This document shows positions 1 to 64,000 of a DNA stretch of 64,000 bases, in pieces. How positions within the stretch are numbered: position 1 is the first letter of the stretch; the number at the start of each line of letters is the position of its first letter. Under the pieces are notes generated by a model, which saw nothing but the letters and a program-made list of their open reading frames with translations, searched no databases and was not told the origin of the DNA. Source of the stretch: Candidatus Bathyarchaeota archaeon (GTDB taxonomy: Archaea; Thermoproteota; Bathyarchaeia; TCS64); the NCBI GenBank assembly GCA_963769425.1, contig CAVYLP010000003.1, positions 128,001-192,000 on the forward strand, written 5' to 3'. The translations under genes and the position numbers were made by a program.

Positions 1-66
1 GTGAAATCGGGTGACATAGCGCCCCAACTGGAGGAGTTGAAGGCGGCCCTCCAGAAGCTCATCTAG
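1..66 (+). CDS. C-terminal end of a probable CsoR/RcnR-family metal-sensing repressor (partial)
   Basis: Reads VKSGDIAPQLEELKAALQKLI-stop, like a CsoR C-terminal helix; lies directly upstream of a P1B ATPase. Confidence 0.5.
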   Translation: MKSGDIAPQLEELKAALQKLI

Positions 67-74
67 GTGATGAC

Positions 75-1909
75 ATGGCAGCAACCTGGAAGAAGATAAT
101 ACTGGCGATCAGCGTCGCTTTAGCCGCGGTCAGCTGGCTCAGCCAGACCTTCGGCCTCCTGCCACTGGAGACATCCACCATCATCGGCATGATCGCCGCG
201 GGCCTCGGGGCCGTCTTCATCGGTGACAGCGCCTTCCGAGCCCTCCGCGAGGGGAACTTCGGCATAGACATCCTCGCCACCTTCGCCGTCGTCGCCTCAA
301 TATACGTCGGAGAATATGTCGCCGCGGCCGTCGTGGTCCTGATGCTTGGTGGCGGCGAGATCCTCGAAGACTACACGAGCGGCAGGGCCTCCGTGGCGAT
401 CGAGAAGCTCGTGGAGGAGTCGCCGAAGACGGCGATCGTTGTACGGGACGGCAAGGAGTTGGAGGTGCCCATTTCCGAGGTTAAGATAGGGGAGACCGTC
501 GTCGTCAAGCCTGGGGGTAAGATCCCCGTAGATGGCGTAGTGAAGTCAGGTAATGCTTCCGTTAATCAGGCGTCGATCACCGGAGAGTCGATGCCCGTCG
601 AGCGCGGTGTCGGCGAGAGCGTCTTCGGCGGCACGATCATCGAACTCGGCAGCCTCGACGTAGAGGTGACGGCGATCGGTGAGCAGAGCACCTACGGCAA
701 GATAATAAAGATGGTCGAGGAGGCGGAGAAGCACAAGGCACCCATTGAGCGCACGGCCGACAGGTACGCCAAGTACTTCACGCCTATTATCCTCGGCCTG
801 GGCGTGATAGTCTACATAGTTACAGGTAGTCTCCTCAGGGTCGCGGCGCTCTGGGTCATCGCATGCCCATGCAGTCTTACCCTGGCAACGCCCATGGCCG
901 TCGTCGCAAGCATAGGCAACTCGGCCCGCAAGGGCATACTGATACGCAACGGTGAGAGCCTCGAGAGGCTGAGCAGCGTCGACGTCCTCGCCCTCGACAA
1001 GACCGGAACTATAACCACCGGGCGCCCCGAGGTCGTGGCCATTAAGGCCTTCGACGTGGAGGAGAGCGTCGTACTCGGTGTCGCCGCCACCGCGGAGAAG
1101 CGGTCCGAGCACCCCCTCGCCCAAGCCATCCTGAAGAAGGCTAATGAGGACGGGGTAAACGTCGATGATCCTCAGAATCTGGTGATGGAGCCGGGTCTTG
1201 GAGTCACGGCGGAGACGAAGGATGGGGCCATCCTCGTCGGCAACGACAAACTACTGGCTAAAAATGGTGTCAAGCTCACCAAGGAGGCATCTGAGTACTC
1301 GTCGTCGGTCGAGTCAAACAGGACACTGATCTACGTCGCCCGTGGCGGACATCTACTAGGCGCGATCGAGGTCGCGGACACCGTCAGAGGCGATCTTGTT
1401 GGCACCTTCAAGGAGACGAAGAGGTACGTGAAGAAGACGATCATGCTCACCGGCGACAACGAGTCCGTTGCGAAGACGATCGGCGAGCAGGTAGGCGTCG
1501 ACGAGGTGTTCTTCAACCTACTCCCCGAGCAGAAGGTCGAGAAGATCAAGGAGCTGAAAGCTCAGGGGTACAAGGTCGCCATGATCGGCGACGGCGTAAA
1601 CGACGCACCGGCCTTGGCCACGAGCGACGTGGGGATCGCCATGGGCCTTAGAGGCACTGATGTAGCCATCGAGACCGCGGGGGTAGTCCTCGCTACAGAC
1701 GACCTAAAGCGGATACCCAAGCTCCTCAGGATCGGCACCTCGACGATGACGGTCATAAAGCAGAACCTAGTCTTCGCGATGACCGTGAACGTAATAGGGA
1801 TAGGGCTGAGTGTGACCGGCATCATCCCGCCGCTAGTCGCCTCCGTCATACACGAGAGCAACGCCCTCTCGTAATGCTGAACTCACTCCGATTACTGCGA
1901 ATCGACTGA
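75..1909 (+). CDS. Heavy-metal translocating P1B-type ATPase; frameshift near 1868, corrected C-terminus ...HESNALLVMLNSLRLLRID
   Basis: TGES, CPC, DKTGT, SEHPL, TGDN and GDGVNDAP motifs; the conserved NSLRL tail is in another frame ending at TGA 1907-1909. Confidence 0.93.
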
Positions 1910-2473
1910 CTTCTCCATATTCAAGTCCTCCGAATCTAAAAAGGGAAAAAGCCTCTTGAACGGTACCCAGCACCCCGTCTTAAGGTTGTAGAACCACGCC
2001 TTGTTAATGTCCTCAAGCAACTTCTCGGTGATAGTGGCCAAGATTGGGTAATGGGCGTTTTCTACCTCCACACTCGAAGCGATCACGGGCACTATCCCCT
2101 CAGGATAATCCCACGCGCGGTCCTTAAGGACCGTACATGTCATATCGAATGTCTTCACGACTTTAAGGCTCTGGTTTATCACGGGGACAAAGGGGTAAGA
2201 TCTGCAAATAGTGGGGCGGTAGGCGTGCATCGTGCATCCACCGAGCCTTCTATGGGGACAGGAGTTGAGACGCATCTGATAGGTTATGATTTCAAATTCA
2301 GGATCCTTTGGGGAAACGCCTACTCCATAAGCGGGTCTTACTTGGTCTTTTCTGAATAGTTCGACCTCCCCGGGAAGGAGAGGTAGTCATTCGCGGACAC
2401 CTTGTCTATCAATGAGTAGTCTGTTGCAGCAGATCCCGCAGTTGATGCAGTGGTAGACTATTGGCTCGGGCAA
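1892..2473 (-). pseudogene. YkgJ-family Fe-S/Zn cysteine-cluster protein interrupted by an in-frame TGA at 2387-2389
   Basis: From TTG 2473: CINCGICC ... RE*LPLLPGE ... CPH..GGCTMHAYRPTICRSYPF, all in one frame. Confidence 0.7.
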
Positions 2474-2502
2474 GGCTGAAAAGCTGGTGTGGCTTCCCCG
2501 AT

Positions 2503-2805
2503 TTAAAGCCGCTCAAGTTTGAAGACTACAGGGCGTAGCCCGTCGGTGCAGCAGGAGATCATGAAGCCTTTTTTCTTTATCCAAGGAAAATCTCCACCCA
2601 TGGCGAGATGAACCACGTCTCTCTGAATATCCGACCATGCCCAGGAGCAGAAACCTTCAGGCATACTCATGCCCTTAGAGATGTACTCCTTCCCATCCTG
2701 CATTACATTACAGGTTGGCTGCATCTCAACATCGGCATACTCCTTAAAGATTTCATGAGTAGGAAGCTTCTTAGCCACGGTTATTTTAACGTCTGAGAAC
2801 TTCAT
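2503..2805 (-). CDS. TIGR04076-family protein
   Basis: PEGFCSWAW and CCTDGLRPVVFKLERL signatures. Confidence 0.85.
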   Translation of the reverse strand: MKFSDVKITVAKKLPTHEIFKEYADVEMQPTCNVMQDGKEYISKGMSMPEGFCSWAWSDIQRDVVHLAMGGDFPWIKKKGFMISCCTDGLRPVVFKLERL

Positions 2806-2988
2806 CTATATACCCAAATAAAATAATGGTTTTTTTAGTTAATAATGGTACCCTTATTGGATCACTTTTTAAAAATGTTAATTTCTGTGAGGGAATACTT
2901 GCGAATATCTTAGTGACTGGAACATGAAATGCATGGGTCGTATGCTCTTACCAACATTTCCATGGTGAGCTCGATTTCTCTATCCGCC

Positions 2989-3185
2989 TTATTCGCGTTG
3001 GGGGAAGAAATACTTCTTGGGAGGGAGAAGAGTTACCTCATAATCAGGCCGAAGCTCATCGGGAGAATCGAGTACATCGAAGACATATTTGTCGCCTCTG
3101 GACTTGACACCTATCGTCGCCAGATATAGTCTTTTATCAGATTGGCTATGAATTCTGTAAAATCTTCCTTGGATATTATCTTCAT
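2989..3185 (-). pseudogene. Truncated N-terminal relic of a sulfhydrogenase beta (HydB/AsrA-like) Fe-S subunit
   Basis: MKIISKEDFTEFIANLIKDY, frameshift, then IGVKSRGDKYVFDVLDSPDELRPDYEVTLLPPKKYFFPQRE-stop; LPPKKYFFP is typical of this family. Confidence 0.6.
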
Positions 3186-3438
3186 TAGATCGACACTAAA
3201 AACGATAAGGTATCCTTTACAAAGAAAATACTTGCGTACAGTAAATGGTGTATATACTTGTTTGGAGCCGCCGGTAAGGACACTATTTTTGTTTAATTTG
3301 TTTATTTTAAGTATAACCGGTGTCTTTATCGTTTTTATTAACAAATATAAATTGATGAATGAAACTGCTCATCTCTTTTTTCCAACCAGCCAAAGATAAT
3401 GCCTGCTACAAACTTCAGAACCCATAACCAGTAAATCA

Positions 3439-3966
3439 TTGATTAAAAAAATGGTGTCTAAAAGCGTTAAAATCAGGTTAATCTATATAACAAAGACAAA
3501 CTGGCTATCCATAAAACAGATAACCAATGCAAAGGAAAAAAAGAGCGTGAAAATACCAAAACCCAGGCGACGATACGTGAGTATCGGGAACGTGACCCGT
3601 AGATCCCGCTATGAACCTAGACCTCGACGTATCCGAATCGACCCATCCACCAAGAGGGAGTTGTTCATCTACGAGACCGATAAAACAAAAGCCGCAATAC
3701 AGAAAATAATAGACGACCCCGAGACCCCAGACAAGATCCGAATACAGGCAGCGAACTGCTACGCCAATTTAATAAGGGTCAGCTACCAGATGGTGAGGGA
3801 CATAGACATCGAGGACGTCGAGCGCCAAATAGAAGAGCTCGAAGACGAATTTAACAAGCAAAGGGACAACGATCTCGACTTCTCGCCCCAAGCCGACTCC
3901 ACACACACAGAAGATGAGGAACAAAAACAACCCTCGAAAACTACTACCACAGTAGGTGCGACATGA
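3439..3966 (+). CDS. Hypothetical protein (basic N-terminus, helical/coiled-coil C-terminus); start uncertain, possibly GTG 3547
   Basis: Long ORF in an A-rich, compositionally atypical segment; ATGA overlap with the next ORF. Confidence 0.55.
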   Translation: MIKKMVSKSVKIRLIYITKTNWLSIKQITNAKEKKSVKIPKPRRRYVSIGNVTRRSRYEPRPRRIRIDPSTKRELFIYETDKTKAAIQKIIDDPETPDKIRIQAANCYANLIRVSYQMVRDIDIEDVERQIEELEDEFNKQRDNDLDFSPQADSTHTEDEEQKQPSKTTTTVGAT

Positions 3967-4355
3967 GAACCTACATATATACACCAAACGAGAGAAGAGC
4001 TCTAACCGCCTGGCTTAAAGGACAAGCAGAGCGGAAAGACTCAGCCTCCCTAGATCAGGTCCTCACCAGAACAAAGAGCAACCGCGCAGCCCTTACTCGG
4101 GACCTTCAGCTACTCACGCTCACGACCAAGAAATTACACGCTGAGGGACGTAAACGGCACAAATCCGACCTAGAGGTTACTATCGCCGTCGCCCCCCTCA
4201 CTCTTGAGGCAGCGAACAGAGAAACCTACACACTGCTCCCCACGCTTCGTCGGTCAGAGGAAACCGCAAACGACCCAGCAGCACCAACAGATGTGCGCCT
4301 AGACGCCTTTCAAGAAGTTGCACGCATAGCCAAGGAGATCAGAGGAACAATCTGA
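3963..4355 (+). CDS. Hypothetical protein
   Basis: 130-aa ORF translationally coupled to the upstream ORF. Confidence 0.55.
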   Translation: MRTYIYTPNERRALTAWLKGQAERKDSASLDQVLTRTKSNRAALTRDLQLLTLTTKKLHAEGRKRHKSDLEVTIAVAPLTLEAANRETYTLLPTLRRSEETANDPAAPTDVRLDAFQEVARIAKEIRGTI

Positions 4356-4615
4356 CAAAAAAACAGGATACCATAAAAGGAATCCACAAAAACAGGAGAA
4401 AAAAAGGGAGTTACAATCCCCAAAGTAGCTTCCGCGTTCACAGGGAACACCCAACAACACTGGAATAGCAAGCCGTCAAGGACTGATCAAAGCTCCATTG
4501 TTTAAAGGAGGTGGTCATACGTTTAAAACGATCAGAAAAAATCAAATCAGGAGAAGCATTTACAACGACTTAAACCCCAAACAGACCCCTAAAAAATCTC
4601 CGTTAGGTTTTTTGT

Positions 4616-4692
4616 TGGTGCCGCTGGTGTGATTTGAACACACAACCCCTCGGTCTTCAGCCGAGCGCTCTCCCAGGCTGAGCTACAGCGGC
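4616..4692 (-). tRNA. tRNA-Phe (GAA), CCA encoded
   Basis: Cloverleaf GCCGCTGTAGCTCAG...CTCGG CT GAA GA CCGAG...GTTCAAATC...CAGCGGCACCA; upstream GAAAATCTTTATA promoter. Confidence 0.97.
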
Positions 4693-4754
4693 GCGACAAA
4701 CCATAGGCTGGGGGAATTGATATAAAGATTTTCGTCGTGTGATAGGTTTCGCCG

Positions 4755-4982
4755 CTAGACGGCGTCACCAGTCATCGAAGCGCCGTTCTTTTTGGCGACC
4801 TCGACCACAATGCCGACCTGCCTGGGGTCCATCCCCTTTCCAGCCAGCACTTCAACGAGACCGTCAAGGCTCTTTATCTCCGGGTCCTCTATTGCTCTCA
4901 TTATTCGCCTCGCGTCGTAGTACCCCAAGGCGCTCCTCAGGTCCCTGTAGAGGGCCTTCCTAAACAGCGTGCTCAGCTTCAT
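4755..4982 (-). CDS. Small hypothetical protein closing the hydrogenase operon (possible assembly factor)
   Basis: MKLSTLFRKALYRDL..., overlaps the end of the small-subunit gene; GGAGGG RBS upstream. Confidence 0.55.
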   Translation of the reverse strand: MKLSTLFRKALYRDLRSALGYYDARRIMRAIEDPEIKSLDGLVEVLAGKGMDPRQVGIVVEVAKKNGASMTGDAV

Positions 4983-5457
4983 CTGATCCCTCCCTCCTCG
5001 AAACCTTCTGCTCGACCTTGCCGAGCCCCAGCAGTAGGCCGTGTATGAGCGCCTCGGGTTTCGGCGGACAGCCGGGCACATAGACGTCCACAGGCACCGC
5101 CTTGTCGACCCCACCGACGACGGTGAAGCTGTCATGGAATATCCCACCACCGCAGGCGCAGCTACCGATAGCGACGATCAGCTTCGGATCGGGAGCCGCT
5201 TCGACCGCATTCCGCAGCGTGGCGGCCGACTGCCTCGTAACCGGTCCTGTCACAAGCAGGATGTCCGCATGCTTCGGGCTTGACACCCTCTTCACTCCGA
5301 ACCTCTCCGCGTCGAAGTAGGGGGTGAGCGTGTCGATTATCTCGATGTCGCACCCGTTGCACCCGCCGGTGTTGACGTGGAAGACCCACGGGCTCCTGCC
5401 GAGCCTCCTGATCCTCTCCAGTTTCCCCTCGGCGTCTAGGCTGCGTTCACTGCTCAT
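4960..5457 (-). CDS. Group 4 [NiFe]-hydrogenase small subunit (HycG/NuoB-like)
   Basis: GGCNGCDIE, SPKHADILLVTG, AIGSCA, VPGCPPKP; start re-called at ATG 5457. Confidence 0.93.
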   Translation of the reverse strand: MSSERSLDAEGKLERIRRLGRSPWVFHVNTGGCNGCDIEIIDTLTPYFDAERFGVKRVSSPKHADILLVTGPVTRQSAATLRNAVEAAPDPKLIVAIGSCACGGGIFHDSFTVVGGVDKAVPVDVYVPGCPPKPEALIHGLLLGLGKVEQKVSRREGSDEAEHAV

Positions 5458-5986
5458 CCTTGACCCTCCTGTAGGCGTCCGCGGACGCGTCGCCCCAGCG
5501 CGTCTTCTTGCACTCGGGGCAGAGATGAACCATTCCCTTGAGGCTCTTGTCGAGTTCGTATGCAAGTTCCCCATACTCCGCGAGGGTGTATTCGAGCGCA
5601 CGCTCGGTCGTGAAGTAAGAGCCGCACCCCTCGCACTTCACCCTCCGCAGCCGCAGCTCGACTTCTAGCGCCTCCTTGGTGGTGGAGGCGAGCTCGTAGT
5701 CCTCAGAGAATCTAATGGCGTCTACTGGGCAAACCTCCTCGCAGAGGCCGCACATTATGCACCTACCGTAGAATAACTTCAGCTTCCACGACTCCTCTTG
5801 CTCCTCGATGGTCAGGGCGTTGGGCGGGCACACGCGTGCGCATGCGCCGCAGCCGATGCAGGTGTCGAACCCGATCTCGGGCCTCCCCCTCAGCCCCTCG
5901 GGCACCGGCCTCCTCTCGGAGGGGTACCTGTAGGTGACCCTGCCCTTCCCGATGCCGAGTCGGAGAAGCTTGATGACACCACTCAA
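5447..5986 (-). CDS. Hydrogenase 2x[4Fe-4S] subunit (HycF/NuoI-like)
   Basis: CIGCGACARVCP and CIMCGLCEEVCP, plus the C-terminal CEGC/CPEC pair typical of HycF. Confidence 0.92.
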   Translation of the reverse strand: MSGVIKLLRLGIGKGRVTYRYPSERRPVPEGLRGRPEIGFDTCIGCGACARVCPPNALTIEEQEESWKLKLFYGRCIMCGLCEEVCPVDAIRFSEDYELASTTKEALEVELRLRRVKCEGCGSYFTTERALEYTLAEYGELAYELDKSLKGMVHLCPECKKTRWGDASADAYRRVKDEQ

Positions 5987-7650
5987 ATAAGTCGCCTCCC
6001 AAGGTCCTCACCTGAGACGACTCTCTCCACGCCACTCCCCACGTCGACGATAGCAACTCTCTCCGCGCAGGAGATGCACGGGTCGATGCTGCCTATGATG
6101 ATGGAGGCGTCCGCAAGCGTCTCCCCCACGAGCATCAGCTTCGCCGCGGGTAGGTTCGCGTAGGTTGGCGCCCTAACCCTCCACCGGTAGACGGTGTTAT
6201 CCCTCCCAGTTATGAGATAGTGCGCGTCCGTTCCCCTAGGGCCCTCAACTAGTCCCACGGATGTCACGTCGGACGGTATGTAGTCGATGGGCTGATGCAC
6301 AGGGCCACCGGGGATCCCCTCGAGGACCTGCCTCATGATCTTGATGGACTCTAGTGTGTCGTTGGCTCTGATGAGTGTCCGCGCGAGGACGTCCCCGCCC
6401 GACTCCACGGGGGTCTTGAACTCGAGGCTGCCGTAGGCCTCGTAGGGGAAGTCGCGTCTGACGTCCATGTCGACGCCCGAGCCCCTGGCGAGGGGACCCG
6501 TCACGGAGTGCCTCTTCGCCTCCTCGTTGGATAGACGACCTACACCCTTTAGCCTCCGCTTCAGGGTGTCGATGTCGAGGACCGCACCGAGTAACTCCTC
6601 GTATTCGAGTTGAACTTCGCCGATGACCTTGAGGGCCTCCTTCCTCCTGTCCTCCCTTATGTCCCTCCTCACGCCGCCGGGCACGATCATCCCGTACTGC
6701 TTCCGGTTCCCCGTGAGGAGCTCGGCGAGGCCCATCACCCTGTCCCTCACCCTCCAGAACTGCATGAGGCCGGTGTCGAAGCCGACCATGTGGGAGGCGA
6801 CGCCCAGCCAGAGCAGGTGGCTATGTATCCTCTCCATCTCCAGCATAGCGACGCGTATCCACCTCGCCCTCTCCGGCGGTTCGAAGCCAGCCGCCCCCTC
6901 AAGGGCCTGAGAGTAGGCCTCGGCGTGGACGGAACCACAGATGCCGCAGACCCTCTCCGCGATGAAGGGTATAGTCTCGTATGTGAGCCTCGTCTCCGCT
7001 ATCTTCTCCAGTCCCCTGTAGTTGAAGCCCGCCCTGAGGTCGACGCCCATTATCCTCTCCCCGTCGGCGTGGAACCTGAAGTAGATGGGCTCGTGTATGG
7101 CGAAGTGGTAGGGGCCGTAGGGGATCACGTTGAACATCGGGGCGTCCTCAGGCGCCTCAAAGGGGAAGCTGCCCGTCTCCTTCGTCGGTACCTGCGTATC
7201 GACCTTGAAGCTCTTCCTCATCGGGAAGACGTCATCGGGCCAGTCGTCTGCCATGAGCAGTTTCCTCGGGTTCGGGTGACCCACCGGCGTGAGGCCGAGC
7301 GACTCTTTGGCCTCCCTCTCATACCAGTCCGCGCTTGGGACCAAGGGAGTGACTGAGGCGAAGGACTCGTCCCCTCTCCTCGTCGTGGCCCTGAAGACGA
7401 TGGTCTGCCCAAGCCTGTACCATCCCAGCACATAGTCTACGAGGTAGTCATCCTCGGTGTCAACTCTGTCGGTGGCCACCATAGTGAGGAGGTTACCACC
7501 GATGGTGTTGTGGGCGTACTCAACCACGGCTGGGAGATGCTCCTTCCGAAGCTCTATCAGCCAAGTGTTACCGCGTAGGATGCTGGTCGATTTGACCTCG
7601 TTTGGGAACTTTTGCCGAATCTCCTCGACTATGTTTCTCTCCATGTTCAC
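5983..7650 (-). CDS. Group 4 [NiFe]-hydrogenase large subunit (HycE-like, NuoC+D fused)
   Basis: L1 motif ERVCGIC and L2 motif DPCISC intact; C-terminal extension after the motif; N-terminal WYERE NuoC domain. Confidence 0.95.
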   Translation of the reverse strand: MNMERNIVEEIRQKFPNEVKSTSILRGNTWLIELRKEHLPAVVEYAHNTIGGNLLTMVATDRVDTEDDYLVDYVLGWYRLGQTIVFRATTRRGDESFASVTPLVPSADWYEREAKESLGLTPVGHPNPRKLLMADDWPDDVFPMRKSFKVDTQVPTKETGSFPFEAPEDAPMFNVIPYGPYHFAIHEPIYFRFHADGERIMGVDLRAGFNYRGLEKIAETRLTYETIPFIAERVCGICGSVHAEAYSQALEGAAGFEPPERARWIRVAMLEMERIHSHLLWLGVASHMVGFDTGLMQFWRVRDRVMGLAELLTGNRKQYGMIVPGGVRRDIREDRRKEALKVIGEVQLEYEELLGAVLDIDTLKRRLKGVGRLSNEEAKRHSVTGPLARGSGVDMDVRRDFPYEAYGSLEFKTPVESGGDVLARTLIRANDTLESIKIMRQVLEGIPGGPVHQPIDYIPSDVTSVGLVEGPRGTDAHYLITGRDNTVYRWRVRAPTYANLPAAKLMLVGETLADASIIIGSIDPCISCAERVAIVDVGSGVERVVSGEDLGRRLI

Positions 7651-8564
7651 AACCCCAAGGCCGGAGCTAGGTACGCAAGGATCAACGAGAACACCGATAG
7701 GATCAAGACGAAGCCGTAGAACCTCGACGCCTCAAGGAGTCTGAACCTGGCGTTCAGGGACTCGGCGAGTGACAGCACTAGGGTGCAGATAATGAGACTC
7801 GCAAGGTATACGATCACGACAGCGACCGAGTAACCGACGCCGTTCAGTCCCGGTGATACAAGCGCCGAGATGTAGAACGCTGGGATGGAGCACAGGGCAA
7901 GATTCCTGAGGTACTGCCCCAGCTTCAGGGTCCCGAGGGAGGGGCCACTGAACTCGATCAGTGGACCACCCGTGATCTCAGATTCTGCTTCCGCCACGTC
8001 AAACGGGGTCCTCCCACTCTCGGCGAGGAGGCAGAGGAAGTAAGCCAACCCGCTAAAGAGCAGGGGAATCAGAGCCACATACCCGCTCGCTGAGTAGTCT
8101 AGGGTCGTCGAGCCCCTGAGAATCACCAGCGAGACGAGTGACGCGATCATGGAGGGTTCGACAACTGTTGCGAGTATGACCTCCCTGGAGCCGCCGACCA
8201 CGCCGTAGGGGTTCCCGCTCGCGCTTCCCGCTAATGCGAAGGTGAAGGCCGAGAGGACGACCAGCTCGATGAAGACGATTCCGCCATCCAATATGGGCGC
8301 CTGAGCAGTCACTGTCGACATGGTCGCGAACATTGCGAGTGAAAGTACGAGTGTAAGCACGGGCACCATGACGAACAGGATGCCGCCCGATTCGGGAAGG
8401 ATGACTTCCTTCGAGAATAGCTTTAGTACGTCGTGCCACGACTGCGTGACTGGCGGGCCGACCCGGTTCTGGAGCCTCGCCGTTATCTTCCTCCGCAGCC
8501 CGTCGAGGAGGGGCGCGATCAGTATGGCCAACGCAAGGTTTACGACTAGAGGCAGGATGTTCAT
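7647..8564 (-). CDS. Hydrogenase membrane subunit (HycD/NuoH-like)
   Basis: RKITARLQNRVGPP and ESGRTPFDVAEAESE motifs; multiple TM helices. Confidence 0.93.
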   Translation of the reverse strand: MNILPLVVNLALAILIAPLLDGLRRKITARLQNRVGPPVTQSWHDVLKLFSKEVILPESGGILFVMVPVLTLVLSLAMFATMSTVTAQAPILDGGIVFIELVVLSAFTFALAGSASGNPYGVVGGSREVILATVVEPSMIASLVSLVILRGSTTLDYSASGYVALIPLLFSGLAYFLCLLAESGRTPFDVAEAESEITGGPLIEFSGPSLGTLKLGQYLRNLALCSIPAFYISALVSPGLNGVGYSVAVVIVYLASLIICTLVLSLAESLNARFRLLEASRFYGFVLILSVFSLILAYLAPALGL

Positions 8565-9994
8565 ATCATCCCTCCGAGCGCCGTTATGGCTGCTAGAACT
8601 AGGAGAATCAGAACCGGGTTGAGCCTCTCGAGGACCGCAGAGGCGCGGTCATCGGGCACTCTGATTGAGTATATCGGCTTGAATATCTCGGCCCAGGACG
8701 TGAACACCTCACCACGTGACCCGCCCAAATCGGCGATCCCCGCATAGCCGGTTGTCCAAGACTTCCTCTTAACGACCTTAGACCGCGACGCGAAGGCGAT
8801 CGAAACCGCGACTGCGGCGAGGGCGATCAGAAGGAGGATATTCACTGCGTCAAAATGGAAAATCGGTTCTGCTGTGATGATCGCATATGCCCCGAGCGGG
8901 AGGACCGGAGCGAGAGCCGAGAATAAACCTACTAGCGAGAATGCGAGGGCAGGGTATTTCTCACCACTCGACATCGCCGTCCCCGGCTTCGGGAGGCCCT
9001 CGTAGACCAACGTGTACCCTCGGAAGAACACGGCGAGGGAAGCAGCCACCGTGAAGAGCGTCGCGCAGCCGAGAAGGACGAGACCTAAGTCCCCCGAGAG
9101 TCCGCTCCTCATGAATCCCTCGGCCCCGAGGCTCATGACGCTGACGATCGTGAGGTAGGCGACTAGAATCGAGGCGGCCTCGACATTGAGTGTGGCGGAT
9201 AAACCGCCGAAGTCGAAGAGCCCCGACTTCCCGGCCCTCCTGAGCAGGTCGTCGTGCAGACTGTTTATGACGATGAGGGCCAACGCGGACGGTATCAGGG
9301 CGTAGATGAACAGCGCAGCGTCTACCTGCGACGCGACGATTAATAGCCCGAAAGTCACCTGATGGATCGCCGACGACAACGTGGCGAAGTTCTTCGACAC
9401 CATCCCCTGGAAGACGCCGCTGAGCATCATCAAGATACCCAGAACCAGGACGAGTGGCAGCAGTGCGGCGTAGGACGCCCTATTCGCGTTGAGATAAAGT
9501 AACGCGCCGATCGACACGAGTATCCCGATGGACCTGTAGTTCGAGTACATCTCCGACAGCCACTTGTGGAACGGGGGGACGCCGAGGAGCAGTAGGAGCA
9601 CCGGTATTGGGGCGAACTCGAAGCCCATGAATTGAAGGAGGAGCGTCAGAGGTAATACCACCAGCGAGTATAACCCGATCCTGCCTTGAGCCTCCTTCGC
9701 CGAAAGCGCTAGGAAGATGAGGATCGTGATCGAGAAGAGCGGCAGGTACCCAGGAAGCCCGACCGTGGAAACGAGGGATATGAGGGAAAGCCACTGTGGG
9801 TTGACCTCCGGGTCAACAAGCAGCGCGAGGGACGCCACGAGTATCACGACCTGATCGAATCCGACGGCAACGTATCCGATAGCACCCATCCCCAGCAGAG
9901 CCACAAGAACCAAAGTGAGGAGGACTCTTGCCACTCTCCGATTGTAGAGGTAGAGGAGGGCAGGAGCCAGTAGGAGAATTGCCTGGTACATCAA
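8561..9994 (-). CDS. Proton-translocating antiporter-like subunit (HycC/NuoL-M-like), divergent and short
   Basis: GVPPFHKWL and GLFDFGGLS motifs; highly hydrophobic; WTTGY tail as in HycC. Confidence 0.8.
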   Translation of the reverse strand: MMYQAILLLAPALLYLYNRRVARVLLTLVLVALLGMGAIGYVAVGFDQVVILVASLALLVDPEVNPQWLSLISLVSTVGLPGYLPLFSITILIFLALSAKEAQGRIGLYSLVVLPLTLLLQFMGFEFAPIPVLLLLLGVPPFHKWLSEMYSNYRSIGILVSIGALLYLNANRASYAALLPLVLVLGILMMLSGVFQGMVSKNFATLSSAIHQVTFGLLIVASQVDAALFIYALIPSALALIVINSLHDDLLRRAGKSGLFDFGGLSATLNVEAASILVAYLTIVSVMSLGAEGFMRSGLSGDLGLVLLGCATLFTVAASLAVFFRGYTLVYEGLPKPGTAMSSGEKYPALAFSLVGLFSALAPVLPLGAYAIITAEPIFHFDAVNILLLIALAAVAVSIAFASRSKVVKRKSWTTGYAGIADLGGSRGEVFTSWAEIFKPIYSIRVPDDRASAVLERLNPVLILLVLAAITALGGMI

Positions 9995-9999
9995 ACCGG

Positions 10000-10491
10000 T
10001 TAGCCTCCTCCAGGCTGTTTGACTAGCAGCTTCCTTTCTTTCAGCAGCTTCACCGATCTACTCTTGGACTTCTTCACTACATCGTCATATTCGCCATACT
10101 CTATTGCACCGGTTGGGCAGAGTTCTACGCAGGCTGGCAGCAGGCCGTCACTCGCCCTCTCGGCGCAGAGGTCACACTTAGTCACGAAGCCCCTTACTGG
10201 ATCAGGGTCGGGGACCCCCATCGGGCAGGCGAGGACGCAGAGTTTGCACCCGACGCACCTGTTCTGCCTGAGGCTCACGACGCCCTCGTCGTTCCTGTAG
10301 ACCGCGCCAGTGGGGCAGACATCGACACAGACCGGGTTGGAGCAGTGGAGGCACGTTATCGGGACGAGTACGCCGTCGGATGTGGGGCGGACCTTAGCCC
10401 TCGGCTTCCCGTTTACGAACTCGCAGACCCTCTCGCAGAGCTCGCAGCCTATACACCTCTCCATGTCAATGACCTTAACCTTCGCCAACAT
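10000..10491 (-). CDS. 4x[4Fe-4S] electron-transfer protein (HycB/CooF-like)
   Basis: CIGCELCERVC, CLHCSNPVCVDVCP, CVGCKLCVLACP, KCDLC...PACVELCP. Confidence 0.93.
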   Translation of the reverse strand: MLAKVKVIDMERCIGCELCERVCEFVNGKPRAKVRPTSDGVLVPITCLHCSNPVCVDVCPTGAVYRNDEGVVSLRQNRCVGCKLCVLACPMGVPDPDPVRGFVTKCDLCAERASDGLLPACVELCPTGAIEYGEYDDVVKKSKSRSVKLLKERKLLVKQPGGG

Positions 10492-10494
10492 CAG

Positions 10495-11538
10495 TCACCC
10501 TCGCAGGTACCTGTCGACCCAGTGGGCAGTCTTGAGACCGGTCTGGTAGGCCCTCCCCACCTTTGTGATGCCCGTCGTGATGTCACCAGTCGCGAAGACC
10601 TTAACCTTCGACGAGAGGTACCTGTCGTTAACCTCGATGCCGCCCCACCGGAGGGTCTTGATGTCCTTATACTCCTTGTTGAAAGGCGGCGTGGGCACCT
10701 GCCCTATACCGACGATGATGGTGTCGACCTTCTCGATGATCTGCTCGGTTCCGGGGATCTGCTCGAGCTTGAGGATTACACCCGCCTTTATCTCGGCGTT
10801 GACCTTGATGGTCTCAACTGACTGGACCTTTCCTTCGCCGAGTACTTTCTTGATGACAGTCCTCTCTGAGTGTTCGACCCCTTTCTTCTTGAGTCGCCCT
10901 ATCTCGTAGCTGCCCGACGGGGAGTCGAACTGGTGCTCGATGGATATGAGGCGCACGTTGTGTCCCTCGGCGGCCGCCTCGGTCGCGGCGTCGACGGCTA
11001 CTAGCCCCGAGCCGATGACCGCGACGTTCCGCCCAAGCTTAATCCTCTCCTTCTTCGGGATGAGCCCTAGTTCGTTAGCCTTGCACCTGAAGAGGTATTC
11101 GAGGGCGGAGTGGATGCCCTTGTAGGTGGCGTTCTCGGCAGGTAGCCCCCTCGAGTTCCACGTCCCCGTGGCTATGATTGTGGCGTCGTTCTCGTCAATG
11201 ACTCTCTGCAGATCAACCTTCTCCCTCGCGAGGTCATCGCCGAGTAGCTGGTCACCATTGGCGGAGACCTTACACGACGTTTTGAAGTTGACACCATAGA
11301 CCTCCTCCAGCTCCTTGCATCCGCCAAGCACCCTCTCCCTAGGGATACGGGCCTCGGGTATCCCGAAGACCATAACGCCCCCGGGGATGGGGAGCCTCTC
11401 GTAGACGGTTACCTCGTGGCCCTTGCTCGCGAGGTATCCTGCCGCGGCGAGTCCCGAGGGGCCTGAGCCTATGACGGCGATCCTCTTGCCGGTCCCCTGA
11501 GCTGGTCCCTTACCACCGCTCATGAATGAGAAGCGCAT
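10495..11538 (-). CDS. GltD/NfnA-like FAD- and NAD(P)H-dependent oxidoreductase lacking the N-terminal Fe-S domain
   Basis: VIGSGPSG, PGGVMVFGIP, IATGTW, VIGSGLVAVDAA, VFATGD; start ATG 11538 or GTG 11556. Confidence 0.88.
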   Translation of the reverse strand: MRFSFMSGGKGPAQGTGKRIAVIGSGPSGLAAAGYLASKGHEVTVYERLPIPGGVMVFGIPEARIPRERVLGGCKELEEVYGVNFKTSCKVSANGDQLLGDDLAREKVDLQRVIDENDATIIATGTWNSRGLPAENATYKGIHSALEYLFRCKANELGLIPKKERIKLGRNVAVIGSGLVAVDAATEAAAEGHNVRLISIEHQFDSPSGSYEIGRLKKKGVEHSERTVIKKVLGEGKVQSVETIKVNAEIKAGVILKLEQIPGTEQIIEKVDTIIVGIGQVPTPPFNKEYKDIKTLRWGGIEVNDRYLSSKVKVFATGDITTGITKVGRAYQTGLKTAHWVDRYLRG

Positions 11539-11632
11539 GTACCCCGGAGAAGCCACGCCGAATCATATTGCTCATCACCAAGCCCTACTTAACAATTCTG
11601 AGCACCGCTCAACGCCGCGGGTGTGTGGCTCA

Positions 11633-11791
11633 CAAATCATATCTACAGACGCCGTCTACTGGAGCGACGGGAAGAGGAGCCTCCTTAAGGTCTCACGCCT
11701 CGTCGTGCTGGAGTCGGGGAGGAGAGACCTCACCTACCTCGTGAGCTACTTCCGGTTCCTAGAGAAGATGGAGCTCATAGGATTCCGGTAA
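11633..11791 (+). pseudogene. Orphan C-terminal winged-helix fragment resembling DUF4910/M28 peptidase C-termini
   Basis: AVYWSDGKRSLLKVSRLVVLESGRRDLTYLVSYFRFLEKMELIGF; core-like codon usage but no matching N-terminal part. Confidence 0.45.
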
Positions 11792-11828
11792 CCTTTATAC
11801 GATCCGTCCGAAGTATGGTGAGTTGGTC

Positions 11829-11904
11829 GGGCCGGTGGTCTAGTGGTTATGACGTCGCCTTGACATGGCGGAGGTCGCAGGTTCGAACCCTGCTCGGCCC
11901 ACCA
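11829..11904 (+). tRNA. tRNA-Val (GAC), CCA encoded
   Basis: GGGCCGGTGGTCTAG...TCGCC TT GAC AT GGCGG...GGTTCGAACCC...GGCCCACCA; TTTATA box about 30 nt upstream. Confidence 0.97.
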
Positions 11905-11987
11905 CTACTTTACGACGCCAGCGATGCCCTTGCACGGAGTTAGGGCTGGGAAAGAGTTAATCGGGACGAATCCGAAGCTCACCACGG

Positions 11988-12188
11988 ATGTTCCCGAGCC
12001 CTCAGCTCATATGCGTGGCGAAGCCCCAGACCCTGCGCGAGCTGGTCGAGGGACTAGGATCCGACATCCTCTACGCATACGAGCGACGCGTGATCGTTGT
12101 GCTCGTTAACGGTGAGAGCAGGTGGCCCTCCTCTAGGCTCATGCCCGGGGACAGGGTGACGATAATGCCGATAATCACCGGGGGCTAA
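11988..12188 (+). CDS. MoaD/ThiS-family ubiquitin-like sulfur carrier (SAMP-like)
   Basis: VLVNG...L.PGDRVTIMPIITGG, C-terminal di-glycine; start uncertain. Confidence 0.85.
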   Translation: MFPSPQLICVAKPQTLRELVEGLGSDILYAYERRVIVVLVNGESRWPSSRLMPGDRVTIMPIITGG

Positions 12189-12204
12189 ACATACCCCCAT
12201 CTAC

Positions 12205-12232
12205 TAGAAAAAGTGGCCTCAACGAGAGGCCA
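12205..12232 (-). terminator. Hairpin plus U-tract terminator
   Basis: Minus strand TGGCCTC-TCGTT-GAGGCCA followed by CTTTTTC. Confidence 0.6.
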
Positions 12233-12249
12233 TCTATGGCGGAGTACTA

Positions 12250-12342
12250 TCACTTCGCCATCTCTTTTTCTTTCTTCTTTCTCCTCTTCTCTTCTCTCTC
12301 CTTCTTGGTCAGCGGTTTGTTCTTCGCGGAGTGCATACCCAA
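12250..12342 (-). CDS. Lys/Arg/Glu-rich microprotein, 28-30 aa: (MG)MHSAKNKPLTKKEREERRRKKKEKEMAK
   Basis: GAGGT RBS, upstream GAAAGCCTTTATCTAA BRE/TATA-like promoter, downstream terminator. Confidence 0.6.
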   Translation of the reverse strand: MGMHSAKNKPLTKKEREEKRRKKKEKEMAK

Positions 12343-12505
12343 TTCAGTTACCTCATATGATTAATCAATGGACGTTAGATAAAGGCTTTCAAGTGAGTGT
12401 GGAACTCACCCCCGTATTTCACTCAAATATCACTATCATCGCATAATCAGACAAGTAGGTTTCTTAATAGCCTCTCACACTCGCCTTCTAGATGGGTGAC
12501 CCGAC

Positions 12506-13672
12506 TTGGTTACGAACCTCCCCCCGCAGGCGAAGGAGAAGTGGAACGAGGTAACCCTCACCCGCAACCCGGAGGAGAGGCTCCGCCTCATGGGGGAGTT
12601 CCTCAGCATCGTCCCGAAGCACCACGGGACCGACCGGATGATAAGTCAGGTAAAGAAGCAGATGGCCGCCCTCCGCGAGGAGATAGACAAGAAGAAAAAG
12701 CAGCAGAAGGCTGGGAGCGCACCCGCATACTTCGTCCCAAAAGCCGGCGCCGCGCAGGTGGCAATCGTGGGTCCCACGAACGTAGGGAGAAGCAGCCTCC
12801 TCAGGGCCGTAACCAACGCCCAGGTGGAGGTCACCCCTTACCCATACGGCACAAAGACCCCCGTGCCCGGCATGCTCACCTACGAGGACATAATGTTCCA
12901 GCTCGTCGAGGTCCCCGCCATCGTTGAGGGGAGCAGCGAGGGGCGATTCGACGGATTCATGAAGCTCGGCATGGCGAGGAATGCCGACGCGCTGATAATC
13001 GTAGTCGACGTCCGCGACGACCCCGCAAGCAACTTCCTCATGATCGCGGAGGAGCTGGCGAACAGTCGGATACTTATAGCACGGCCCGAGGGGGAGGTGG
13101 AGATCGAGAAGAGGGCGGGAACCCAGATACAGTTCCTCTGGGAGGGGGAGCTATCCGGCTGCTCGACCGAGGACGTGATCACCCTCCTAGGCGAGTACAA
13201 AATCAGGTCAGCGCTCGTCAGGATCAGGGGGGTGGTGACCCTCGAAGACGTTGAGGACGCCATCTTCGGTAACACCGTCTACCGCCCCACGATAGTACTG
13301 GTGAACAAGGCTGACCTCAAGCCTGACTGTGGGACTATGGAGCAACTGCGGATGGCCACCGAGCCCCTTGAGGTCGTCATCACCTCCACCGAGCATACCC
13401 GCGGCCTCACCATCACACTAGGAGCGAAGCTATTCAGGTTACTAAACATCACCAGAGTATACACGAAGGAGCCGGGGAGGGCACCTGCGAAGGTCCCCAT
13501 GGTCTTTAAAGGGCCAGTCACCGTCGGCGAACTCGCAAGAATGATCCACAATGACTTCTACGAGAACTTCAAGTACGCACGAATCTGGGGCCCATCGGCA
13601 AAGTTCCCGAACGAGAAGGTCGGCCTCGACCGGAAGCTGACTGACGGCACGGTCGTCCAGCTCTACACCTGA
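12506..13672 (+). CDS. DRG/Rbg-type OBG-family GTPase with TGS domain
   Basis: GPTNVGRSS, YPYGT, NKAD, FKYARIWGPSAKF. Confidence 0.92.
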   Translation: MVTNLPPQAKEKWNEVTLTRNPEERLRLMGEFLSIVPKHHGTDRMISQVKKQMAALREEIDKKKKQQKAGSAPAYFVPKAGAAQVAIVGPTNVGRSSLLRAVTNAQVEVTPYPYGTKTPVPGMLTYEDIMFQLVEVPAIVEGSSEGRFDGFMKLGMARNADALIIVVDVRDDPASNFLMIAEELANSRILIARPEGEVEIEKRAGTQIQFLWEGELSGCSTEDVITLLGEYKIRSALVRIRGVVTLEDVEDAIFGNTVYRPTIVLVNKADLKPDCGTMEQLRMATEPLEVVITSTEHTRGLTITLGAKLFRLLNITRVYTKEPGRAPAKVPMVFKGPVTVGELARMIHNDFYENFKYARIWGPSAKFPNEKVGLDRKLTDGTVVQLYT

Positions 13673-13707
13673 AGCCTGTTAAATATCGAGTCGCCATCAA
13701 GTTAGCC

Positions 13708-14067
13708 ATGGTTAACCTCGGCTTGGACCACGTCCACCTCTACGTCAAGGACCTGGAGGAGGCTATCAGCTTCTACAAGATGGTTGGACTCGAGTTCGTC
13801 GAGTACACGAGCCACGGAGGGAAGGCGGCGATGATGAGGGTCCCCGGTTCCCCCATCAGCTTCGAGATACAGGAGACGAGGGTCATCGACAACCCCGGCC
13901 TGAACCACCTAGCCTTCGTAGTGGATGACCTCGACGATCTCTGCGACAGCTACAAGGCGAACGGCGTCAAGGTCGATGGCCCCCTCGACAATAAGGTGAC
14001 GGGTAGGCGCCTCGCCACAATCAGGGACCCCCACGGCTTCCTCATCCAACTGGTGCAGAAGAAGTAA
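13708..14067 (+). CDS. VOC/glyoxalase-family protein
   Basis: LDHVHLYVKDLEEAISFY, GLNHLAFVVDD, RDPHGFLIQL. Confidence 0.9.
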   Translation: MVNLGLDHVHLYVKDLEEAISFYKMVGLEFVEYTSHGGKAAMMRVPGSPISFEIQETRVIDNPGLNHLAFVVDDLDDLCDSYKANGVKVDGPLDNKVTGRRLATIRDPHGFLIQLVQKK

Positions 14068-14068
14068 C

Positions 14069-14983
14069 CTAAACGACCCTCTTCAGGTCGTATACGTGTC
14101 GTTCATAGACTGTAGCAGCGCTGTACCTCTTTTTCCCATTTGGCACGAAGACAACTTCGTATATGTCGAAGTCCCCGAAGGTGAACGAGTCTACGCCGCT
14201 AGGATTCAGCGGTAACTCCTTGTTGGCGCTCGTCCCGAGGGCGATGAGTAATTTCCCATTCTTCAGATAAACCTCTGCAGAGTTCTCCTTCGATTCATAT
14301 CTCCCAACGAACCTTTCCGGGCTCCCAGACGCTGGGGCATCAGGATATCTGAACCTCCTGTGATCGAGGAGCCACCCGTAGAACTCCTCGTTCATGTAGG
14401 TCTCGGTCCAGCTATCGTGATCCGCCTCCGGATAGACTGTGTACTTTACGTTGCTGTATTGCTTTAGGGCCTTGTTCATGTCCTCCGAGTGCTTGATGGG
14501 GACGACGCTGTCCTTTGCGCCGTGGAATATCCAAGTTGGGATGTGGCGTAGCTTCCACGCCGTTGACGGATCACCACGCCCGCATATCGGCGCGATGGCG
14601 GCGAAGAGTTCGGGGTATTTAGCCGCAGTCTCCCAGGTCCCGTAGCCACCCATGCTAAGGCCTGTGAGGTAGACGCGCTCCGGGTCCACCCTAAGAATCC
14701 CAATCAACTCCTTTGTGAGCCAGGCGACCATATCCGGGGACCACCACTCACCAAGCGCAAGCTGAGGCGAGGCGACGATGAACGGCATCTTCTTACCACC
14801 CTCGATGAGTTTCGGCGGTCCATGAATCTTAACAAGTTCGAGGTCGTCCCCCCTTTCACCTGCGCCGTGGAGAAAGACCAGGAGGGGCCACCTCTCCCCC
14901 TTATCAGAATCATAACCATCAGGGAGGTACAGAAGGTATTTGACCTCCTTCGAGAAGCTCTTCTTCGCCTGCTTCGTTGGCAT
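14069..14983 (-). CDS. Alpha/beta-hydrolase (phospholipase/carboxylesterase-like) with a C-terminal beta domain
   Basis: FLHGAGERG, nucleophile motif GLSMGG, FHGAKD, HDSW; start re-called at MPTKQ. Confidence 0.88.
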   Translation of the reverse strand: MPTKQAKKSFSKEVKYLLYLPDGYDSDKGERWPLLVFLHGAGERGDDLELVKIHGPPKLIEGGKKMPFIVASPQLALGEWWSPDMVAWLTKELIGILRVDPERVYLTGLSMGGYGTWETAAKYPELFAAIAPICGRGDPSTAWKLRHIPTWIFHGAKDSVVPIKHSEDMNKALKQYSNVKYTVYPEADHDSWTETYMNEEFYGWLLDHRRFRYPDAPASGSPERFVGRYESKENSAEVYLKNGKLLIALGTSANKELPLNPSGVDSFTFGDFDIYEVVFVPNGKKRYSAATVYERHVYDLKRVV

Positions 14984-15071
14984 GGTGATCAATCCCCAAT
15001 TCTTGGAATAAGCGTTACCACCGCCCAGGGGTAAGCGATTTACACTCACCCTCGACGTATCATGGGGGCAT

Positions 15072-16106
15072 ATGTTAGGGGAGGAGAGGGTAGAGAGGAG
15101 CATAGCTTGGCTCCTAGACAACGGCTCAGCGCCGGTCAGGTACATGACCCTGCTCAGGATAGTCGGGGAGGACCCCTCCTCCGCCGAGATGCGCGTTCTC
15201 TGGAGGGAGGCGCAGCGCGACCCCGACAACGTCGAGATCTTCTCCAAGCAGAGGGCAGATGGCTCCTGGTGCGACGGCGGCTCGTGGGCGCCGAAGCCAG
15301 GCTACGTCCCGCAGGGAGGCTGCACGCCGGTTAGCCCCAAGTACGTAACAACCTCTTGGCTACTCAGCCTCCTGGGCGACGCGGGGTACACGATGTCGGA
15401 GCCCAAGGTCAACAAGGCGGTGGAGTGGGTCCTCGGCTTCCAGCGCCCAAATGGCGTCCTCACTGAACGCCGGGACCCGGTAACCGAGGAGGACTACGAC
15501 GAGAACCCTCGAAACGTCCCATGCAGGATGAGCATCCAACTCGCGGGCCTCGCCAAGGTTGGTGTAGCCAACGACTCTCGTGTACGAAAGGGCTTTGACG
15601 TACTCTTACGATGGCAGAGGGAGGATGGCGGTTGGGTCCAGGAGGGGCACAGAGAGGGGACCGTCGCACCCTACAAGGTCTGGACGCGGAGCTGTCCGTG
15701 GGTCACATTCTTCACATGCTCCGCCCTACATGCAAGCCGCCTACCCGAGCATCGCGAGCAGCTGAGGCGAGGCCTCGGCTTCATCCTATGGCACCTGAAC
15801 CAGAAGAGAAGGGCGGACCTGCGCCGCTTCTACTGGCACGGCCACGAGCCAATCCGCGAACTCATCATGCTCGCCGAGAATGGATTCAGCAGAGACGAGC
15901 CCGCAATAGAGAACCTCCTCCAATGGCTCGAGTCCATGTACGATGAGGGGACGGGCTCCTACCGGTATAATGGCAAGCCGATCTCCAAGATGACCCTACG
16001 CGAGGACGGCGGAGACCCACGCGTCATGAAGTACCGCCTCTACCACCTCATCGAGGAGGAGTGGCTCACATACTGGATGACCCGCATCGAGAAATGCTTC
16101 CTCTAG
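15072..16106 (+). CDS. Prenyltransferase/squalene-cyclase-repeat (alpha/alpha barrel) protein of unknown function
   Basis: QW-like repeats QRADGSW, QRPNG, QREDGGW; no DXDD catalytic motif seen. Confidence 0.7.
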   Translation: MLGEERVERSIAWLLDNGSAPVRYMTLLRIVGEDPSSAEMRVLWREAQRDPDNVEIFSKQRADGSWCDGGSWAPKPGYVPQGGCTPVSPKYVTTSWLLSLLGDAGYTMSEPKVNKAVEWVLGFQRPNGVLTERRDPVTEEDYDENPRNVPCRMSIQLAGLAKVGVANDSRVRKGFDVLLRWQREDGGWVQEGHREGTVAPYKVWTRSCPWVTFFTCSALHASRLPEHREQLRRGLGFILWHLNQKRRADLRRFYWHGHEPIRELIMLAENGFSRDEPAIENLLQWLESMYDEGTGSYRYNGKPISKMTLREDGGDPRVMKYRLYHLIEEEWLTYWMTRIEKCFL

Positions 16107-16187
16107 TTACTTCAGGAAATTTTTTTTCTTTTATCTACACCCACGCAAGTTATTTCACCTCAAGCAGCCCATCTAACCCCGATCAAC

Positions 16188-17246
16188 ATGAGTCTATCAG
16201 GCCTAAGCGGCGACCTCTCGGGGCTACCCGTCCTGAGGGACGCCAAGAGGAAGAGATTCAGCAGCTACGACCGCACCGGCGGGAACAAGGACTACATCAC
16301 CGTTCCAGCCGGGGAGACCGCCACCCTCGCCGAGATTAAGGGTGCCGGAACTATCAAGCACATCTGGGTCACCATCAGGACCCGAGACGAGTTCTTCCTG
16401 CGCAAGCTCGTCCTACGCGCCTACTGGGACGGCGAGGAGAACCCGAGCATCGAGGTCCCGATTGGCGACTTCTTCGGCATCGGCCACGCAATAAGCAAGA
16501 ACTACGTCTCCGCTCCACTCCAGATGAGCCCCGAGGACGGGAAGGGCTTCAACTGCTGGTTCCCCATGCCCTACTCCAAGGGCGCCAAGATCACAATCGA
16601 GAACCAGGGCAGCTGGGACTGCGAGTCCTTCTACTACTACGTCGACTACGAGGAGCACAAGAAGCCCCAGGAAGGACTCGGCCGGTTCCACGCCACGTGG
16701 CACCGCGAGAACCCCACCAAGGGCGACGACAGCGACGAGTGGGACAACCCCACGTGGCTCTTCCGCGGCACAAACCTCGACGGCAAGGACAACTACGTCA
16801 TCCTCGAGGCCGAGGGCAAGGGCCACTATGTGGGCTGCAACATGAATATCCACAACCTCCGCCCGACTCAGCGCTTCAACTGGTACGGCGAAGGCGACGA
16901 TATGATCTTCATAGACGGTGAGAAGACGCCGAGCCTCATCGGCACGGGTACAGAGGACTTCTACGGCATGAGCTGGTGCCCGACGCAGGAGTACTGCGCC
17001 CCGTACCACGGCCTGCCCCTGCCCGGCTCCGACAAGAACTGGAACGGCAAGATAACGTGGTACCGCTACCACATCCTCGACCCCATCTACTTCGAGAAAT
17101 CCATCAAGGTCACAATCGAGCACGGCCACGCCAACAAGCGCAGCGACGACTACAGCAGCACCGCCTACTGGTACCAGACCGAACCCCACAAGAAGTTTAA
17201 GCCCCTGCCCCCAGTACAGGAGCGTCTACCGAGGGAGAAGCCATGA
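16188..17246 (+). CDS. Glycoside hydrolase family 172 (DUF2961), putative alpha-D-arabinofuranosidase/alpha-D-fructofuranosidase
   Basis: SSYDRTGGNKD, VPIGDFFG, and catalytic-Glu motifs WYGEGD and GTGTED. Confidence 0.9.
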   Translation: MSLSGLSGDLSGLPVLRDAKRKRFSSYDRTGGNKDYITVPAGETATLAEIKGAGTIKHIWVTIRTRDEFFLRKLVLRAYWDGEENPSIEVPIGDFFGIGHAISKNYVSAPLQMSPEDGKGFNCWFPMPYSKGAKITIENQGSWDCESFYYYVDYEEHKKPQEGLGRFHATWHRENPTKGDDSDEWDNPTWLFRGTNLDGKDNYVILEAEGKGHYVGCNMNIHNLRPTQRFNWYGEGDDMIFIDGEKTPSLIGTGTEDFYGMSWCPTQEYCAPYHGLPLPGSDKNWNGKITWYRYHILDPIYFEKSIKVTIEHGHANKRSDDYSSTAYWYQTEPHKKFKPLPPVQERLPREKP

Positions 17247-18787
17247 AAGTAGGTGTATTCAGCCCGAACGACGCCCGCCCTTGGGTCAGGGAGGACAACA
17301 TCGACCAGATGATCAACGCGGAGAAGCTCCTCGTCGACGCTCTGAAGAAGGAGAAGGTCGAGGTAGTCAGAGGCGGCGAGAAGCACGCGAAGATGGACCA
17401 GATTGCATGGAACACGCGGCTCGTGCAGGAGCACATAAAGCACATCGCAGCGGCGAAGCCAGAGACACTAATCATCAACCAGGGGAGCTGGACCTTCCCG
17501 TGGGACAGCGTCGACGCGGTGAAGCGCTTCGCCGCCGAGACGGGCGACGTCCCACGCGTGGTGATGTTCAGCCACAAGGACCCGACTGTCCCCGGACTCG
17601 TCGCCGGAATGGCGGCGGGTGGAGGACTAACCCGCATCGGCGTCCCATACAGCCACGTCTTCGGCGACATCAAGACGGACAAGACGGTCATCAAGCGTCT
17701 CATGGCGATCCTCGCCTTCAACGAGCGCCGAGCCGCTGAGGCGGAGACGGCAAAGAGGGTCATCACCGACCTCAAGGCGCAGAAGTACCTCGCTTTCGGC
17801 GGCATGAGCCTCAAGATGCCCACAACGACGGCAGACGTCGACCAGTGGCAGAAACTCTTCGGCGTAAGCTACGAGGACCTCGACCAGAGCGAGCTGTTAC
17901 GCAAGGCGCTCACTATGGTAGAGTGGAGCAGCAAACCCGGCGAGGGTAAGTACAAGATACTCGACCCGCGCCTCAAGAAGGCCGCCGACTACATTCAGAA
18001 GCACGGCAAGATCGACTACAGCCGCCCCAAGCTCAAGGAGTTCGCGAAGATGCTCCTCCAGCTAAGCCTCTACTACGCAGGGGAAGACATTGTGCAGGAG
18101 TACGCCGTCACCTTCGCGGGAATAAAGTGCCAGGATGAGCTCAGCGCACAGCACTGCACGGCGTGCCTCATGGCGGCCTACCTGAGCAATGACGTCGGAC
18201 CAGATGGGAAGCCCAAGAAGGTGATACCCGTCGCCTGCGAGAACGACATGGACTCCGCCCTCACCCAACTCATCATGCACCTTGCATCGGGCAAACCCGC
18301 CGGATTCGGCGACTTCCGCGACGTCGAGGGCAGCGTCCTATACATAGTCAACTGCGGCCAGCATCCCCCCTACTTCTTCGGGGGACCCGAGATGGACTCC
18401 GTGAAGAAGCTCGACAACGTCGAGTACATGGGGCAGGAGCTCTTCTACGACGCGGGCGGCAGCAGCGTCAGGGGCAGGACGCCGGGCGGTCATATCATGA
18501 CCGTCGCGCGCCTCGGGAGGGAGAATCTTCGCTACCACCTCGTCGCCAGCGTCACAGAGACGCTCCCCGTCGAGCCGGAGGAGCACGAGAAGTACAACCC
18601 TAGCTGGCCAATAATCAAGGCCAAGATACCCATGTCGGACGAGGAGATAATCAGCGTCTGGCCCTGCAACCACCTCGGCTTCGCCTACGGCGACCTCACT
18701 CCAGCGCTCGCCGAGATCGCGCACAGGCTCGACATCGGCTACACGATCTACGACGCCGACGGCAACAAGTACCACAAGCCGACGTGA
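17243..18787 (+). CDS. L-fucose/D-arabinose isomerase-family protein
   Basis: PGLVAG.A, GIKCQDELS, ACENDMD, NCG and NH motifs of the FucI fold. Confidence 0.85.
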   Translation: MKVGVFSPNDARPWVREDNIDQMINAEKLLVDALKKEKVEVVRGGEKHAKMDQIAWNTRLVQEHIKHIAAAKPETLIINQGSWTFPWDSVDAVKRFAAETGDVPRVVMFSHKDPTVPGLVAGMAAGGGLTRIGVPYSHVFGDIKTDKTVIKRLMAILAFNERRAAEAETAKRVITDLKAQKYLAFGGMSLKMPTTTADVDQWQKLFGVSYEDLDQSELLRKALTMVEWSSKPGEGKYKILDPRLKKAADYIQKHGKIDYSRPKLKEFAKMLLQLSLYYAGEDIVQEYAVTFAGIKCQDELSAQHCTACLMAAYLSNDVGPDGKPKKVIPVACENDMDSALTQLIMHLASGKPAGFGDFRDVEGSVLYIVNCGQHPPYFFGGPEMDSVKKLDNVEYMGQELFYDAGGSSVRGRTPGGHIMTVARLGRENLRYHLVASVTETLPVEPEEHEKYNPSWPIIKAKIPMSDEEIISVWPCNHLGFAYGDLTPALAEIAHRLDIGYTIYDADGNKYHKPT

Positions 18788-20322
18788 CCGCCTTGGCGTA
18801 CCTAGTAGGCACGGACATCGGCACCCTCGGGACGAAGACCGTCGTCGTCGACGCCGAGGGGCACATCAAGGGCTCATCCTTCCTCGAGTACGGGGTGCTG
18901 ACCCCCAAGCAGGGCTGGGCCGAGCAATGGCCCGACGTCTGGGAGAAGGCGGCTCAGGCCTCAATCAAGACGGCTATAGAGAAGGCTAATATCAACCCGA
19001 AAGAGATAGCCGGGGCAGCGATCAGTAGCCTATACGGTGGCAGCGGTATCCCACTCGACAAACATATGAAGCCTATCCGCCCCTGTATAATCTGGGCGGA
19101 CCGCAGAGCCACAGACGAGTGTAAGTGGCTGCGTGACAACCTCGGGGCAGACGCCCTCTTCAGAGTCACCGGAAACGTCATCGACCCCTACTACGGCTAC
19201 ACGAAGATGCTCTGGATAAAGAACCGGGAACCCGACAACTGGGCGAAGATACACAGGTTCGAGACACCGAACGCCTACGTCATCAGGGGGCTTACGGGGG
19301 AGGAGAGCGTCGACTACAGCAGCGCCGGCAACTATGGCGGCCTCTTCGACATTCACAAGCGAGACTGGTCGGAGAAGATGATGGGCGAGCTAGGCGTCCC
19401 GAGGGAGTTCTTCCCCGAGAAGATCATAAGTTCCGAGGACGTCGTCGGCGAGGTCACGGCGAAGGCGTCGAAATCGACGGGGCTCCTGAAGGGCACCCCT
19501 GTCTGCGCCGGGGGGATCGACGCGAGCGTCAGTGCACTGGCGGGGGGAGCCATAGAGGACGGCGACCTAGCCTCGATGCTCGGCACCAGCATGTGCAACG
19601 GCTTCATCAGCCACACCCCTCGCCTCTCCCCGAGGATGATCAACTTCCCCTACGTCGTCAAGGGGCGCCAGTACACCTACGGCTTCACGGGCATCGCCAC
19701 CGCGGGCTTCAGCGTTCGCTGGTTCAGGGACGAGCTCGGGCAGAAGGAGAAAGAGGCCGAGAAGGCAACTGGCGTCGACGCCTACAAGCAGCTAGACGAG
19801 CTCGCCGCCAAGGTGCCGATAGGGAGCGATGACCTCGTCTTCCTACCCCACCTCATGGTGGGCGAACGCGCCCCCTACTGGGACGAGCACCTCCGAGGCG
19901 GATTCCTCGGCCTCAGCGTCTACCACAGCCGGGGACACATGTTCCGCAGCGTACTCGAGGGCGTCGCGTACGCGATGAGATATAGCCTCGAGGCCGCGTG
20001 GGAGACCGGCTTAAGGGTGAATAGGGCGACCCTCGTCGACGGTGGCGCACGAAGCCCGCTCTGGCGTCAGATAATCGCCGACGTCACCGGCGTCCCTATG
20101 AGCTACATACCCGGCGCCCAGGGAGCCCCTCTTGGAGATGCTATCCTCGCCGGCCTCGGAACCGGGGTGATAACTGACCACAAGGTCATCGAGAAGTGGA
20201 TACCAGAGAAGGTCCCGATGAAGCCGATCCCCGAGAACGTCAAGGCTTACCAGCACTTCTACGAGCTGTACAAGATCAGCCTCGAGGCGAGCCGCCCACT
20301 CTTCAGGGAGATGGCTGGCTAG
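18784..20322 (+). CDS. FGGY-family pentulose kinase (xylulo-/ribulokinase-like)
   Basis: GTDIGT, IIWADRRA, GERAPYWD, VLEGVAY, DGGARSPLWRQIIADV. Confidence 0.93.
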   Translation: MTALAYLVGTDIGTLGTKTVVVDAEGHIKGSSFLEYGVLTPKQGWAEQWPDVWEKAAQASIKTAIEKANINPKEIAGAAISSLYGGSGIPLDKHMKPIRPCIIWADRRATDECKWLRDNLGADALFRVTGNVIDPYYGYTKMLWIKNREPDNWAKIHRFETPNAYVIRGLTGEESVDYSSAGNYGGLFDIHKRDWSEKMMGELGVPREFFPEKIISSEDVVGEVTAKASKSTGLLKGTPVCAGGIDASVSALAGGAIEDGDLASMLGTSMCNGFISHTPRLSPRMINFPYVVKGRQYTYGFTGIATAGFSVRWFRDELGQKEKEAEKATGVDAYKQLDELAAKVPIGSDDLVFLPHLMVGERAPYWDEHLRGGFLGLSVYHSRGHMFRSVLEGVAYAMRYSLEAAWETGLRVNRATLVDGGARSPLWRQIIADVTGVPMSYIPGAQGAPLGDAILAGLGTGVITDHKVIEKWIPEKVPMKPIPENVKAYQHFYELYKISLEASRPLFREMAG

Positions 20323-20425
20323 ACCATCTCCAACCATAACCCTCTCGGATGATCCCTATTCATCTGGTGAATGGACTAAGAAATAGTCGCATACCTTGCT
20401 CTATTCCTCACCAAGCGTGAGAATC

Positions 20426-20650
20426 CTACCTTAGTCCCTCAAGCAGTTTTTTGAGGTACGAATAAAGTCTCTCCGTGAAGAGGATAGTACCTGCTAGAAG
20501 CCAGACCGTCGAATCCGCGACGTATAATATCCCAAAGCTCTCTGCTGAGTACACGACGTAGCTCCACGCATATTTTCCGCCGAGGATGAGGCAAACGACA
20601 CCTAGGAGGAGCTTGAATATCGAATACAGTAGCCGCTGCTCCTGGGCCAA
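20426..20650 (-). CDS. Small two-TM membrane protein
   Basis: Two hydrophobic segments, GGAGG RBS. Confidence 0.5.
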   Translation of the reverse strand: MAQEQRLLYSIFKLLLGVVCLILGGKYAWSYVVYSAESFGILYVADSTVWLLAGTILFTERLYSYLKKLLEGLR

Positions 20651-20738
20651 GAATACGCCTCCAATGGAGAGCCTCCACTTGAAGTGGAATATGGAGTGTG
20701 TAACCTGAGAAGAGGTTTAGCGGTAAAAGTGGAGGCGT

Positions 20739-21437
20739 CTAGAGGATGACGCGCGCGTCGACCGCGCGTGCGCCCTTCTCGTAGACGAGGATGGGGTTCA
20801 TGTCAAGCTCCTTGATCTCGGGGCACTCCATGAGCATCTTGCTGACGGAGAGGAGGGTGTTCACGATGGTCTCCTTGTCCGCCTTGGCGGTCCCGCGGGG
20901 GCCGTCGAGCATCTTCTTCGCCTTGATCTCGTCGAGCATCTCCCACGCGTCGTCCTTCGTGATCGGGGCGAGGCGGAAGCTGACGTCCTTGAGTATCTCG
21001 ACGAAGATGCCTCCGAGGCCGAACATGATGGTGGGACCGAAGGTGGGGTCGACGGTCGAGCCGATGATGATCTCTGTGCCTTTGGGGGCCATCTCCTGTA
21101 CGAGGATGCCCTCGATGACGGCTGCTGGCACATTCTTCTTGATGTTGGAGATGATCTTCTGGTAGCCCTCCCTGATGCCTTTCTCGTCGTTGACCCCAAC
21201 GATTACGCCCCCGGCGTCGCTCTTGTGGAGGACCTGAGGGGAGACGATCTTTAGGACTATCGGGTAGCCGATCTTCTTCGCCGCAGCGACGGCTGCGTCC
21301 TCGGTCTTCGCCACCTCGATCTTTGTGATTGGTATGCCGTAGAGGCCGCAGAGCATCTTAGCCTCGTGCTCGAAGAGGAAGTTTCTGTTCTCGGCCTTGG
21401 CGATCTGGAATATCTTGTCGATCTGTGGGTCCCTCAT
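20739..21437 (-). CDS. acdB: Acetate--CoA ligase (ADP-forming) beta subunit
   Basis: IGYPIVLKIVSPQVLHKSDAGGV, FGPTIMFGLGGIFVE, ELDMNP. Confidence 0.92.
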   Translation of the reverse strand: MRDPQIDKIFQIAKAENRNFLFEHEAKMLCGLYGIPITKIEVAKTEDAAVAAAKKIGYPIVLKIVSPQVLHKSDAGGVIVGVNDEKGIREGYQKIISNIKKNVPAAVIEGILVQEMAPKGTEIIIGSTVDPTFGPTIMFGLGGIFVEILKDVSFRLAPITKDDAWEMLDEIKAKKMLDGPRGTAKADKETIVNTLLSVSKMLMECPEIKELDMNPILVYEKGARAVDARVIL

Positions 21438-21498
21438 GTGGGCAACCTTCCTGAACGGATATGGGGTACCCCTTCCCCTTTTAAAAATATGGGGTGGC

Positions 21499-22822
21499 TC
21501 ACCGGATGGTCTTCTCTGCCGCCTTGAGGCCCTGCTCGAAGAGGGCGAGTAGCTCGTCTAGTTCCTCGCGCTTGGCGCAGAGGGGAGGGCCGATTTGTAT
21601 GTGGTCGCCGGCGGTGCCATCGATGGTGCCCGCACCGGGGTAGACGATTAGTCCGCGGTCCCAGCACTCCTTGAAGACGCGCTGGTTGAAGCCGAGCTTG
21701 GGGTCGAGGGGCTCTTTCGTCTTCTTGTCCTTGACGAACTCGATTCCGGCGAAGAGGCCGAGTCCGCGCACGTCGCCGACGGTCGGGTGGTCATATAGCT
21801 CCTTGAGCCTCTTCATGAGGTATTTACCGCCCTTGGCTGATTTCTCGACGAGGTTGTGTTTCTGGATGTAGTCGAGGCAGGCTGAGCCCGCGGCGCAGCA
21901 TAGGGCGTGGTTGCCGTATGTGTGGCCGTGGGCGAATGGGCCCTTGAATGTCTCGTAGACCTTGTCGCTTGCTATGACGGCGCCGAGGGGGAGGTAGCCG
22001 CTGCTGATGCCCTTCGCGGCGGTCATGATGTCAGGCTCAACGTCCCAGTGTTCGATGCCCCAGTTCTTTCCGGTACGTCCGCAGCCGGTCATAACCTCGT
22101 CTGCGATGAAGAGGACGCCGTGTTGGTTGCATATCTCTCGGATGAGCTGGAAGTAGCCCTTAGGGGCTGGAACAGTTCCGAGGGTGGCGCCGACGACAGG
22201 CTCGGCGATAAAGGCGCTGACGTACTCGGGGCCGGTTGCCTTGATCATGGTATCTAGTGCCCGGGCGCATTCGAGGTCGCAGTGGTCTGGGGTTTTCGTG
22301 TATGGGCAGCGGTAGCAGTAGGCGGCGGGTATGTGCGGGAAGTCGATGAGCATGGGTGCGAATCGGCGCCTCCTCCCGATGTGGCCGCTCATGCTGAGTG
22401 AGCCGAGGGTGTTGCCGTGGTAGCTCTGCCATCTGGCGATGACCTTGTAGCGGGTCTTGTCCCCGTTCTCGAGGTGGTACTGGCGCGCCATCTTGGCGGC
22501 GGCTTCGGTTGCCTCGCTTCCGCCGTTGCAGAAGAAGTTGTGCTTGAGGGTGCCGGGGCTGAAGGTGGCGAGCTTCTCGCTGAGCTCCTTGACGGCGTCC
22601 GCGACGAAGAAGCCGCTGTAGGCGAAGCTGACGGCGTCCATCTGGCGCTTTGATGGAGGCGTTTACCTCGTTTACGCCGTAGCCTATGTTGACGCAGAGG
22701 GGTCCTCCGCTCCCGTCTAGGTACTTCTTGCCGTCGGAGTCCCAGATGTAGACTCCCTTGCCCTTGACGAGTGTCGGGGTCTCTCCCGCTGCCCTCGAGA
22801 ATAGGTTGTGGTCTCTCGGCAT
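21499..22822 (-). CDS. Class III PLP aminotransferase; frameshift near 22646
   Basis: GKGVYIWDSDGKKYLDG, GGSEATE, SYHG, IADEVMTG, AAKGI; two ORFs join after removing one base. Confidence 0.9.
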
Positions 22823-22920
22823 GGTTGTTCTGTATTGTTTGTGTGTGGATGTTGGTTTAACACTAACGGGTGTCTGTGGCGTGCTACTGTGTATAACAAT
22901 TTTTATTTCTCTTCAGTGGC

Positions 22921-23230
22921 TTAAATGCCCATTTTGGGACATAATCAAGATAGTCGGCGCGTTATTTTAGCTTCTCCTGCTGGACGGGTCTGTTTTTAGG
23001 GATGGATGGGTTACCCACTCTCCACCTTTTTTTAATCCGATTTGGGGTACTAGAATGCGGAACAAGGGTTAAATGGTTTAAGTGGGTATTTTTACGCATA
23101 TTCGAGTCCAATCGGCGCGTTTTCTAAGCTCTTTTCGCTGGAAGAGGCTATTTTTTAGTTTGGATAGTTTACCTTACCCTACCTTTTTTGGGATTCGGCA
23201 CAGATTGGGCGCTCTTCTGGGGTAAGGTTG
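22921..23230. repeat. Diverged tandem duplication, period about 158 bp
   Basis: TCGGCGCGTT at 22954 and 23112, followed by colinear AGCT..GCTGGA, TTTTTAG, TGGAT, TTACC and ACCTTTTTT blocks. Confidence 0.7.
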
Positions 23231-23276
23231 ATAGGTACGATGTTCGTGTCTGCTGTCTTATTCGAGTTGGGTATGG

Positions 23277-24641
23277 ATGCTGCCGACCGCCGTCTTTTCC
23301 GTGGTCATCTTCGTCGGTACGCTGGTTTTGATGATCAAGCAGCCGAAGGGGATCAACCTGGGACTAGCCGCAGGGATCGGGGCGGCAGCGTCTCTTCTGC
23401 TCGGTACGGTCTCCGTCAGTGACGCCGTTGTGGCCTTCGGCAGCATCTGGGACGCTGCCCTCGCCTTCGTGGGAATAGTGACACTCTCCGTGACACTGGA
23501 CGTGATGGGCTTCTTTAAGTGGGCCGCGCTTAGGGTGGCGAGGCTAGCTAAGGGCAGCGGTGTGAAGCTCTACTTTTACATCGCCCTCCTCGCCGCAGCT
23601 GTCAGCATCCTCTTCGCAAACGACAGCGCCGTCCTCATCCTGACGCCCCTAGTGCTCGAGATTGTGCAGCAACTCAAACTGGAGATGAACGGTAAGATGG
23701 CATATCTCTTCGCTGCTGGGCTCATCGCTGACACGGCTGCGATGCCACTTATCACGAGTAACCCGGTGAACATCGTGAGCGCCGACTTTTTCGGTTACTC
23801 TTTTCTTGAGCACATGGTCTTCATGGCACCCATCGCCGTTGTCACAATTGCCCTCAGCCTCATCGTCGTCTTCCTCTACTTCCGTAACGCTATACCACGG
23901 AGCTACGACCCGGCACTCGTCGACACCCTCATAGTGGATGGTTCCGTTATTCAGCCTAGGCAGCTGAAGGTCAGCTTCGCGACACTATTCGTGATCGACG
24001 CGCTCTATGTAGTGGCGAGTCTGAGGGGAATACCCGTCAGTTTCGTGATCTTCGGGGGCGCCATGTTCCTACTAGGATTCTACGTCTTCACGATGCACCA
24101 CTCCCACATGCACGAGGAGGAGAAGCACGGCGTCACGTACATCCTGAGGCGAGTGAATTGGGACATCCTCGTCTTCATGGTAGGCATCCTGCTCGTGGTA
24201 CAGGGGCTAAAATCGGCTGGGGCGATCCAGTTCTATGCTGACGCCTTCGCCTGGTGCCTAACCCTCCCCTCCTTCCTCTCCACTCTAGTGCCAAGCCTCC
24301 TCGTGACGGTTAGTGCCAGCGCCATGAACAACTGGCCGATGACGATGCTGGGGCTCCTCAGCGTCCAGCAGTCAACCATAAGCCATGCGCTGACGGGGGC
24401 TGGGAGCACGGCCCTCATCTTCTCGAATATAATCGGGAACAACCTCGGCCCCCACTTCTTCCCCATAGGGAGCCTCGCTATTCTCATGTGGCTGAACACG
24501 ATGAAGCGGAAGGGGCTCAACATCAAGCTACGCGACTACCTCAGGGTAGGCTCGGTCCTATCAATCATTGAGGTGACGGCCGCCGCGGTCATACTCTGGG
24601 TCGAGATATACATCCTCCACTGGACCCTCGCGTTAGCCTAG
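23277..24641 (+). CDS. arsB: ArsB/NhaD-family arsenite or anion transporter
   Basis: FANDSAVLILTP, DTAAMPLITSNPVNIV, MNNWP, GPHFFPIGSLA. Confidence 0.85.
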   Translation: MLPTAVFSVVIFVGTLVLMIKQPKGINLGLAAGIGAAASLLLGTVSVSDAVVAFGSIWDAALAFVGIVTLSVTLDVMGFFKWAALRVARLAKGSGVKLYFYIALLAAAVSILFANDSAVLILTPLVLEIVQQLKLEMNGKMAYLFAAGLIADTAAMPLITSNPVNIVSADFFGYSFLEHMVFMAPIAVVTIALSLIVVFLYFRNAIPRSYDPALVDTLIVDGSVIQPRQLKVSFATLFVIDALYVVASLRGIPVSFVIFGGAMFLLGFYVFTMHHSHMHEEEKHGVTYILRRVNWDILVFMVGILLVVQGLKSAGAIQFYADAFAWCLTLPSFLSTLVPSLLVTVSASAMNNWPMTMLGLLSVQQSTISHALTGAGSTALIFSNIIGNNLGPHFFPIGSLAILMWLNTMKRKGLNIKLRDYLRVGSVLSIIEVTAAAVILWVEIYILHWTLALA

Positions 24642-24723
24642 GGCGTGTAGGTAAACGATAAATAAACGTAAAAAAAAGTAGACCTGTGCGCAGCCTTCGA
24701 CCCATTCTAGCAGCTAGGCTGGT

Positions 24724-25398
24724 ATGACCATGGGTGTAAAGGACTACTTCCGGGGGCTGAGGACGAAGTACGGGTACTTGTCTTCCAACAAGTTGTTCAT
24801 TCTCGGGGAAATAGTGCTTGTCCTCCTCGTGAACATATTTCGATATGCCGAGCCGTTCGGGACCCTGCTGATAGGCTGGTTCTCCCTCTGGTTCAGGGGC
24901 AAAACTTGGAGGGACGTCGGCCTCACGAACCCCAAGAGCTGGAAGCGGACCCTACTTACCTCCGCGGTCCTAATCGTCGTCGTGATTATTTTCTCGCAGG
25001 TCGTCTCGTACCTCGTCTACGACGTCATCGGGCAGTTCCCAGACACGAGTACCTTCGACATCCTGAAGGGGAACTACTACCTGCTCGCCTTCTTCCTTAT
25101 TGTGGCAGTGTCATGGGCCGGGTTCCCGGAGGAGCTGGCATACAGGGCGTACTTCTTCAACAGGTTGACGGACCTCTTCGGGGAGAGCAAGGCAGGGTAC
25201 GTCCTCAGCGCCGTGGCCTCGTCCGCACTGTTCGGCTACGCCCACTTCTACGAGGGACTCAACGCGGTGATATCCATCGCCCTGCTGAGCCTACTCTTCA
25301 TCTCCATCTACCTGATGAGCAAGAAGAACATCTGGTCCCTGATTATAATCCACTCGGTCTACGACATCTTCGGCTTCATCGTCTTCTTCCTGAGCTAG
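24724..25398 (+). CDS. CPBP (CAAX/Abi) intramembrane metalloprotease
   Basis: EELAYR, FGYAH, IIHSVYD. Confidence 0.88.
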   Translation: MTMGVKDYFRGLRTKYGYLSSNKLFILGEIVLVLLVNIFRYAEPFGTLLIGWFSLWFRGKTWRDVGLTNPKSWKRTLLTSAVLIVVVIIFSQVVSYLVYDVIGQFPDTSTFDILKGNYYLLAFFLIVAVSWAGFPEELAYRAYFFNRLTDLFGESKAGYVLSAVASSALFGYAHFYEGLNAVISIALLSLLFISIYLMSKKNIWSLIIIHSVYDIFGFIVFFLS

Positions 25399-25712
25399 TA
25401 CTTCTGCTGAAACTGCGCGTCGGACATGGTGAGGAATCTAATCCCCTCAACGAGGCCCAGGACGGCGGGGATTATCGTCCAGAAGAAGAAGAGGTAGACG
25501 ATGCCCTGAGTGTACTCCTTCAGGTAGAACTTATGGCCCCCGAATATGCCGAGCATAACGGCGATCAGCCCTGCCGTGACCCTGTCCTTGTGCTCGACAT
25601 AGAGTAGGTTCCTGGCACCGCAGACGGGGCAGAACCTTGAGCCTTTGGGAAACTGAGCGCTGCAGTTGAGGCAGTAGACCTTTTCTTCAGCGACTGGCTC
25701 TCCCTGAGACAT
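25395..25712 (-). CDS. Zinc-ribbon + TM2-domain membrane protein
   Basis: CLNC...FCPVCG; LGIFGGHKFYL; FFWTIIPA; start MSQGE. Confidence 0.88.
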   Translation of the reverse strand: MSQGEPVAEEKVYCLNCSAQFPKGSRFCPVCGARNLLYVEHKDRVTAGLIAVMLGIFGGHKFYLKEYTQGIVYLFFFWTIIPAVLGLVEGIRFLTMSDAQFQQKY

Positions 25713-25795
25713 CAATATTTCACTACGTTTTGGATGAATAAAATATCTTAGGGCAGCGGGCGTGACTTCGAGTCGGTGGTTAGGCAAAAGTAGGG

Positions 25796-26872
25796 TTAGA
25801 AGTACCTCTTCGCCCTGAGGTACTCGGCGGATTGGACCGCCCCGCCACCCGCGCCTTTGTCGAGGTTGTCGCTCGTGACGACGTAGGCTAGGCCGTTCTT
25901 GAAGACGGGGTCCTTCCTTAGCCGACCCACGAGGGTGACATCCCCGCCGTACTGTCTGTGTAGCTTAGGCTGTGGCATCTCGGGCTCGTCGAAGACCTTT
26001 ATCGTCTTCTCCGGCATCGAGGGGAGCTTTAGCTTCTGGGCCTCGCTCATGTAGCTCCTCATGGCCTCCTTCGCCTCCTCCGCGCTGCAGGGCTTCTTCG
26101 TGTCTACGTAGACGGCTTCAGTGTGCACTGTCTGGACGTGGACACGCGTGCAGGTGGCCCCGACGATTATGCCCGCGCCCTTGACTCCGTCACCCGACAG
26201 CTTGCCGAGTATCTTGTTCGTCTCCTTCTCCACCTTCCCCTCCTCCCCGTCGATGTAGGGGAGGACGTTCATCTCGACGCTCTTCCGGTAGGCGGAGTCG
26301 AGGCGCAGTCCCTTCTCGCCGGCCCCGCTGAGCGCCTGCTCCGAGACCACATGGATTGCGCGGACACCGTAAGAGTCCATGAGCGGCTTAAGGCTCACGA
26401 CGAGGCCGACGGTCGTGCAGTTCGGCCCCGGGCAGATGAAGCCCTCCCAGCCGCGTTTCTCCCTCTGCGTCTTGATCAGCTTTGCGTGCTTCGGGTTCAC
26501 GTCCGGCAACAGGATGGGCACATCAGGCTCGTATCGGTAGGCGGACGCCGTGCTTATCACGGGGACGTGCTCAGCGCAAACCTCGGCTCCTGTACCTTCG
26601 CCACATCGCTGGGCATCGCGCTGAAGGCGAGGTCGTATTCCTTCGGTGAAACCTTGTCTACGTTCAGCACCTTCATGGCGAGGACTTCGTCGCTGGGCGT
26701 CTTTTCGAAGAACCGGGCACCCTCTATCGCCTTCTCGTATGTCATCCCCGCCGACCTGCTCGACGCGGCGAGGGCTGACTAACTCGAACCAGGGATGGTT
26801 CGCAAGGGACTCGACAACGTTCTGACCGGCTGCGCCGGTCGCTCCGATTACTATTGCTCTCTGTTTCCTCAT
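25796..26872 (-). CDS. asd: Aspartate-semialdehyde dehydrogenase with two compensating frameshifts (about 26773 and 26573)
   Basis: GATGAAGQ, PNCTT, QALSGAG, TCTRV, NLDKGAGGG; the middle segment is in the alternate frame (track ORF 26557-26745). Confidence 0.9.
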   Translation of the reverse strand: MRKQRAIVIGATGAAGQNVVESLANHPWFELVSPRRVEQVGGDDIREGDRGCPVLRKDAQRRSPRHEGAERRQGFTEGIRPRLQRDAQRCGEGTGAEVCAEHVPVISTASAYRYEPDVPILLPDVNPKHAKLIKTQREKRGWEGFICPGPNCTTVGLVVSLKPLMDSYGVRAIHVVSEQALSGAGEKGLRLDSAYRKSVEMNVLPYIDGEEGKVEKETNKILGKLSGDGVKGAGIIVGATCTRVHVQTVHTEAVYVDTKKPCSAEEAKEAMRSYMSEAQKLKLPSMPEKTIKVFDEPEMPQPKLHRQYGGDVTLVGRLRKDPVFKNGLAYVVTSDNLDKGAGGGAVQSAEYLRAKRYF

Positions 26873-26877
26873 GTCAT

Positions 26878-28282
26878 TCACCCGAAGAACTCCTTGTAGA
26901 CCGCCGCGACCGCCAGTGGCACGTCGCCGTCGCTTACGCTGAATCTGATTATGTTCTCGCTGTTGGGCTGGGTCGCCTGCTCGATGTTCACGTCGTGCTC
27001 GGCAAGGGCGCCGGTGAGCCTGCTGAAGAAGCCCTTGACGCCCCGCATCTCTGACCCGATTACGCTAATGGTGCCCTTCGCCCCCTCGATGGGCTTGACC
27101 TCCATCGCGGATGGTAGTCCCCCGAGCGCTTTGAGTGCGACTTCCACGTCCTGCTTCGCGACGAGGAGGCTTATCTGGTAGCCCGAGGTGGACGCGTACC
27201 TGACATCGACACCCGCCGAGGCGAGGGCGCCGAAAAGCTCGGCGTAAACCTCGGTCGGTAGAACCGACTGGGTTGGCAGTATTCTAACACCGTAGAGGTT
27301 CCTCTGGAAACTCACGGCTTTGGGGTGGCCGCTGCCAGCCCCACCGTTTTCGGGGCCGATGACCGTCCCCTCGCCGCTGCTATCGATGCTCTTCAGCTGC
27401 AGCTTGATCCCGCCCCGCATTAGCGGGTCGAGGACCTTGAAGTGGACTATCTTCGTCCTCTCCTCCCGTGAGCAGCTCGGAGGCCTCGACGTAGCTGAGG
27501 TAGGGGATGAGCCCCGGCTTGGGGAGCTTCCCGACCTTGGACACCACCTCGGGTTTCTCCATCTCGGCGACGAACTTGGGGTCGAGGCTCATTATGCCCC
27601 CCTCGTCTACGAACTTGACGAGCCTCTTCACGCCGAGGCAATAGGCGAGGCACGCGGCGGTGTCGTCGGTGCCTCCGCGGCCGAAGATGGTTATGAGCCC
27701 CGAGCCGCTACGCCCCGCGAATCCAGCTATGACTGGGACAATGCCGTCCGCCACGCACGGCGCGAGAAGTTCCTCGACCCTGAGCCTGGTCCTGTCGAGG
27801 TTGACCGCCGCCTCCCTGTTGTTCTCGTCGGTGACGAGCAGGTCCTCCCCGTAGAAGCACCTGCTCCTGATGCCCCGCGCCTCGAGGTGGGCGGAGATGA
27901 GGCGCATGACGAAGTTCTCCCCCCTGCTAACCGTGTAGGCGTAGACGGAGTCCCCGAGCTCTCCCGAGGACCTCACGTAACTGAGGACGTGCTCGAGCTT
28001 CTCGAACTCCCTCCGTAGGGGTTCAGGGTCGGCGCCCGCTGGTAGGGAGGAGAGGTGCTCGGCCGCTAGGCCCTCGACGAAGGCCTCTCGGCTCGAACCC
28101 CGCCGTCCTGCACCTGGCTTAGCGCGTTTATGATCTTGTCCGTGACCCCCTTCATGGCGGAGACGACGCAGACCGGTAGGCTACCCGAGCCCATCTCGGA
28201 CTCGACGACGTCCGCTATCCTGCCCAGGTCCTCCTCGGCCCCGAAGAATGGAGCCACCTAGCTTCAATACGACGATGTCCAT
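26878..28282 (-). CDS. lysC: Aspartate kinase with ACT domains; several frameshifts
   Basis: VLKLGGS, VVSAMKGVTD, SRGE, VIAGF, FGRGGTD, LSYVEASEL and C-terminal ACT repeats, spread over several frames. Confidence 0.85.
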
Positions 28283-28295
28283 CACCGCCACCCCC

Positions 28296-29566
28296 TTACT
28301 CCCTCAGGAGCCTCCTGAGCGAGGCGGACATCGACGAGGTGTCGAGTCGCGTGGGCGCGTTGGCCCTTGGCGGCATGTATCCCCTTGAGCTTACCAGTGT
28401 GGTACCCCACCGTGGCGTCTGGGTCCTTCAGGAGGTTACCGGTGAGTACGCAGACGACGTCCTCGTCGTGCCTTTATGACGCCCGCCTCGACGAGTTTCC
28501 TCGCCCCGGCGACTGAGGCCGCGGACGCGGGCTCGCAGCCCACACCGCTACCGTCGACGACGGCCTTCGCCTCCATGATCTCGGCGTCGGAGACGACTTC
28601 GACGACGCCGTCCGTCTCCCTGATGACCCTGATGGCCTTCTCCCAGCTCACGGGGTTGCCGATCTTGATGGCGGTGGCCATCGTCTCGGGATGGAGGGAC
28701 TCGAGCTCCTCTCCGCCCCCCTTCCAGAGCTTGTAGAACGGTGCTGCGCCCTCAGCTTGGATGGACGCTATGCGTGGCACCTTCTCGATCCAGCCGAGCT
28801 CCACTAACTCCGCGATGGCCTTACCGAAGGCGCTGGTGTTCCCGAGGTTCCCCGCGGGGACAATTATCCAGTCTGGGGGTTCCCACCCACGCTGGTGGAG
28901 GAGTTCGAAGATTATCGTCTTCTGCCCCTCGATGCGCCATGGATTTATAGAGTTGAGTAGGTAGAGGCCGAGCTCCCTGCTCGCCTCCTGCACTATCCTC
29001 ATCGCGTCGTCGAAGCTGCCGGGGATCTGCACGACCTTTGAGCCGTAGGCGAGTGCCTGGCTCAGCTTCCCGTAGGCGATCTCCCCCTCGGGGATGAATA
29101 CTATCCCCTTTAGGCCTGCCTGGGCCGCGTATGCCGCCATCGAGGCGCTCGTGTTCCCCGTAGAGGCGCAGGCGACGGCCTTCGCCCCCTGACGTAGGGC
29201 CTCAGAGACGGCGACGGTCATCCCCCTGTCCTTGAAGCTCCCCGTTGGGTTCTCCCCCTCGTGCTTCATGGTGAGCCTCTCGACGCCGACGTACTCGGAG
29301 ACGACGCCGCGATGGTAGACGTTCGTGTTGCCCTCGGGGCGGGTGACTATGAGGCCCGCGGGTAGGCCGGGGTGGATGAGCTCCTTGTACCTCCACACCC
29401 CGCTGCTATAGGGTGCACCCATGGGGCAGAGGCGGGAGTCGACGACGCTCCTATCCCACTTGATCGGCTCGTGGACGACCTCCAGTAGGCCGCCGCACTC
29501 GCACCTGAAGACGCTGCCGGGCTCATACTCCCGAGCGCAGCGCACACACCTGAATTTGGAGGGCAT
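28296..29566 (-). CDS. thrC: Threonine synthase; frameshifted 3' end
   Basis: N-terminal CxxC ribbon, NPTGSFKDRG, ASTGNTSAS, PAGNLGN, EPASA; VCVLTGNLLKDP in the shifted frame. Confidence 0.93.
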
Positions 29567-30481
29567 CAGACGACCCTCGTACCCAAGATTCGTAGGCCGG
29601 GTGAGGTAGACCTCAGCGGGGGTGTCCCCGAAAGCCTCCACCATCGCCTTGCCTAGTTCCGCCGGCTCCTCGCCGACGGCGAAGACGCTCGGGCCACCCC
29701 CGGAGATGCTACACCCGTAAGCCCCCGCTTGTAAGGCGGCGAGCTTGACGAGGTGGAAGTTCGGTATCATTCCCGCCCTGTGCGGCTCGATGACGCTGTC
29801 GCAGATGCTCCTTCCGAACATTATCGGGTCCTTCAACGCGACTGCGGCCGCCATCCTGGAGGCGTAGCCAATGTTCCTGACGGCGTCCTTGAGGTTAACC
29901 GTCTTCGGGAGCAGCCCCCTCGCCATCCTCGTCTTGTTCTCATACCTTACGTCGGGGACGACGACCACGAAGCCAACGTCGGGTATATCCATCCTCATGA
30001 CGTCGTACCCGTCGCCCACGAGGATGAATCCACCTAGGAGGCTAGCTGAGACGTTATCTGCATGGGCACTCCCGGCCACCGCCGCCTCCCCCTGGGCGGC
30101 GAGTTTCACCAGCTCCCTCTGAGGGAGTGTGAGGCCGAGGAGATTCACCGCCGCAACGGCCGCCGCAGCAGCCGAAGCACCGGATGAACCCATGCCCTTA
30201 CCCGGGGGAATCCCCTTCTCGATCTCCATGACGACGCCCTCGGGCTCCGTGAGCCTGCTGAGCGCCGCCTCCATGACGGCTCCGGCGCTGTTTAGCTGCG
30301 CCTTCACCGGAATCTGATCCGCCTCGAATCCCTTCACTATGACCCGGACGCCCGGCTCGGAGACCCTCTTGACACTGATATTGTCACCAAGTCCGTCGAG
30401 GGCTACACCGAAAACGTCGAAGCCGGGTCCAAGGTTCGCGATAGAGGCGGGGGAATAAACTTTAAGCTGTTTGATGGTCAC
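29566..30481 (-). CDS. thrB: Homoserine kinase
   Basis: PASIANLGPGFD, PPGKGMGSSGAS, HADNV, ISGGGP; natural end NLGTRVV-TGA after removing one G near 29583. Confidence 0.92.
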
Positions 30482-30646
30482 CCATCACTCTTACACCTGG
30501 ACAGCACAAGGGGTGCGGCTGCCCTTTTTAACCTTTACCGTGTCGAATCCATCACAAACAGCATCAGGGGTATTCCTCATAGGCCACCCGACCCGTCTCT
30601 CAACCTTTAAATGGAGCCTCGTATCCACCATTCTGAAGGTGCGATT

Positions 30647-30868
30647 TTGGAGAAGGCAGAAGTACAGAAGGCACTCAACGATGTGCGCCCACAGCTACAG
30701 ATGGACGGCGGAGACGTCGAACTCGTCGACATCGTGGACGGCGTCGTGAAGGTGAAACTCAAGGGCCACTGCGCGGGCTGCCCCATGAGTCAGATGACCG
30801 TAAAGTGGGGAGTCGAGCAGTACCTGAAGAAGAAGGTCCCCGGCGTGAAGGCCGTCGAATCCGTCTAA
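30647..30868 (+). CDS. NifU/Nfu-type Fe-S carrier domain protein
   Basis: VRPQLQMDGGDVEL, GHCAGCPMS. Confidence 0.92.
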   Translation: MEKAEVQKALNDVRPQLQMDGGDVELVDIVDGVVKVKLKGHCAGCPMSQMTVKWGVEQYLKKKVPGVKAVESV

Positions 30869-30882
30869 GAGGAGCAATCTGA

Positions 30883-31347
30883 ACGCTAGCGTCTGACCTA
30901 GAGGCCTGCAGGGACTACGGGGACATCTTCGCCCTCGTAAAGCGTGGGGTGAAGAAGACCCTCGGACTACACAGGGTGGGGCTCATGCTTCTACTCGGCA
31001 ACCTACCGATGAACGTCGGGGCATTCCACCCGATGGGGACGAACGAGATCGTCCTCAACAGGAGGCTGCTCAAAGGGAAGACGGGGATGAGCGAGCGCTG
31101 CCATGTCTACACGATCCTCCTCCACGAGTACCTACACAGCCTAGGGCACGAGGACGAGGCCGTAGTCAGGCGCCTTACATACAAGGTCTGTCTAGACAAC
31201 TTCGGCAAAGCAAGCCCGGTTGTTGAGGCCGCCCTAACGGGGCCTTGGGCTGACCTGACGGAGGAGGACTTCGACGAGTTGGAGCCGGAGCTCAACCTGG
31301 AGCTTGTCAGGAACTTTGAGAGGCCGGACAGCGGCTATATCATTTAG
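30883..31347 (+). CDS. Archaeal HEXXH zinc-metallopeptidase-like protein; first canonical start GTG 30949, frame open from ACG 30883
   Basis: LLHEYLHSLG..DE..VR; upstream YGDIFALVK segment in frame. Confidence 0.75.
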   Translation, partial: TLASDLEACRDYGDIFALVKRGVKKTLGLHRVGLMLLLGNLPMNVGAFHPMGTNEIVLNRRLLKGKTGMSERCHVYTILLHEYLHSLGHEDEAVVRRLTYKVCLDNFGKASPVVEAALTGPWADLTEEDFDELEPELNLELVRNFERPDSGYII

Positions 31348-31359
31348 ACTGTTAGTCTC

Positions 31360-31563
31360 TGTTCAAGGAATTTTGGGTATTCTAGCCCTTTTTCGTATCC
31401 CATGGAGTAGTTTACGACTATTCCGTGGGTTGGGCACTTGAAGGCGTAGAATGGAAGAATGCCGCTCTAGCCCTCCTTAGCGAAGTATCCTAAGCATGTT
31501 CTACCTGTGATTCCCATAGTGATCCTCTATAGCAGGGTAAGTCTGAATGATGGTATTTGTCAT
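31360..31563 (-). pseudogene. Decayed small Cys/His zinc-ribbon-like gene
   Basis: GRTCLGYFAKEG*SGILPFYAFKCPTHGIVVNYSMGYEKR, with an internal TAG and frameshifts. Confidence 0.4.
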
Positions 31564-31730
31564 GTTTTCGTCCCTTCTCCGAGGTTACCAAGTAGATCAG
31601 ATCGAGACATCATCATTGACTTCACCCTCGCCACGATTGATGGTGCTGTAACCATGGGAAAAAAACCAATGAAATATGGGTTAGTCTAAGGCTTATAACG
31701 AGACCTCGCTTCCTATTTCACGTGGTTTAG

Positions 31731-32266
31731 ATGCCAAGAGACAAGGTTGAAACATTCAAGTATGTCCGCGAGATGAATGAACTCCTGACGAAAAATGGGA
31801 TATTCCTCGTCGCCGAGGGGAAGGATAAGAAGCCCAACACGATGACCATCGGCTGGGGCTTCCTCGGCACGATGTGGGCGAAGCCGGTCTGCATCGTCGC
31901 CGTTCGTCACAGTAGGCACACATTCAAGTTCATGGAGGAGGCAAAGAGCTGGACTGTTTGCTTACCTGCAAAGGGCATGGAGGCGGCCCTCGACTTCTGT
32001 GGGACGAAGTCGGGCAGGGACCACGATAAGTTCAAGGAATGCAAACTCACCGCTCAAGAAGGGCATCGAGGTTGACGCCTCCATATATCGAGGAGTGCCC
32101 CGTACACATCGAGTGCACTACCGTCTTCAAGACTGACATGAAGCCTGGCCAGCTCGAGTCTGGCTTAGAGAAGGAGATGTACAAGACGAAGGACTTCCAC
32201 ATGCTCTACATGGGTGAGGTCAAGGGCGTCTACGCCGTAAAGGACGCCGAGAAGAAGCTCATGTAG
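31731..32266 (+). CDS. Flavin reductase-like (flavoredoxin) protein; frameshift near 32058
   Basis: PNTMTIGWG, VRHSRHT, CGTKSGRD, PYIEECPVHIEC, FHMLYMGEV. Confidence 0.88.
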
Positions 32267-32749
32267 GTGAAACTCTTGAAGGTCCTAATAGTCTACGACT
32301 CAAGCACCGGCAACACGGAGAAGATGGCACACGCTGTCGAGGACGGCGTCAAGAAGGCCGGCGTCGACCTCGTCATGAAGCACGTCGACGAGTCAAGCGT
32401 GGACGAGCTACCACAGTACCAAGGGCTCATCCTCGGCTCACCCGTCTACTACGGCCTGCCTAGCGGGAAGATCAAGAAGTTCATAGACGAGTCGGTCAAG
32501 TATCACGGGAAGCTTGACGGCATGGTGGGCGGCGCATTCGCGAGCGCGGGCGGAACCCACACGGGAGCGGAGAGCACAATCATCGCCATCAACGAGATGC
32601 TCCTTGTCCACGGGATGGTGATCCAGGGCTCATCAGCGGGCAGTCACTACGGCGCATCCTCGGTAGGCTCACCTAACGATGCTAGCCTAGAGGCGTGCAA
32701 GAAGCTCGGCGAACGCGTCGGCAAACTCGTTAAGAAGCTGAACAAGTAG
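32267..32749 (+). CDS. Flavodoxin/WrbA-like NAD(P)H oxidoreductase
   Basis: YDSSTGNTEKMA, LGSPVYYG, GGAFAS. Confidence 0.9.
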   Translation: MKLLKVLIVYDSSTGNTEKMAHAVEDGVKKAGVDLVMKHVDESSVDELPQYQGLILGSPVYYGLPSGKIKKFIDESVKYHGKLDGMVGGAFASAGGTHTGAESTIIAINEMLLVHGMVIQGSSAGSHYGASSVGSPNDASLEACKKLGERVGKLVKKLNK

Positions 32750-32787
32750 GGGAAACCATTTTCTCCCCAAACCCGCGCTTTACCTTC

Positions 32788-33750
32788 ATGGCACCCAAAG
32801 CCGTCGACAGCATCCTAGACGTGATCGGGAATACTCCACTAGTGAAACTACACAGGGTCGTTCCCAAGAACGGCGCAGATATTTACACAAAACTCGAATA
32901 CCTCAACCCCAGCGGCAGCTATAAGGACCGCATCGCCTTGGAGATGATCCGTTCCGCGGAAGCAGAGGGTAAACTCAAGCCCGGCTACACAATCGTCGAA
33001 GCGTCCACCGGTAACACGGGGACCGCCCTAAGCTTCGTCGGGGCACGACTCGGCTACAACGTCGAGATCTACATGCCCGAGGGCATGACCCGCGAAAGAA
33101 TAAAGATCATGGAGAGCTACGGCGCCAAGGTCCACGAGTTGAAGATCGAGGGCCTAGACTCGAATGGGAGCGTCGCCGGTGCGGAGGTCGAGTTCATCCC
33201 CCGACAGAAGTGCCTCGATCTGGAGCGGAGCAACCCGAAGATCTGGTGGGCGAGGCAGTTCAGTAACCCAGCTAACTGGAGGGCACATATAGTCACGGGG
33301 AACGAGATCCTCGAGCAAATGAACGGCAATATAGACGCCTTTGTCGCCAGCATTGGCGTAGGTGGTACCCTCTACGGCGTCGCCAAGGCCCTGAAGGAAA
33401 AGCTCCCCAAGTGCAAGGTCATTGGCTTAGAGCCAGCATCCGCCCAGTATGCGATCAGTAATGGCATAACCTCCCCGCCGGGAATCAGCAAGGAGATCTC
33501 TGGTGGAATAATCGAGGAGATGATGGAGAGCGGCCTCATCGACAAAGTCGTCAAGGTCACGAATGAGGACGCGATAAAGACCTCCGACCGCCTCGTTCGG
33601 GAGGAGGGACTATTCTGCGGCATCTCTGCAGGCGCCAACGTCTACTACTCCATCAAGGTTGCCGAGGATCTTGGTAAGGGCAAGCGCGTAGTCACAGTCC
33701 TCCCGGATCACAGGGACAGATATCTCAGCGAGAAGAAGTATACAACCTAG
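32788..33750 (+). CDS. cysK: Cysteine synthase / PLP-dependent CysK-CysM family
   Basis: IGNTPLV, NPSGSYKDR, ASTGNTG, QFSNPAN, GISAGA, PD..DRYLS. Confidence 0.88.
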   Translation: MAPKAVDSILDVIGNTPLVKLHRVVPKNGADIYTKLEYLNPSGSYKDRIALEMIRSAEAEGKLKPGYTIVEASTGNTGTALSFVGARLGYNVEIYMPEGMTRERIKIMESYGAKVHELKIEGLDSNGSVAGAEVEFIPRQKCLDLERSNPKIWWARQFSNPANWRAHIVTGNEILEQMNGNIDAFVASIGVGGTLYGVAKALKEKLPKCKVIGLEPASAQYAISNGITSPPGISKEISGGIIEEMMESGLIDKVVKVTNEDAIKTSDRLVREEGLFCGISAGANVYYSIKVAEDLGKGKRVVTVLPDHRDRYLSEKKYTT

Positions 33751-33824
33751 TGGCTTCCACATTTTCATGATTTATCCAGAAAATTACTCGTGATATTTTT
33801 AACTAAGAATAGGAACATCATGGT

Positions 33825-34466
33825 GTGTCTTCCCGGGAAAAATTAGTCGACGCTTTCCTCAATCTGGATGAACTCAGAACACAACAGGTAGTCAAATCGA
33901 TGTTGGATAAAGGAGTGGACCCAGTTGAGATCCTTGAAGAATGTAGAATAGGAATGCTCGAAATCGGGGAGCGCTTCGAGAGGGGTGACTTCTTCCTATC
34001 CGAGATGATCATGGCCGCTGAGATCTTCAAGCAGGTGACAGATCAGATTAAGCCACACTTGGTCGGTTCAGACTCAGCTAGAGGTACGATAGTAATCGGG
34101 ACGGTTTCTGGTGATGTTCATGACATCGGCAAGAACATATTCATCTCGCTGCTCGAGGTTGAGGGATTCCGCGTTGTCGACCTTGGTGTTGACGTACACT
34201 CAGAGAAGTTTGTCGAGGCTATCTTGGAACATAAGCCGGAAATCGTGGGTATGAGCTGTCTTCTCAGCAACTCAATCGATGAGATGAAGATAACCGTAGA
34301 CGCTATCACCCAAGCGGGGCTCAGAGATAAGACGAAGATCATTGTCGGGGGAGGAAGACTCGAAGGGGATGCCGCCGAGTACATCAAGGCGGATGCCTAC
34401 ACAGATAATGCAGCTAAGGGTGTGAAACTGTGCTTGGAGCTGCTGAGAGGTGAAGATGTTGAGTGA
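33825..34466 (+). CDS. Corrinoid (B12-binding) protein of a methyltransferase system
   Basis: GDVHDIGKN (DxHxxG), VGMSCLL, IVGG. Confidence 0.93.
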   Translation: MSSREKLVDAFLNLDELRTQQVVKSMLDKGVDPVEILEECRIGMLEIGERFERGDFFLSEMIMAAEIFKQVTDQIKPHLVGSDSARGTIVIGTVSGDVHDIGKNIFISLLEVEGFRVVDLGVDVHSEKFVEAILEHKPEIVGMSCLLSNSIDEMKITVDAITQAGLRDKTKIIVGGGRLEGDAAEYIKADAYTDNAAKGVKLCLELLRGEDVE

Positions 34467-35685
34467 GGACTTCGAGGAACTCTACAGACTCCGTCAGGAG
34501 AGGATCAGCCGAGTTGTACAGTTGAAGGAGCCTGACAGGGTTCCTCTAGTTGAGAGTTATGGATACTTCGCTGCAAGATACGCTGGGATAACCAGTTACG
34601 AATTCCTCTATGACTACGATAAAGCGCGGGAGGCCTCTGTAAAAACCGCGGTCGACTTCGGTTATGACACAGCGGGTGGCATGAATACCCTCGGAGCACT
34701 TCCATTATCGGTGGCTTTCATAGGCGAGTTCGACGGGTTACCTCCAAGCTTCGTCAACGGACCTATGCATGACATCCTTGGTGTTAGGTACGCTAGGTTC
34801 CCTGGGCGGGAGCTCACAATCGACTCGCCTTTCCAATTCATTGGTGAGGAATACATGAAGGCGGACGAGTATGATCAATTGATTGAGGAGCCAAAGAAGT
34901 TCATTGCTGAGAAGCTTCTTCCGCGCACGCTTCGAAGCCTCGAGAATCCCGGCTCTGCGAGGGCTATGTCTGCTTTGTACCGATGGGGGGTCGAGCACAG
35001 GAGGAGCTCGGAGGAGGCGGCTAGACTCAGGCAGGAACTGAGGATGTGGGGTTTCGCGGGCTTCACTGAAGGCATCTCATACGCGCCACTTGACTTCATA
35101 GGCGACTTCATGAGGGATCTAAAGAACACCCTGCTTGACTGCTACAGGCAACCCGACAAGGTGAAGCAGGCAGCCGAAGCCGTTAAGGGCCTAATCATAG
35201 AGATGGCGAGGATCACGGCAAAAACTACGCCAAAGGGCGCAATCGTCTTCATTCCTCTGCACCTGAATGAGTATTTTTCGCCAAAGCAGTACAGCGAGTT
35301 CTACTGGCCCACATTAAAGGACGTCATTAACGAGCTCATCAAGTTAGGGATTACACCAGAGGTCTTCTACGAGGGACAGCACGACGCACACATCGAAACC
35401 ATACTCGAGTTACCCAAGGGTAAGACTATATCGCGGTTTGAGAAGACGGACCTGAATAAGGCGAAGCGTATAATTGGTGACCACTCCTGCATCATAGGAG
35501 GTCCCCCAGCGTCTCTGTTCCTGACGACTCCAGCCAAGGTCGACGCTTACGTTAAAGAGTTGTTTAGCGAGGTCAAGCAGGGGGGTGGATTCATACTGAG
35601 CCCTTCAGTGCCGATACCGTCCTCCTCGAAGCCTGAAAACGTGAAGGCCTTGATGGATGCTGTTAAGAAGTACGGAGTCTATTAA
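34450..35685 (+). CDS. UroD-fold corrinoid-dependent methyltransferase
   Basis: EPDRVP, EYMKADEYD, EFYWPT, GGGFIL, KPENV; overlaps the corrinoid gene; likely start ATG 34456. Confidence 0.82.
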   Translation: MKMLSEDFEELYRLRQERISRVVQLKEPDRVPLVESYGYFAARYAGITSYEFLYDYDKAREASVKTAVDFGYDTAGGMNTLGALPLSVAFIGEFDGLPPSFVNGPMHDILGVRYARFPGRELTIDSPFQFIGEEYMKADEYDQLIEEPKKFIAEKLLPRTLRSLENPGSARAMSALYRWGVEHRRSSEEAARLRQELRMWGFAGFTEGISYAPLDFIGDFMRDLKNTLLDCYRQPDKVKQAAEAVKGLIIEMARITAKTTPKGAIVFIPLHLNEYFSPKQYSEFYWPTLKDVINELIKLGITPEVFYEGQHDAHIETILELPKGKTISRFEKTDLNKAKRIIGDHSCIIGGPPASLFLTTPAKVDAYVKELFSEVKQGGGFILSPSVPIPSSSKPENVKALMDAVKKYGVY

Positions 35686-35742
35686 TCGCTAACCTTTTAC
35701 GCATTATAAGATGCTTGTTTCTGATTAATCTCTGTTCTCCAA

Positions 35743-35901
35743 TTAATTATCGGAGACATAGTCCGAAGATTTTACCTCCTCATCTTCAATTTTTCCTGAA
35801 ATGTTATAGAGTCTTAGATTGATTTCGTTGAGGCTTTCCTCGTGTTCTTTTAAGATGGTTATTAAGAAATCTAGGGCGTCTATATTGTCGTTTAAGCTCA
35901 T
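35743..35901 (-). CDS. Small coiled-coil protein, 52 aa: MSLNDNIDALDFLITILKEHEESLNEINLRL...
   Basis: Intact ORF below the track cut-off; amphipathic heptad pattern. Confidence 0.55.
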   Translation of the reverse strand: MSLNDNIDALDFLITILKEHEESLNEINLRLYNISGKIEDEEVKSSDYVSDN

Positions 35902-36383
35902 ATTTCGGTGTGCATCTCTTCGGATTAAAAGTCATTATGGTTTTGAAGTTCATCAAATTAAAAAACTCAATTAACCTTATGAGAATGCGTTAATCTCTTT
36001 TTTTACGCGAAAAATAGTATGATGTGGTAAGGAGTTGACTTATTGCATAAGGGTGGTTGAGACGATGGGTGGCCCCATCGGCTTTGAGTCGAAGGTTAGT
36101 GAAGCTATACATTTCATGACTAAGCTGCTTCTTAAAATCAGACGACGACTTGGAACTGGCTAAAACTGAAAAACTGCTCCAGATTTTTAAAATTTGAAGG
36201 CGTGGGCCCTCTTTGGGTCTTTATGTTGGGGCTTGACAGAGAATCCCAGAGGTCTGGAATAGTCGAACTAAGGGGGTTATGTGACACGTTAGATTCGTTA
36301 TGGATTTACAATATTAAGAAAGTACTTATTACATTACTATTAAAGCACGTTCATATTAAATAATTACAAGCCATGATCAAAAG

Positions 36384-36704
36384 ATGATGGACTTCCCTGA
36401 CTCGCATGCGCATAAGGAGGAAACGCAGCCAACGAACTGTCCGCTATGCGGTAGAAATATGACGCTGATACATGACTTAACGGACTTCAGTGTTCAACTC
36501 TGCTACACGCATGGAGTGTTTGTTGTGGATAAGCCGACGAGAGATGTTTGGATCTTGGAGGGCTTCAAGGGGGAGATGGTGCCGATTAAACGCAAGTGGT
36601 ACACAGTTGAGAACCACAAACCGCTCACCCTAGACAAGTACAGGGACATGGTAAAAATGGCTAATCTTAAGCGGCTGGAGGAAAAGTCAGCTATCCGTTC
36701 TTAG
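36384..36704 (+). CDS. Zinc-ribbon hypothetical protein
   Basis: CPLC...CYTH. Confidence 0.6.
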   Translation: MMDFPDSHAHKEETQPTNCPLCGRNMTLIHDLTDFSVQLCYTHGVFVVDKPTRDVWILEGFKGEMVPIKRKWYTVENHKPLTLDKYRDMVKMANLKRLEEKSAIRS

Positions 36705-36873
36705 CATTGCGTAAAATACCCATGTTCCTCTTATTGGGGGTATTCATCGAAATTTGTTTAGTATTAATTCCCTCTATTCGGATTGAGCAGATTATAAAGA
36801 AAGCGTTTGTCGATTTTTTAGTCTAGCTATTCTAGAAATCATAATAATAAAAACAGAAAAAATTAAAGATAAA

Positions 36874-37434
36874 TTAAACCATTAAGTTATCGTTTTTCTT
36901 CTTTTCTCCAATAATTGCTCTTAGTTGCCTTATTTCAGACTCTTTTTGAATTAATTCTCTTTCTAAGGTTTCGATGTATACATCTTGGGCACGAATAGCC
37001 CCATCCATTTTAGCAGCTAGGTCATTTATTAATGCTCCTTGGCTTACTATAGATACGTTAGGTACATCCACTATCTCTTGATTCAATTCAAAGTATATTT
37101 CTCTTATTTCGTTTAAATGTTTTAATGTCTCTGAGTCCATAATATTAAATCTTACACTATCTTCCATGGCCTTCAATGTTATTCTTGTTGATTCCTCATA
37201 GTTTTTAAGTTTTTCAAGATTTGAGGAAAAAGTTACGGCATCTATTACTTCAATCATCTTTTTCGAATTTTCTTCAAATAATCGTATTTGTTCTACCGCT
37301 GCTTCTAGTCCTTTATTATAGGAAGCATCCGATCGAATTATCTTGTTTGTTATTTCAGGTTTTTCTTCGGGACTTGATTTTTCCACATTTTCCTTGGACT
37401 CATCAACTGTGTCTTTTTTCGTTTCTTGGCTCAT
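36874..37434 (-). CDS. Acidic coiled-coil hypothetical protein
   Basis: 186-aa ORF, AT-rich codons, AAGGA RBS. Confidence 0.6.
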   Translation of the reverse strand: MSQETKKDTVDESKENVEKSSPEEKPEITNKIIRSDASYNKGLEAAVEQIRLFEENSKKMIEVIDAVTFSSNLEKLKNYEESTRITLKAMEDSVRFNIMDSETLKHLNEIREIYFELNQEIVDVPNVSIVSQGALINDLAAKMDGAIRAQDVYIETLERELIQKESEIRQLRAIIGEKKKNDNLMV

Positions 37435-37728
37435 GATTCCTTTAATTATTAATAGTTTATTTAAAATTTCCGAGTTGGTTAATTATTTTTAGAGTCGTAA
37501 AGAATCGTGCGTGTTAAAAAATTGCAGAATCTCATGGATCATTTTGGATACTTTATGGACATAATCACACTCTAGTGAAAAATACTGCGCATAATCTATA
37601 AACCAGGTATAACAATCTAACCCTCCCTAAAGAATTCGTAGAAGTATAACAATCGCCCATTGGTAAGAGGCTTAATGATAGGGAAAAAAAATGATACGAT
37701 ACTGATTGGTGGAGGGATACTTCTGTAT

Positions 37729-37947
37729 TTATTTTGAGAAATTTAGGTTACGATTATTAACTATTTGTTTCTTCTTCAGCGTATAGAGAAGCAATTTATC
37801 GAACTCTTCGAGGTCGAGTTCCATATTGGAAAGACCTTTTAGGTCGAATACCTCGCCGCATTCTTCACAGATATATTTTTCGTCGTCGATACAGTTCAAT
37901 GTACCTTCACATGCTGTGCAGCGAAACTTGTGAAGCTGGGCAATCAT
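37729..37947 (-). CDS. Small zinc-finger protein
   Basis: CTAC...CEEC. Confidence 0.6.
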   Translation of the reverse strand: MIAQLHKFRCTACEGTLNCIDDEKYICEECGEVFDLKGLSNMELDLEEFDKLLLYTLKKKQIVNNRNLNFSK

Positions 37948-38186
37948 TTATCTTCATTATTAGAGTTACATTTAATGATAATAAATCATTACGGAGTGTT
38001 ATACGATATGAACAATCCATTGGTTTTTCTGGTTGTTTCAGATCTGTTATAATCCATCGGTCGGTTTCTAAACTCAATAATGCTCGAATCAGGAAAAAGA
38101 TTGAGACGATGGTGAACTACAGGAGTTAGGGAAAAAATCTAAAACTATGCACATTTAGCGAACGCTAGCTTGCATATGGGTATTCG

Positions 38187-39269
38187 CTATGTTTGAGGTT
38201 CACGATCCCTCCTCAGAGAACCAGCGGCGCAGTGGATCGAGCCACTGTTCCTCGGGCCGACGAGGCTCGGTATGTCAACTTCGACAACCTCAACTCCGAT
38301 ACTTTCAAGCCATTTCGTGGTTTTCGGCTCACCTGATGGAATGAGAACCTTCATGGGCTCCAGTACGACCCCAGTCTCTGGGCCAACCGGCATACCCTGA
38401 TCCACGCGGCAGATTTCGTCTGGTGGGACCACGAACTTCCAATCCATCTCGCTCCTGAGCCACTCGAGGAAATATTTGTCGAGCCACTTGGGGTTCGCGA
38501 CCGATGTGTGTCTGTCGATCATACAGTAGTGGGTGAGCTGTGGGCGGGGACCATACCCGGGGAGGATCCTGACATCCACCTCAGGGTCCTGTGTGTGGAT
38601 GATTCGTCTGAGCTGCTCGTGACCCCAGTCGTTCGCCCTCCAGACCTCCTGTTCCATTGTGTTTGACCTGGGATAGTGGACGGCGGCGAAGAGGTGTTTT
38701 TCGTCTAACCACCCGATGTTGCCGCCCTCAGCCATTCCTTTCCCTGTGATCATGCCGACGACGGGGCACCCGGCCTCCGCCAGGGCTTGGTAGGTGGGTA
38801 GCTCCTCTCCCTTCCTGATGTTATCGTACATCCTAAGTATCACCTGCCCATAGACTGCGGGATGGCAGACATCGTCAGTGTAGATGGCCTTTACTTGGTA
38901 GGGTGGGTCGTTAGGGTCGGGCTTTCTCTCGACCACTTCGACCCCCTCCTCCCTGTAGGCCTTCGCGAGTCTCTCGTGGTCTTGGATGAGCTCCGCTAGG
39001 TCATTTGGCTTGTAGCTCGTCCTCCACGCGGATAGGCTTGAGTCGTGGGGTGGCCATGGTGTCGGTTTGCCTATGCTTAGGAACTCCTTCCCAGGTTTGT
39101 GGAGGAGTACCGTACGGAGCTTCCCGATTGTTGTGTTTGATTTCCAGTTCTTCCCCCAGACTTTGGGCATCTCCTCCTCGAAGTCTGAGAGGATCTGCGG
39201 GTGATGCTTCATGTACTGCTCGTGGAGCGTCATCCCCGTTTTTTCCTTGAACTCGTCAACCTCATCCAT
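38187..39269 (-). CDS. Amidinotransferase / arginine deiminase / DDAH superfamily protein
   Basis: GKLRTVLLHKPG, IYTDD, AEGG, C-terminal GSIHC nucleophile. Confidence 0.85.
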   Translation of the reverse strand: MDEVDEFKEKTGMTLHEQYMKHHPQILSDFEEEMPKVWGKNWKSNTTIGKLRTVLLHKPGKEFLSIGKPTPWPPHDSSLSAWRTSYKPNDLAELIQDHERLAKAYREEGVEVVERKPDPNDPPYQVKAIYTDDVCHPAVYGQVILRMYDNIRKGEELPTYQALAEAGCPVVGMITGKGMAEGGNIGWLDEKHLFAAVHYPRSNTMEQEVWRANDWGHEQLRRIIHTQDPEVDVRILPGYGPRPQLTHYCMIDRHTSVANPKWLDKYFLEWLRSEMDWKFVVPPDEICRVDQGMPVGPETGVVLEPMKVLIPSGEPKTTKWLESIGVEVVEVDIPSLVGPRNSGSIHCAAGSLRRDREPQT

Positions 39270-39387
39270 GAATTAGACCCATTATCTAAGGGTCAGTTGG
39301 ACTTTAAATTATCGTGCACCCGATTTCTGGGGATCATTACATACTATAATTCTATTTTCGGGTACAATCGTATCCACTACTATAGGC

Positions 39388-40347
39388 TTAGTTGAAATAG
39401 CGAGCACGCAGACGGGTTAAATTACCTCTTAAGGTCTTGAGGGGGGAATAGGACTTACTGAAGATGTTCATGATCCCCTCAGGCTCGATCATCAATACAG
39501 CGATGATGACTAGTGTAGGTATTAGTCCCTCCCAATCCGCGGCCGCAATTCCATACCGCAATATCAGAAGCTGAGTCAATCCCTTCTGTACTAATGTAAT
39601 AAGGAGTCCACCGATTACCGCTCCCGTGATGCTTTGGAGCCCACCCATGACGCTTCCCGCCATGACGATCACTAGGAATGTATCGGTGTAACCTAAGCCG
39701 GTATATTGCCATAGTGGGATTATGGCACCTACGAGGCCAGCTAAGACGCCTGTAAGTAGCCATGTTAAGATGTGAATTCTGTGTACGTTTACTCCGAAAA
39801 CTGAGGCTAGAGACTCGTCTTCTGCGACAGCTCGCATGGCGATGCCTAATTTTGCTCTTGTCAGGAATAAGTAAATGGTAGCGACGATCACTGCGCAAAG
39901 GGGCAGGCTCACGATTAGAACGCCGGGGTATCCCTGCCACGTGAAGTCAAAGGAGGCTAGCCAGAACCCTTCAGTTGGGTAACCTTGGTTATACAAAAAC
40001 CAGTAGCTAAACACATCCACTAGGGAACCGATGATCATGGATATTGCGAAGAAGACGAAGGTGAGGGTGATTATATTGGCGCCATTCTCCTTGATCGGTC
40101 GCACCACCACGAAGTAGAGGCCCACAGTGAGGATACCGCATAGAACCGCTGATATTGCCCATGTCGAGTATGGGTTGAAACCCCATATTCTGACGAGTGC
40201 GTAGGCAATCATGGTGCCAATCATTGCGATTGCTGTATGGCCAAAGTTTGGGAACTTCTCCATTTGGTAGATGAATGTGAATCCTATGCATAGAATTATC
40301 ATTAAGCACGATTGGACGATGATATTAACTAGAATAGCGTTGGGCAT
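39388..40347 (-). CDS. Branched-chain amino acid ABC permease (LivH-like), orphan
   Basis: PNFGH, KLGIAMRAVAED...A...GVN, VMGGLQSITGAVIGG. Confidence 0.88.
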   Translation of the reverse strand: MPNAILVNIIVQSCLMIILCIGFTFIYQMEKFPNFGHTAIAMIGTMIAYALVRIWGFNPYSTWAISAVLCGILTVGLYFVVVRPIKENGANIITLTFVFFAISMIIGSLVDVFSYWFLYNQGYPTEGFWLASFDFTWQGYPGVLIVSLPLCAVIVATIYLFLTRAKLGIAMRAVAEDESLASVFGVNVHRIHILTWLLTGVLAGLVGAIIPLWQYTGLGYTDTFLVIVMAGSVMGGLQSITGAVIGGLLITLVQKGLTQLLILRYGIAAADWEGLIPTLVIIAVLMIEPEGIMNIFSKSYSPLKTLRGNLTRLRARYFN

Positions 40348-40456
40348 TGGTGACCCTCTTATAGTTATTTTGTATGTTCTGGATCATAAGATGGTAACCA
40401 ACCGTTATTGAACATAAATCAATTACCTATTGGAGGATTTGCCAATATAAGCTTTA

Positions 40457-40469
40457 TGAACAAGGTTCA
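40457..40469. promoter_or_regulatory. Palindrome TGAAC-AAG-GTTCA, candidate TetR autoregulatory operator
   Basis: Inverted repeat just downstream of an AT-rich TATA-like stretch and just upstream of the likely tetR start. Confidence 0.45.
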
Positions 40470-40476
40470 ACAATTA

Positions 40477-41073
40477 ATGTGTGTGCCCACACGCAGCATC
40501 ATTCGCGACAAGGATGAAAAGATAAGGCTCATCTACGAGTCCTTCGCCAGGCTTGTGAGGAAGGAAGGTTACGAGAGGGTTAGCACCCGGGGGATTGCTA
40601 AGGACGCGGGCATTAGCATAGGTATAATATACCATTATTTTCAAGAGGGTAAGCCCGAGATAGCGGCAGGGTTCTGGGAGGAGTCGCTAAACGTGATGAT
40701 GGACCCTATCTCTATTCTCAAGGGCTCCGATGAAGACATTAAGAGGGAGATAATGCTCCACCTAGAGAACCATCGTAAAAATGAGGCGCTATACAGAGCC
40801 TTCGATCAAGCGATCCTGGAGAAACAGGACCTCTTTAAAGGGTTAAAACAGAGTAGAGCAAAGTTAATCGAGGGCAAGATTCGTGCTGGCTTCTCAGAGG
40901 TAAACTCACCGACTCAGTTGAGTGAACTCGCTGAAAAGTATCTCATGGTTTACGGTTTAGTGGACGCCATTGTTCATAGGCACCTTTTCCAGGCACGTTT
41001 CGCGAAGACTGATGAGAAATTGGTGAATATTCTCAGTGAATTGTCTCTCGATTTATTGAGGAAAGAGTTGTGA
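40477..41073 (+). CDS. TetR/AcrR-family transcriptional regulator
   Basis: GYERVSTRGIAKDAGISIGIIYHYF helix-turn-helix; start near 40477-40483. Confidence 0.9.
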   Translation: MCVPTRSIIRDKDEKIRLIYESFARLVRKEGYERVSTRGIAKDAGISIGIIYHYFQEGKPEIAAGFWEESLNVMMDPISILKGSDEDIKREIMLHLENHRKNEALYRAFDQAILEKQDLFKGLKQSRAKLIEGKIRAGFSEVNSPTQLSELAEKYLMVYGLVDAIVHRHLFQARFAKTDEKLVNILSELSLDLLRKEL

Positions 41074-41336
41074 ACGAGCTCCGCTGAGCAATCTGGACTA
41101 GGATATATTTTGCATACATACAGAGAAAACTTATGACATCCAAGGAAAGCATTAGTGATGGTGGGGAATGCTCAGCTATTGGAGAAGGTATAAAAATATT
41201 TTATGGTTAGTGAGATTCAACGATTTAAAACATCCTCACCTAAAAGCATCAACGATTATGATGAGGGTTCAATGGTTGAAAACGTCAGCAGTGATTAGGA
41301 GAATTTCGCACAGCTTTACGCCTTAGGAGGTTTAAT

Positions 41337-42011
41337 TTGGAGAGGGATCGTTATGGTATTGACTTGACGAACCTATTGTTCAGAGGCGACCCCTATCTGA
41401 GGGAATTCGACGCCACGATAGTAAGCGTGGGTGATAACTTCGTGGTCCTTGATAGGACGTGTTTCTTCCCCAAGGGAGGCGGACAAGTCGGGGACACCGG
41501 CGTCCTATCGGGAGTGAGAGTTTTGGACACGCTCAAGGAGGGGGAGGAGGTTCGACACATCCTCGAAGGGGACTATAAGTTCCTCCCTGGGCAACCTGTT
41601 CATGGTGTGATTGACTGGGATAGGCGATACAGGATTATGCGCCTCCACTCGGCTTCCCATCTTGTCTATTATGCTATGAAGGAGACCTTCGGGTTAAAAT
41701 GTGTACCAGCATCATCTGGGCTTCTTGACGATGCGAAGGATAGATCTGACTACCTATTCGACTCCCCCCTGGACAGGGTGAAGCTAGCAGAGGTGGAGGA
41801 GAGGGTTAACCGACTGATAGTCGAGGGTATACCAATAACGCACGGGCAGGAATCGGATGGAGAGAGACTCCTTTGGAGGGTAGCCCTCTTCCCACCAATG
41901 GAATGTGGGGGGACCCACGTCAGAAACACAGCGGAGATCGGGCGAATCTCCATTAAACGGGGTAGTAAACCGGGCAGGGGAAAGGAGCGTATCGAGTTAA
42001 CACTTGTCTAG
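41337..42011 (+). CDS. alaX: Alanyl-tRNA editing protein (AlaX-M type)
   Basis: FPKGGGQVGDTG, MRLHSASH, CGGTHV. Confidence 0.92.
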   Translation: MERDRYGIDLTNLLFRGDPYLREFDATIVSVGDNFVVLDRTCFFPKGGGQVGDTGVLSGVRVLDTLKEGEEVRHILEGDYKFLPGQPVHGVIDWDRRYRIMRLHSASHLVYYAMKETFGLKCVPASSGLLDDAKDRSDYLFDSPLDRVKLAEVEERVNRLIVEGIPITHGQESDGERLLWRVALFPPMECGGTHVRNTAEIGRISIKRGSKPGRGKERIELTLV

Positions 42012-42124
42012 TTTATTGCTGAACTCGGATCTTAATTTATTGAGTTTTCTCGTATGCAATAGATCTCATGTTGGTATTCTCGGATAGGCTTCCACATCAG
42101 CTGCCTCTCAACATCGGTGAAGAT

Positions 42125-42432
42125 GTACCACTTAAGGTGACTGCACCGCAGACCCCTGTACCGTGTAGCGGTGTGATCATACCAAGCAGCGGTGATATTT
42201 CCTCGTCCCTCATACCTAGCAGCGGCGTCAATATACCGTGTAACGGAGAGTCGCTATACCATCTAGCGGAGATATTATACCTAGCAGCGGAGAGTGTTCC
42301 TCTCTCCTTATACCATGCAGCGGTGTCGTTATACCTAGCTGCGGTGTAAATTATACCATGTAGGGCGGTATTCATACCTACTAGGAGGGTATAACATTTT
42401 TTCCACATGTCTGTACCTAGTAGGAGGGTATA
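42125..42432. repeat. Array of 12 degenerate ~16-bp repeats, consensus ATACC(TAG/ATG)YAGCGGWG
   Basis: Copies start at 42125, 42158, 42179, 42212, 42233, 42256, 42277, 42310, 42331, 42353, 42374, 42413. Confidence 0.85.
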
Positions 42433-42449
42433 ACTTACTGGCGGGTTAA

Positions 42450-42552
42450 GTGTGGATTCCTTGTAGGTAGATATCGAAAAAAACCACAATTTTTTCCCCT
42501 ATCACTAGGAACGGTCTTCGCTTTGGCCCTGTTCCCCCAGTAGAAGTAGACT
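42450..42552 (+). repeat. Dispersed ~110-bp element, copy 1
   Basis: GTTCCCCCAGTAGAAGTAG (18/19 match to copy 2) plus colinear GGTAG, GAAAAA, TTTT, CACTAGGAA and TCTT blocks. Confidence 0.7.
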
Positions 42553-42686
42553 TTGAAATAGAGAGAACTCGAAGCAACGTAGTACGGCTAGTTGCATAAT
42601 GAAGGATGGCCCTTGATTAGATGTGTGTATGTCCCTACGATTACCTAATATAGTTGGATTATTCTAAATGAAACGCGAAAAAATCC

Positions 42687-43127
42687 TTGAAAGTATCTCA
42701 AGCCATGAGGAAAACCGTGGTGATCATCCACGAGGGCATGTCAGTCACTGAAGCATCCAAGAATATGCGCGAAAAGAATCAACCATGTGCCATCGTTTTT
42801 AGGCAGGATAAACCCTACGGCATCGTGAGTGAGCGAGATATCGCTTGGAAGGTTGCTGCAAACGGACTCGATCCCAAGAGTTTGAAGATTGAGGAAATAA
42901 TGTCGACCCCCCTCATTTCAGTTGATCCGGACGAGGATCTTGCAGAAGCAGCAAACTTGATGAAAAAACATAAGATCAGAAGATTAGCGGTGATCAGGGG
43001 AGAGACCCTGTATGGCGTCTTGACGGCCGGGGACATTATGCGCAATCTTGGCAACTACCTAGATAAAGAGGTACAAGACGTTCTCCGATACCTATGGATG
43101 CCTCGATTCTACGATCAGGTTGCATGA
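42687..43127 (+). CDS. CBS-domain pair protein
   Basis: GIVSERDI, IMSTPLISV, IRRLAV, GVLTAGD. Confidence 0.9.
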   Translation: MKVSQAMRKTVVIIHEGMSVTEASKNMREKNQPCAIVFRQDKPYGIVSERDIAWKVAANGLDPKSLKIEEIMSTPLISVDPDEDLAEAANLMKKHKIRRLAVIRGETLYGVLTAGDIMRNLGNYLDKEVQDVLRYLWMPRFYDQVA

Positions 43128-43177
43128 AATAGACAATTATTTTCTATTTAGGAATCTCGAGCGAATAAAATGCTCGT

Positions 43178-44104
43178 TTAAATTAAGGCTAGCCTTTCAC
43201 TATACTTATCCACGTTCCCAACTAGGATCTGTGAATAGTAGTCAGCTATCCGCTTAGTGATGGGCCCCGGGTACTCCTTCCCCACGTCGATATCGTCGAT
43301 GCTGGTTATCGGCGTGACCTCACCCCCGGTACCGCAAAGAAAGGCCTCATCGGACGCGTATAGCTCGGCACGGGTCAGGTCCCTCACCTCAGTTGGGACT
43401 CCGAGGTCGCTTGGGACGAATTCTAGGAAGAGATTTCTCGTGACGGACTCGAGGATGCTGGCGGTCACTGGCGAGGTGATCAGTTTGCCGTCGCGGACAC
43501 TCATCACACATGCCCCAGTGCCCTCCGAGACGTAGCCCCTGTTATCTAGGAATAGCGCAGCGTCATAGCCGCATCGCTTCGCCTCTCTGCTGGCCAGGTT
43601 GCTGTTAGCGTAGTTCGCCCAACTCTTAGCCTGGGGCGGCAGGGCGTCGCTTGAGATCCGTCTCCAGCTGCTGACCATGAATCTTCTCCTCTTCGAGAAC
43701 TCGGGGTTACTCGCTGGGAGCAGAGTGTTAAACTTCCAGACGGGTATCACGACGTGGACTTCATCGGGATCCCCCGCCTTGGGCCAGATCCTGGGTTGGA
43801 TGTAGATGTTAGAATTGTAGTCATTCTCCTTGACGACGGCTCTCAGCCCCTCGAATAGCTCATCCCTTCGGTATGGCATCTTCAGTCCGTCTATCGCCGC
43901 GCTCCTCCACAGCCTGTCCATGTGCTGATCCCAGGAGAACACTGAGAGTCGTCCCTTCCCACCTATGTTGCCTAGGATATGCGCCTTTATTCCCTCAAAT
44001 ATGCCTAGGTAGATTGGCTCCATCGCGGAGACGAGTGCACGCTCGGTCTCCACCACTCCACCATCCATCCAGCAGAACTTCGCACCATTGAATGCAGCTG
44101 ACAT
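43178..44104 (-). CDS. ilvE: Class IV aminotransferase (branched-chain amino acid type)
   Basis: GIFEGIKA, HMDRL, AKSWANY, SEGTG, ILESVTR, DEAFLCGTGGE. Confidence 0.85.
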   Translation of the reverse strand: MSAAFNGAKFCWMDGGVVETERALVSAMEPIYLGIFEGIKAHILGNIGGKGRLSVFSWDQHMDRLWRSAAIDGLKMPYRRDELFEGLRAVVKENDYNSNIYIQPRIWPKAGDPDEVHVVIPVWKFNTLLPASNPEFSKRRRFMVSSWRRISSDALPPQAKSWANYANSNLASREAKRCGYDAALFLDNRGYVSEGTGACVMSVRDGKLITSPVTASILESVTRNLFLEFVPSDLGVPTEVRDLTRAELYASDEAFLCGTGGEVTPITSIDDIDVGKEYPGPITKRIADYYSQILVGNVDKYSERLALI

Positions 44105-44282
44105 GTTATCCCTGTCTAGTTTTTAGTTGCACCAATATATGAAGCCGATATACTCACACGACTGAAATCGGACGCGAGTGCAAAAGAAAGGTCAGAATAA
44201 TGTGAGATTTATGGTATGCATTATAAGTGCGTATGCGTGCGCTGACATCAAACTCATTACCGTAAAGACGCACGGATACCCC

Positions 44283-45203
44283 ATGAAGGTAGAGTACCCC
44301 AACCCTTTCAGAGCCTCCGGCCAGTGGTTCAAGGGCAATCTCCACACCCACACAACGGCCTCAGACGGCGTCAGAACTCCACAGGAAACTGTGGACCATT
44401 ATAGTAGAAACGGCTATGACTTCCTCAGCATAACCGACCACGGAGTCCTAACCGACCCCACTACTCTAAACCCCCAAGGCATGACCCTAATACCCGGAGA
44501 GGAGATCTGCCTCGGAAACAGCCAAGCGGGTACAAACACACACATGGTCGTAGCCAACATCAAGGAAGGTCTCCCCCTAACTGACTTCAACCAGGCCACA
44601 GACCCGCAGGAGGCCATAGACCTCACCACCCAACAGGGGGGATTCACAATCATTGCCCATCCATATTGGTCTGGCTTACACATCAGTGACATCCTCAGAC
44701 TCAGGGGATACCTCGGCGTGGAGATATACAACACGAGCTGCGACGTATACCGGGGAACAGGATTCTCTTCGCCACACGTAGACGCCATCATCGCTGCTGG
44801 TAGACGCCCCTTCATCTTTGCTACGGATGACCACCATGGGGAACCCGAACCAATGAAACAGAGCGACGCCTGCGGAGCCTGGATAATGGTAAAATCAATG
44901 GAGAAAACCACCCAATCAATAGCTAAAGCAATTGAAGCGGGGTACTTCTACGCGAGCAACGGTCCAACAATAAAGTGCGTCGAAGCCAGACCTGAGGGCA
45001 TCCACGTTGAGACCAGCCCGGTTAAACACATCACCTTCGTATCGACTCCCAGCCTCGGCGCCCGCTTCACAGCAGGTGATAAGCCTCTCACTGAGTATAC
45101 CTACCCTGGACGACTCGGAGAGACCTATGTGAGAATAGAGGCCATGGACTCTGAGGGAAGAATCGCGTGGACAAATCCAATTTTCAATTCTGGCGCGTCT
45201 TGA
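44283..45203 (+). CDS. PHP-domain metallohydrolase (CehA/McbA-like)
   Basis: KGNLHTHT..SDG, ITDH, AHP, TDDHH. Confidence 0.88.
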   Translation: MKVEYPNPFRASGQWFKGNLHTHTTASDGVRTPQETVDHYSRNGYDFLSITDHGVLTDPTTLNPQGMTLIPGEEICLGNSQAGTNTHMVVANIKEGLPLTDFNQATDPQEAIDLTTQQGGFTIIAHPYWSGLHISDILRLRGYLGVEIYNTSCDVYRGTGFSSPHVDAIIAAGRRPFIFATDDHHGEPEPMKQSDACGAWIMVKSMEKTTQSIAKAIEAGYFYASNGPTIKCVEARPEGIHVETSPVKHITFVSTPSLGARFTAGDKPLTEYTYPGRLGETYVRIEAMDSEGRIAWTNPIFNSGAS

Positions 45204-45396
45204 TCACTATTGGATAATACGAAGAGATTTTGTTGTGTACGCGCCTTGAACCAAGTACGAGTAGAAAGCTTGAGAACAACCTGTATAACATTGTGGACTA
45301 CTTTGAAACATAGGGCATTCTGGAAAGACGATTTTCTAAACAAGCAAACACGCATTATTCTTAAAGGATTTCAACGAAACCTAGAGTAGGTGCAAA

Positions 45397-45951
45397 ATGT
45401 TGAAGGACTTCTACAGGCTTCAAGCAAGGCCAACAGTAGTTATATCAACCATTTCCCCGAGAGGAATACCGAATGCCGCCCCCTTCAGTTTCTCATCCCC
45501 TATGGCATCTAGACCGACGCCTCTATTCGGGTTCTGCTGCGAAGTCGAGCACGACACTTGGAGAAACATCAAGCAGAACGGCGAATTTGTTGTCAACCTC
45601 GTCGGCGAGAAGTTCGGACCCCTGATGGAGGGGCTCGAGACCCATTATCCCTACGAGGTCGATGAGATAAAGGAATGCGGCTTAACGGAGACCAAGTCTA
45701 GCAGGGTCCAACCGCCCAGAATCGCAGAGGCCTACGGTTGGATGGAGTGCAGGATGAGAGAGCGCGTGGAGCTGTCAGATAGGAGTGTGTGGATCATCGG
45801 CGAGGTCCTCGACTCGGATGCAAGTGACGATATCTACAACTCGCGTGACGGCGCAATAGATGTGGGTAAGGTGAAGCCACTCAACCACATATGGGGGGAC
45901 ATCTTCACGACGACGATGACTGAGACAAGATTCAAGAGAGCTGCGAGTTGA
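45397..45951 (+). CDS. Flavin reductase-like (DIM6/NTAB) protein
   Basis: NAAPFS, DTWRNI..GEFVVNL, PPRIAEA..WMEC. Confidence 0.88.
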   Translation: MLKDFYRLQARPTVVISTISPRGIPNAAPFSFSSPMASRPTPLFGFCCEVEHDTWRNIKQNGEFVVNLVGEKFGPLMEGLETHYPYEVDEIKECGLTETKSSRVQPPRIAEAYGWMECRMRERVELSDRSVWIIGEVLDSDASDDIYNSRDGAIDVGKVKPLNHIWGDIFTTTMTETRFKRAAS

Positions 45952-45975
45952 AAGAAGTAACGCGATTTTCTCATT

Positions 45976-46563
45976 TTACTCTTCACGTGGCCTACGAGGT
46001 ATTTTTTCATAGAACACTAATTCGGCTAATGGTTTTCTATCCCTTTTCTCAGGCCACGACTCGGGGACCCCTATGGGAATGAGGCAGTTGATCGAGTACC
46101 TCCTAGGCACTCTGAAAAACCGGCGAACAGTCTCAGCGGACACGGACCCAGTAATCATCACTGACCCATAACCAAGGGCTCTCGCCGCCAGCATGATGTT
46201 CTCCGCAGCCAACGCACCATCCTGTTTCGCGTAACCCCTGTAATTGATAGCCGTGTCAACTAGAACTATAATGTGCAGGGGCGCCCCTAACAGCTTATTG
46301 TAGTGGGACTTCATTCCCTCATCGGTGTCTGCATCGTAGCCATTATCCAGAAGCCACTTCTTCCTGCTCCGCCAAGCGAAGTCTCTGAATGCATCAAGCT
46401 TGTCCTCCACCTGGATAACCAAAAAACGCCATGACTGTTGATTACCCGCATTAGGTGCCTGCCGCGCGGCATCAAGTATCTGTTCAAGATGTTTTTGTGG
46501 GATTGGATCTGACTTGTAGCTTCTTACGGATACACGCTTCTGAAGGACCTCAAAAAAGCTCAT
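45976..46563 (-). CDS. Nitroreductase-family protein
   Basis: RVSVRSY, APNAGNQQSWRF, AAENIMLAARALGYGS. Confidence 0.9.
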   Translation of the reverse strand: MSFFEVLQKRVSVRSYKSDPIPQKHLEQILDAARQAPNAGNQQSWRFLVIQVEDKLDAFRDFAWRSRKKWLLDNGYDADTDEGMKSHYNKLLGAPLHIIVLVDTAINYRGYAKQDGALAAENIMLAARALGYGSVMITGSVSAETVRRFFRVPRRYSINCLIPIGVPESWPEKRDRKPLAELVFYEKIPRRPREE

Positions 46564-46663
46564 CTCATAATTGGATCTGATTTTTCAGACATCTAACATC
46601 AGTTCGATATTAAATTAAAATCTAAAAAAGATTTTCGTAGATTCTGTTTCGTGCAAGAAGCAG

Positions 46664-47410
46664 TTATAGCTTCATTCTCTGGAAGGCTAATGACCCGAGT
46701 CCAACCATCACAACCGCGAAGGCCAAGAGTACGGAGAAGTCGACTAGTAGCCCGAATCTATACGACCCAAGCATCAGACCCCTCATCGCGTCCACCCCAT
46801 AAGTCAACGGGTTAGCTAGGGTTAGTGCCAGCAGCCAGTCCGGTAGGTTGGTGAGGGGAAAGAGTGCACCTGACAGGAAGAACAGAGGGAACACGATGAA
46901 CCCCCCGATGAGGCTGAAGCCCTCACTCGACTCCATGAAGCTGCCAATGATGAGGCCAACGCTAACGAGGCCGACTAGGAGAACAATCATGTACGCGTAG
47001 ACGAGGATCAAGCCGAGCCCCACACTCACCCCGAAGAAGGGAGAGAGCAGAAGAATTATTGAAGCTTGGATCAGGCCATCTGTCGCCCCTCCGGCTACCT
47101 TCCCTAGGAAAGCCGTACTCCTCCTCACAGGCGCAACAAGCACCTCCTTCAAGAAGTCTATCTTCTTATCCCAGACTATGCTTGCACCATAGAAGACTGA
47201 GGAGAAGATCAGCGCCATCACGATTATCCCCGGGTAGATGTAGGCTTGGTAGCTGAGCCCAGCGACGCTAATCTGCGAACCCAGTCCACCGCCATATACG
47301 ACGAGCCATAGTATCGGGCTAACGATTGAGGATAAGACCCTCGACCGCTCCCGGAGGTAGACACGAACCTCACGCTCCCAGATAGCGTAGAGTCCACCAA
47401 GTTCTGTCAA
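46664..47410 (-). CDS. ABC-2 type exporter permease
   Basis: FLKEVLVAPV, FLSGALFP, NPLTYGVD. Confidence 0.92.
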   Translation of the reverse strand: MTELGGLYAIWEREVRVYLRERSRVLSSIVSPILWLVVYGGGLGSQISVAGLSYQAYIYPGIIVMALIFSSVFYGASIVWDKKIDFLKEVLVAPVRRSTAFLGKVAGGATDGLIQASIILLLSPFFGVSVGLGLILVYAYMIVLLVGLVSVGLIIGSFMESSEGFSLIGGFIVFPLFFLSGALFPLTNLPDWLLALTLANPLTYGVDAMRGLMLGSYRFGLLVDFSVLLAFAVVMVGLGSLAFQRMKL

Positions 47411-48360
47411 ATGCCACCGCCTCCTTGCTCGTGGTACTGTCGCCCCGTATACTTGAGAAAGACATCACTGAGAGTTGGGGGTCGTAGATCAACTGATTCG
47501 ACCTTTCCGATGGCTCCGAGGATCTCCTGGATATTTGAGCCAGCGTCTACGACCGTGAGCGTGATCTCCTCACCTCTCGCCTCAACTACCTTCACGTACG
47601 GGAACGATTCAAGCGCGGAAAGATTTGGCGTTTTCATACGGATCTTGATGATATCACCGCCGAGACCCCTCTTCAACTCACCCGGAGTGTCAAGCACGAC
47701 AATAGCCCCATGATCCATGATCGCAATCCGGTCACACAGCCTATCTGCCTCATCCATGTAATGAGTCGTTATGATGATGGAGAGCCTCTCCTCCTGCACG
47801 AGCCTCTCAATGTACTCCCAGATGTGCTCCCGCGTCTGAGGGTCAAGTCCAAGAGTCGGCTCATCAAGAAACAAGACCTTCGGTCTGTGTAGGAGCCCCC
47901 TCGCGATCTCGAGCCTCCTCCGCATCCCACCGGAGTAGTGCTTCAAGAGGTCATTCCTCCTATCCGTTAGGTCGACTAGCTCAAGCACCTCATCGATCCG
48001 CTGACGCCTGATAGAGTTAGGAACACCATACATGAGGGCATGCATCTTCAGGTTCTCGTAGCCAGTAAGTAGCTCATCCGAGCTAGGGTCCTGGAAGACG
48101 ATCCCGATGCTCTCCCTAACCTTACCCGGCTGCTTAACAACGTCGAAGCCGTTAACCCTCGCCTCGCCACCCGTGGGCTTCAAAATCGTGGCAAGCATAT
48201 GCAGTGTCGTAGTCTTACCTGCCCCGTTTGGACCGAGGAGACCGAAGACTTCTCCCTCATTGATCGAGAAACTCACCCCGTCGACCGCTTTGATGTTTCC
48301 TTTGTAGATCTTCGTAAGGTTACTCACCTTAACCATATCAGCGGACTCAGGTGGAGACAT
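47407..48360 (-). CDS. ABC exporter ATP-binding protein (DrrA-like)
   Basis: GPNGAGKT, YSGGM, LFLDEPTLGLD, TTHYMDEA. Confidence 0.95.
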   Translation of the reverse strand: MSPPESADMVKVSNLTKIYKGNIKAVDGVSFSINEGEVFGLLGPNGAGKTTTLHMLATILKPTGGEARVNGFDVVKQPGKVRESIGIVFQDPSSDELLTGYENLKMHALMYGVPNSIRRQRIDEVLELVDLTDRRNDLLKHYSGGMRRRLEIARGLLHRPKVLFLDEPTLGLDPQTREHIWEYIERLVQEERLSIIITTHYMDEADRLCDRIAIMDHGAIVVLDTPGELKRGLGGDIIKIRMKTPNLSALESFPYVKVVEARGEEITLTVVDAGSNIQEILGAIGKVESVDLRPPTLSDVFLKYTGRQYHEQGGGGI

Positions 48361-48550
48361 ATTCAGTGCGCCAACTTTGTTACCAAACCATAGTGCGAGC
48401 CATAAAGGGTTCGTTCGTTTACACTAAATGAATAGGAAGTACGTGCAGAGCCTTCATCAATCGTGAGGAGACAGAGACCTGGCTCGCAAAATAGGACCCG
48501 GATCACTTAGCCAAGAGCCTAAAAGCCCTATCAGTGCTCTTCCAGAGTAA

Positions 48551-48650
48551 GGCCTACTTCTACTGGAGGAACCGGGCTGCCAAGAATGATTCCTAGTGGC
48601 AGGTGCAAAAGTGATGTTTTTCCTTATTCCTACCAGCGAGGCATACGCGA
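48551..48650 (-). repeat. Dispersed ~110-bp element, copy 2 (inverted relative to copy 1)
   Basis: Minus strand ...GGTAGGAATAAGGAAAAACATCACTTTTGCACCTGCCACTAGGAATCATTCTTGGCAGCCCGGTTCCTCCAGTAGAAGTAG. Confidence 0.7.
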
Positions 48651-49123
48651 CCAACCAGCAAACGTGTTACTCCACCCACCGAACATCCACTCCTCCTGTC
48701 GACACCCATACGGGTGAACTCAACCTCGGATGAATCATCGCAATGGACCGGTGAGGAGTCATTAAGCAATTCTGTAAAACGCTTATACTATGCTACCGTA
48801 CGGGGGAGACTTGAAAAACGCGCCGATCCCTCAAACATCATGAATCAGGCTCTATTTCTGAGTAGTTTGATAATTCAACCTTCTCTCGGTGAGCGTATTT
48901 GGTGGAAAATTATTGGCCAACAGAAAAACGAGTATAAGGGGTTCACAAACGCACTGGAATGGATATAGGAAAACCATTGGGGTAACCATGAGTCTAATCG
49001 TTAGGCTGCTGATGAAACTCGGATCGAGATAAGGATCGACTAGGCGATGTCCTCGGGTGGAGTAGACTCAGAGAAGCCCCACGGTCAACCCCGAGAAAAT
49101 GAGTATCAGAACTTCAAGGACGT

Positions 49124-49172
49124 CTTTCAAGACTTTTGAAAGAGCTTTCAAACATTATGATCGTTCTTTCAA
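49124..49172. promoter_or_regulatory. Phased CTTTCAA boxes upstream of the DUF4382 gene
   Basis: CTTTCAA at 49124, 49145 and 49166 (exact 21-bp period), plus an inverted copy at 49136. Confidence 0.55.
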
Positions 49173-49221
49173 TTGTGTAGCATCAAATAGCTCCACTGTC
49201 TCCTAATCATCGTTGAACAAC

Positions 49222-50385
49222 ATGGCCACAAAGAGTCTTTCAATCAAGTATGGTGCAGCCGCTATAGTGATGGCTCTAGCTATCATCGGTACATCCCTAT
49301 TCGTGAATAATTCGGTAACCCCAACAGGAACCGCCGTGGGGAAGGGATTAACGAACTTCATCGTCATGCTCACCGACCCGCCAACAGTTCCCTATGGAAC
49401 GACTGAGCTCAACGTGACCTACTCCAGCATACAGCTTCACGTGATTGCCAGAGATGGCACTTCGAACTGGGTGGCATCCCAGGAATCCGGCCGCGTGAAT
49501 CTACTATCACTAGTTAACGTGACGCAGACGATAGCTACACTGAGCCTACCCACAAACTCTACAGTCGACAAGCTTCAATTCACGCTCTCCTCCGCCACCT
49601 CAAATGTCAGCGGCGTAGTTTACCCAGTAACCCTACTATCGAATCAGCTGCTAATCAACATAAGATCCGTAAAGCTCAACGGCACCACGACAGGCGCCCT
49701 CATAGACCTTAGGCCGACCCTGATAGAGATCAACGCCTCCAACTCCACCGGCGGCTCCGTGAAATACTTCGTCCTCTCACCAAGCGCGACCGCTGTCGTA
49801 AAGTCGAGCGTCAACGAGACTCAGAAGAGCATCGGCTGCAGAGTCCGCCTCCAAGATAAGGAGAATAAGGAAATAGCGGATGAGTACCGCAGATCCTCCA
49901 ACAACGTCACGATCACGGATGCCAAATTCTCTGTGAAGGGAAACACCACAACCCTATCCGTCACAATCAAGAACATCGGCAAAGCCAACGCAACCCTGTC
50001 GAGCCTGACAATGAACGGCGAGTTTAACACAACCTTCTCCTGGGTCGTGAAGACACAATTCACCATGGGTAAGAACGACATGATGAGTGGAGGGAACATG
50101 ATGAAGGATCACCCCGAATCGATCCCCTTCAAGATAAGCGGTGGCAAGCTGATACCCATCTTCGGAGACAACGAAGTTGATAATGGTCTAGGCGCAGGGA
50201 AGCTGGTTATAAAGCCGGGGCAGTCAACAACCCTAACCTACACCGGTGTCCTGCAGCTCCGTAGTGATGGCCGCGGCAAGTCGCCGAGCGTCGTCGTGAC
50301 ACCGATGGTTGGAAAAGAGTACACCGTGCGCATCATGAGTACCGGAAACCAGAGCTTAAAAGTCACAGCCGTCAAGGGTACTTAA
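49222..50385 (+). CDS. DUF4382-domain secreted/surface glycoprotein
   Basis: N-terminal signal/TM segment, VMLTDPP motif, many N-x-S/T sequons, Thr/Ser-rich beta domains. Confidence 0.78.
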   Translation: MATKSLSIKYGAAAIVMALAIIGTSLFVNNSVTPTGTAVGKGLTNFIVMLTDPPTVPYGTTELNVTYSSIQLHVIARDGTSNWVASQESGRVNLLSLVNVTQTIATLSLPTNSTVDKLQFTLSSATSNVSGVVYPVTLLSNQLLINIRSVKLNGTTTGALIDLRPTLIEINASNSTGGSVKYFVLSPSATAVVKSSVNETQKSIGCRVRLQDKENKEIADEYRRSSNNVTITDAKFSVKGNTTTLSVTIKNIGKANATLSSLTMNGEFNTTFSWVVKTQFTMGKNDMMSGGNMMKDHPESIPFKISGGKLIPIFGDNEVDNGLGAGKLVIKPGQSTTLTYTGVLQLRSDGRGKSPSVVVTPMVGKEYTVRIMSTGNQSLKVTAVKGT

Positions 50386-50538
50386 TATCTATTTTATTTA
50401 CACATTTTTCGTACGAACCTGAGCTCGTTGGCACTCATCGAGTCAGAGGATTTGTCACAAAAAACAACATCAATACGAAGAATGCGCGTGTGCTTAGTTT
50501 AATTTTTGGCTTTCATTTTCATAGTGTTGCTTGGGTTT

Positions 50539-51675
50539 TTACGCAGTCTCCTTTAGTAGTTCTTCCAGATCATGGTAATCCATCTTCTGGCAGGATGCTC
50601 CTTCCCTGTGTACAAAACTTCCATTTACAATGTTTAGACCCGTCCTTAGAGCCGCATTCTCCCTTACTGCCCTCACCCATCCCTTGTCAGCAACATCCCT
50701 AACATAGGGTAGGATGGCATTAGAGAGGGCCAAGGAGGCGGTTCTCGGGACCGCCCCTGGTACGTTAGGTACACAATAGTGGATAACGCCGTCGCAGCTG
50801 AAGGTAGGGTGATCGTGGTGCGTCTCCTGGCAAGTTTCGATGGGGCCATCGGGATCGCAGCCTATATCAACTATAACTGAGCCCGGCTTCATATGACTCA
50901 CCATCTCTTTTGTGACGATCCTCTTCCGGGTCCTGAGAGGGTTGAAGAAGACACCGTTGATGACGAGGTCGGCCTTCTTAACCGATTCTTCGACGTTGTG
51001 TCTGTCGGAGATGAGGGTAGTAACCTTGTTGGCGAAGATGTCGTTTAGCTCGTTGAGGCGGCGGACGTTTACATCGAGAACCGTGACGTTCGCCCCAAGC
51101 CCGACAGCTGCCTTCGCAGCGCCTGTGCCGACGGATCCCCCGCCGATGATGACAACTTCGGCGGGTCTGCATCCTGCCATTCTCCCTATCATTACGCCCT
51201 CCCCGCCGAGGTGTGTCTGGAGGTGGTAGGCGCCCATGATGACGCCGTTGTGGCCAGCTATTTCGCTCATAGGGGCAAGGAGGGGGGTTGACCCGTTTGA
51301 TTGGACTGTGTCGTAACTGAAGGCGATGACGTGAGCCTTGATCAGTGCTTCAGCTAGGGGGCGTTTCGAGGTGAGTAGGCCCTCAGTGAAGTGGAGGTAC
51401 GCCATAATGATCTTGCCCTCTCGGAGATTCCCGAACTCCTGAGGGAGGATCTCCTTCACCTTGACAATTAGGTCAGACTCAAATATTGCCTCATGGCTAT
51501 CTGCGATTTCGGCGCCGGCTCGCTGGTACTCCTCATTTGTGAAACCACTGGCGACTCCTGCGTCCCTCTCGACTATTATGTGGTGCCCGTTCTCCTTCAG
51601 GGCTTCGATGGCTTGGGGTGTGAGTGCCACCCTGTTTTCTCCTGACTTGACTTCACTTGGGACTCCGATTATCAT
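50539..51675 (-). CDS. ald: Alanine dehydrogenase (bacterial type)
   Basis: GVPSEVK.GENRVALTP, KVKE, YLH, PLLAPMSEIAG, GGGSVG, HYCVPNVPGAVPRTAS. Confidence 0.93.
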   Translation of the reverse strand: MIIGVPSEVKSGENRVALTPQAIEALKENGHHIIVERDAGVASGFTNEEYQRAGAEIADSHEAIFESDLIVKVKEILPQEFGNLREGKIIMAYLHFTEGLLTSKRPLAEALIKAHVIAFSYDTVQSNGSTPLLAPMSEIAGHNGVIMGAYHLQTHLGGEGVMIGRMAGCRPAEVVIIGGGSVGTGAAKAAVGLGANVTVLDVNVRRLNELNDIFANKVTTLISDRHNVEESVKKADLVINGVFFNPLRTRKRIVTKEMVSHMKPGSVIVDIGCDPDGPIETCQETHHDHPTFSCDGVIHYCVPNVPGAVPRTASLALSNAILPYVRDVADKGWVRAVRENAALRTGLNIVNGSFVHREGASCQKMDYHDLEELLKETA

Positions 51676-51847
51676 GGCTTGTCTGGTATGGTCAATTTCT
51701 CTATCAATTATTTAACAGCGTGTATCTTCGCGTGCAGCTCGCATCGCGATAAATAGGATAAACACACGTTTAATAGCCAGGGGCTCGTGTATGTTGCGTA
51801 TATTGGAAACCTAACGGTTGCCCGTGTACGAAAAGGAGAAACAAAAA

Positions 51848-52018
51848 ATGGGATATAGAGATAGTCGAAGTAACTACAACAGTGGGCCGCGCGAGATGAC
51901 GAAGGTCATTTGCTCCGACTGTGGAAAGGAGACGGAAGTCCCCTTCAAGCCAACCGAGGGTCGGCCAGTCTACTGTCAAGAGTGCTTCGCTAAGCACAGG
52001 CCACCGAGAAGGTTCTAG
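51848..52018 (+). CDS. CxxC-x17-CxxC small zinc-binding protein
   Basis: CSDCG...VPFKP..GRPVYCQECF; AGGAG RBS. Confidence 0.92.
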   Translation: MGYRDSRSNYNSGPREMTKVICSDCGKETEVPFKPTEGRPVYCQECFAKHRPPRRF

Positions 52019-52038
52019 ACCAAGTCAAGTGACCGATA

Positions 52039-52073
52039 AGCGGAGGAATCCGCTATGTTTTTTTTATTTTTTT
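52039..52073 (+). terminator. Hairpin plus poly-T terminator
   Basis: AGCGGA-GGAA-TCCGCT followed by a long T tract. Confidence 0.7.
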
Positions 52074-52789
52074 AAATATTTACAACGCATACATTTTATT
52101 TCAGGTTAGGGATTTACCGTTTTTATTAGTCTTTTGAGCCATCTCTCTTTGTTTATATCTTGTTATTGGTTTCAGTTTGGTGGTGTGTGCGAGGATTAAG
52201 TAATAAAACTCAGATATCAGCGCAGTACACCAGTCAATGAGTTAGTTTGTGACCTCAAATTGTTAGTTCTTACTTTCAGTCAGCAAGGCTATTAAACTCG
52301 GAAGAGCAGCGAGTTTTATTTAGGGGGTGGAAATAGATCAAGAGCTATTTACAACCTCGAATAGTCGGGCACCTTGTTTTCGTCTCGGGGGTCGAAGAGA
52401 CCCCGAAAAAATAGATTAATCCTGTGTGGCATTTTTTGGGTCTTGTAAAGAATATGGAAGAGCTCTACTGATAAGTTAGAAGATTTGGATAAGATCTGTG
52501 ATGTTGAGTTGCGATGTATAGCTGTCATCTTCTCTTTTACGCGTGTATCTCCTGGAGTAACATAGCATTCATTTCCATCCCTTCTGATTTCAATTCTTTG
52601 AAAACTAGCTTCGACCTATTATATTAAATTGAGCATGAATTGTTTAAGATAATTAGAAATAAGATTAATACTGAATCAATTAGCATCCTGTTGTTTATTA
52701 CGAATATTTTTTAGGAATCTTTTAAATTAAAACGAGGAGTTACCTGAGCTTATTTAAAGGTAATTTAATTCAAACTAAAATATGAGAAG

Positions 52790-52906
52790 TGGTCCCGCCT
52801 CCGGGATTTGAACCTGGAACCACTCGGTGTCTGCTCAAGGCCTGATTGCCTTCGCCCCGCGGGGCGGAAGCTACAGCCGAATGCTCTACCATTGAGCTAA
52901 GGCGGG
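52790..52906 (-). tRNA. tRNA-Tyr (GTA) with a 42-nt intron at 37/38 (52829-52870), CCA encoded
   Basis: CCCGCCTTAGCTCA...TTCGG CT GTA G [intron] A CCGAG...GGTTCAAATCC...GGCGGGACCA; BHB central helix CTGT/GCAG. Confidence 0.95.
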
Positions 52907-52948
52907 CTCCGCCAAAAGGAGTCTGCACGGAAAATATAAGCCCTATGG

Positions 52949-54052
52949 TCAGCTGGCACTGCCCACCCGAGGGCGGAGGGCCTCCCTGATGCTCCTTCGA
53001 TATGACGGCCTAAGTACGCCAACGTCCGTGATGAACCCGGTGATGTACTTAGCTGGGGTCACGTCGAAACTGGGGTTTTTGGCCACCGTACCCTCAGCAG
53101 AAATACGGACCTTTGTGTAATTGCCATTCTCATCCGCACCCCAGACATAGTTGACCTCGTCGGGGTTTCTCTCCTCGATCTCGATGCCGTCCCCGTTGGA
53201 GCACTTGAGGTCGAAAGTCATCCTAGGGGCTGCCACGTAGAATGGAATACCATTTTCTTTGGCTAGTACCGCTTTCTCGTAGGTGCCGATCTTGTTGGCC
53301 GTGTCTCCGTTCGCCGCGATTCTGTCCGCGCCCACAATTACGAAGTCGATCTCACCTCGGTGCATATAGTGACCCGCGGCGTTGTCCACGATGAGGGCGT
53401 ATGGTATACCCTCTTGCTGAAGCTCCCATGCGGTGAGTTTCGCGCCTTGGCTGCGTGGGCGGGTCTCGTCTGTGTAGACGAAGATGTGTTTTCCGGACCT
53501 GTGAGCGACTCGTATTGGGGCGAGGGCGGAGCCGTTGTCAATGAAGGCGAGTGCCCCCGCGTTGCAGTGGGTGAGTATTTTAAAGCCTTCCTTGATGAGG
53601 GCGTTACCGTACTCTCCCATCTTCTTCGAGGCTTCGAGGTCCTCCAGCGCGAGCTTGTCCGCCTCGGAACACGTAGCGGAGACCCGCTCAGCTATGGTCC
53701 CCTTCGATGCGGCTTTCTCGCATCTATCGATTGCGTGGAAGAGGTTTACAGCCGTGGGGCGTGTTGACCTGAGAAAGTCAGCGGCCTCGGAGACGTAAGC
53801 ATTGAATTCCTTTAGGTTTTTCCCCTGCGCCTCGATGGCTGCCTGGGCCACACCGTACCCCCCGGCGACGCCTATGGCACCCGCGCCTCTGACCGCCATG
53901 TCGCGGATCGCCTCCGCCGTCTCCAAGTGGTTGCGCAGCGTCAGTATCTCAAACCTATGCGGGAGGAGTCGCTGATCGATCATCTTCACCTCGGATCCCT
54001 CCCTCCAAAGTGTCCACAGCTCCCGCGTCTCACCGTTGAACTTTACCCTCAT
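52949..54052 (-). CDS. mtnA: Methylthioribose-1-phosphate isomerase (eIF2B-like family)
   Basis: IDQRLLP, VRGAGAIG, TRPTAVNL, LTHCNAG, DETRPRSQGAKLTAWE, ANKIGT, NPSFDVTP. Confidence 0.93.
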   Translation of the reverse strand: MRVKFNGETRELWTLWREGSEVKMIDQRLLPHRFEILTLRNHLETAEAIRDMAVRGAGAIGVAGGYGVAQAAIEAQGKNLKEFNAYVSEAADFLRSTRPTAVNLFHAIDRCEKAASKGTIAERVSATCSEADKLALEDLEASKKMGEYGNALIKEGFKILTHCNAGALAFIDNGSALAPIRVAHRSGKHIFVYTDETRPRSQGAKLTAWELQQEGIPYALIVDNAAGHYMHRGEIDFVIVGADRIAANGDTANKIGTYEKAVLAKENGIPFYVAAPRMTFDLKCSNGDGIEIEERNPDEVNYVWGADENGNYTKVRISAEGTVAKNPSFDVTPAKYITGFITDVGVLRPSYRRSIREALRPRVGSAS

Positions 54053-54696
54053 TACTTAATCACTTCACCGCTCTTCTTCGCCCAGAGGTAGAGATCCATC
54101 TGACCAAGGGGCATGTCGAGCCTCTCAGCCACGCCTGTTAGTATCTTCTCATACTCCAGGTACTTCTTCCTCGTCACAGTTTTGGGGCGCTCATCGATAA
54201 TGCCCTGTTCTAGCATGTGTGTGAGGATGTGCTTGTCTATTATGGCGAGGTCGAGATAGCCGACGTTTCGGAGGAAGTGACTCGCCTCCTTCATGCCGAG
54301 ACCTGTTATATTTTCTACCAACCATTCCCTAGCGGTGCGGCTGCTCGGCTGAGAGGTGATGATCATCTTAAGGTCCTTCTTGTGAGCGCGCGCCTTCAGG
54401 ATGAACTCGGCACGTTTATTTGGGAACCTATGTCTGTGCTCAAGACAAGTCCTCAGCTCATCCAGTCCACCCTCATTGATAGCTCCGCAGTCGTTGAGGG
54501 CGGCGATACAGGCGACAGCTCCCCTAGCGCTGTAGTTGGCTGTAAGCAGGCAGAAGACGAGCTCCTCGAACCACCTCTCCTCCCCCTCGCCTTGTGCCAC
54601 CTTGAACTCCTTGATCCTCGCCTCCACTTTTCTGCGTGTCTCGGGTTTCTCCACCTCCGCCCTCACAACGGCTGCGAGACGCTCAAGGCTCTCCAT
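54052..54696 (-). CDS. ogg: 8-oxoguanine DNA glycosylase/AP lyase (Ogg2 type)
   Basis: ELVFCLLTAN, HRFPNKRA, GLGMKEASHFLRNVG, AIIDKH, DLYLW, C-terminal K. Confidence 0.93.
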   Translation of the reverse strand: MESLERLAAVVRAEVEKPETRRKVEARIKEFKVAQGEGEERWFEELVFCLLTANYSARGAVACIAALNDCGAINEGGLDELRTCLEHRHRFPNKRAEFILKARAHKKDLKMIITSQPSSRTAREWLVENITGLGMKEASHFLRNVGYLDLAIIDKHILTHMLEQGIIDERPKTVTRKKYLEYEKILTGVAERLDMPLGQMDLYLWAKKSGEVIK

Positions 54697-54836
54697 GACG
54701 GGTTGCACGATCCTTAACCTCGACTGGGCTCTTCTTAAAGGCATACAAGGTCATATTGCCTTCCTGGTGTAAACCGCTGCGATGGATACGGTTATACTCG
54801 CAGGCACTCGGCTATTCTTCTGCAGGTGCCGCTGGC

Positions 54837-55373
54837 TTGTCTGTGGATGTGAACCTCCTCGAATACGAGAACACTCCAATCAAGCTGGTGGCTCTCAGGA
54901 AGACCCCGAAGATAGAGACCCCCGGACTCATCATTGAGGAGGTGGACGAGCGCAAGGAGTTCTCCGTCCCATTCTGGGTCGCCAGCGTCCTGGTCGAGGC
55001 CGGACTCGCCAAGTACGGTGAGGAGGGACTAACAACCGAGGAGTGGACCTCGACCCACTTCAAGGAACGCTATAACCCAGGTGGGCCACCCGGGGCCCTG
55101 ACCAAGGACTTCTACGCCAAGGCATACATCAGCCTCACCCTCGCGGCTAAGGCGGTAGGAAGTGACCCCACGAAAGCGGAGCAGATCAACAGGCTCCACG
55201 CACGCTTCAGGGAGATCATCGATAGTAGGGTGGGTAAGGTCACACGCATCGCCACGACCGAGACCGCCCTCCAGCCCGGCATCCTCCAACCCGAGGAGCA
55301 GGCACTTTACCAGGAGCTTGAGCATCTGGTATCCGAGTGGCGCAGGGACATAAGGAGGCTGAGCACCAGGTAA
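54837..55373 (+). CDS. GINS complex subunit (Gins23 type)
   Basis: VPFWVA, L.KDFY, IIDSRVGK, L.PEE..LY; directly upstream of mcm. Confidence 0.85.
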   Translation: MSVDVNLLEYENTPIKLVALRKTPKIETPGLIIEEVDERKEFSVPFWVASVLVEAGLAKYGEEGLTTEEWTSTHFKERYNPGGPPGALTKDFYAKAYISLTLAAKAVGSDPTKAEQINRLHARFREIIDSRVGKVTRIATTETALQPGILQPEEQALYQELEHLVSEWRRDIRRLSTR

Positions 55374-57418
55374 TGGCCAAGCAGGTTAGCCACGAGGAGG
55401 TCTTCACCCGATTCGTCGAGGACTTCCGCAACGACGAGGGCGCCCTCAAGTACGAGCAGGCAATACAAGAGATGCCCATAAAGGGCGTCAGGTCCCTCCT
55501 TGTCGACTTTAACGACCTCTACAACTACGACATGGAACTCGCCACCGACGCGCTGAAGGATCCCGAAAGGATACTCGAGCTTTTCAGCCGCGTCGTCTAC
55601 GACAAGCTCAGGCAGCGCGACCTCGTCTACGCCGAGGCACAGAAGAAGATACACGTCCGCATCCGCGCCCTTCCCTCCGTCACACAGCTCAGGAAGATAG
55701 GCTCCGAGCACATCGGGCGCCTCGTCATGGTCCAGGGCATAATAGTACGCGCCTCCGCCACGACTCCCCAGGTCATGAAGGCCGTCTTCCGCTGCAGCAA
55801 CTGCAACGAACTCAACTACGTCGAGCAGGACGGGGAGACCATCAAAACCCCCATCAAGTGCGAGCACTGCGATAGCAAGGTCAGGTTCGACCTCGTCCCT
55901 AAGCTCTCAGTCTTCATGGACTCTCAGAGGGTCACTATCCAAGAGAGGCCTGAGGACCTGCCCCCGGGGCAGCTCCCCCGTAGCCTACACGTCGACCTAA
56001 AGGATGATGTAGTCGATCAAGCTCGCCCTGGTGATAGGATCACAATCGTTGGCAGCGTCGACCTACTCCAGCGCTTCGGGCGCGGCGGACAACTGCGCAT
56101 CTTTGACATGGTGATGGAGGCAAGCCACATAGAGGTTAGTGGCCGCGATTCGGAGATGACCGCCATCTCCCCCGAGGACGAGGAGAAGATTAAGGAAATA
56201 GCCCAGGACCCGTGGGTCCACCGCCACCTCCTACAGAGCATCGCCCCCAGCATCTACGGCCACGAGAACATCAAGGAGTCAATCCTCTACCTACTCTTCG
56301 GGGGCGTAAACAAGGAACTCCCCGACGTCCGCATAAGGGGGGACATAAACGTCCTGCTTGTCGGTGACCCGGGTACGGGTAAGAGCCAACTCCTACAGTT
56401 CGCGGCGAAGATAGCGCCGAGGGGGCTTTTGACGACTGGCAGGGGGAGCACCGCCGCGGGTCTCACAGCCGCCGTCGTCAAGGAGGGGGGGACCGGCAAC
56501 TTCGTACTAGAGGCGGGAGCCCTCGTACTTAGTGACCAGGGCGTATGCTGCATCGACGAGATCGACAAGATGAGGGAGGAGGACAGGGGTGCTATACACC
56601 CCGCGATGGAGCAGCAGATCGTGCCGATCGCGAAGGGCGGAATAGTCGCTACCCTCAACGCTCGCGCGAGCATCCTTGCCGCGGCGAACCCGACGTTGGG
56701 CCGATACAACCCCTACCAGACCATTGGGCAGAACATCAACCTCCCAGTAACTATCCTCAGCAGGTTCGACGTCATCTTCGTCCTCAAGGACGTCCCCGAC
56801 GCCGAGAGGGACGCGACGATGGCTGAGCACATACTCGGCCTCCACAGGTCAGCGGGCTCAACCATCACATCCCCCATCGACCCTGAGCTCTTCAGGAAGT
56901 ACATCAGCTACGCTAAGACACGCGTCCGCCCTCTCCTCAGCGAGGAGGTCGTAACCCGATTCAGGGACTTCTACGTCAAGATGAGGACCGCCAGCGTCGA
57001 AGGTGGTGAGGCGTCCGCTGTCGCCATCACGGCGCGTCAGTTGGAGAGTCTGGTTAGGCTCGCCGAGGCACGTGCCAAGGCACACCTCAGAAGCGAGGTC
57101 ACGAAGGAGGACGCCGAGGCAGTCATCACTCTCATGCAGACCAGCCTAGAGCAGGTGGGTATCGACGTCTCCACGGGTCAGATAGACATCGACATCCTCT
57201 ACACGGGCAAGCCTAGAAGCCTCCAGACGCAGCTACAGAAGGTGCTCGGCAAGATAGCGGAGCTGGAGAGGACCGGCCCAGTTAAGGACGATGATCTCTA
57301 CGAGGCGCTCGCCGAGGAGGGCGTGAACAGGAGCGAGGCGGCGAAGCTCATCAGCACGCTGATGAGGGATGGTACGATCTTCTCGCCGCGCCCGGGTACC
57401 TACCGGCGCGCCTCCTAG
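55373..57418 (+). CDS. mcm: Replicative helicase MCM
   Basis: Zn finger CSNC/CEHC, GDPGTGKSQ, IDEIDKM, ILSRFD, ITARQLESLVRLAEA; no intein. Confidence 0.98.
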   Translation: MAKQVSHEEVFTRFVEDFRNDEGALKYEQAIQEMPIKGVRSLLVDFNDLYNYDMELATDALKDPERILELFSRVVYDKLRQRDLVYAEAQKKIHVRIRALPSVTQLRKIGSEHIGRLVMVQGIIVRASATTPQVMKAVFRCSNCNELNYVEQDGETIKTPIKCEHCDSKVRFDLVPKLSVFMDSQRVTIQERPEDLPPGQLPRSLHVDLKDDVVDQARPGDRITIVGSVDLLQRFGRGGQLRIFDMVMEASHIEVSGRDSEMTAISPEDEEKIKEIAQDPWVHRHLLQSIAPSIYGHENIKESILYLLFGGVNKELPDVRIRGDINVLLVGDPGTGKSQLLQFAAKIAPRGLLTTGRGSTAAGLTAAVVKEGGTGNFVLEAGALVLSDQGVCCIDEIDKMREEDRGAIHPAMEQQIVPIAKGGIVATLNARASILAAANPTLGRYNPYQTIGQNINLPVTILSRFDVIFVLKDVPDAERDATMAEHILGLHRSAGSTITSPIDPELFRKYISYAKTRVRPLLSEEVVTRFRDFYVKMRTASVEGGEASAVAITARQLESLVRLAEARAKAHLRSEVTKEDAEAVITLMQTSLEQVGIDVSTGQIDIDILYTGKPRSLQTQLQKVLGKIAELERTGPVKDDDLYEALAEEGVNRSEAAKLISTLMRDGTIFSPRPGTYRRAS

Positions 57419-57488
57419 TCGTTGGGAAATCCTTAAACGGGTACCGCCTCAGCCTATTGTTAACGCGGGCGCTATTGGAGGAACTGAT

Positions 57489-58559
57489 ACGGTCATCAAG
57501 GTAGCCATTGCCGGCGTTGGCAACTGCGCCTCCGCCCTTGTTCAGGGCGTCGAGTTCTACAAGAACGTCGAGAAGGATGAGGACATCCCCGGCGTCATGC
57601 ATGCACGCTTCGGGGACTACCACATACGGGACGTAAAGTTCGTCGCCGCATTCGAGGTAAACAAGGAGAAGATTGGTAAGGACATCGCAGACGCCATCTG
57701 GGCTGACCCCAACTGCTGCGCCAAGTTCAGCGACGTCCCAAAGACAGGCGCCAAGGTCTACGCCGGCCCAATTAACGACAGCGTCGCCCCACACATGTAC
57801 GACGCCTTCCACGCTGACAAGAGCATAGAGACCGTCAACGTAGCACAGATACTCAAGGAGAGCGACGCCGACATGTTAGTTAACTACCTCCCTGTCGGCA
57901 GCGCTAAGGGGACACAGGTCTACGCACAGGCGGCGCTAGACGCTGGCTGCGCCTTCGTCAACTGCATCCCAGAGTTCATCTGCAGCGTCCCCGCGTGGGC
58001 GAAGAAGTTCGAGAAGGCAGGGCTCCCGGTCGCTGGAGACGACATAAAGAGCCAAGTCGGCGCAACTATCGTCCACCGCGTACTCGCGAGGCTCTTCTAT
58101 GATCGCGGTGTGAAGATCGACTCAACCTATCAACTCAACATAGGGGGCAACACTGATTTCCTCAACATGACCGTCGAGAACAGGCTCAAGACGAAGCGCA
58201 TAAGCAAGACGCAGGCCGTCCAGAGCCTCATCCCATACGATGTCCCAACGAGGATAGGCCCAAGCGACTACGTCCCCTTCCTTGAGGACCACAAGGTCTG
58301 CTACATCAGGATCAACGGCAAGGCCTTCGGCGATCTACCCCTCGTGATGGACGCGAAGCTCTTAGTCAACGACAGCCCCAACAGCGGAGGAGTAGTAATC
58401 GATGTGGTCCGGGCCGTGAAGATCGCCCTAGACCGGGGCATAAGCGGCCCTCTCCTCGGGATAAGCAGCTATAGCTTCAAGCATCCACCCCAGCAGGTCC
58501 CCGATGACCAAGCCCACCAGTGGGTCGAGGACTACATCGCAGGTAAAAGAGATCGTTAA
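57489..58559 (+). CDS. ino1: Myo-inositol-1-phosphate synthase; apparent ACG start
   Basis: IAGVGNCAS, NYLPVGS, GDDIKSQVGAT, GGNTDFLNM, DSPNS, FKHPP. Confidence 0.93.
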   Translation, partial: TVIKVAIAGVGNCASALVQGVEFYKNVEKDEDIPGVMHARFGDYHIRDVKFVAAFEVNKEKIGKDIADAIWADPNCCAKFSDVPKTGAKVYAGPINDSVAPHMYDAFHADKSIETVNVAQILKESDADMLVNYLPVGSAKGTQVYAQAALDAGCAFVNCIPEFICSVPAWAKKFEKAGLPVAGDDIKSQVGATIVHRVLARLFYDRGVKIDSTYQLNIGGNTDFLNMTVENRLKTKRISKTQAVQSLIPYDVPTRIGPSDYVPFLEDHKVCYIRINGKAFGDLPLVMDAKLLVNDSPNSGGVVIDVVRAVKIALDRGISGPLLGISSYSFKHPPQQVPDDQAHQWVEDYIAGKRDR

Positions 58560-59059
58560 GATTCTGGGAACCAGAGGGTGAGTTCTAACCTCGCCTCCTC
58601 AAGATTACCCGAGGCGTGTATGAGATTCTCACACGCCCTATTTTCAGCGGTGCTCCTCGCGATGGAGTCGACGCCGAAGTCGCCCCTGATCGTCCCCTTC
58701 TCCGCCGTGGCTGGGTCTGTGTACCCCGTGACCTTCCTCACGTTCTGAATGGCCTCCTCGCCACCGAACCTTATAGCGATGACGGGGTTTCGGGTAAAGT
58801 ACTTCCTCAGCCGTTCAAGCACATTCATTCCGTGGGCTTTCACGTCGGTTATGCCGGGGGAGGCGAGCTGCGCCTTCTTCCCAAGCCCCTCCGCCATAGA
58901 GTCCGGATAATGCTTCCTCAGAATGGCCTCATTCACCTTACGATAGTAGCGAATATCAACAATTCTCAATCCAGCCACCTCGAATCTGCTGATTATTAAT
59001 CCCACGAGATTCCTCTCGAGTGCATCCGGCTTCAGAATGACGAGGGTCTCCTGATACAT
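58556..59059 (-). CDS. ndk: Nucleoside diphosphate kinase
   Basis: LKPDA, G.TDP..A.KGTIRGDFG, NLIHAS. Confidence 0.95.
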   Translation of the reverse strand: MYQETLVILKPDALERNLVGLIISRFEVAGLRIVDIRYYRKVNEAILRKHYPDSMAEGLGKKAQLASPGITDVKAHGMNVLERLRKYFTRNPVIAIRFGGEEAIQNVRKVTGYTDPATAEKGTIRGDFGVDSIARSTAENRACENLIHASGNLEEARLELTLWFPES

Positions 59060-59161
59060 CCTTCTTCCCGAATATGGAAAAGTCGATGACCTATAACGCC
59101 TTCGCCCGCGGAAGCGATAAGCAATTTAACCACAACGTCTCAGACTCTCCCGGTAAACGAC

Positions 59162-59647
59162 TTGTCAGCGAAAGCACAGATTCTGAGGGAGCTAGCAGAG
59201 TACCACTTCAACTCACTCGAGGAGGCCCTTAAAGACCTCGACGAGAAGGAAGCAATGTACAAGCCAACAGATGAGTCAAACAACATCGAATGGATAGTGA
59301 ACCACCTCTGCAGGATCAGCAACACGGCAATCCCGCGCATCCTAAAGGGGGACCCAAACTACAAGCCCACCGGGTGGCCCGACGACTACAAGGACAGACA
59401 CTACAGTATCACTAAGTACATGGAGGACCTCGCCATGGGGAAGAGGGCAGCCCTCGACGGCATCGGTAAACTCACCGACGCACAGCTAGAGGAGGAGATC
59501 CCGCTTTGGGGTGGAACCAAGAAGAGAAAGATTGGTCTCTTCGCCTACATCGGCGAGATCATCCACCACAAAGGACAGATTCTCTACATCAGGGGGACCG
59601 TGAAGCGCTTCAAGGCGAAGGATCCCAACTTCCTCGCCGACTGCTAA
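59162..59647 (+). CDS. DinB/YfiT-like four-helix metalloprotein (thiol S-transferase superfamily)
   Basis: NNIEWIVNHL and EIIHHKGQI metal-site motifs. Confidence 0.85.
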   Translation: MSAKAQILRELAEYHFNSLEEALKDLDEKEAMYKPTDESNNIEWIVNHLCRISNTAIPRILKGDPNYKPTGWPDDYKDRHYSITKYMEDLAMGKRAALDGIGKLTDAQLEEEIPLWGGTKKRKIGLFAYIGEIIHHKGQILYIRGTVKRFKAKDPNFLADC

Positions 59648-59726
59648 AGTGGCTCAAATAGGCTAAAAAATGCGTAGTATTATATACCAATTTCAACTGA
59701 TTTTAATGCGGAATTCTGGTGGTTAG

Positions 59727-60185
59727 ATGACAGTAAAGACGAAGATGATAAAGGACTTTGCACAGATCGGATTCGACAGGCTCGGCAGCGCAACGAAGAC
59801 CCTGAAGCCTGAGCAGCTCGACTGGAAGAGCTGCACCCAGGCCAACACGATCAGGTGGATACTAACCCACCTGAGCGAGGAGCTGAACGTCTCCCTCCCC
59901 AAGTTCCTCGGCGAGGAGCAGCCTAAGGATTGGCCGAAGGACTACGTCGGTAACCCGAAGTACAAGATGGAGAAGATCATGGCCGACATCGAGAAGGGGC
60001 ACAGGAAGCTCAACGCGGGCCTCAACAAGCTAACGAACGACAAACTCGATGAGGAGGTGGAGGCGTGGGCGGGTAAGAAGCCCCGCGAGTTCTACCTCAT
60101 GCTCATGGTGAGTGAGATAATCCACCACGAGGGGCAGATCGCGGCCATCCTCGGCGTCGAGAAGAGGATTAAGGGCACCAAGTAG
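59727..60185 (+). CDS. DinB/YfiT-like protein, tandem paralog
   Basis: NTIRWILTHL, WPKDY, EIIHHEGQI. Confidence 0.85.
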   Translation: MTVKTKMIKDFAQIGFDRLGSATKTLKPEQLDWKSCTQANTIRWILTHLSEELNVSLPKFLGEEQPKDWPKDYVGNPKYKMEKIMADIEKGHRKLNAGLNKLTNDKLDEEVEAWAGKKPREFYLMLMVSEIIHHEGQIAAILGVEKRIKGTK

Positions 60186-60245
60186 CCGCCCACCCCCTTT
60201 TTATTTCACCTTTCTAGACACCCTATCTGTTAGGGGGCATCTTGT

Positions 60246-61364
60246 ACGAGGATCGGTATAACCTGTTACCCGGGCGTCGGAGGCAGCGGCATACTGGCCA
60301 CGAGGCTCGGCGTCGAGTTCGCCAAGAGGGGCCACGACGTCCACTTCATAACATACGAGCGTCCGTTCGCCGTCCAGGGTATAGATCAGGAGAACGTCCA
60401 CATACACCTCGTCAACGTCCTCGAATATCCCCTGTTTAAATATCCCCCGTACACTGTCGCCCTCGGCTCCGAGATGGCTAGGGTCTCCCAGCAGGAGAAG
60501 CTGGATGTGCTCAACGTCCACTACGCCATCCCGCACGCCACGGCGGCCTATCTCGCCCGTGAGATAACGGGGGTCCCCTACGTTGTGACTCTCCACGGCA
60601 GCGACGTCACAATACTCGGTAGCGACCCCAGCTACCAGATCGTCAACAATCATAGTGTCGAGAATGCGGACGCTGTGACCGCGGTTTCCAAGTTCATGCA
60701 GAGGGAGGCATACGAGAGGCTTGGGATCGAGCGCGAGGTTAAAGTGATACCCAACTTTGTCGACACCCAGGCATTCGCCCCCGCTCCCTACGGCGCATCC
60801 AAGGCCGACTACGACGAGTGTGGAGGTATCATTCACGTGAGCAACTTCCGCCCCGTGAAGAGAGTCCCCGACCTTGTCCACGCAATGGCCGTCGTGGCCG
60901 AGGCTGAGCCGAAGGCGAAGCTGACTCTAGTGGGAGACGGTCCGGACAGACCTGGCGTAGAGAAGCTGGTAGACAGCCTTGGGCTGCGCAGAAACGTGAC
61001 CTTGACGGGGTTCAGGAGCGACATCCCCAACCTCATGCGATGCAGCGATATCGGCGTATTGTGCAGCGAGACGGAGAGTGCCCCATTGACACTACTCGAA
61101 GGGATGAGCACGGGGCTCCCCATGGTGGCGACGGAGGTCGGTGGCGTGCTCGAAATCGTGGATGAGGGCAGTAACGGGTTACTCGTTCCCCCGAAGCAAC
61201 CAGAGGAGTTAGCCCAGGCGATACTCCGCCTCTACAGGGACCCGAAGCTGAGGAGCAGACTAGGAGAGAATGCCCGCAAGACCGTTCTTGAGAGGTACAC
61301 AGCGGAGAAGGTTGTCAACCAGTACATTGAGACCTTCGAGGCAGTCTCAGTGCCTAGAGGTTGA
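60246..61364 (+). CDS. bshA: N-acetyl-alpha-D-glucosaminyl L-malate synthase (GT4)
   Basis: RIGITCYPGVGGSG, YPLFKYPPY, VHYAIPHA, TLHGSD, HVSNFRPVKRV; frame open from 60246. Confidence 0.9.
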   Translation, partial: TRIGITCYPGVGGSGILATRLGVEFAKRGHDVHFITYERPFAVQGIDQENVHIHLVNVLEYPLFKYPPYTVALGSEMARVSQQEKLDVLNVHYAIPHATAAYLAREITGVPYVVTLHGSDVTILGSDPSYQIVNNHSVENADAVTAVSKFMQREAYERLGIEREVKVIPNFVDTQAFAPAPYGASKADYDECGGIIHVSNFRPVKRVPDLVHAMAVVAEAEPKAKLTLVGDGPDRPGVEKLVDSLGLRRNVTLTGFRSDIPNLMRCSDIGVLCSETESAPLTLLEGMSTGLPMVATEVGGVLEIVDEGSNGLLVPPKQPEELAQAILRLYRDPKLRSRLGENARKTVLERYTAEKVVNQYIETFEAVSVPRG

Positions 61365-63093
61365 CGTAGAAGACCGTCGAATTCGGGGTCCAGCCGCCGT
61401 AGAGCCTCTTGTATATATTAACGTTCTCCACTAAGCCCGAGGCGAGGGCGAGGTCGATCCATGCCCAGCTGACCTCCTGCCCGTACTTCTCGGGGGCGAA
61501 GTGGCCGAAGGCGTAGGAGAGGTAGGCGTCCAGCTCTTGGGCCTGCACCTGCTTCGCCTTCATCTCTTGCATGAGGGCTGCCCTCGTCGCCGGGTCACCC
61601 AGTCTGTGCTTTATAGCATCGACCTCCGACTCGGCATCCTCCTTCGCCTTGCTCAACGCGGTGTAGGTCTCATCGATGGCCTTCCTTATCCCGGCGTGTG
61701 CCTGGGAGATGCCCTCGACGTTGTTCGTCTTCTTCGCTTCCACCCATGAAGCGAGGGCGTCGAACAGCTCCCTTCGTGAGAGGGTCGTGTACCCCTTAGT
61801 TTCTAGGTTTCTGCCCGCCACCTCATTCCAAGGCGTGTTGTAGAATACCCTTGCGTAGCGGGTGTAGGTGGGGAATGGTATTCCAAGCTGGGAGACGCCG
61901 GGTATGACCTCGGCGTAGTAGCTCGTCTCCCCCGGCCCGCCAACGTGTGCGAGGACGGGGATAATGGAGTCGACGACCACCTGTCTAGAGTCTACCCTAG
62001 GGGTGATAATTTTCCCTATCTCCTCGATGTCCGGCTTCTCCGCCGAGAAAGAGTAGCTGTATGTCTGCTCGCACCTCGGGCATTTGCCCTCAACGCTCGC
62101 CGTTGAGCCGGAGCCCGCACTGTACTTTAACTCGACCCTGCTCCCGTGGCAGCTCGGGGTCTGGCACTCTAGGAAGAAGGGGACGTAGTCCATTGACCTC
62201 TTACCTATCTGCGCCCTATAACCCAGCCCCTCGATCAGGTCGACGGCGTCGTTAGATGAGCGAACAAATCTGCTCCGATTCGGCTCGGAGAGGAGAACCT
62301 CGTACCCGTGCCTGAAGAAACCCCTGATGGCTGGATCCGTAGCCGAAAGCATCGGTATCCCCATATCTGACTCAAGGTTCAGTACAGAACCGAGTATCTT
62401 CGTAGAGAAGTCGGCGACGTTTTCCGTTGAGTAGTAGGAGCCCTTTATGATTGTGAAGACGTGAGAGAGGTTCTGGAGTACCTTCTCCTGTTTTGCGGGC
62501 TCCACACCCTTGAGGAGACCCCTGTAGTTGCTCTCTAGTTTCTCTAGGGTCTTCCTGAGCCACTCCTCGTCTGGATTTGGCAGCCTACGTATGGGTGCGC
62601 CCTCGTAGTCGGGTGGAGAAGGATAGGTTATGAGCATACCCCTTGCTGATGGACTCGGAACCCGGATATTGAGCAGTTCAGCCTGGACGCTGTCGTAGTC
62701 CCCTACGTAGTAGAGTGGGACGTACCCTCCACCGAGGCTAGCGAGGGTCGAGATGTATGTTATCTTGTTGAAGATGAAGCTAGGACCTCCGAGGCAGTTC
62801 GGCTGCTGACCCGTCTCGACGACCCCCTTATCGAGGGAGTCGATCCTCTTCGAAGCCTTCGAGGTCAATATACCCAGCCCTCGCATCTGGCTCTTGATGG
62901 CCTTCTTGAGCCCCTCAAGCTCGGGTGGCGGTGTGCCGTACTTCGCCCTTATCTCGTCGAAGTACCCGTAGCACTCGGCCATGTTCTGGGGTATCCCCCC
63001 CCAAAGGCGGGGTGCGTATTCGCCACTCGGGTCCTTCTCCGTGTACTTCTGATATAGCATATGAACTGGGGGATTATCACTCACATCATTCAC
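61354..63093 (-). CDS. bshC: BshC-like cysteine-adding enzyme with a Cys-rich insertion
   Basis: TGQQP..LGGP...FNK, PLYYVGDYD, DSIIPVLAHVGGPGETSYY, QE near the C-terminus. Confidence 0.8.
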   Translation of the reverse strand: MNDVSDNPPVHMLYQKYTEKDPSGEYAPRLWGGIPQNMAECYGYFDEIRAKYGTPPPELEGLKKAIKSQMRGLGILTSKASKRIDSLDKGVVETGQQPNCLGGPSFIFNKITYISTLASLGGGYVPLYYVGDYDSVQAELLNIRVPSPSARGMLITYPSPPDYEGAPIRRLPNPDEEWLRKTLEKLESNYRGLLKGVEPAKQEKVLQNLSHVFTIIKGSYYSTENVADFSTKILGSVLNLESDMGIPMLSATDPAIRGFFRHGYEVLLSEPNRSRFVRSSNDAVDLIEGLGYRAQIGKRSMDYVPFFLECQTPSCHGSRVELKYSAGSGSTASVEGKCPRCEQTYSYSFSAEKPDIEEIGKIITPRVDSRQVVVDSIIPVLAHVGGPGETSYYAEVIPGVSQLGIPFPTYTRYARVFYNTPWNEVAGRNLETKGYTTLSRRELFDALASWVEAKKTNNVEGISQAHAGIRKAIDETYTALSKAKEDAESEVDAIKHRLGDPATRAALMQEMKAKQVQAQELDAYLSYAFGHFAPEKYGQEVSWAWIDLALASGLVENVNIYKRLYGGWTPNSTVFYVNL

Positions 63094-63744
63094 CTCAACA
63101 GATTCTTGGCTGACTTCGCCTCGTAGAACGGCCCGTTCTTCGCCAACGACTCCTCGATGAAAGCCTCAGCATACTCGCAGTTCGCCTGGACTCCCCTCAG
63201 CTCCGCCTTCTTGTCGTTGAACCTCTGGTAGTAGTCCCAGGGGAACTTCGCCAACTGGGAATCGTAGGCCCCTACCGCGGCTCTCTTCACCTCCATCGTC
63301 TCGGAGATGTCGATCAAGAGGTGGGGGCTCGGGATGAGGGTGTTTATCTCCATGAGGAGGAGACGCTCGACTAGGTGGGGCTTAACATATGTGGTCGTGT
63401 GAGCTGCCCACTCTATAGCCTCCTTCACGACCTCGTACGCAGTCCTGTGGTCGGCATGGTAGTCGAAGGGCAGGTGGGTGACGACTATCCTCGGCCTCTC
63501 CGCCACGATCACGTCGGCCACCCTCTTAATTAGCTCCCTCGAAGGGGAGACGTTGTCCTCCATGAAGACGATCGGCTCAGCCAACCCAAGGGCCTTACAC
63601 GCCTTCATCGATCTCTCCCTTACGATTTCTAGGGTTGCACGTCAGGCATAGAACTCTTGACACCTTTGTGTGTAGCGCGAGGGTGCCACCACAGCCGAAA
63701 GTTTCATCGTCAGGGTGGGAAACGATGGCAAGAATTCCGTCCAT
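63090..63744 (-). CDS. bshB: PIG-L/LmbE-family N-deacetylase (BshB-like); frameshifted near 63605-63635
   Basis: MDGILAIVSHPDDETFGCGGT, THLPFDYHADH, YAEAF; ATGA overlap with bshC. Confidence 0.78.
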
Positions 63745-63900
63745 GGAGCTCAAACGATTAGGGAAACCAAGGCATAAAAGGGGTTCCCCGATTATTCAAT
63801 ATCGGCAAACATCAGAGTGGTTGAAATTAATAGGGTTGTGAAACCGCAGGGGAAAACGCTTTCCGGTGGGCCTGATAGATATCGTGTCGCCTTGAGTCCG

Positions 63901-64000
63901 ATGGTGCCCGTTGCAGAATCAGGTAGATTGGCCATCTACTGCCCTGCCGACGGGAGGTACGCGTTTTACAACAGCCCTTACCCGGCACATCGATTGATGA
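63901..64000 (+). CDS. Start of a conserved archaeal hypothetical protein (partial)
   Basis: MVPVAESGRLAIYCPADGRYAFYNSPYPAHRLM; the NSPYPAH motif looks like an archaeal family. Confidence 0.5.
   Translation, partial: MVPVAESGRLAIYCPADGRYAFYNSPYPAHRLM

Follow-up and report, generated by a model that had tools for sequence, protein, structure and literature searches.

The window analysed here is a 64,000-nucleotide stretch of a MAG of Bathyarchaeia, a sediment archaeon whose genome is 91% complete. It contains five genes at the positions given in a preliminary description of this DNA, DinB1, DinB2 and bshA on the plus strand and bshC and bshB on the minus strand. DinB1 (59,162–59,647, plus strand) encodes a 161-aa protein of the DinB_2/MST superfamily, which by its sequence is a candidate thiol S-transferase, while DinB2 (59,727–60,185, plus strand) encodes a second DinB_2 paralogue of 152 aa. 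The tandem arrangement of both genes upstream of bshA agrees with the preliminary description. Between DinB2 and bshA lies a TATA-like box, TTTTTATTT (60,198–60,206, plus strand), which may provide bshA with its own promoter, followed by a G-run (60,233–60,237, plus strand), a putative Shine-Dalgarno-like element 8 bases before an ACG codon. Counted from this ACG, bshA (60,246–61,364, plus strand) comprises 372 codons and encodes a GT4 glycosyltransferase, a BshA equivalog; the open frame as such runs from 60,234 to 61,364 on the same strand. The bshC-like gene (61,354–63,093, minus strand) starts with GTG and encodes an archaeal-type BshC of 579 aa with a zinc-ribbon insert. The bshB-like gene for a PIG-L deacetylase (63,090–63,744, minus strand) is read in two frames, 63,598–63,744 and then 63,090–63,641.

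All motifs previously quoted from these proteins, namely IGITCYPGVGGSG, YPLFKYPPY, HYAIPHA, SNFRPVKR, HPDD, TGQQ, GGP and GPGE, are present in the translations. The proposed convergent bshB–bshC pair has to be corrected: bshB and bshC are codirectional with a 4-base overlap, and it is bshA that converges on bshC, with 11 bases shared at their 3′ ends. The description of the cluster as complete is not supported as worded, since the reading frame of bshB is broken in this assembly and no canonical start codon opens bshA.

BshA, its start codon and its sugar-contact motif

BshA, BshB and BshC, the enzymes for the protective thiol bacillithiol, are known from Bacillota, Deinococcus-Thermus, Chlorobiota and Bacteroidota. 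The BshA of the window reaches 389.6 bits on the BshA profile TIGR03999 (equivalog cut-off 273.7), with a match that spans residues 6–371 of the protein and positions 2–373 of the 375 in the model; a Thorarchaeota BshA scores 389 bits. Solved BshA structures are matched at E 5e-91 (3MBO), 7e-91 (2JJM), 7e-84 (5D00) and 1e-76 (6N1X/6D9T), and on the acceptor side the N-terminal domain closely resembles that of B. anthracis BshA.

ATG, GTG and TTG are all absent from the bshA frame before 60,474. The ACG at 60,246 occupies the start position of the bshA family, where 34 of 38 relatives have TTG, ATG or GTG. The T-rich box upstream of bshA is kept in 9/9 aligned relatives, and GGAGG, GGGGG or GTGA is found in relatives at an equal distance from the TTG or ATG of bshA. 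The gene is under strong purifying selection (dN/dS 0.04–0.08), and dN/dS is 0.01–0.05 across the 76 codons ahead of the first canonical start. Translation of bshA is predicted to begin at the ACG.

The sugar-contact residues differ from those of the bacterial enzymes. Where ESFG and HGT stand in the three bacterial BshA used for comparison, the window BshA has ESAP and HGS; archaeal BshA has HGS at this place, together with ES(A/T/S)P in Bathyarchaeia and EGMP in Asgard. PMC10361700 names the E and F of ESFG as contacts of GlcNAc and T120 as functionally important; the combination of ESFG with Thr120 (S. aureus numbering), which marks GlcNAc contact, is absent from the window BshA. Among 120 public BshA homologues, the pattern ES(A/T/S)P or EN(A/S)P fits 114 and leaves six unmatched; all five aligned Asgard sequences have EGMP. 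ESFG itself may not be universal in bacillithiol-making bacteria, because only three bacterial BshA were compared.

That the donor-site motif is altered in every archaeal BshA examined favours a related but chemically distinct thiol, containing another hexosamine (e.g. GalN), another aglycone or an added modification. Such a pathway would operate in the manner of bacillithiol synthesis, but its end product would be a new low-molecular-weight thiol of archaea. In a Neisseria GT4 enzyme, replacement of the G of this motif by P accompanies specificity for Gal instead of Glc, according to PMC10361700. However, this analogy is remote and the comparison covers only three bacterial BshA, the window BshA lies 116 bits above the equivalog cut-off, and its acceptor side is close to B. 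anthracis BshA. A distinct thiol of this kind is considered rather unlikely.

The BshC-like protein and the split bshB gene

BshC was first recognised because its gene occurs together with bshA and bshB and lies close to them. Its assignment in the window depends on the profile: the BshC-like protein matches PF10079 (60.5 bits, cut-off 27), but falls below the cut-off of TIGR03998 (72.9 versus 265.8 bits). Two other archaeal BshC-like proteins score 61.8 and 85.8 bits on the latter model; canonical BshC sequences match it in 37 of 37 cases, the first with 496.7 bits. An hhalign comparison with a profile of the 37 canonical sequences gives a probability of 99.95% and E 1.4e-38 at 18% identity, and the direct sequence match to 4WBD is only E 0.014. 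The AlphaFold model of the BshC-like protein (pLDDT 95.3, pTM 0.93) finds 4WBD, the structure of B. subtilis BshC, as its best Foldseek match (E 1.7e-19, TM 0.65/0.69), followed by class-I LysRS. As modelled, the BshC-like protein shares the fold of B. subtilis BshC, a Rossmann core followed by a coiled-coil C-terminus.

The archaeal protein carries an inserted four-cysteine zinc ribbon (Cys310, Cys315, Cys338 and Cys341). The cysteine motif is kept across the BshC-like subfamily and is absent from canonical BshC, which has a cysteine-free hairpin at this place. The archaeal protein retains the BshC motifs GQQ/GGP and GPGE. Members of the subfamily are named almost only from archaea, i.e. Bathyarchaeia and Asgard.

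The two pieces of the bshB-like product score 37.0 and 29.4 bits on the PIG-L profile PF02585 (cut-off 28.2). On TIGR04001 they reach 68.1 and 16.9 bits and stay below the equivalog cut-off of 182.5, as do the intact BshB of relatives (76.5, 74.6 and 90 bits). The best family match is BshB1. Both HPDD and a later H-x-D-H motif (HADH) are present in the translations, and their assignment as metal ligands is taken from PMC5790435. The sub-cut-off scores of the BshB-like and BshC-like proteins also count in favour of the chemically distinct thiol considered above.

A single surplus base near 63,607 splits bshB. It is absent in 11/11 relatives, and the public runs X3 and X4 each provide one contig that lacks the base at this position; bshB of relatives is intact and encodes 217–243 aa. 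In this assembly, three of the ten genes that can be compared with orthologues from at least three relatives are split into two frames, in keeping with indel errors. These comparisons make an assembly indel, rather than a dead gene, the probable cause of the frame break. Alternatively, the pathway could be silent or in decay in this strain, with bshB a true pseudogene and the translation of bshA crippled by an ATG-to-ACG change. Such decay is consistent with the frame break and the ACG, and with the observation that the sole other PIG-L gene of the genome is located in a sugar-modification cluster, apart from the bsh genes. It is nevertheless improbable. The ACG is common to four species-level genomes, dS 0.44–1.1 apart, with dN/dS of 0.01–0.08, so that selection must have continued to act on bshA after the change; only this assembly has the bshB insertion, and bshC, DinB1 and DinB2 are intact.

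DinB proteins, linked genes and residency in archaea

Both DinB proteins match DinB_2 (PF12867; 37.2 bits for DinB1 and 46.4 for DinB2, cut-off 24.8). DinB1 is also above the cut-off of PF04978 (36.6 bits), while DinB2 scores 22.2 on PF05163 (cut-off 23); thus only PF12867 is passed by both. Their only NCBIfam match is MST_Rv0443, with 37.8 and 28 bits against a cut-off of 170, and neither matches a BstA-type model. Like BstA/YfiT, they are DinB-superfamily four-helix proteins encoded beside thiol-synthesis genes, but unlike BstA/YfiT they lack an equivalog-level match and are best regarded as candidate transferases. The previous assignment of a bacillithiol-type usage function to them was too specific, as they are superfamily members below the MST cut-off. 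The bacilliredoxins BrxA/B and YtxJ were not found in the 91%-complete genome (no match to TIGR04191 and TIGR04019), and a genome-wide search for Bdr gave nothing above the cut-off (best TIGR04018 score 69.7 versus 339.9).

Further genes are inserted into the cluster in related archaea. In 21 loci, bshC and bshA are separated by a gene for a CxxC Thioredoxin_9 protein; in 37 Bathyarchaeia loci, an Amidohydro_2 gene separates bshB from bshC. The genome studied here keeps Amidohydro_2 elsewhere (70% identity), beside a third DinB_2 gene. The association of Amidohydro_2 with the cluster is a further point in favour of a thiol chemically distinct from bacillithiol. The cluster could also make a glycoside without a thiol, such as a GlcN-malate-type solute or an aminoacylated sugar lacking cysteine, its likeness to the bacillithiol pathway being ancestral only. 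This would fit the strong divergence of the BshC-like protein from canonical profiles and the missing bacilliredoxins and Bdr, and even for canonical BshC the substrate is described as undefined (PMC5790435). It is very improbable, however, as thiol-linked partners (DinB_2/MST-like proteins and, in 21 loci, the CxxC Thioredoxin_9) are conserved with the cluster and the BshC motifs are preserved.

BshC-like proteins occur in 59 of 70 genomes of one Bathyarchaeia family, and a single weak match was found in 330 other genomes of the class. The cluster is restricted to this family within the class. Among 50 Bathyarchaeia-type loci, bshA is present in 40, bshB in 41, and both stand beside bshC in 36; among 30 Asgard loci, 29 have bshA and 23 have both bshA and bshB. 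Many of the loci with an incomplete bsh set end at contig boundaries. In 33 of the 40 Bathyarchaeia loci with bshA, a DinB gene is located directly upstream in the same direction, three of the seven exceptions being loci that end at bshA, and 25 of the 50 loci carry a pair of DinB genes. Asgard loci likewise combine bshB, bshA and bshC, and their BshC-like proteins share the zinc ribbon, but DinB is found in 0/30 and the gene order is different: bshB is divergent from bshA-bshC in Asgard, whereas bshB-bshC is convergent with DinB-DinB-bshA in Bathyarchaeia. The order of the bsh genes is conserved within relatives in both archaeal phyla, which supports a functional link between them. In a BshA tree with only three bacterial rows, the Bathyarchaeia sequences group in a single clade, as do those of Asgard (SH-aLRT 99).

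MCM, at a distance of 1.7 kb, Ino1, NDK and an intron-bearing tRNA flank the cluster. Of the neighbours named in the preliminary description, MCM, Ino1 and NDK were recovered with Pfam, but GINS was not, the supposed ORF being without a Pfam match at E 0.001. The GC content is 0.568 for the cluster and 0.547 for the genome (sd 0.06 in 5-kb windows), and long residency is upheld at the family level by the 59 genomes with a BshC-like protein. A bacterial contaminant or a chimeric contig could be suspected from three related loci, L036, L037 and L041, which have bacterial bin labels. These loci look mis-binned: their contigs are 2.3–8 kb long, are assigned to isolates whose names share the SMAG_U14 prefix, and encode products 54–55% identical to Bathyarchaeia proteins. 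The bsh genes of the window, in turn, are located on a 383,910-base contig together with the archaeal neighbours described above, the gene is held by 16 of 17 genomes of the genus, and the order MCM-ino1-ndk-DinB-bshA recurs in L021 and L025. Contamination therefore has a negligible likelihood; the contig is not chimeric, and the bsh genes are real and archaeal. Judged from the BshA tree with its three bacterial rows, they are a lineage of their own, with no recent import from bacteria.

A proposed archaeal version of the bacillithiol pathway

The best explanation, to which we assign a probability of about 0.6, is that the genes are a genuine cluster, vertically maintained in one Bathyarchaeia family, for an archaeal form of bacillithiol synthesis. 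The GT4 enzyme BshA would move an N-acetylhexosamine onto L-malate, most likely GlcNAc from UDP-GlcNAc, and the PIG-L enzyme BshB would take off the acetyl group. The BshC-like protein, with its class-I aminoacyl-tRNA-synthetase-like Rossmann fold and zinc ribbon, would then attach cysteine, yielding bacillithiol or a very close analogue, and the two DinB-superfamily proteins may join the resulting thiol to electrophiles. As in the bacillithiol pathway, the three enzyme families are the same and physically linked, with an equivalog-level BshA and the fold and motifs of BshC; the differences, besides the zinc ribbon and the BshA motifs, are the archaeal host, the scores of the BshB-like and BshC-like proteins below curated cut-offs, and the missing Brx, YtxJ and Bdr. 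The earlier statement that this archaeon makes and uses bacillithiol or a variant thus holds for the BshA family assignment, but is weakened for the other two enzymes and for the usage genes. Since the BshB-like and BshC-like enzymes are divergent archaeal forms, the pathway may yield either bacillithiol or a related thiol not seen before. The differing BshA sugar-contact residues, together with the failed equivalog cut-offs, mean that the product could be a variant.

The mycothiol pathway likewise combines a GT4 enzyme, a PIG-L deacetylase, a Cys ligase of class-I-synthetase fold and a DinB-fold transferase (MST). Its models, however, match the window proteins poorly (MshA 73.7 versus 462.5 bits; MshB 18.4 versus 224), and MshC gives only a weak fold match to the BshC-like model (E 0.1). 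Since ino1 is adjacent to the cluster in only 3 of 50 loci, inositol phosphate is unsupported as the acceptor.

To our knowledge, a low-molecular-weight thiol has never been shown biochemically in Bathyarchaeia or Asgard. The novelty claimed for the cluster was overstated. Section 13 of Rawat and Maupin-Furlow 2020 (PMC7278568) gives 39 archaeal InterPro matches each for BshA and BshC, mostly from Asgard, and these are the same archaeal-type proteins as those described here; NCBI and JGI also name Bathyarchaeota BshA and BshC. As archaeal bsh genes are already present in a review and in public annotation, their occurrence is only moderately surprising. The passages of PMC7278568 consulted here are silent on Bathyarchaeia, on the zinc ribbon and on the motif change. 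New here are the zinc-ribbon BshC, the altered BshA sugar-contact motif and the linked DinB, thioredoxin-like and amidohydrolase genes.

A bolder proposal, which is rather unlikely, holds that Asgard and the one Bathyarchaeia family share an archaeal-type pathway to a hitherto unseen low-molecular-weight thiol that differs from bacillithiol in sugar or aglycone and serves these anaerobes as their main redox buffer. Its parts would be a proline-pocket BshA, a divergent deacetylase and a zinc-ribbon BshC, to which Bathyarchaeia add DinB, Thioredoxin_9 and Amidohydro_2. If this proposal were true, the zinc-ribbon BshC might prove amenable to in vitro work, as bacterial BshC has not, and reveal the missing chemistry of cysteine activation. 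Even in Bacillus the reaction of canonical BshC is an unsolved problem and is described as never reconstituted (PMC5790435); the archaeal cluster bears on it. The BshC zinc ribbon and the ESAP of BshA in place of ESFG are testable differences, and the partners DinB, Thioredoxin_9 and Amidohydro_2 are now named; the cluster thereby offers an expressible gene set and a target mass for enrichments. Overall, it constitutes a real archaeal variant of a known pathway, whose product may be a candidate thiol, bacillithiol or a relative of it.

The bsh cluster and its contig

The gene cluster at positions 59162–63744 is real, as the preliminary description observed, and all the motifs quoted there are found in the window translations. 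According to the ORF listing, the forward strand carries two DinB genes (DinB1, 59162–59647; DinB2, 59727–60185) and the open frame of a GT4 glycosyltransferase, bshA (60234–61364), while the reverse strand carries a bshC-like gene for a 579-residue protein (61354–63093) and a bshB-like gene of the PIG-L family (63090–63744). bshB and bshC are not convergent, as had been thought, but run in the same direction with a 4-base overlap; the true convergent pair is bshA and bshC, the 3' ends of which overlap by 11 bases. Among the neighbours named previously, MCM, myo-inositol-1-phosphate synthase and NDK are present upstream according to Pfam, but the supposed GINS ORF has no Pfam match.

The window occupies positions 128001–192000 of contig C3 in the genome G000, which comprises 2.55 Mb in six contigs and is 91% complete. 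The GC content of the cluster (0.568) is core-like when compared with that of the genome (0.547, standard deviation 0.06 over 5-kb windows), the order MCM-ino1-ndk-DinB-bshA is the same in two relatives, and bshC is present in 16 of the 17 genomes of the genus. All three observations speak for the integrity of the contig, and a chimera is ruled out for practical purposes. In public records, homologues of the two proteins BshC and BshA bear the name Candidatus Bathyarchaeota or Bathyarchaeia. Elsewhere in the window, a 114-nt tRNA match on the reverse strand (52793–52906) has a length suggestive of an intron, a frequent feature of archaeal tRNAs. By eye, a corrinoid-binding-like ORF is followed by a methyltransferase-like ORF (33825–35685); they adjoin a low-GC stretch (0.364 at 36001–38000), which contains a 186-residue coiled-coil-like ORF and may be an inserted element.

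A BshC-like subfamily with a predicted zinc ribbon

BshA exceeds the cut-off of the equivalog model TIGR03999 (389.6 versus 273.7 bits) and matches solved BshA structures with E values of 5e-91 to 1e-76. The other members of the cluster are recognised by the broader Pfam models, but the cut-offs of the BshC and BshB equivalog models are not reached. The two bshB pieces score 37.0 and 29.4 bits against PF02585 (cut-off 28.2), but only 68.1 and 16.9 bits against TIGR04001 (cut-off 182.5), which the intact BshB proteins of relatives also fail to reach (74.6–90 bits). DinB1 and DinB2 pass PF12867 (37.2 and 46.4 bits, cut-off 24.8) and stay below the cut-off of 170 for MST_Rv0443 (37.8 and 28 bits). 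The BshC-like protein passes PF10079 (60.5 bits, cut-off 27), falls well short of TIGR03998 (72.9 bits, cut-off 265.8) and matches Bacillus subtilis BshC (4WBD) by sequence with an E value of only 0.014.

HMMER was run in full against 1.84 billion representatives with the BshC-like protein as query and found no more than 270 relatives at E ≤ 0.001, of which 50 reached E ≤ 1e-30. All strong matches contain a C-x(2-5)-C ... C-x2-C motif, formed in the window protein by Cys310, Cys315, Cys338 and Cys341; the hairpin that canonical BshC has at this place contains no cysteine. Across an alignment of 34 rows, C310 and C338 never vary and C341 hardly does. Among 30 representative clusters that were looked up, nine have organism names: eight are archaeal, with one cluster each from Bathyarchaeota, Ranarchaeia, Hodarchaeales/Thorarchaeota and Odinarchaeota and two each from Promethearchaeota and Heimdallarchaeota/Kariarchaeaceae, and the ninth is an Anaerolineae MAG. 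Profile–profile comparison with 37 canonical BshC proteins, all of which match TIGR03998, gave a probability of 99.95% and an E value of 1.4e-38 over 383 aligned columns at 18% identity. An AlphaFold model calculated from the alignment (pLDDT 95.3, pTM 0.93) has BshC 4WBD as its best solved match (E 1.7e-19, TM 0.65/0.69), followed by class-I LysRS. In this model, the predicted strands around the four cysteines (306–350) are laid out as in a zinc ribbon; an RNA polymerase I chain is matched weakly over 55 columns, which is at least compatible with such a ribbon. The BshC-like protein belongs to an archaeal-type subfamily with a predicted BshC fold.

Relatives were collected from species-representative genomes with a 10-row alignment. 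The best 80 of 102 were kept, consisting of 30 Asgard loci and 50 Bathyarchaeia-type loci, i.e., 47 with the label Bathyarchaeota or Bathyarchaeia (in one case just "uncultured archaeon") and three short contigs with bacterial labels. The latter (L036, L037 and L041, with the labels Desulfaltia, Krumholzibacteriaceae and Patescibacteria) have bsh genes of the Bathyarchaeia type at 54–55% identity, share the isolate-name prefix SMAG_U14 and are probably mis-binned. Among these best 80, bshC lies beside bshA in 40 of the 50 Bathyarchaeia-type and 29 of the 30 Asgard loci, beside bshB in 41 and 23, and beside both in 36 and 23, respectively. At least one DinB gene accompanies bshC in 35 Bathyarchaeia-type loci but in none of the Asgard loci. 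In 33 of the 40 Bathyarchaeia-type loci with bshA, the gene immediately upstream of bshA is a DinB gene; in three of the seven exceptions, the locus ends at bshA. In the Asgard loci (L070–L100, e.g., L073 4048–7719), bshB is divergent from bshA-bshC and the DinB gene is missing. A phosphohexomutase-like ORF was seen by eye just upstream in L073. ino1 was considered as a functional neighbour, providing an inositol-phosphate acceptor as for MshA, and was discarded because it is adjacent in only 3 of the 50 loci.

The class was sampled with 401 genomes: bshC was present in 59 of the 70 that belong to the family of the window and in 1 of the 330 from the other 36 families, the latter being a weak match of 65 bits. 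The genes are therefore long resident, as proposed, in one family but not in the class as a whole. A quick maximum-likelihood tree of BshA groups the 16 Bathyarchaeia rows into one clade and the 15 Asgard rows into another (SH-aLRT 99), both apart from the bacterial rows, which number only three and thus support neither a donor nor a direction of transfer.

Reading frames of bshA and bshB

The preliminary description called the cluster complete, which does not hold for this assembly as it stands, where bshB is split and bshA has no canonical start. Alignment of relatives places the start of bshA two codons before IGITC, where 38 sequences have TTG (24), ATG (7), GTG (3) or ACG (4). The ACG bearers are the window (60246–60248) and the relatives L021, L022 and L025; a G-run lies 8 bases upstream of the ACG, and a conserved TATA-like box is located farther up. 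Among these four genomes, which differ by a dS of 0.44–1.1, dN/dS is 0.04–0.08 for the whole gene and 0.01–0.05 for the 76 codons ahead of the first canonical start. Such low values indicate that these codons are translated, and initiation at the ACG, or at an ATH codon two codons on, would be the simplest reading; bshA is thus probably an archaeal gene whose translation naturally begins at ACG (or a near-cognate codon). The idea that loss of a G from the run at 60233–60237 had caused a further frameshift at the 5' end was ruled out both by the position of the start in the relatives' alignment and by contigs of related strains from three public sequencing runs (X1, X2 and X3), which have no indel there. 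Gene callers shorten ACG-start BshA to about 296 residues, and the non-canonical start accounts for the many public BshA calls truncated to 292–317 residues.

The bshB frame of the window is broken by a single additional base near 63607, which all 11 relatives compared lack. The base is also absent from one contig each of runs X3 and X4, derived from strains 95–99% alike; the run contigs compared represent strains 90–99% alike, and the share of sampled words found in any single run is at most 0.34. The 24 runs listed included no RNA run with this sequence, which has no bearing on expression. Of ten G000 genes comparable with orthologues from at least three relatives, three are split over two frames, one of them being bshB. 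Its downstream neighbour (contig C3, 191877–192774; 4021–4737 in locus L001) is split according to 7 of 7 queries, begins at window position 63877 and extends past the window end; a gene on contig C2 (50593–51721) is split according to 3 of 5 queries, and an apparent split on contig C5 (L114, about 4784–6470) was seen by eye. These split genes suggest indel errors of the assembly and, together with the relatives and the X3 and X4 contigs that lack the base, they favour an assembly indel over a dead bshB gene by about three to one. In the close relative L025, the MCM orthologue also matches in two pieces, seemingly in two frames (12892–13714), and that assembly may contain a frame break as well. 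A second PIG-L gene on contig C5 (L114 2927–3562), itself matched by Pfam, was rejected as a BshB2-type backup; its neighbours, identified by eye, are sialic-acid-synthase-like, aminotransferase-like and pyruvyl-transferase-like ORFs, and the gene is probably part of a sugar-modification cluster rather than of bsh.

Sugar donor, thiol recycling and the archaeal-type pathway

Bacterial BshA (n = 3: Bacillus, Brevibacillus and Bernardetia) contains the motifs ESFG and LHGTDIT, while Bathyarchaeia homologues have LHGSDVT (120 of 120) and ES[A/T/S]P or EN[A/S]P (114 of 120, the other six being unmatched by the pattern), and all five aligned Asgard proteins have EGMP. As excerpted, PMC10361700 describes E and F of ESFG as contacting GlcNAc and T120 as functionally important, and associates proline at the glycine position of a Neisseria GT4 enzyme with specificity for galactose rather than glucose. 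By analogy, this gives a hint, and only that, that the donor sugar of archaeal BshA may differ.

Neither BrxA/B nor YtxJ was found in the 91%-complete G000 genome, and its best match to Bdr is far below the cut-off. In more distant Bathyarchaeia among the best 80 relatives, a CxxC Thioredoxin_9 gene lies between bshC and bshA (21 loci; e.g., L034 7719–8312) and an Amidohydro_2 gene between bshB and bshC (37 loci; L034 4968–5912). G000 carries both elsewhere, at C4:281173–281760 (51% identity) and C1:364919–365860 (70% identity), respectively, and its third DinB_2 gene (C1:366029–366400) adjoins the Amidohydro_2 copy. The Thioredoxin_9 protein encoded with the cluster might stand in for the recycling proteins that were not found.

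The proposal of archaeal bacillithiol is reasonable and was already anticipated in print and annotation; the product is only putative. Section 13 of a 2020 review counts 39 InterPro hits in archaea for BshA and as many for BshC, most of them from Asgard archaea (Rawat and Maupin-Furlow 2020, PMC7278568), and a 2025 study, as excerpted, reports the full pathway in no RefSeq archaeon (PMC12719100). A literature search for bacillithiol and Bathyarchae retrieved no publication linking the two, and one for bacillithiol and Asgard, judged by title and abstract, retrieved nothing relevant beyond the 2020 review. In the literature searched, to which the BshA and BshC structure papers did not belong, no paper was found that describes a BshC with a zinc ribbon, ESAP in BshA or the cluster of the Bathyarchaeia. 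As judged from sequence, the cluster represents an archaeal-type variant of the pathway, common to Asgard archaea and one Bathyarchaeia family, and the definition of this variant, with its specific and testable differences, is the most useful outcome of the analysis.
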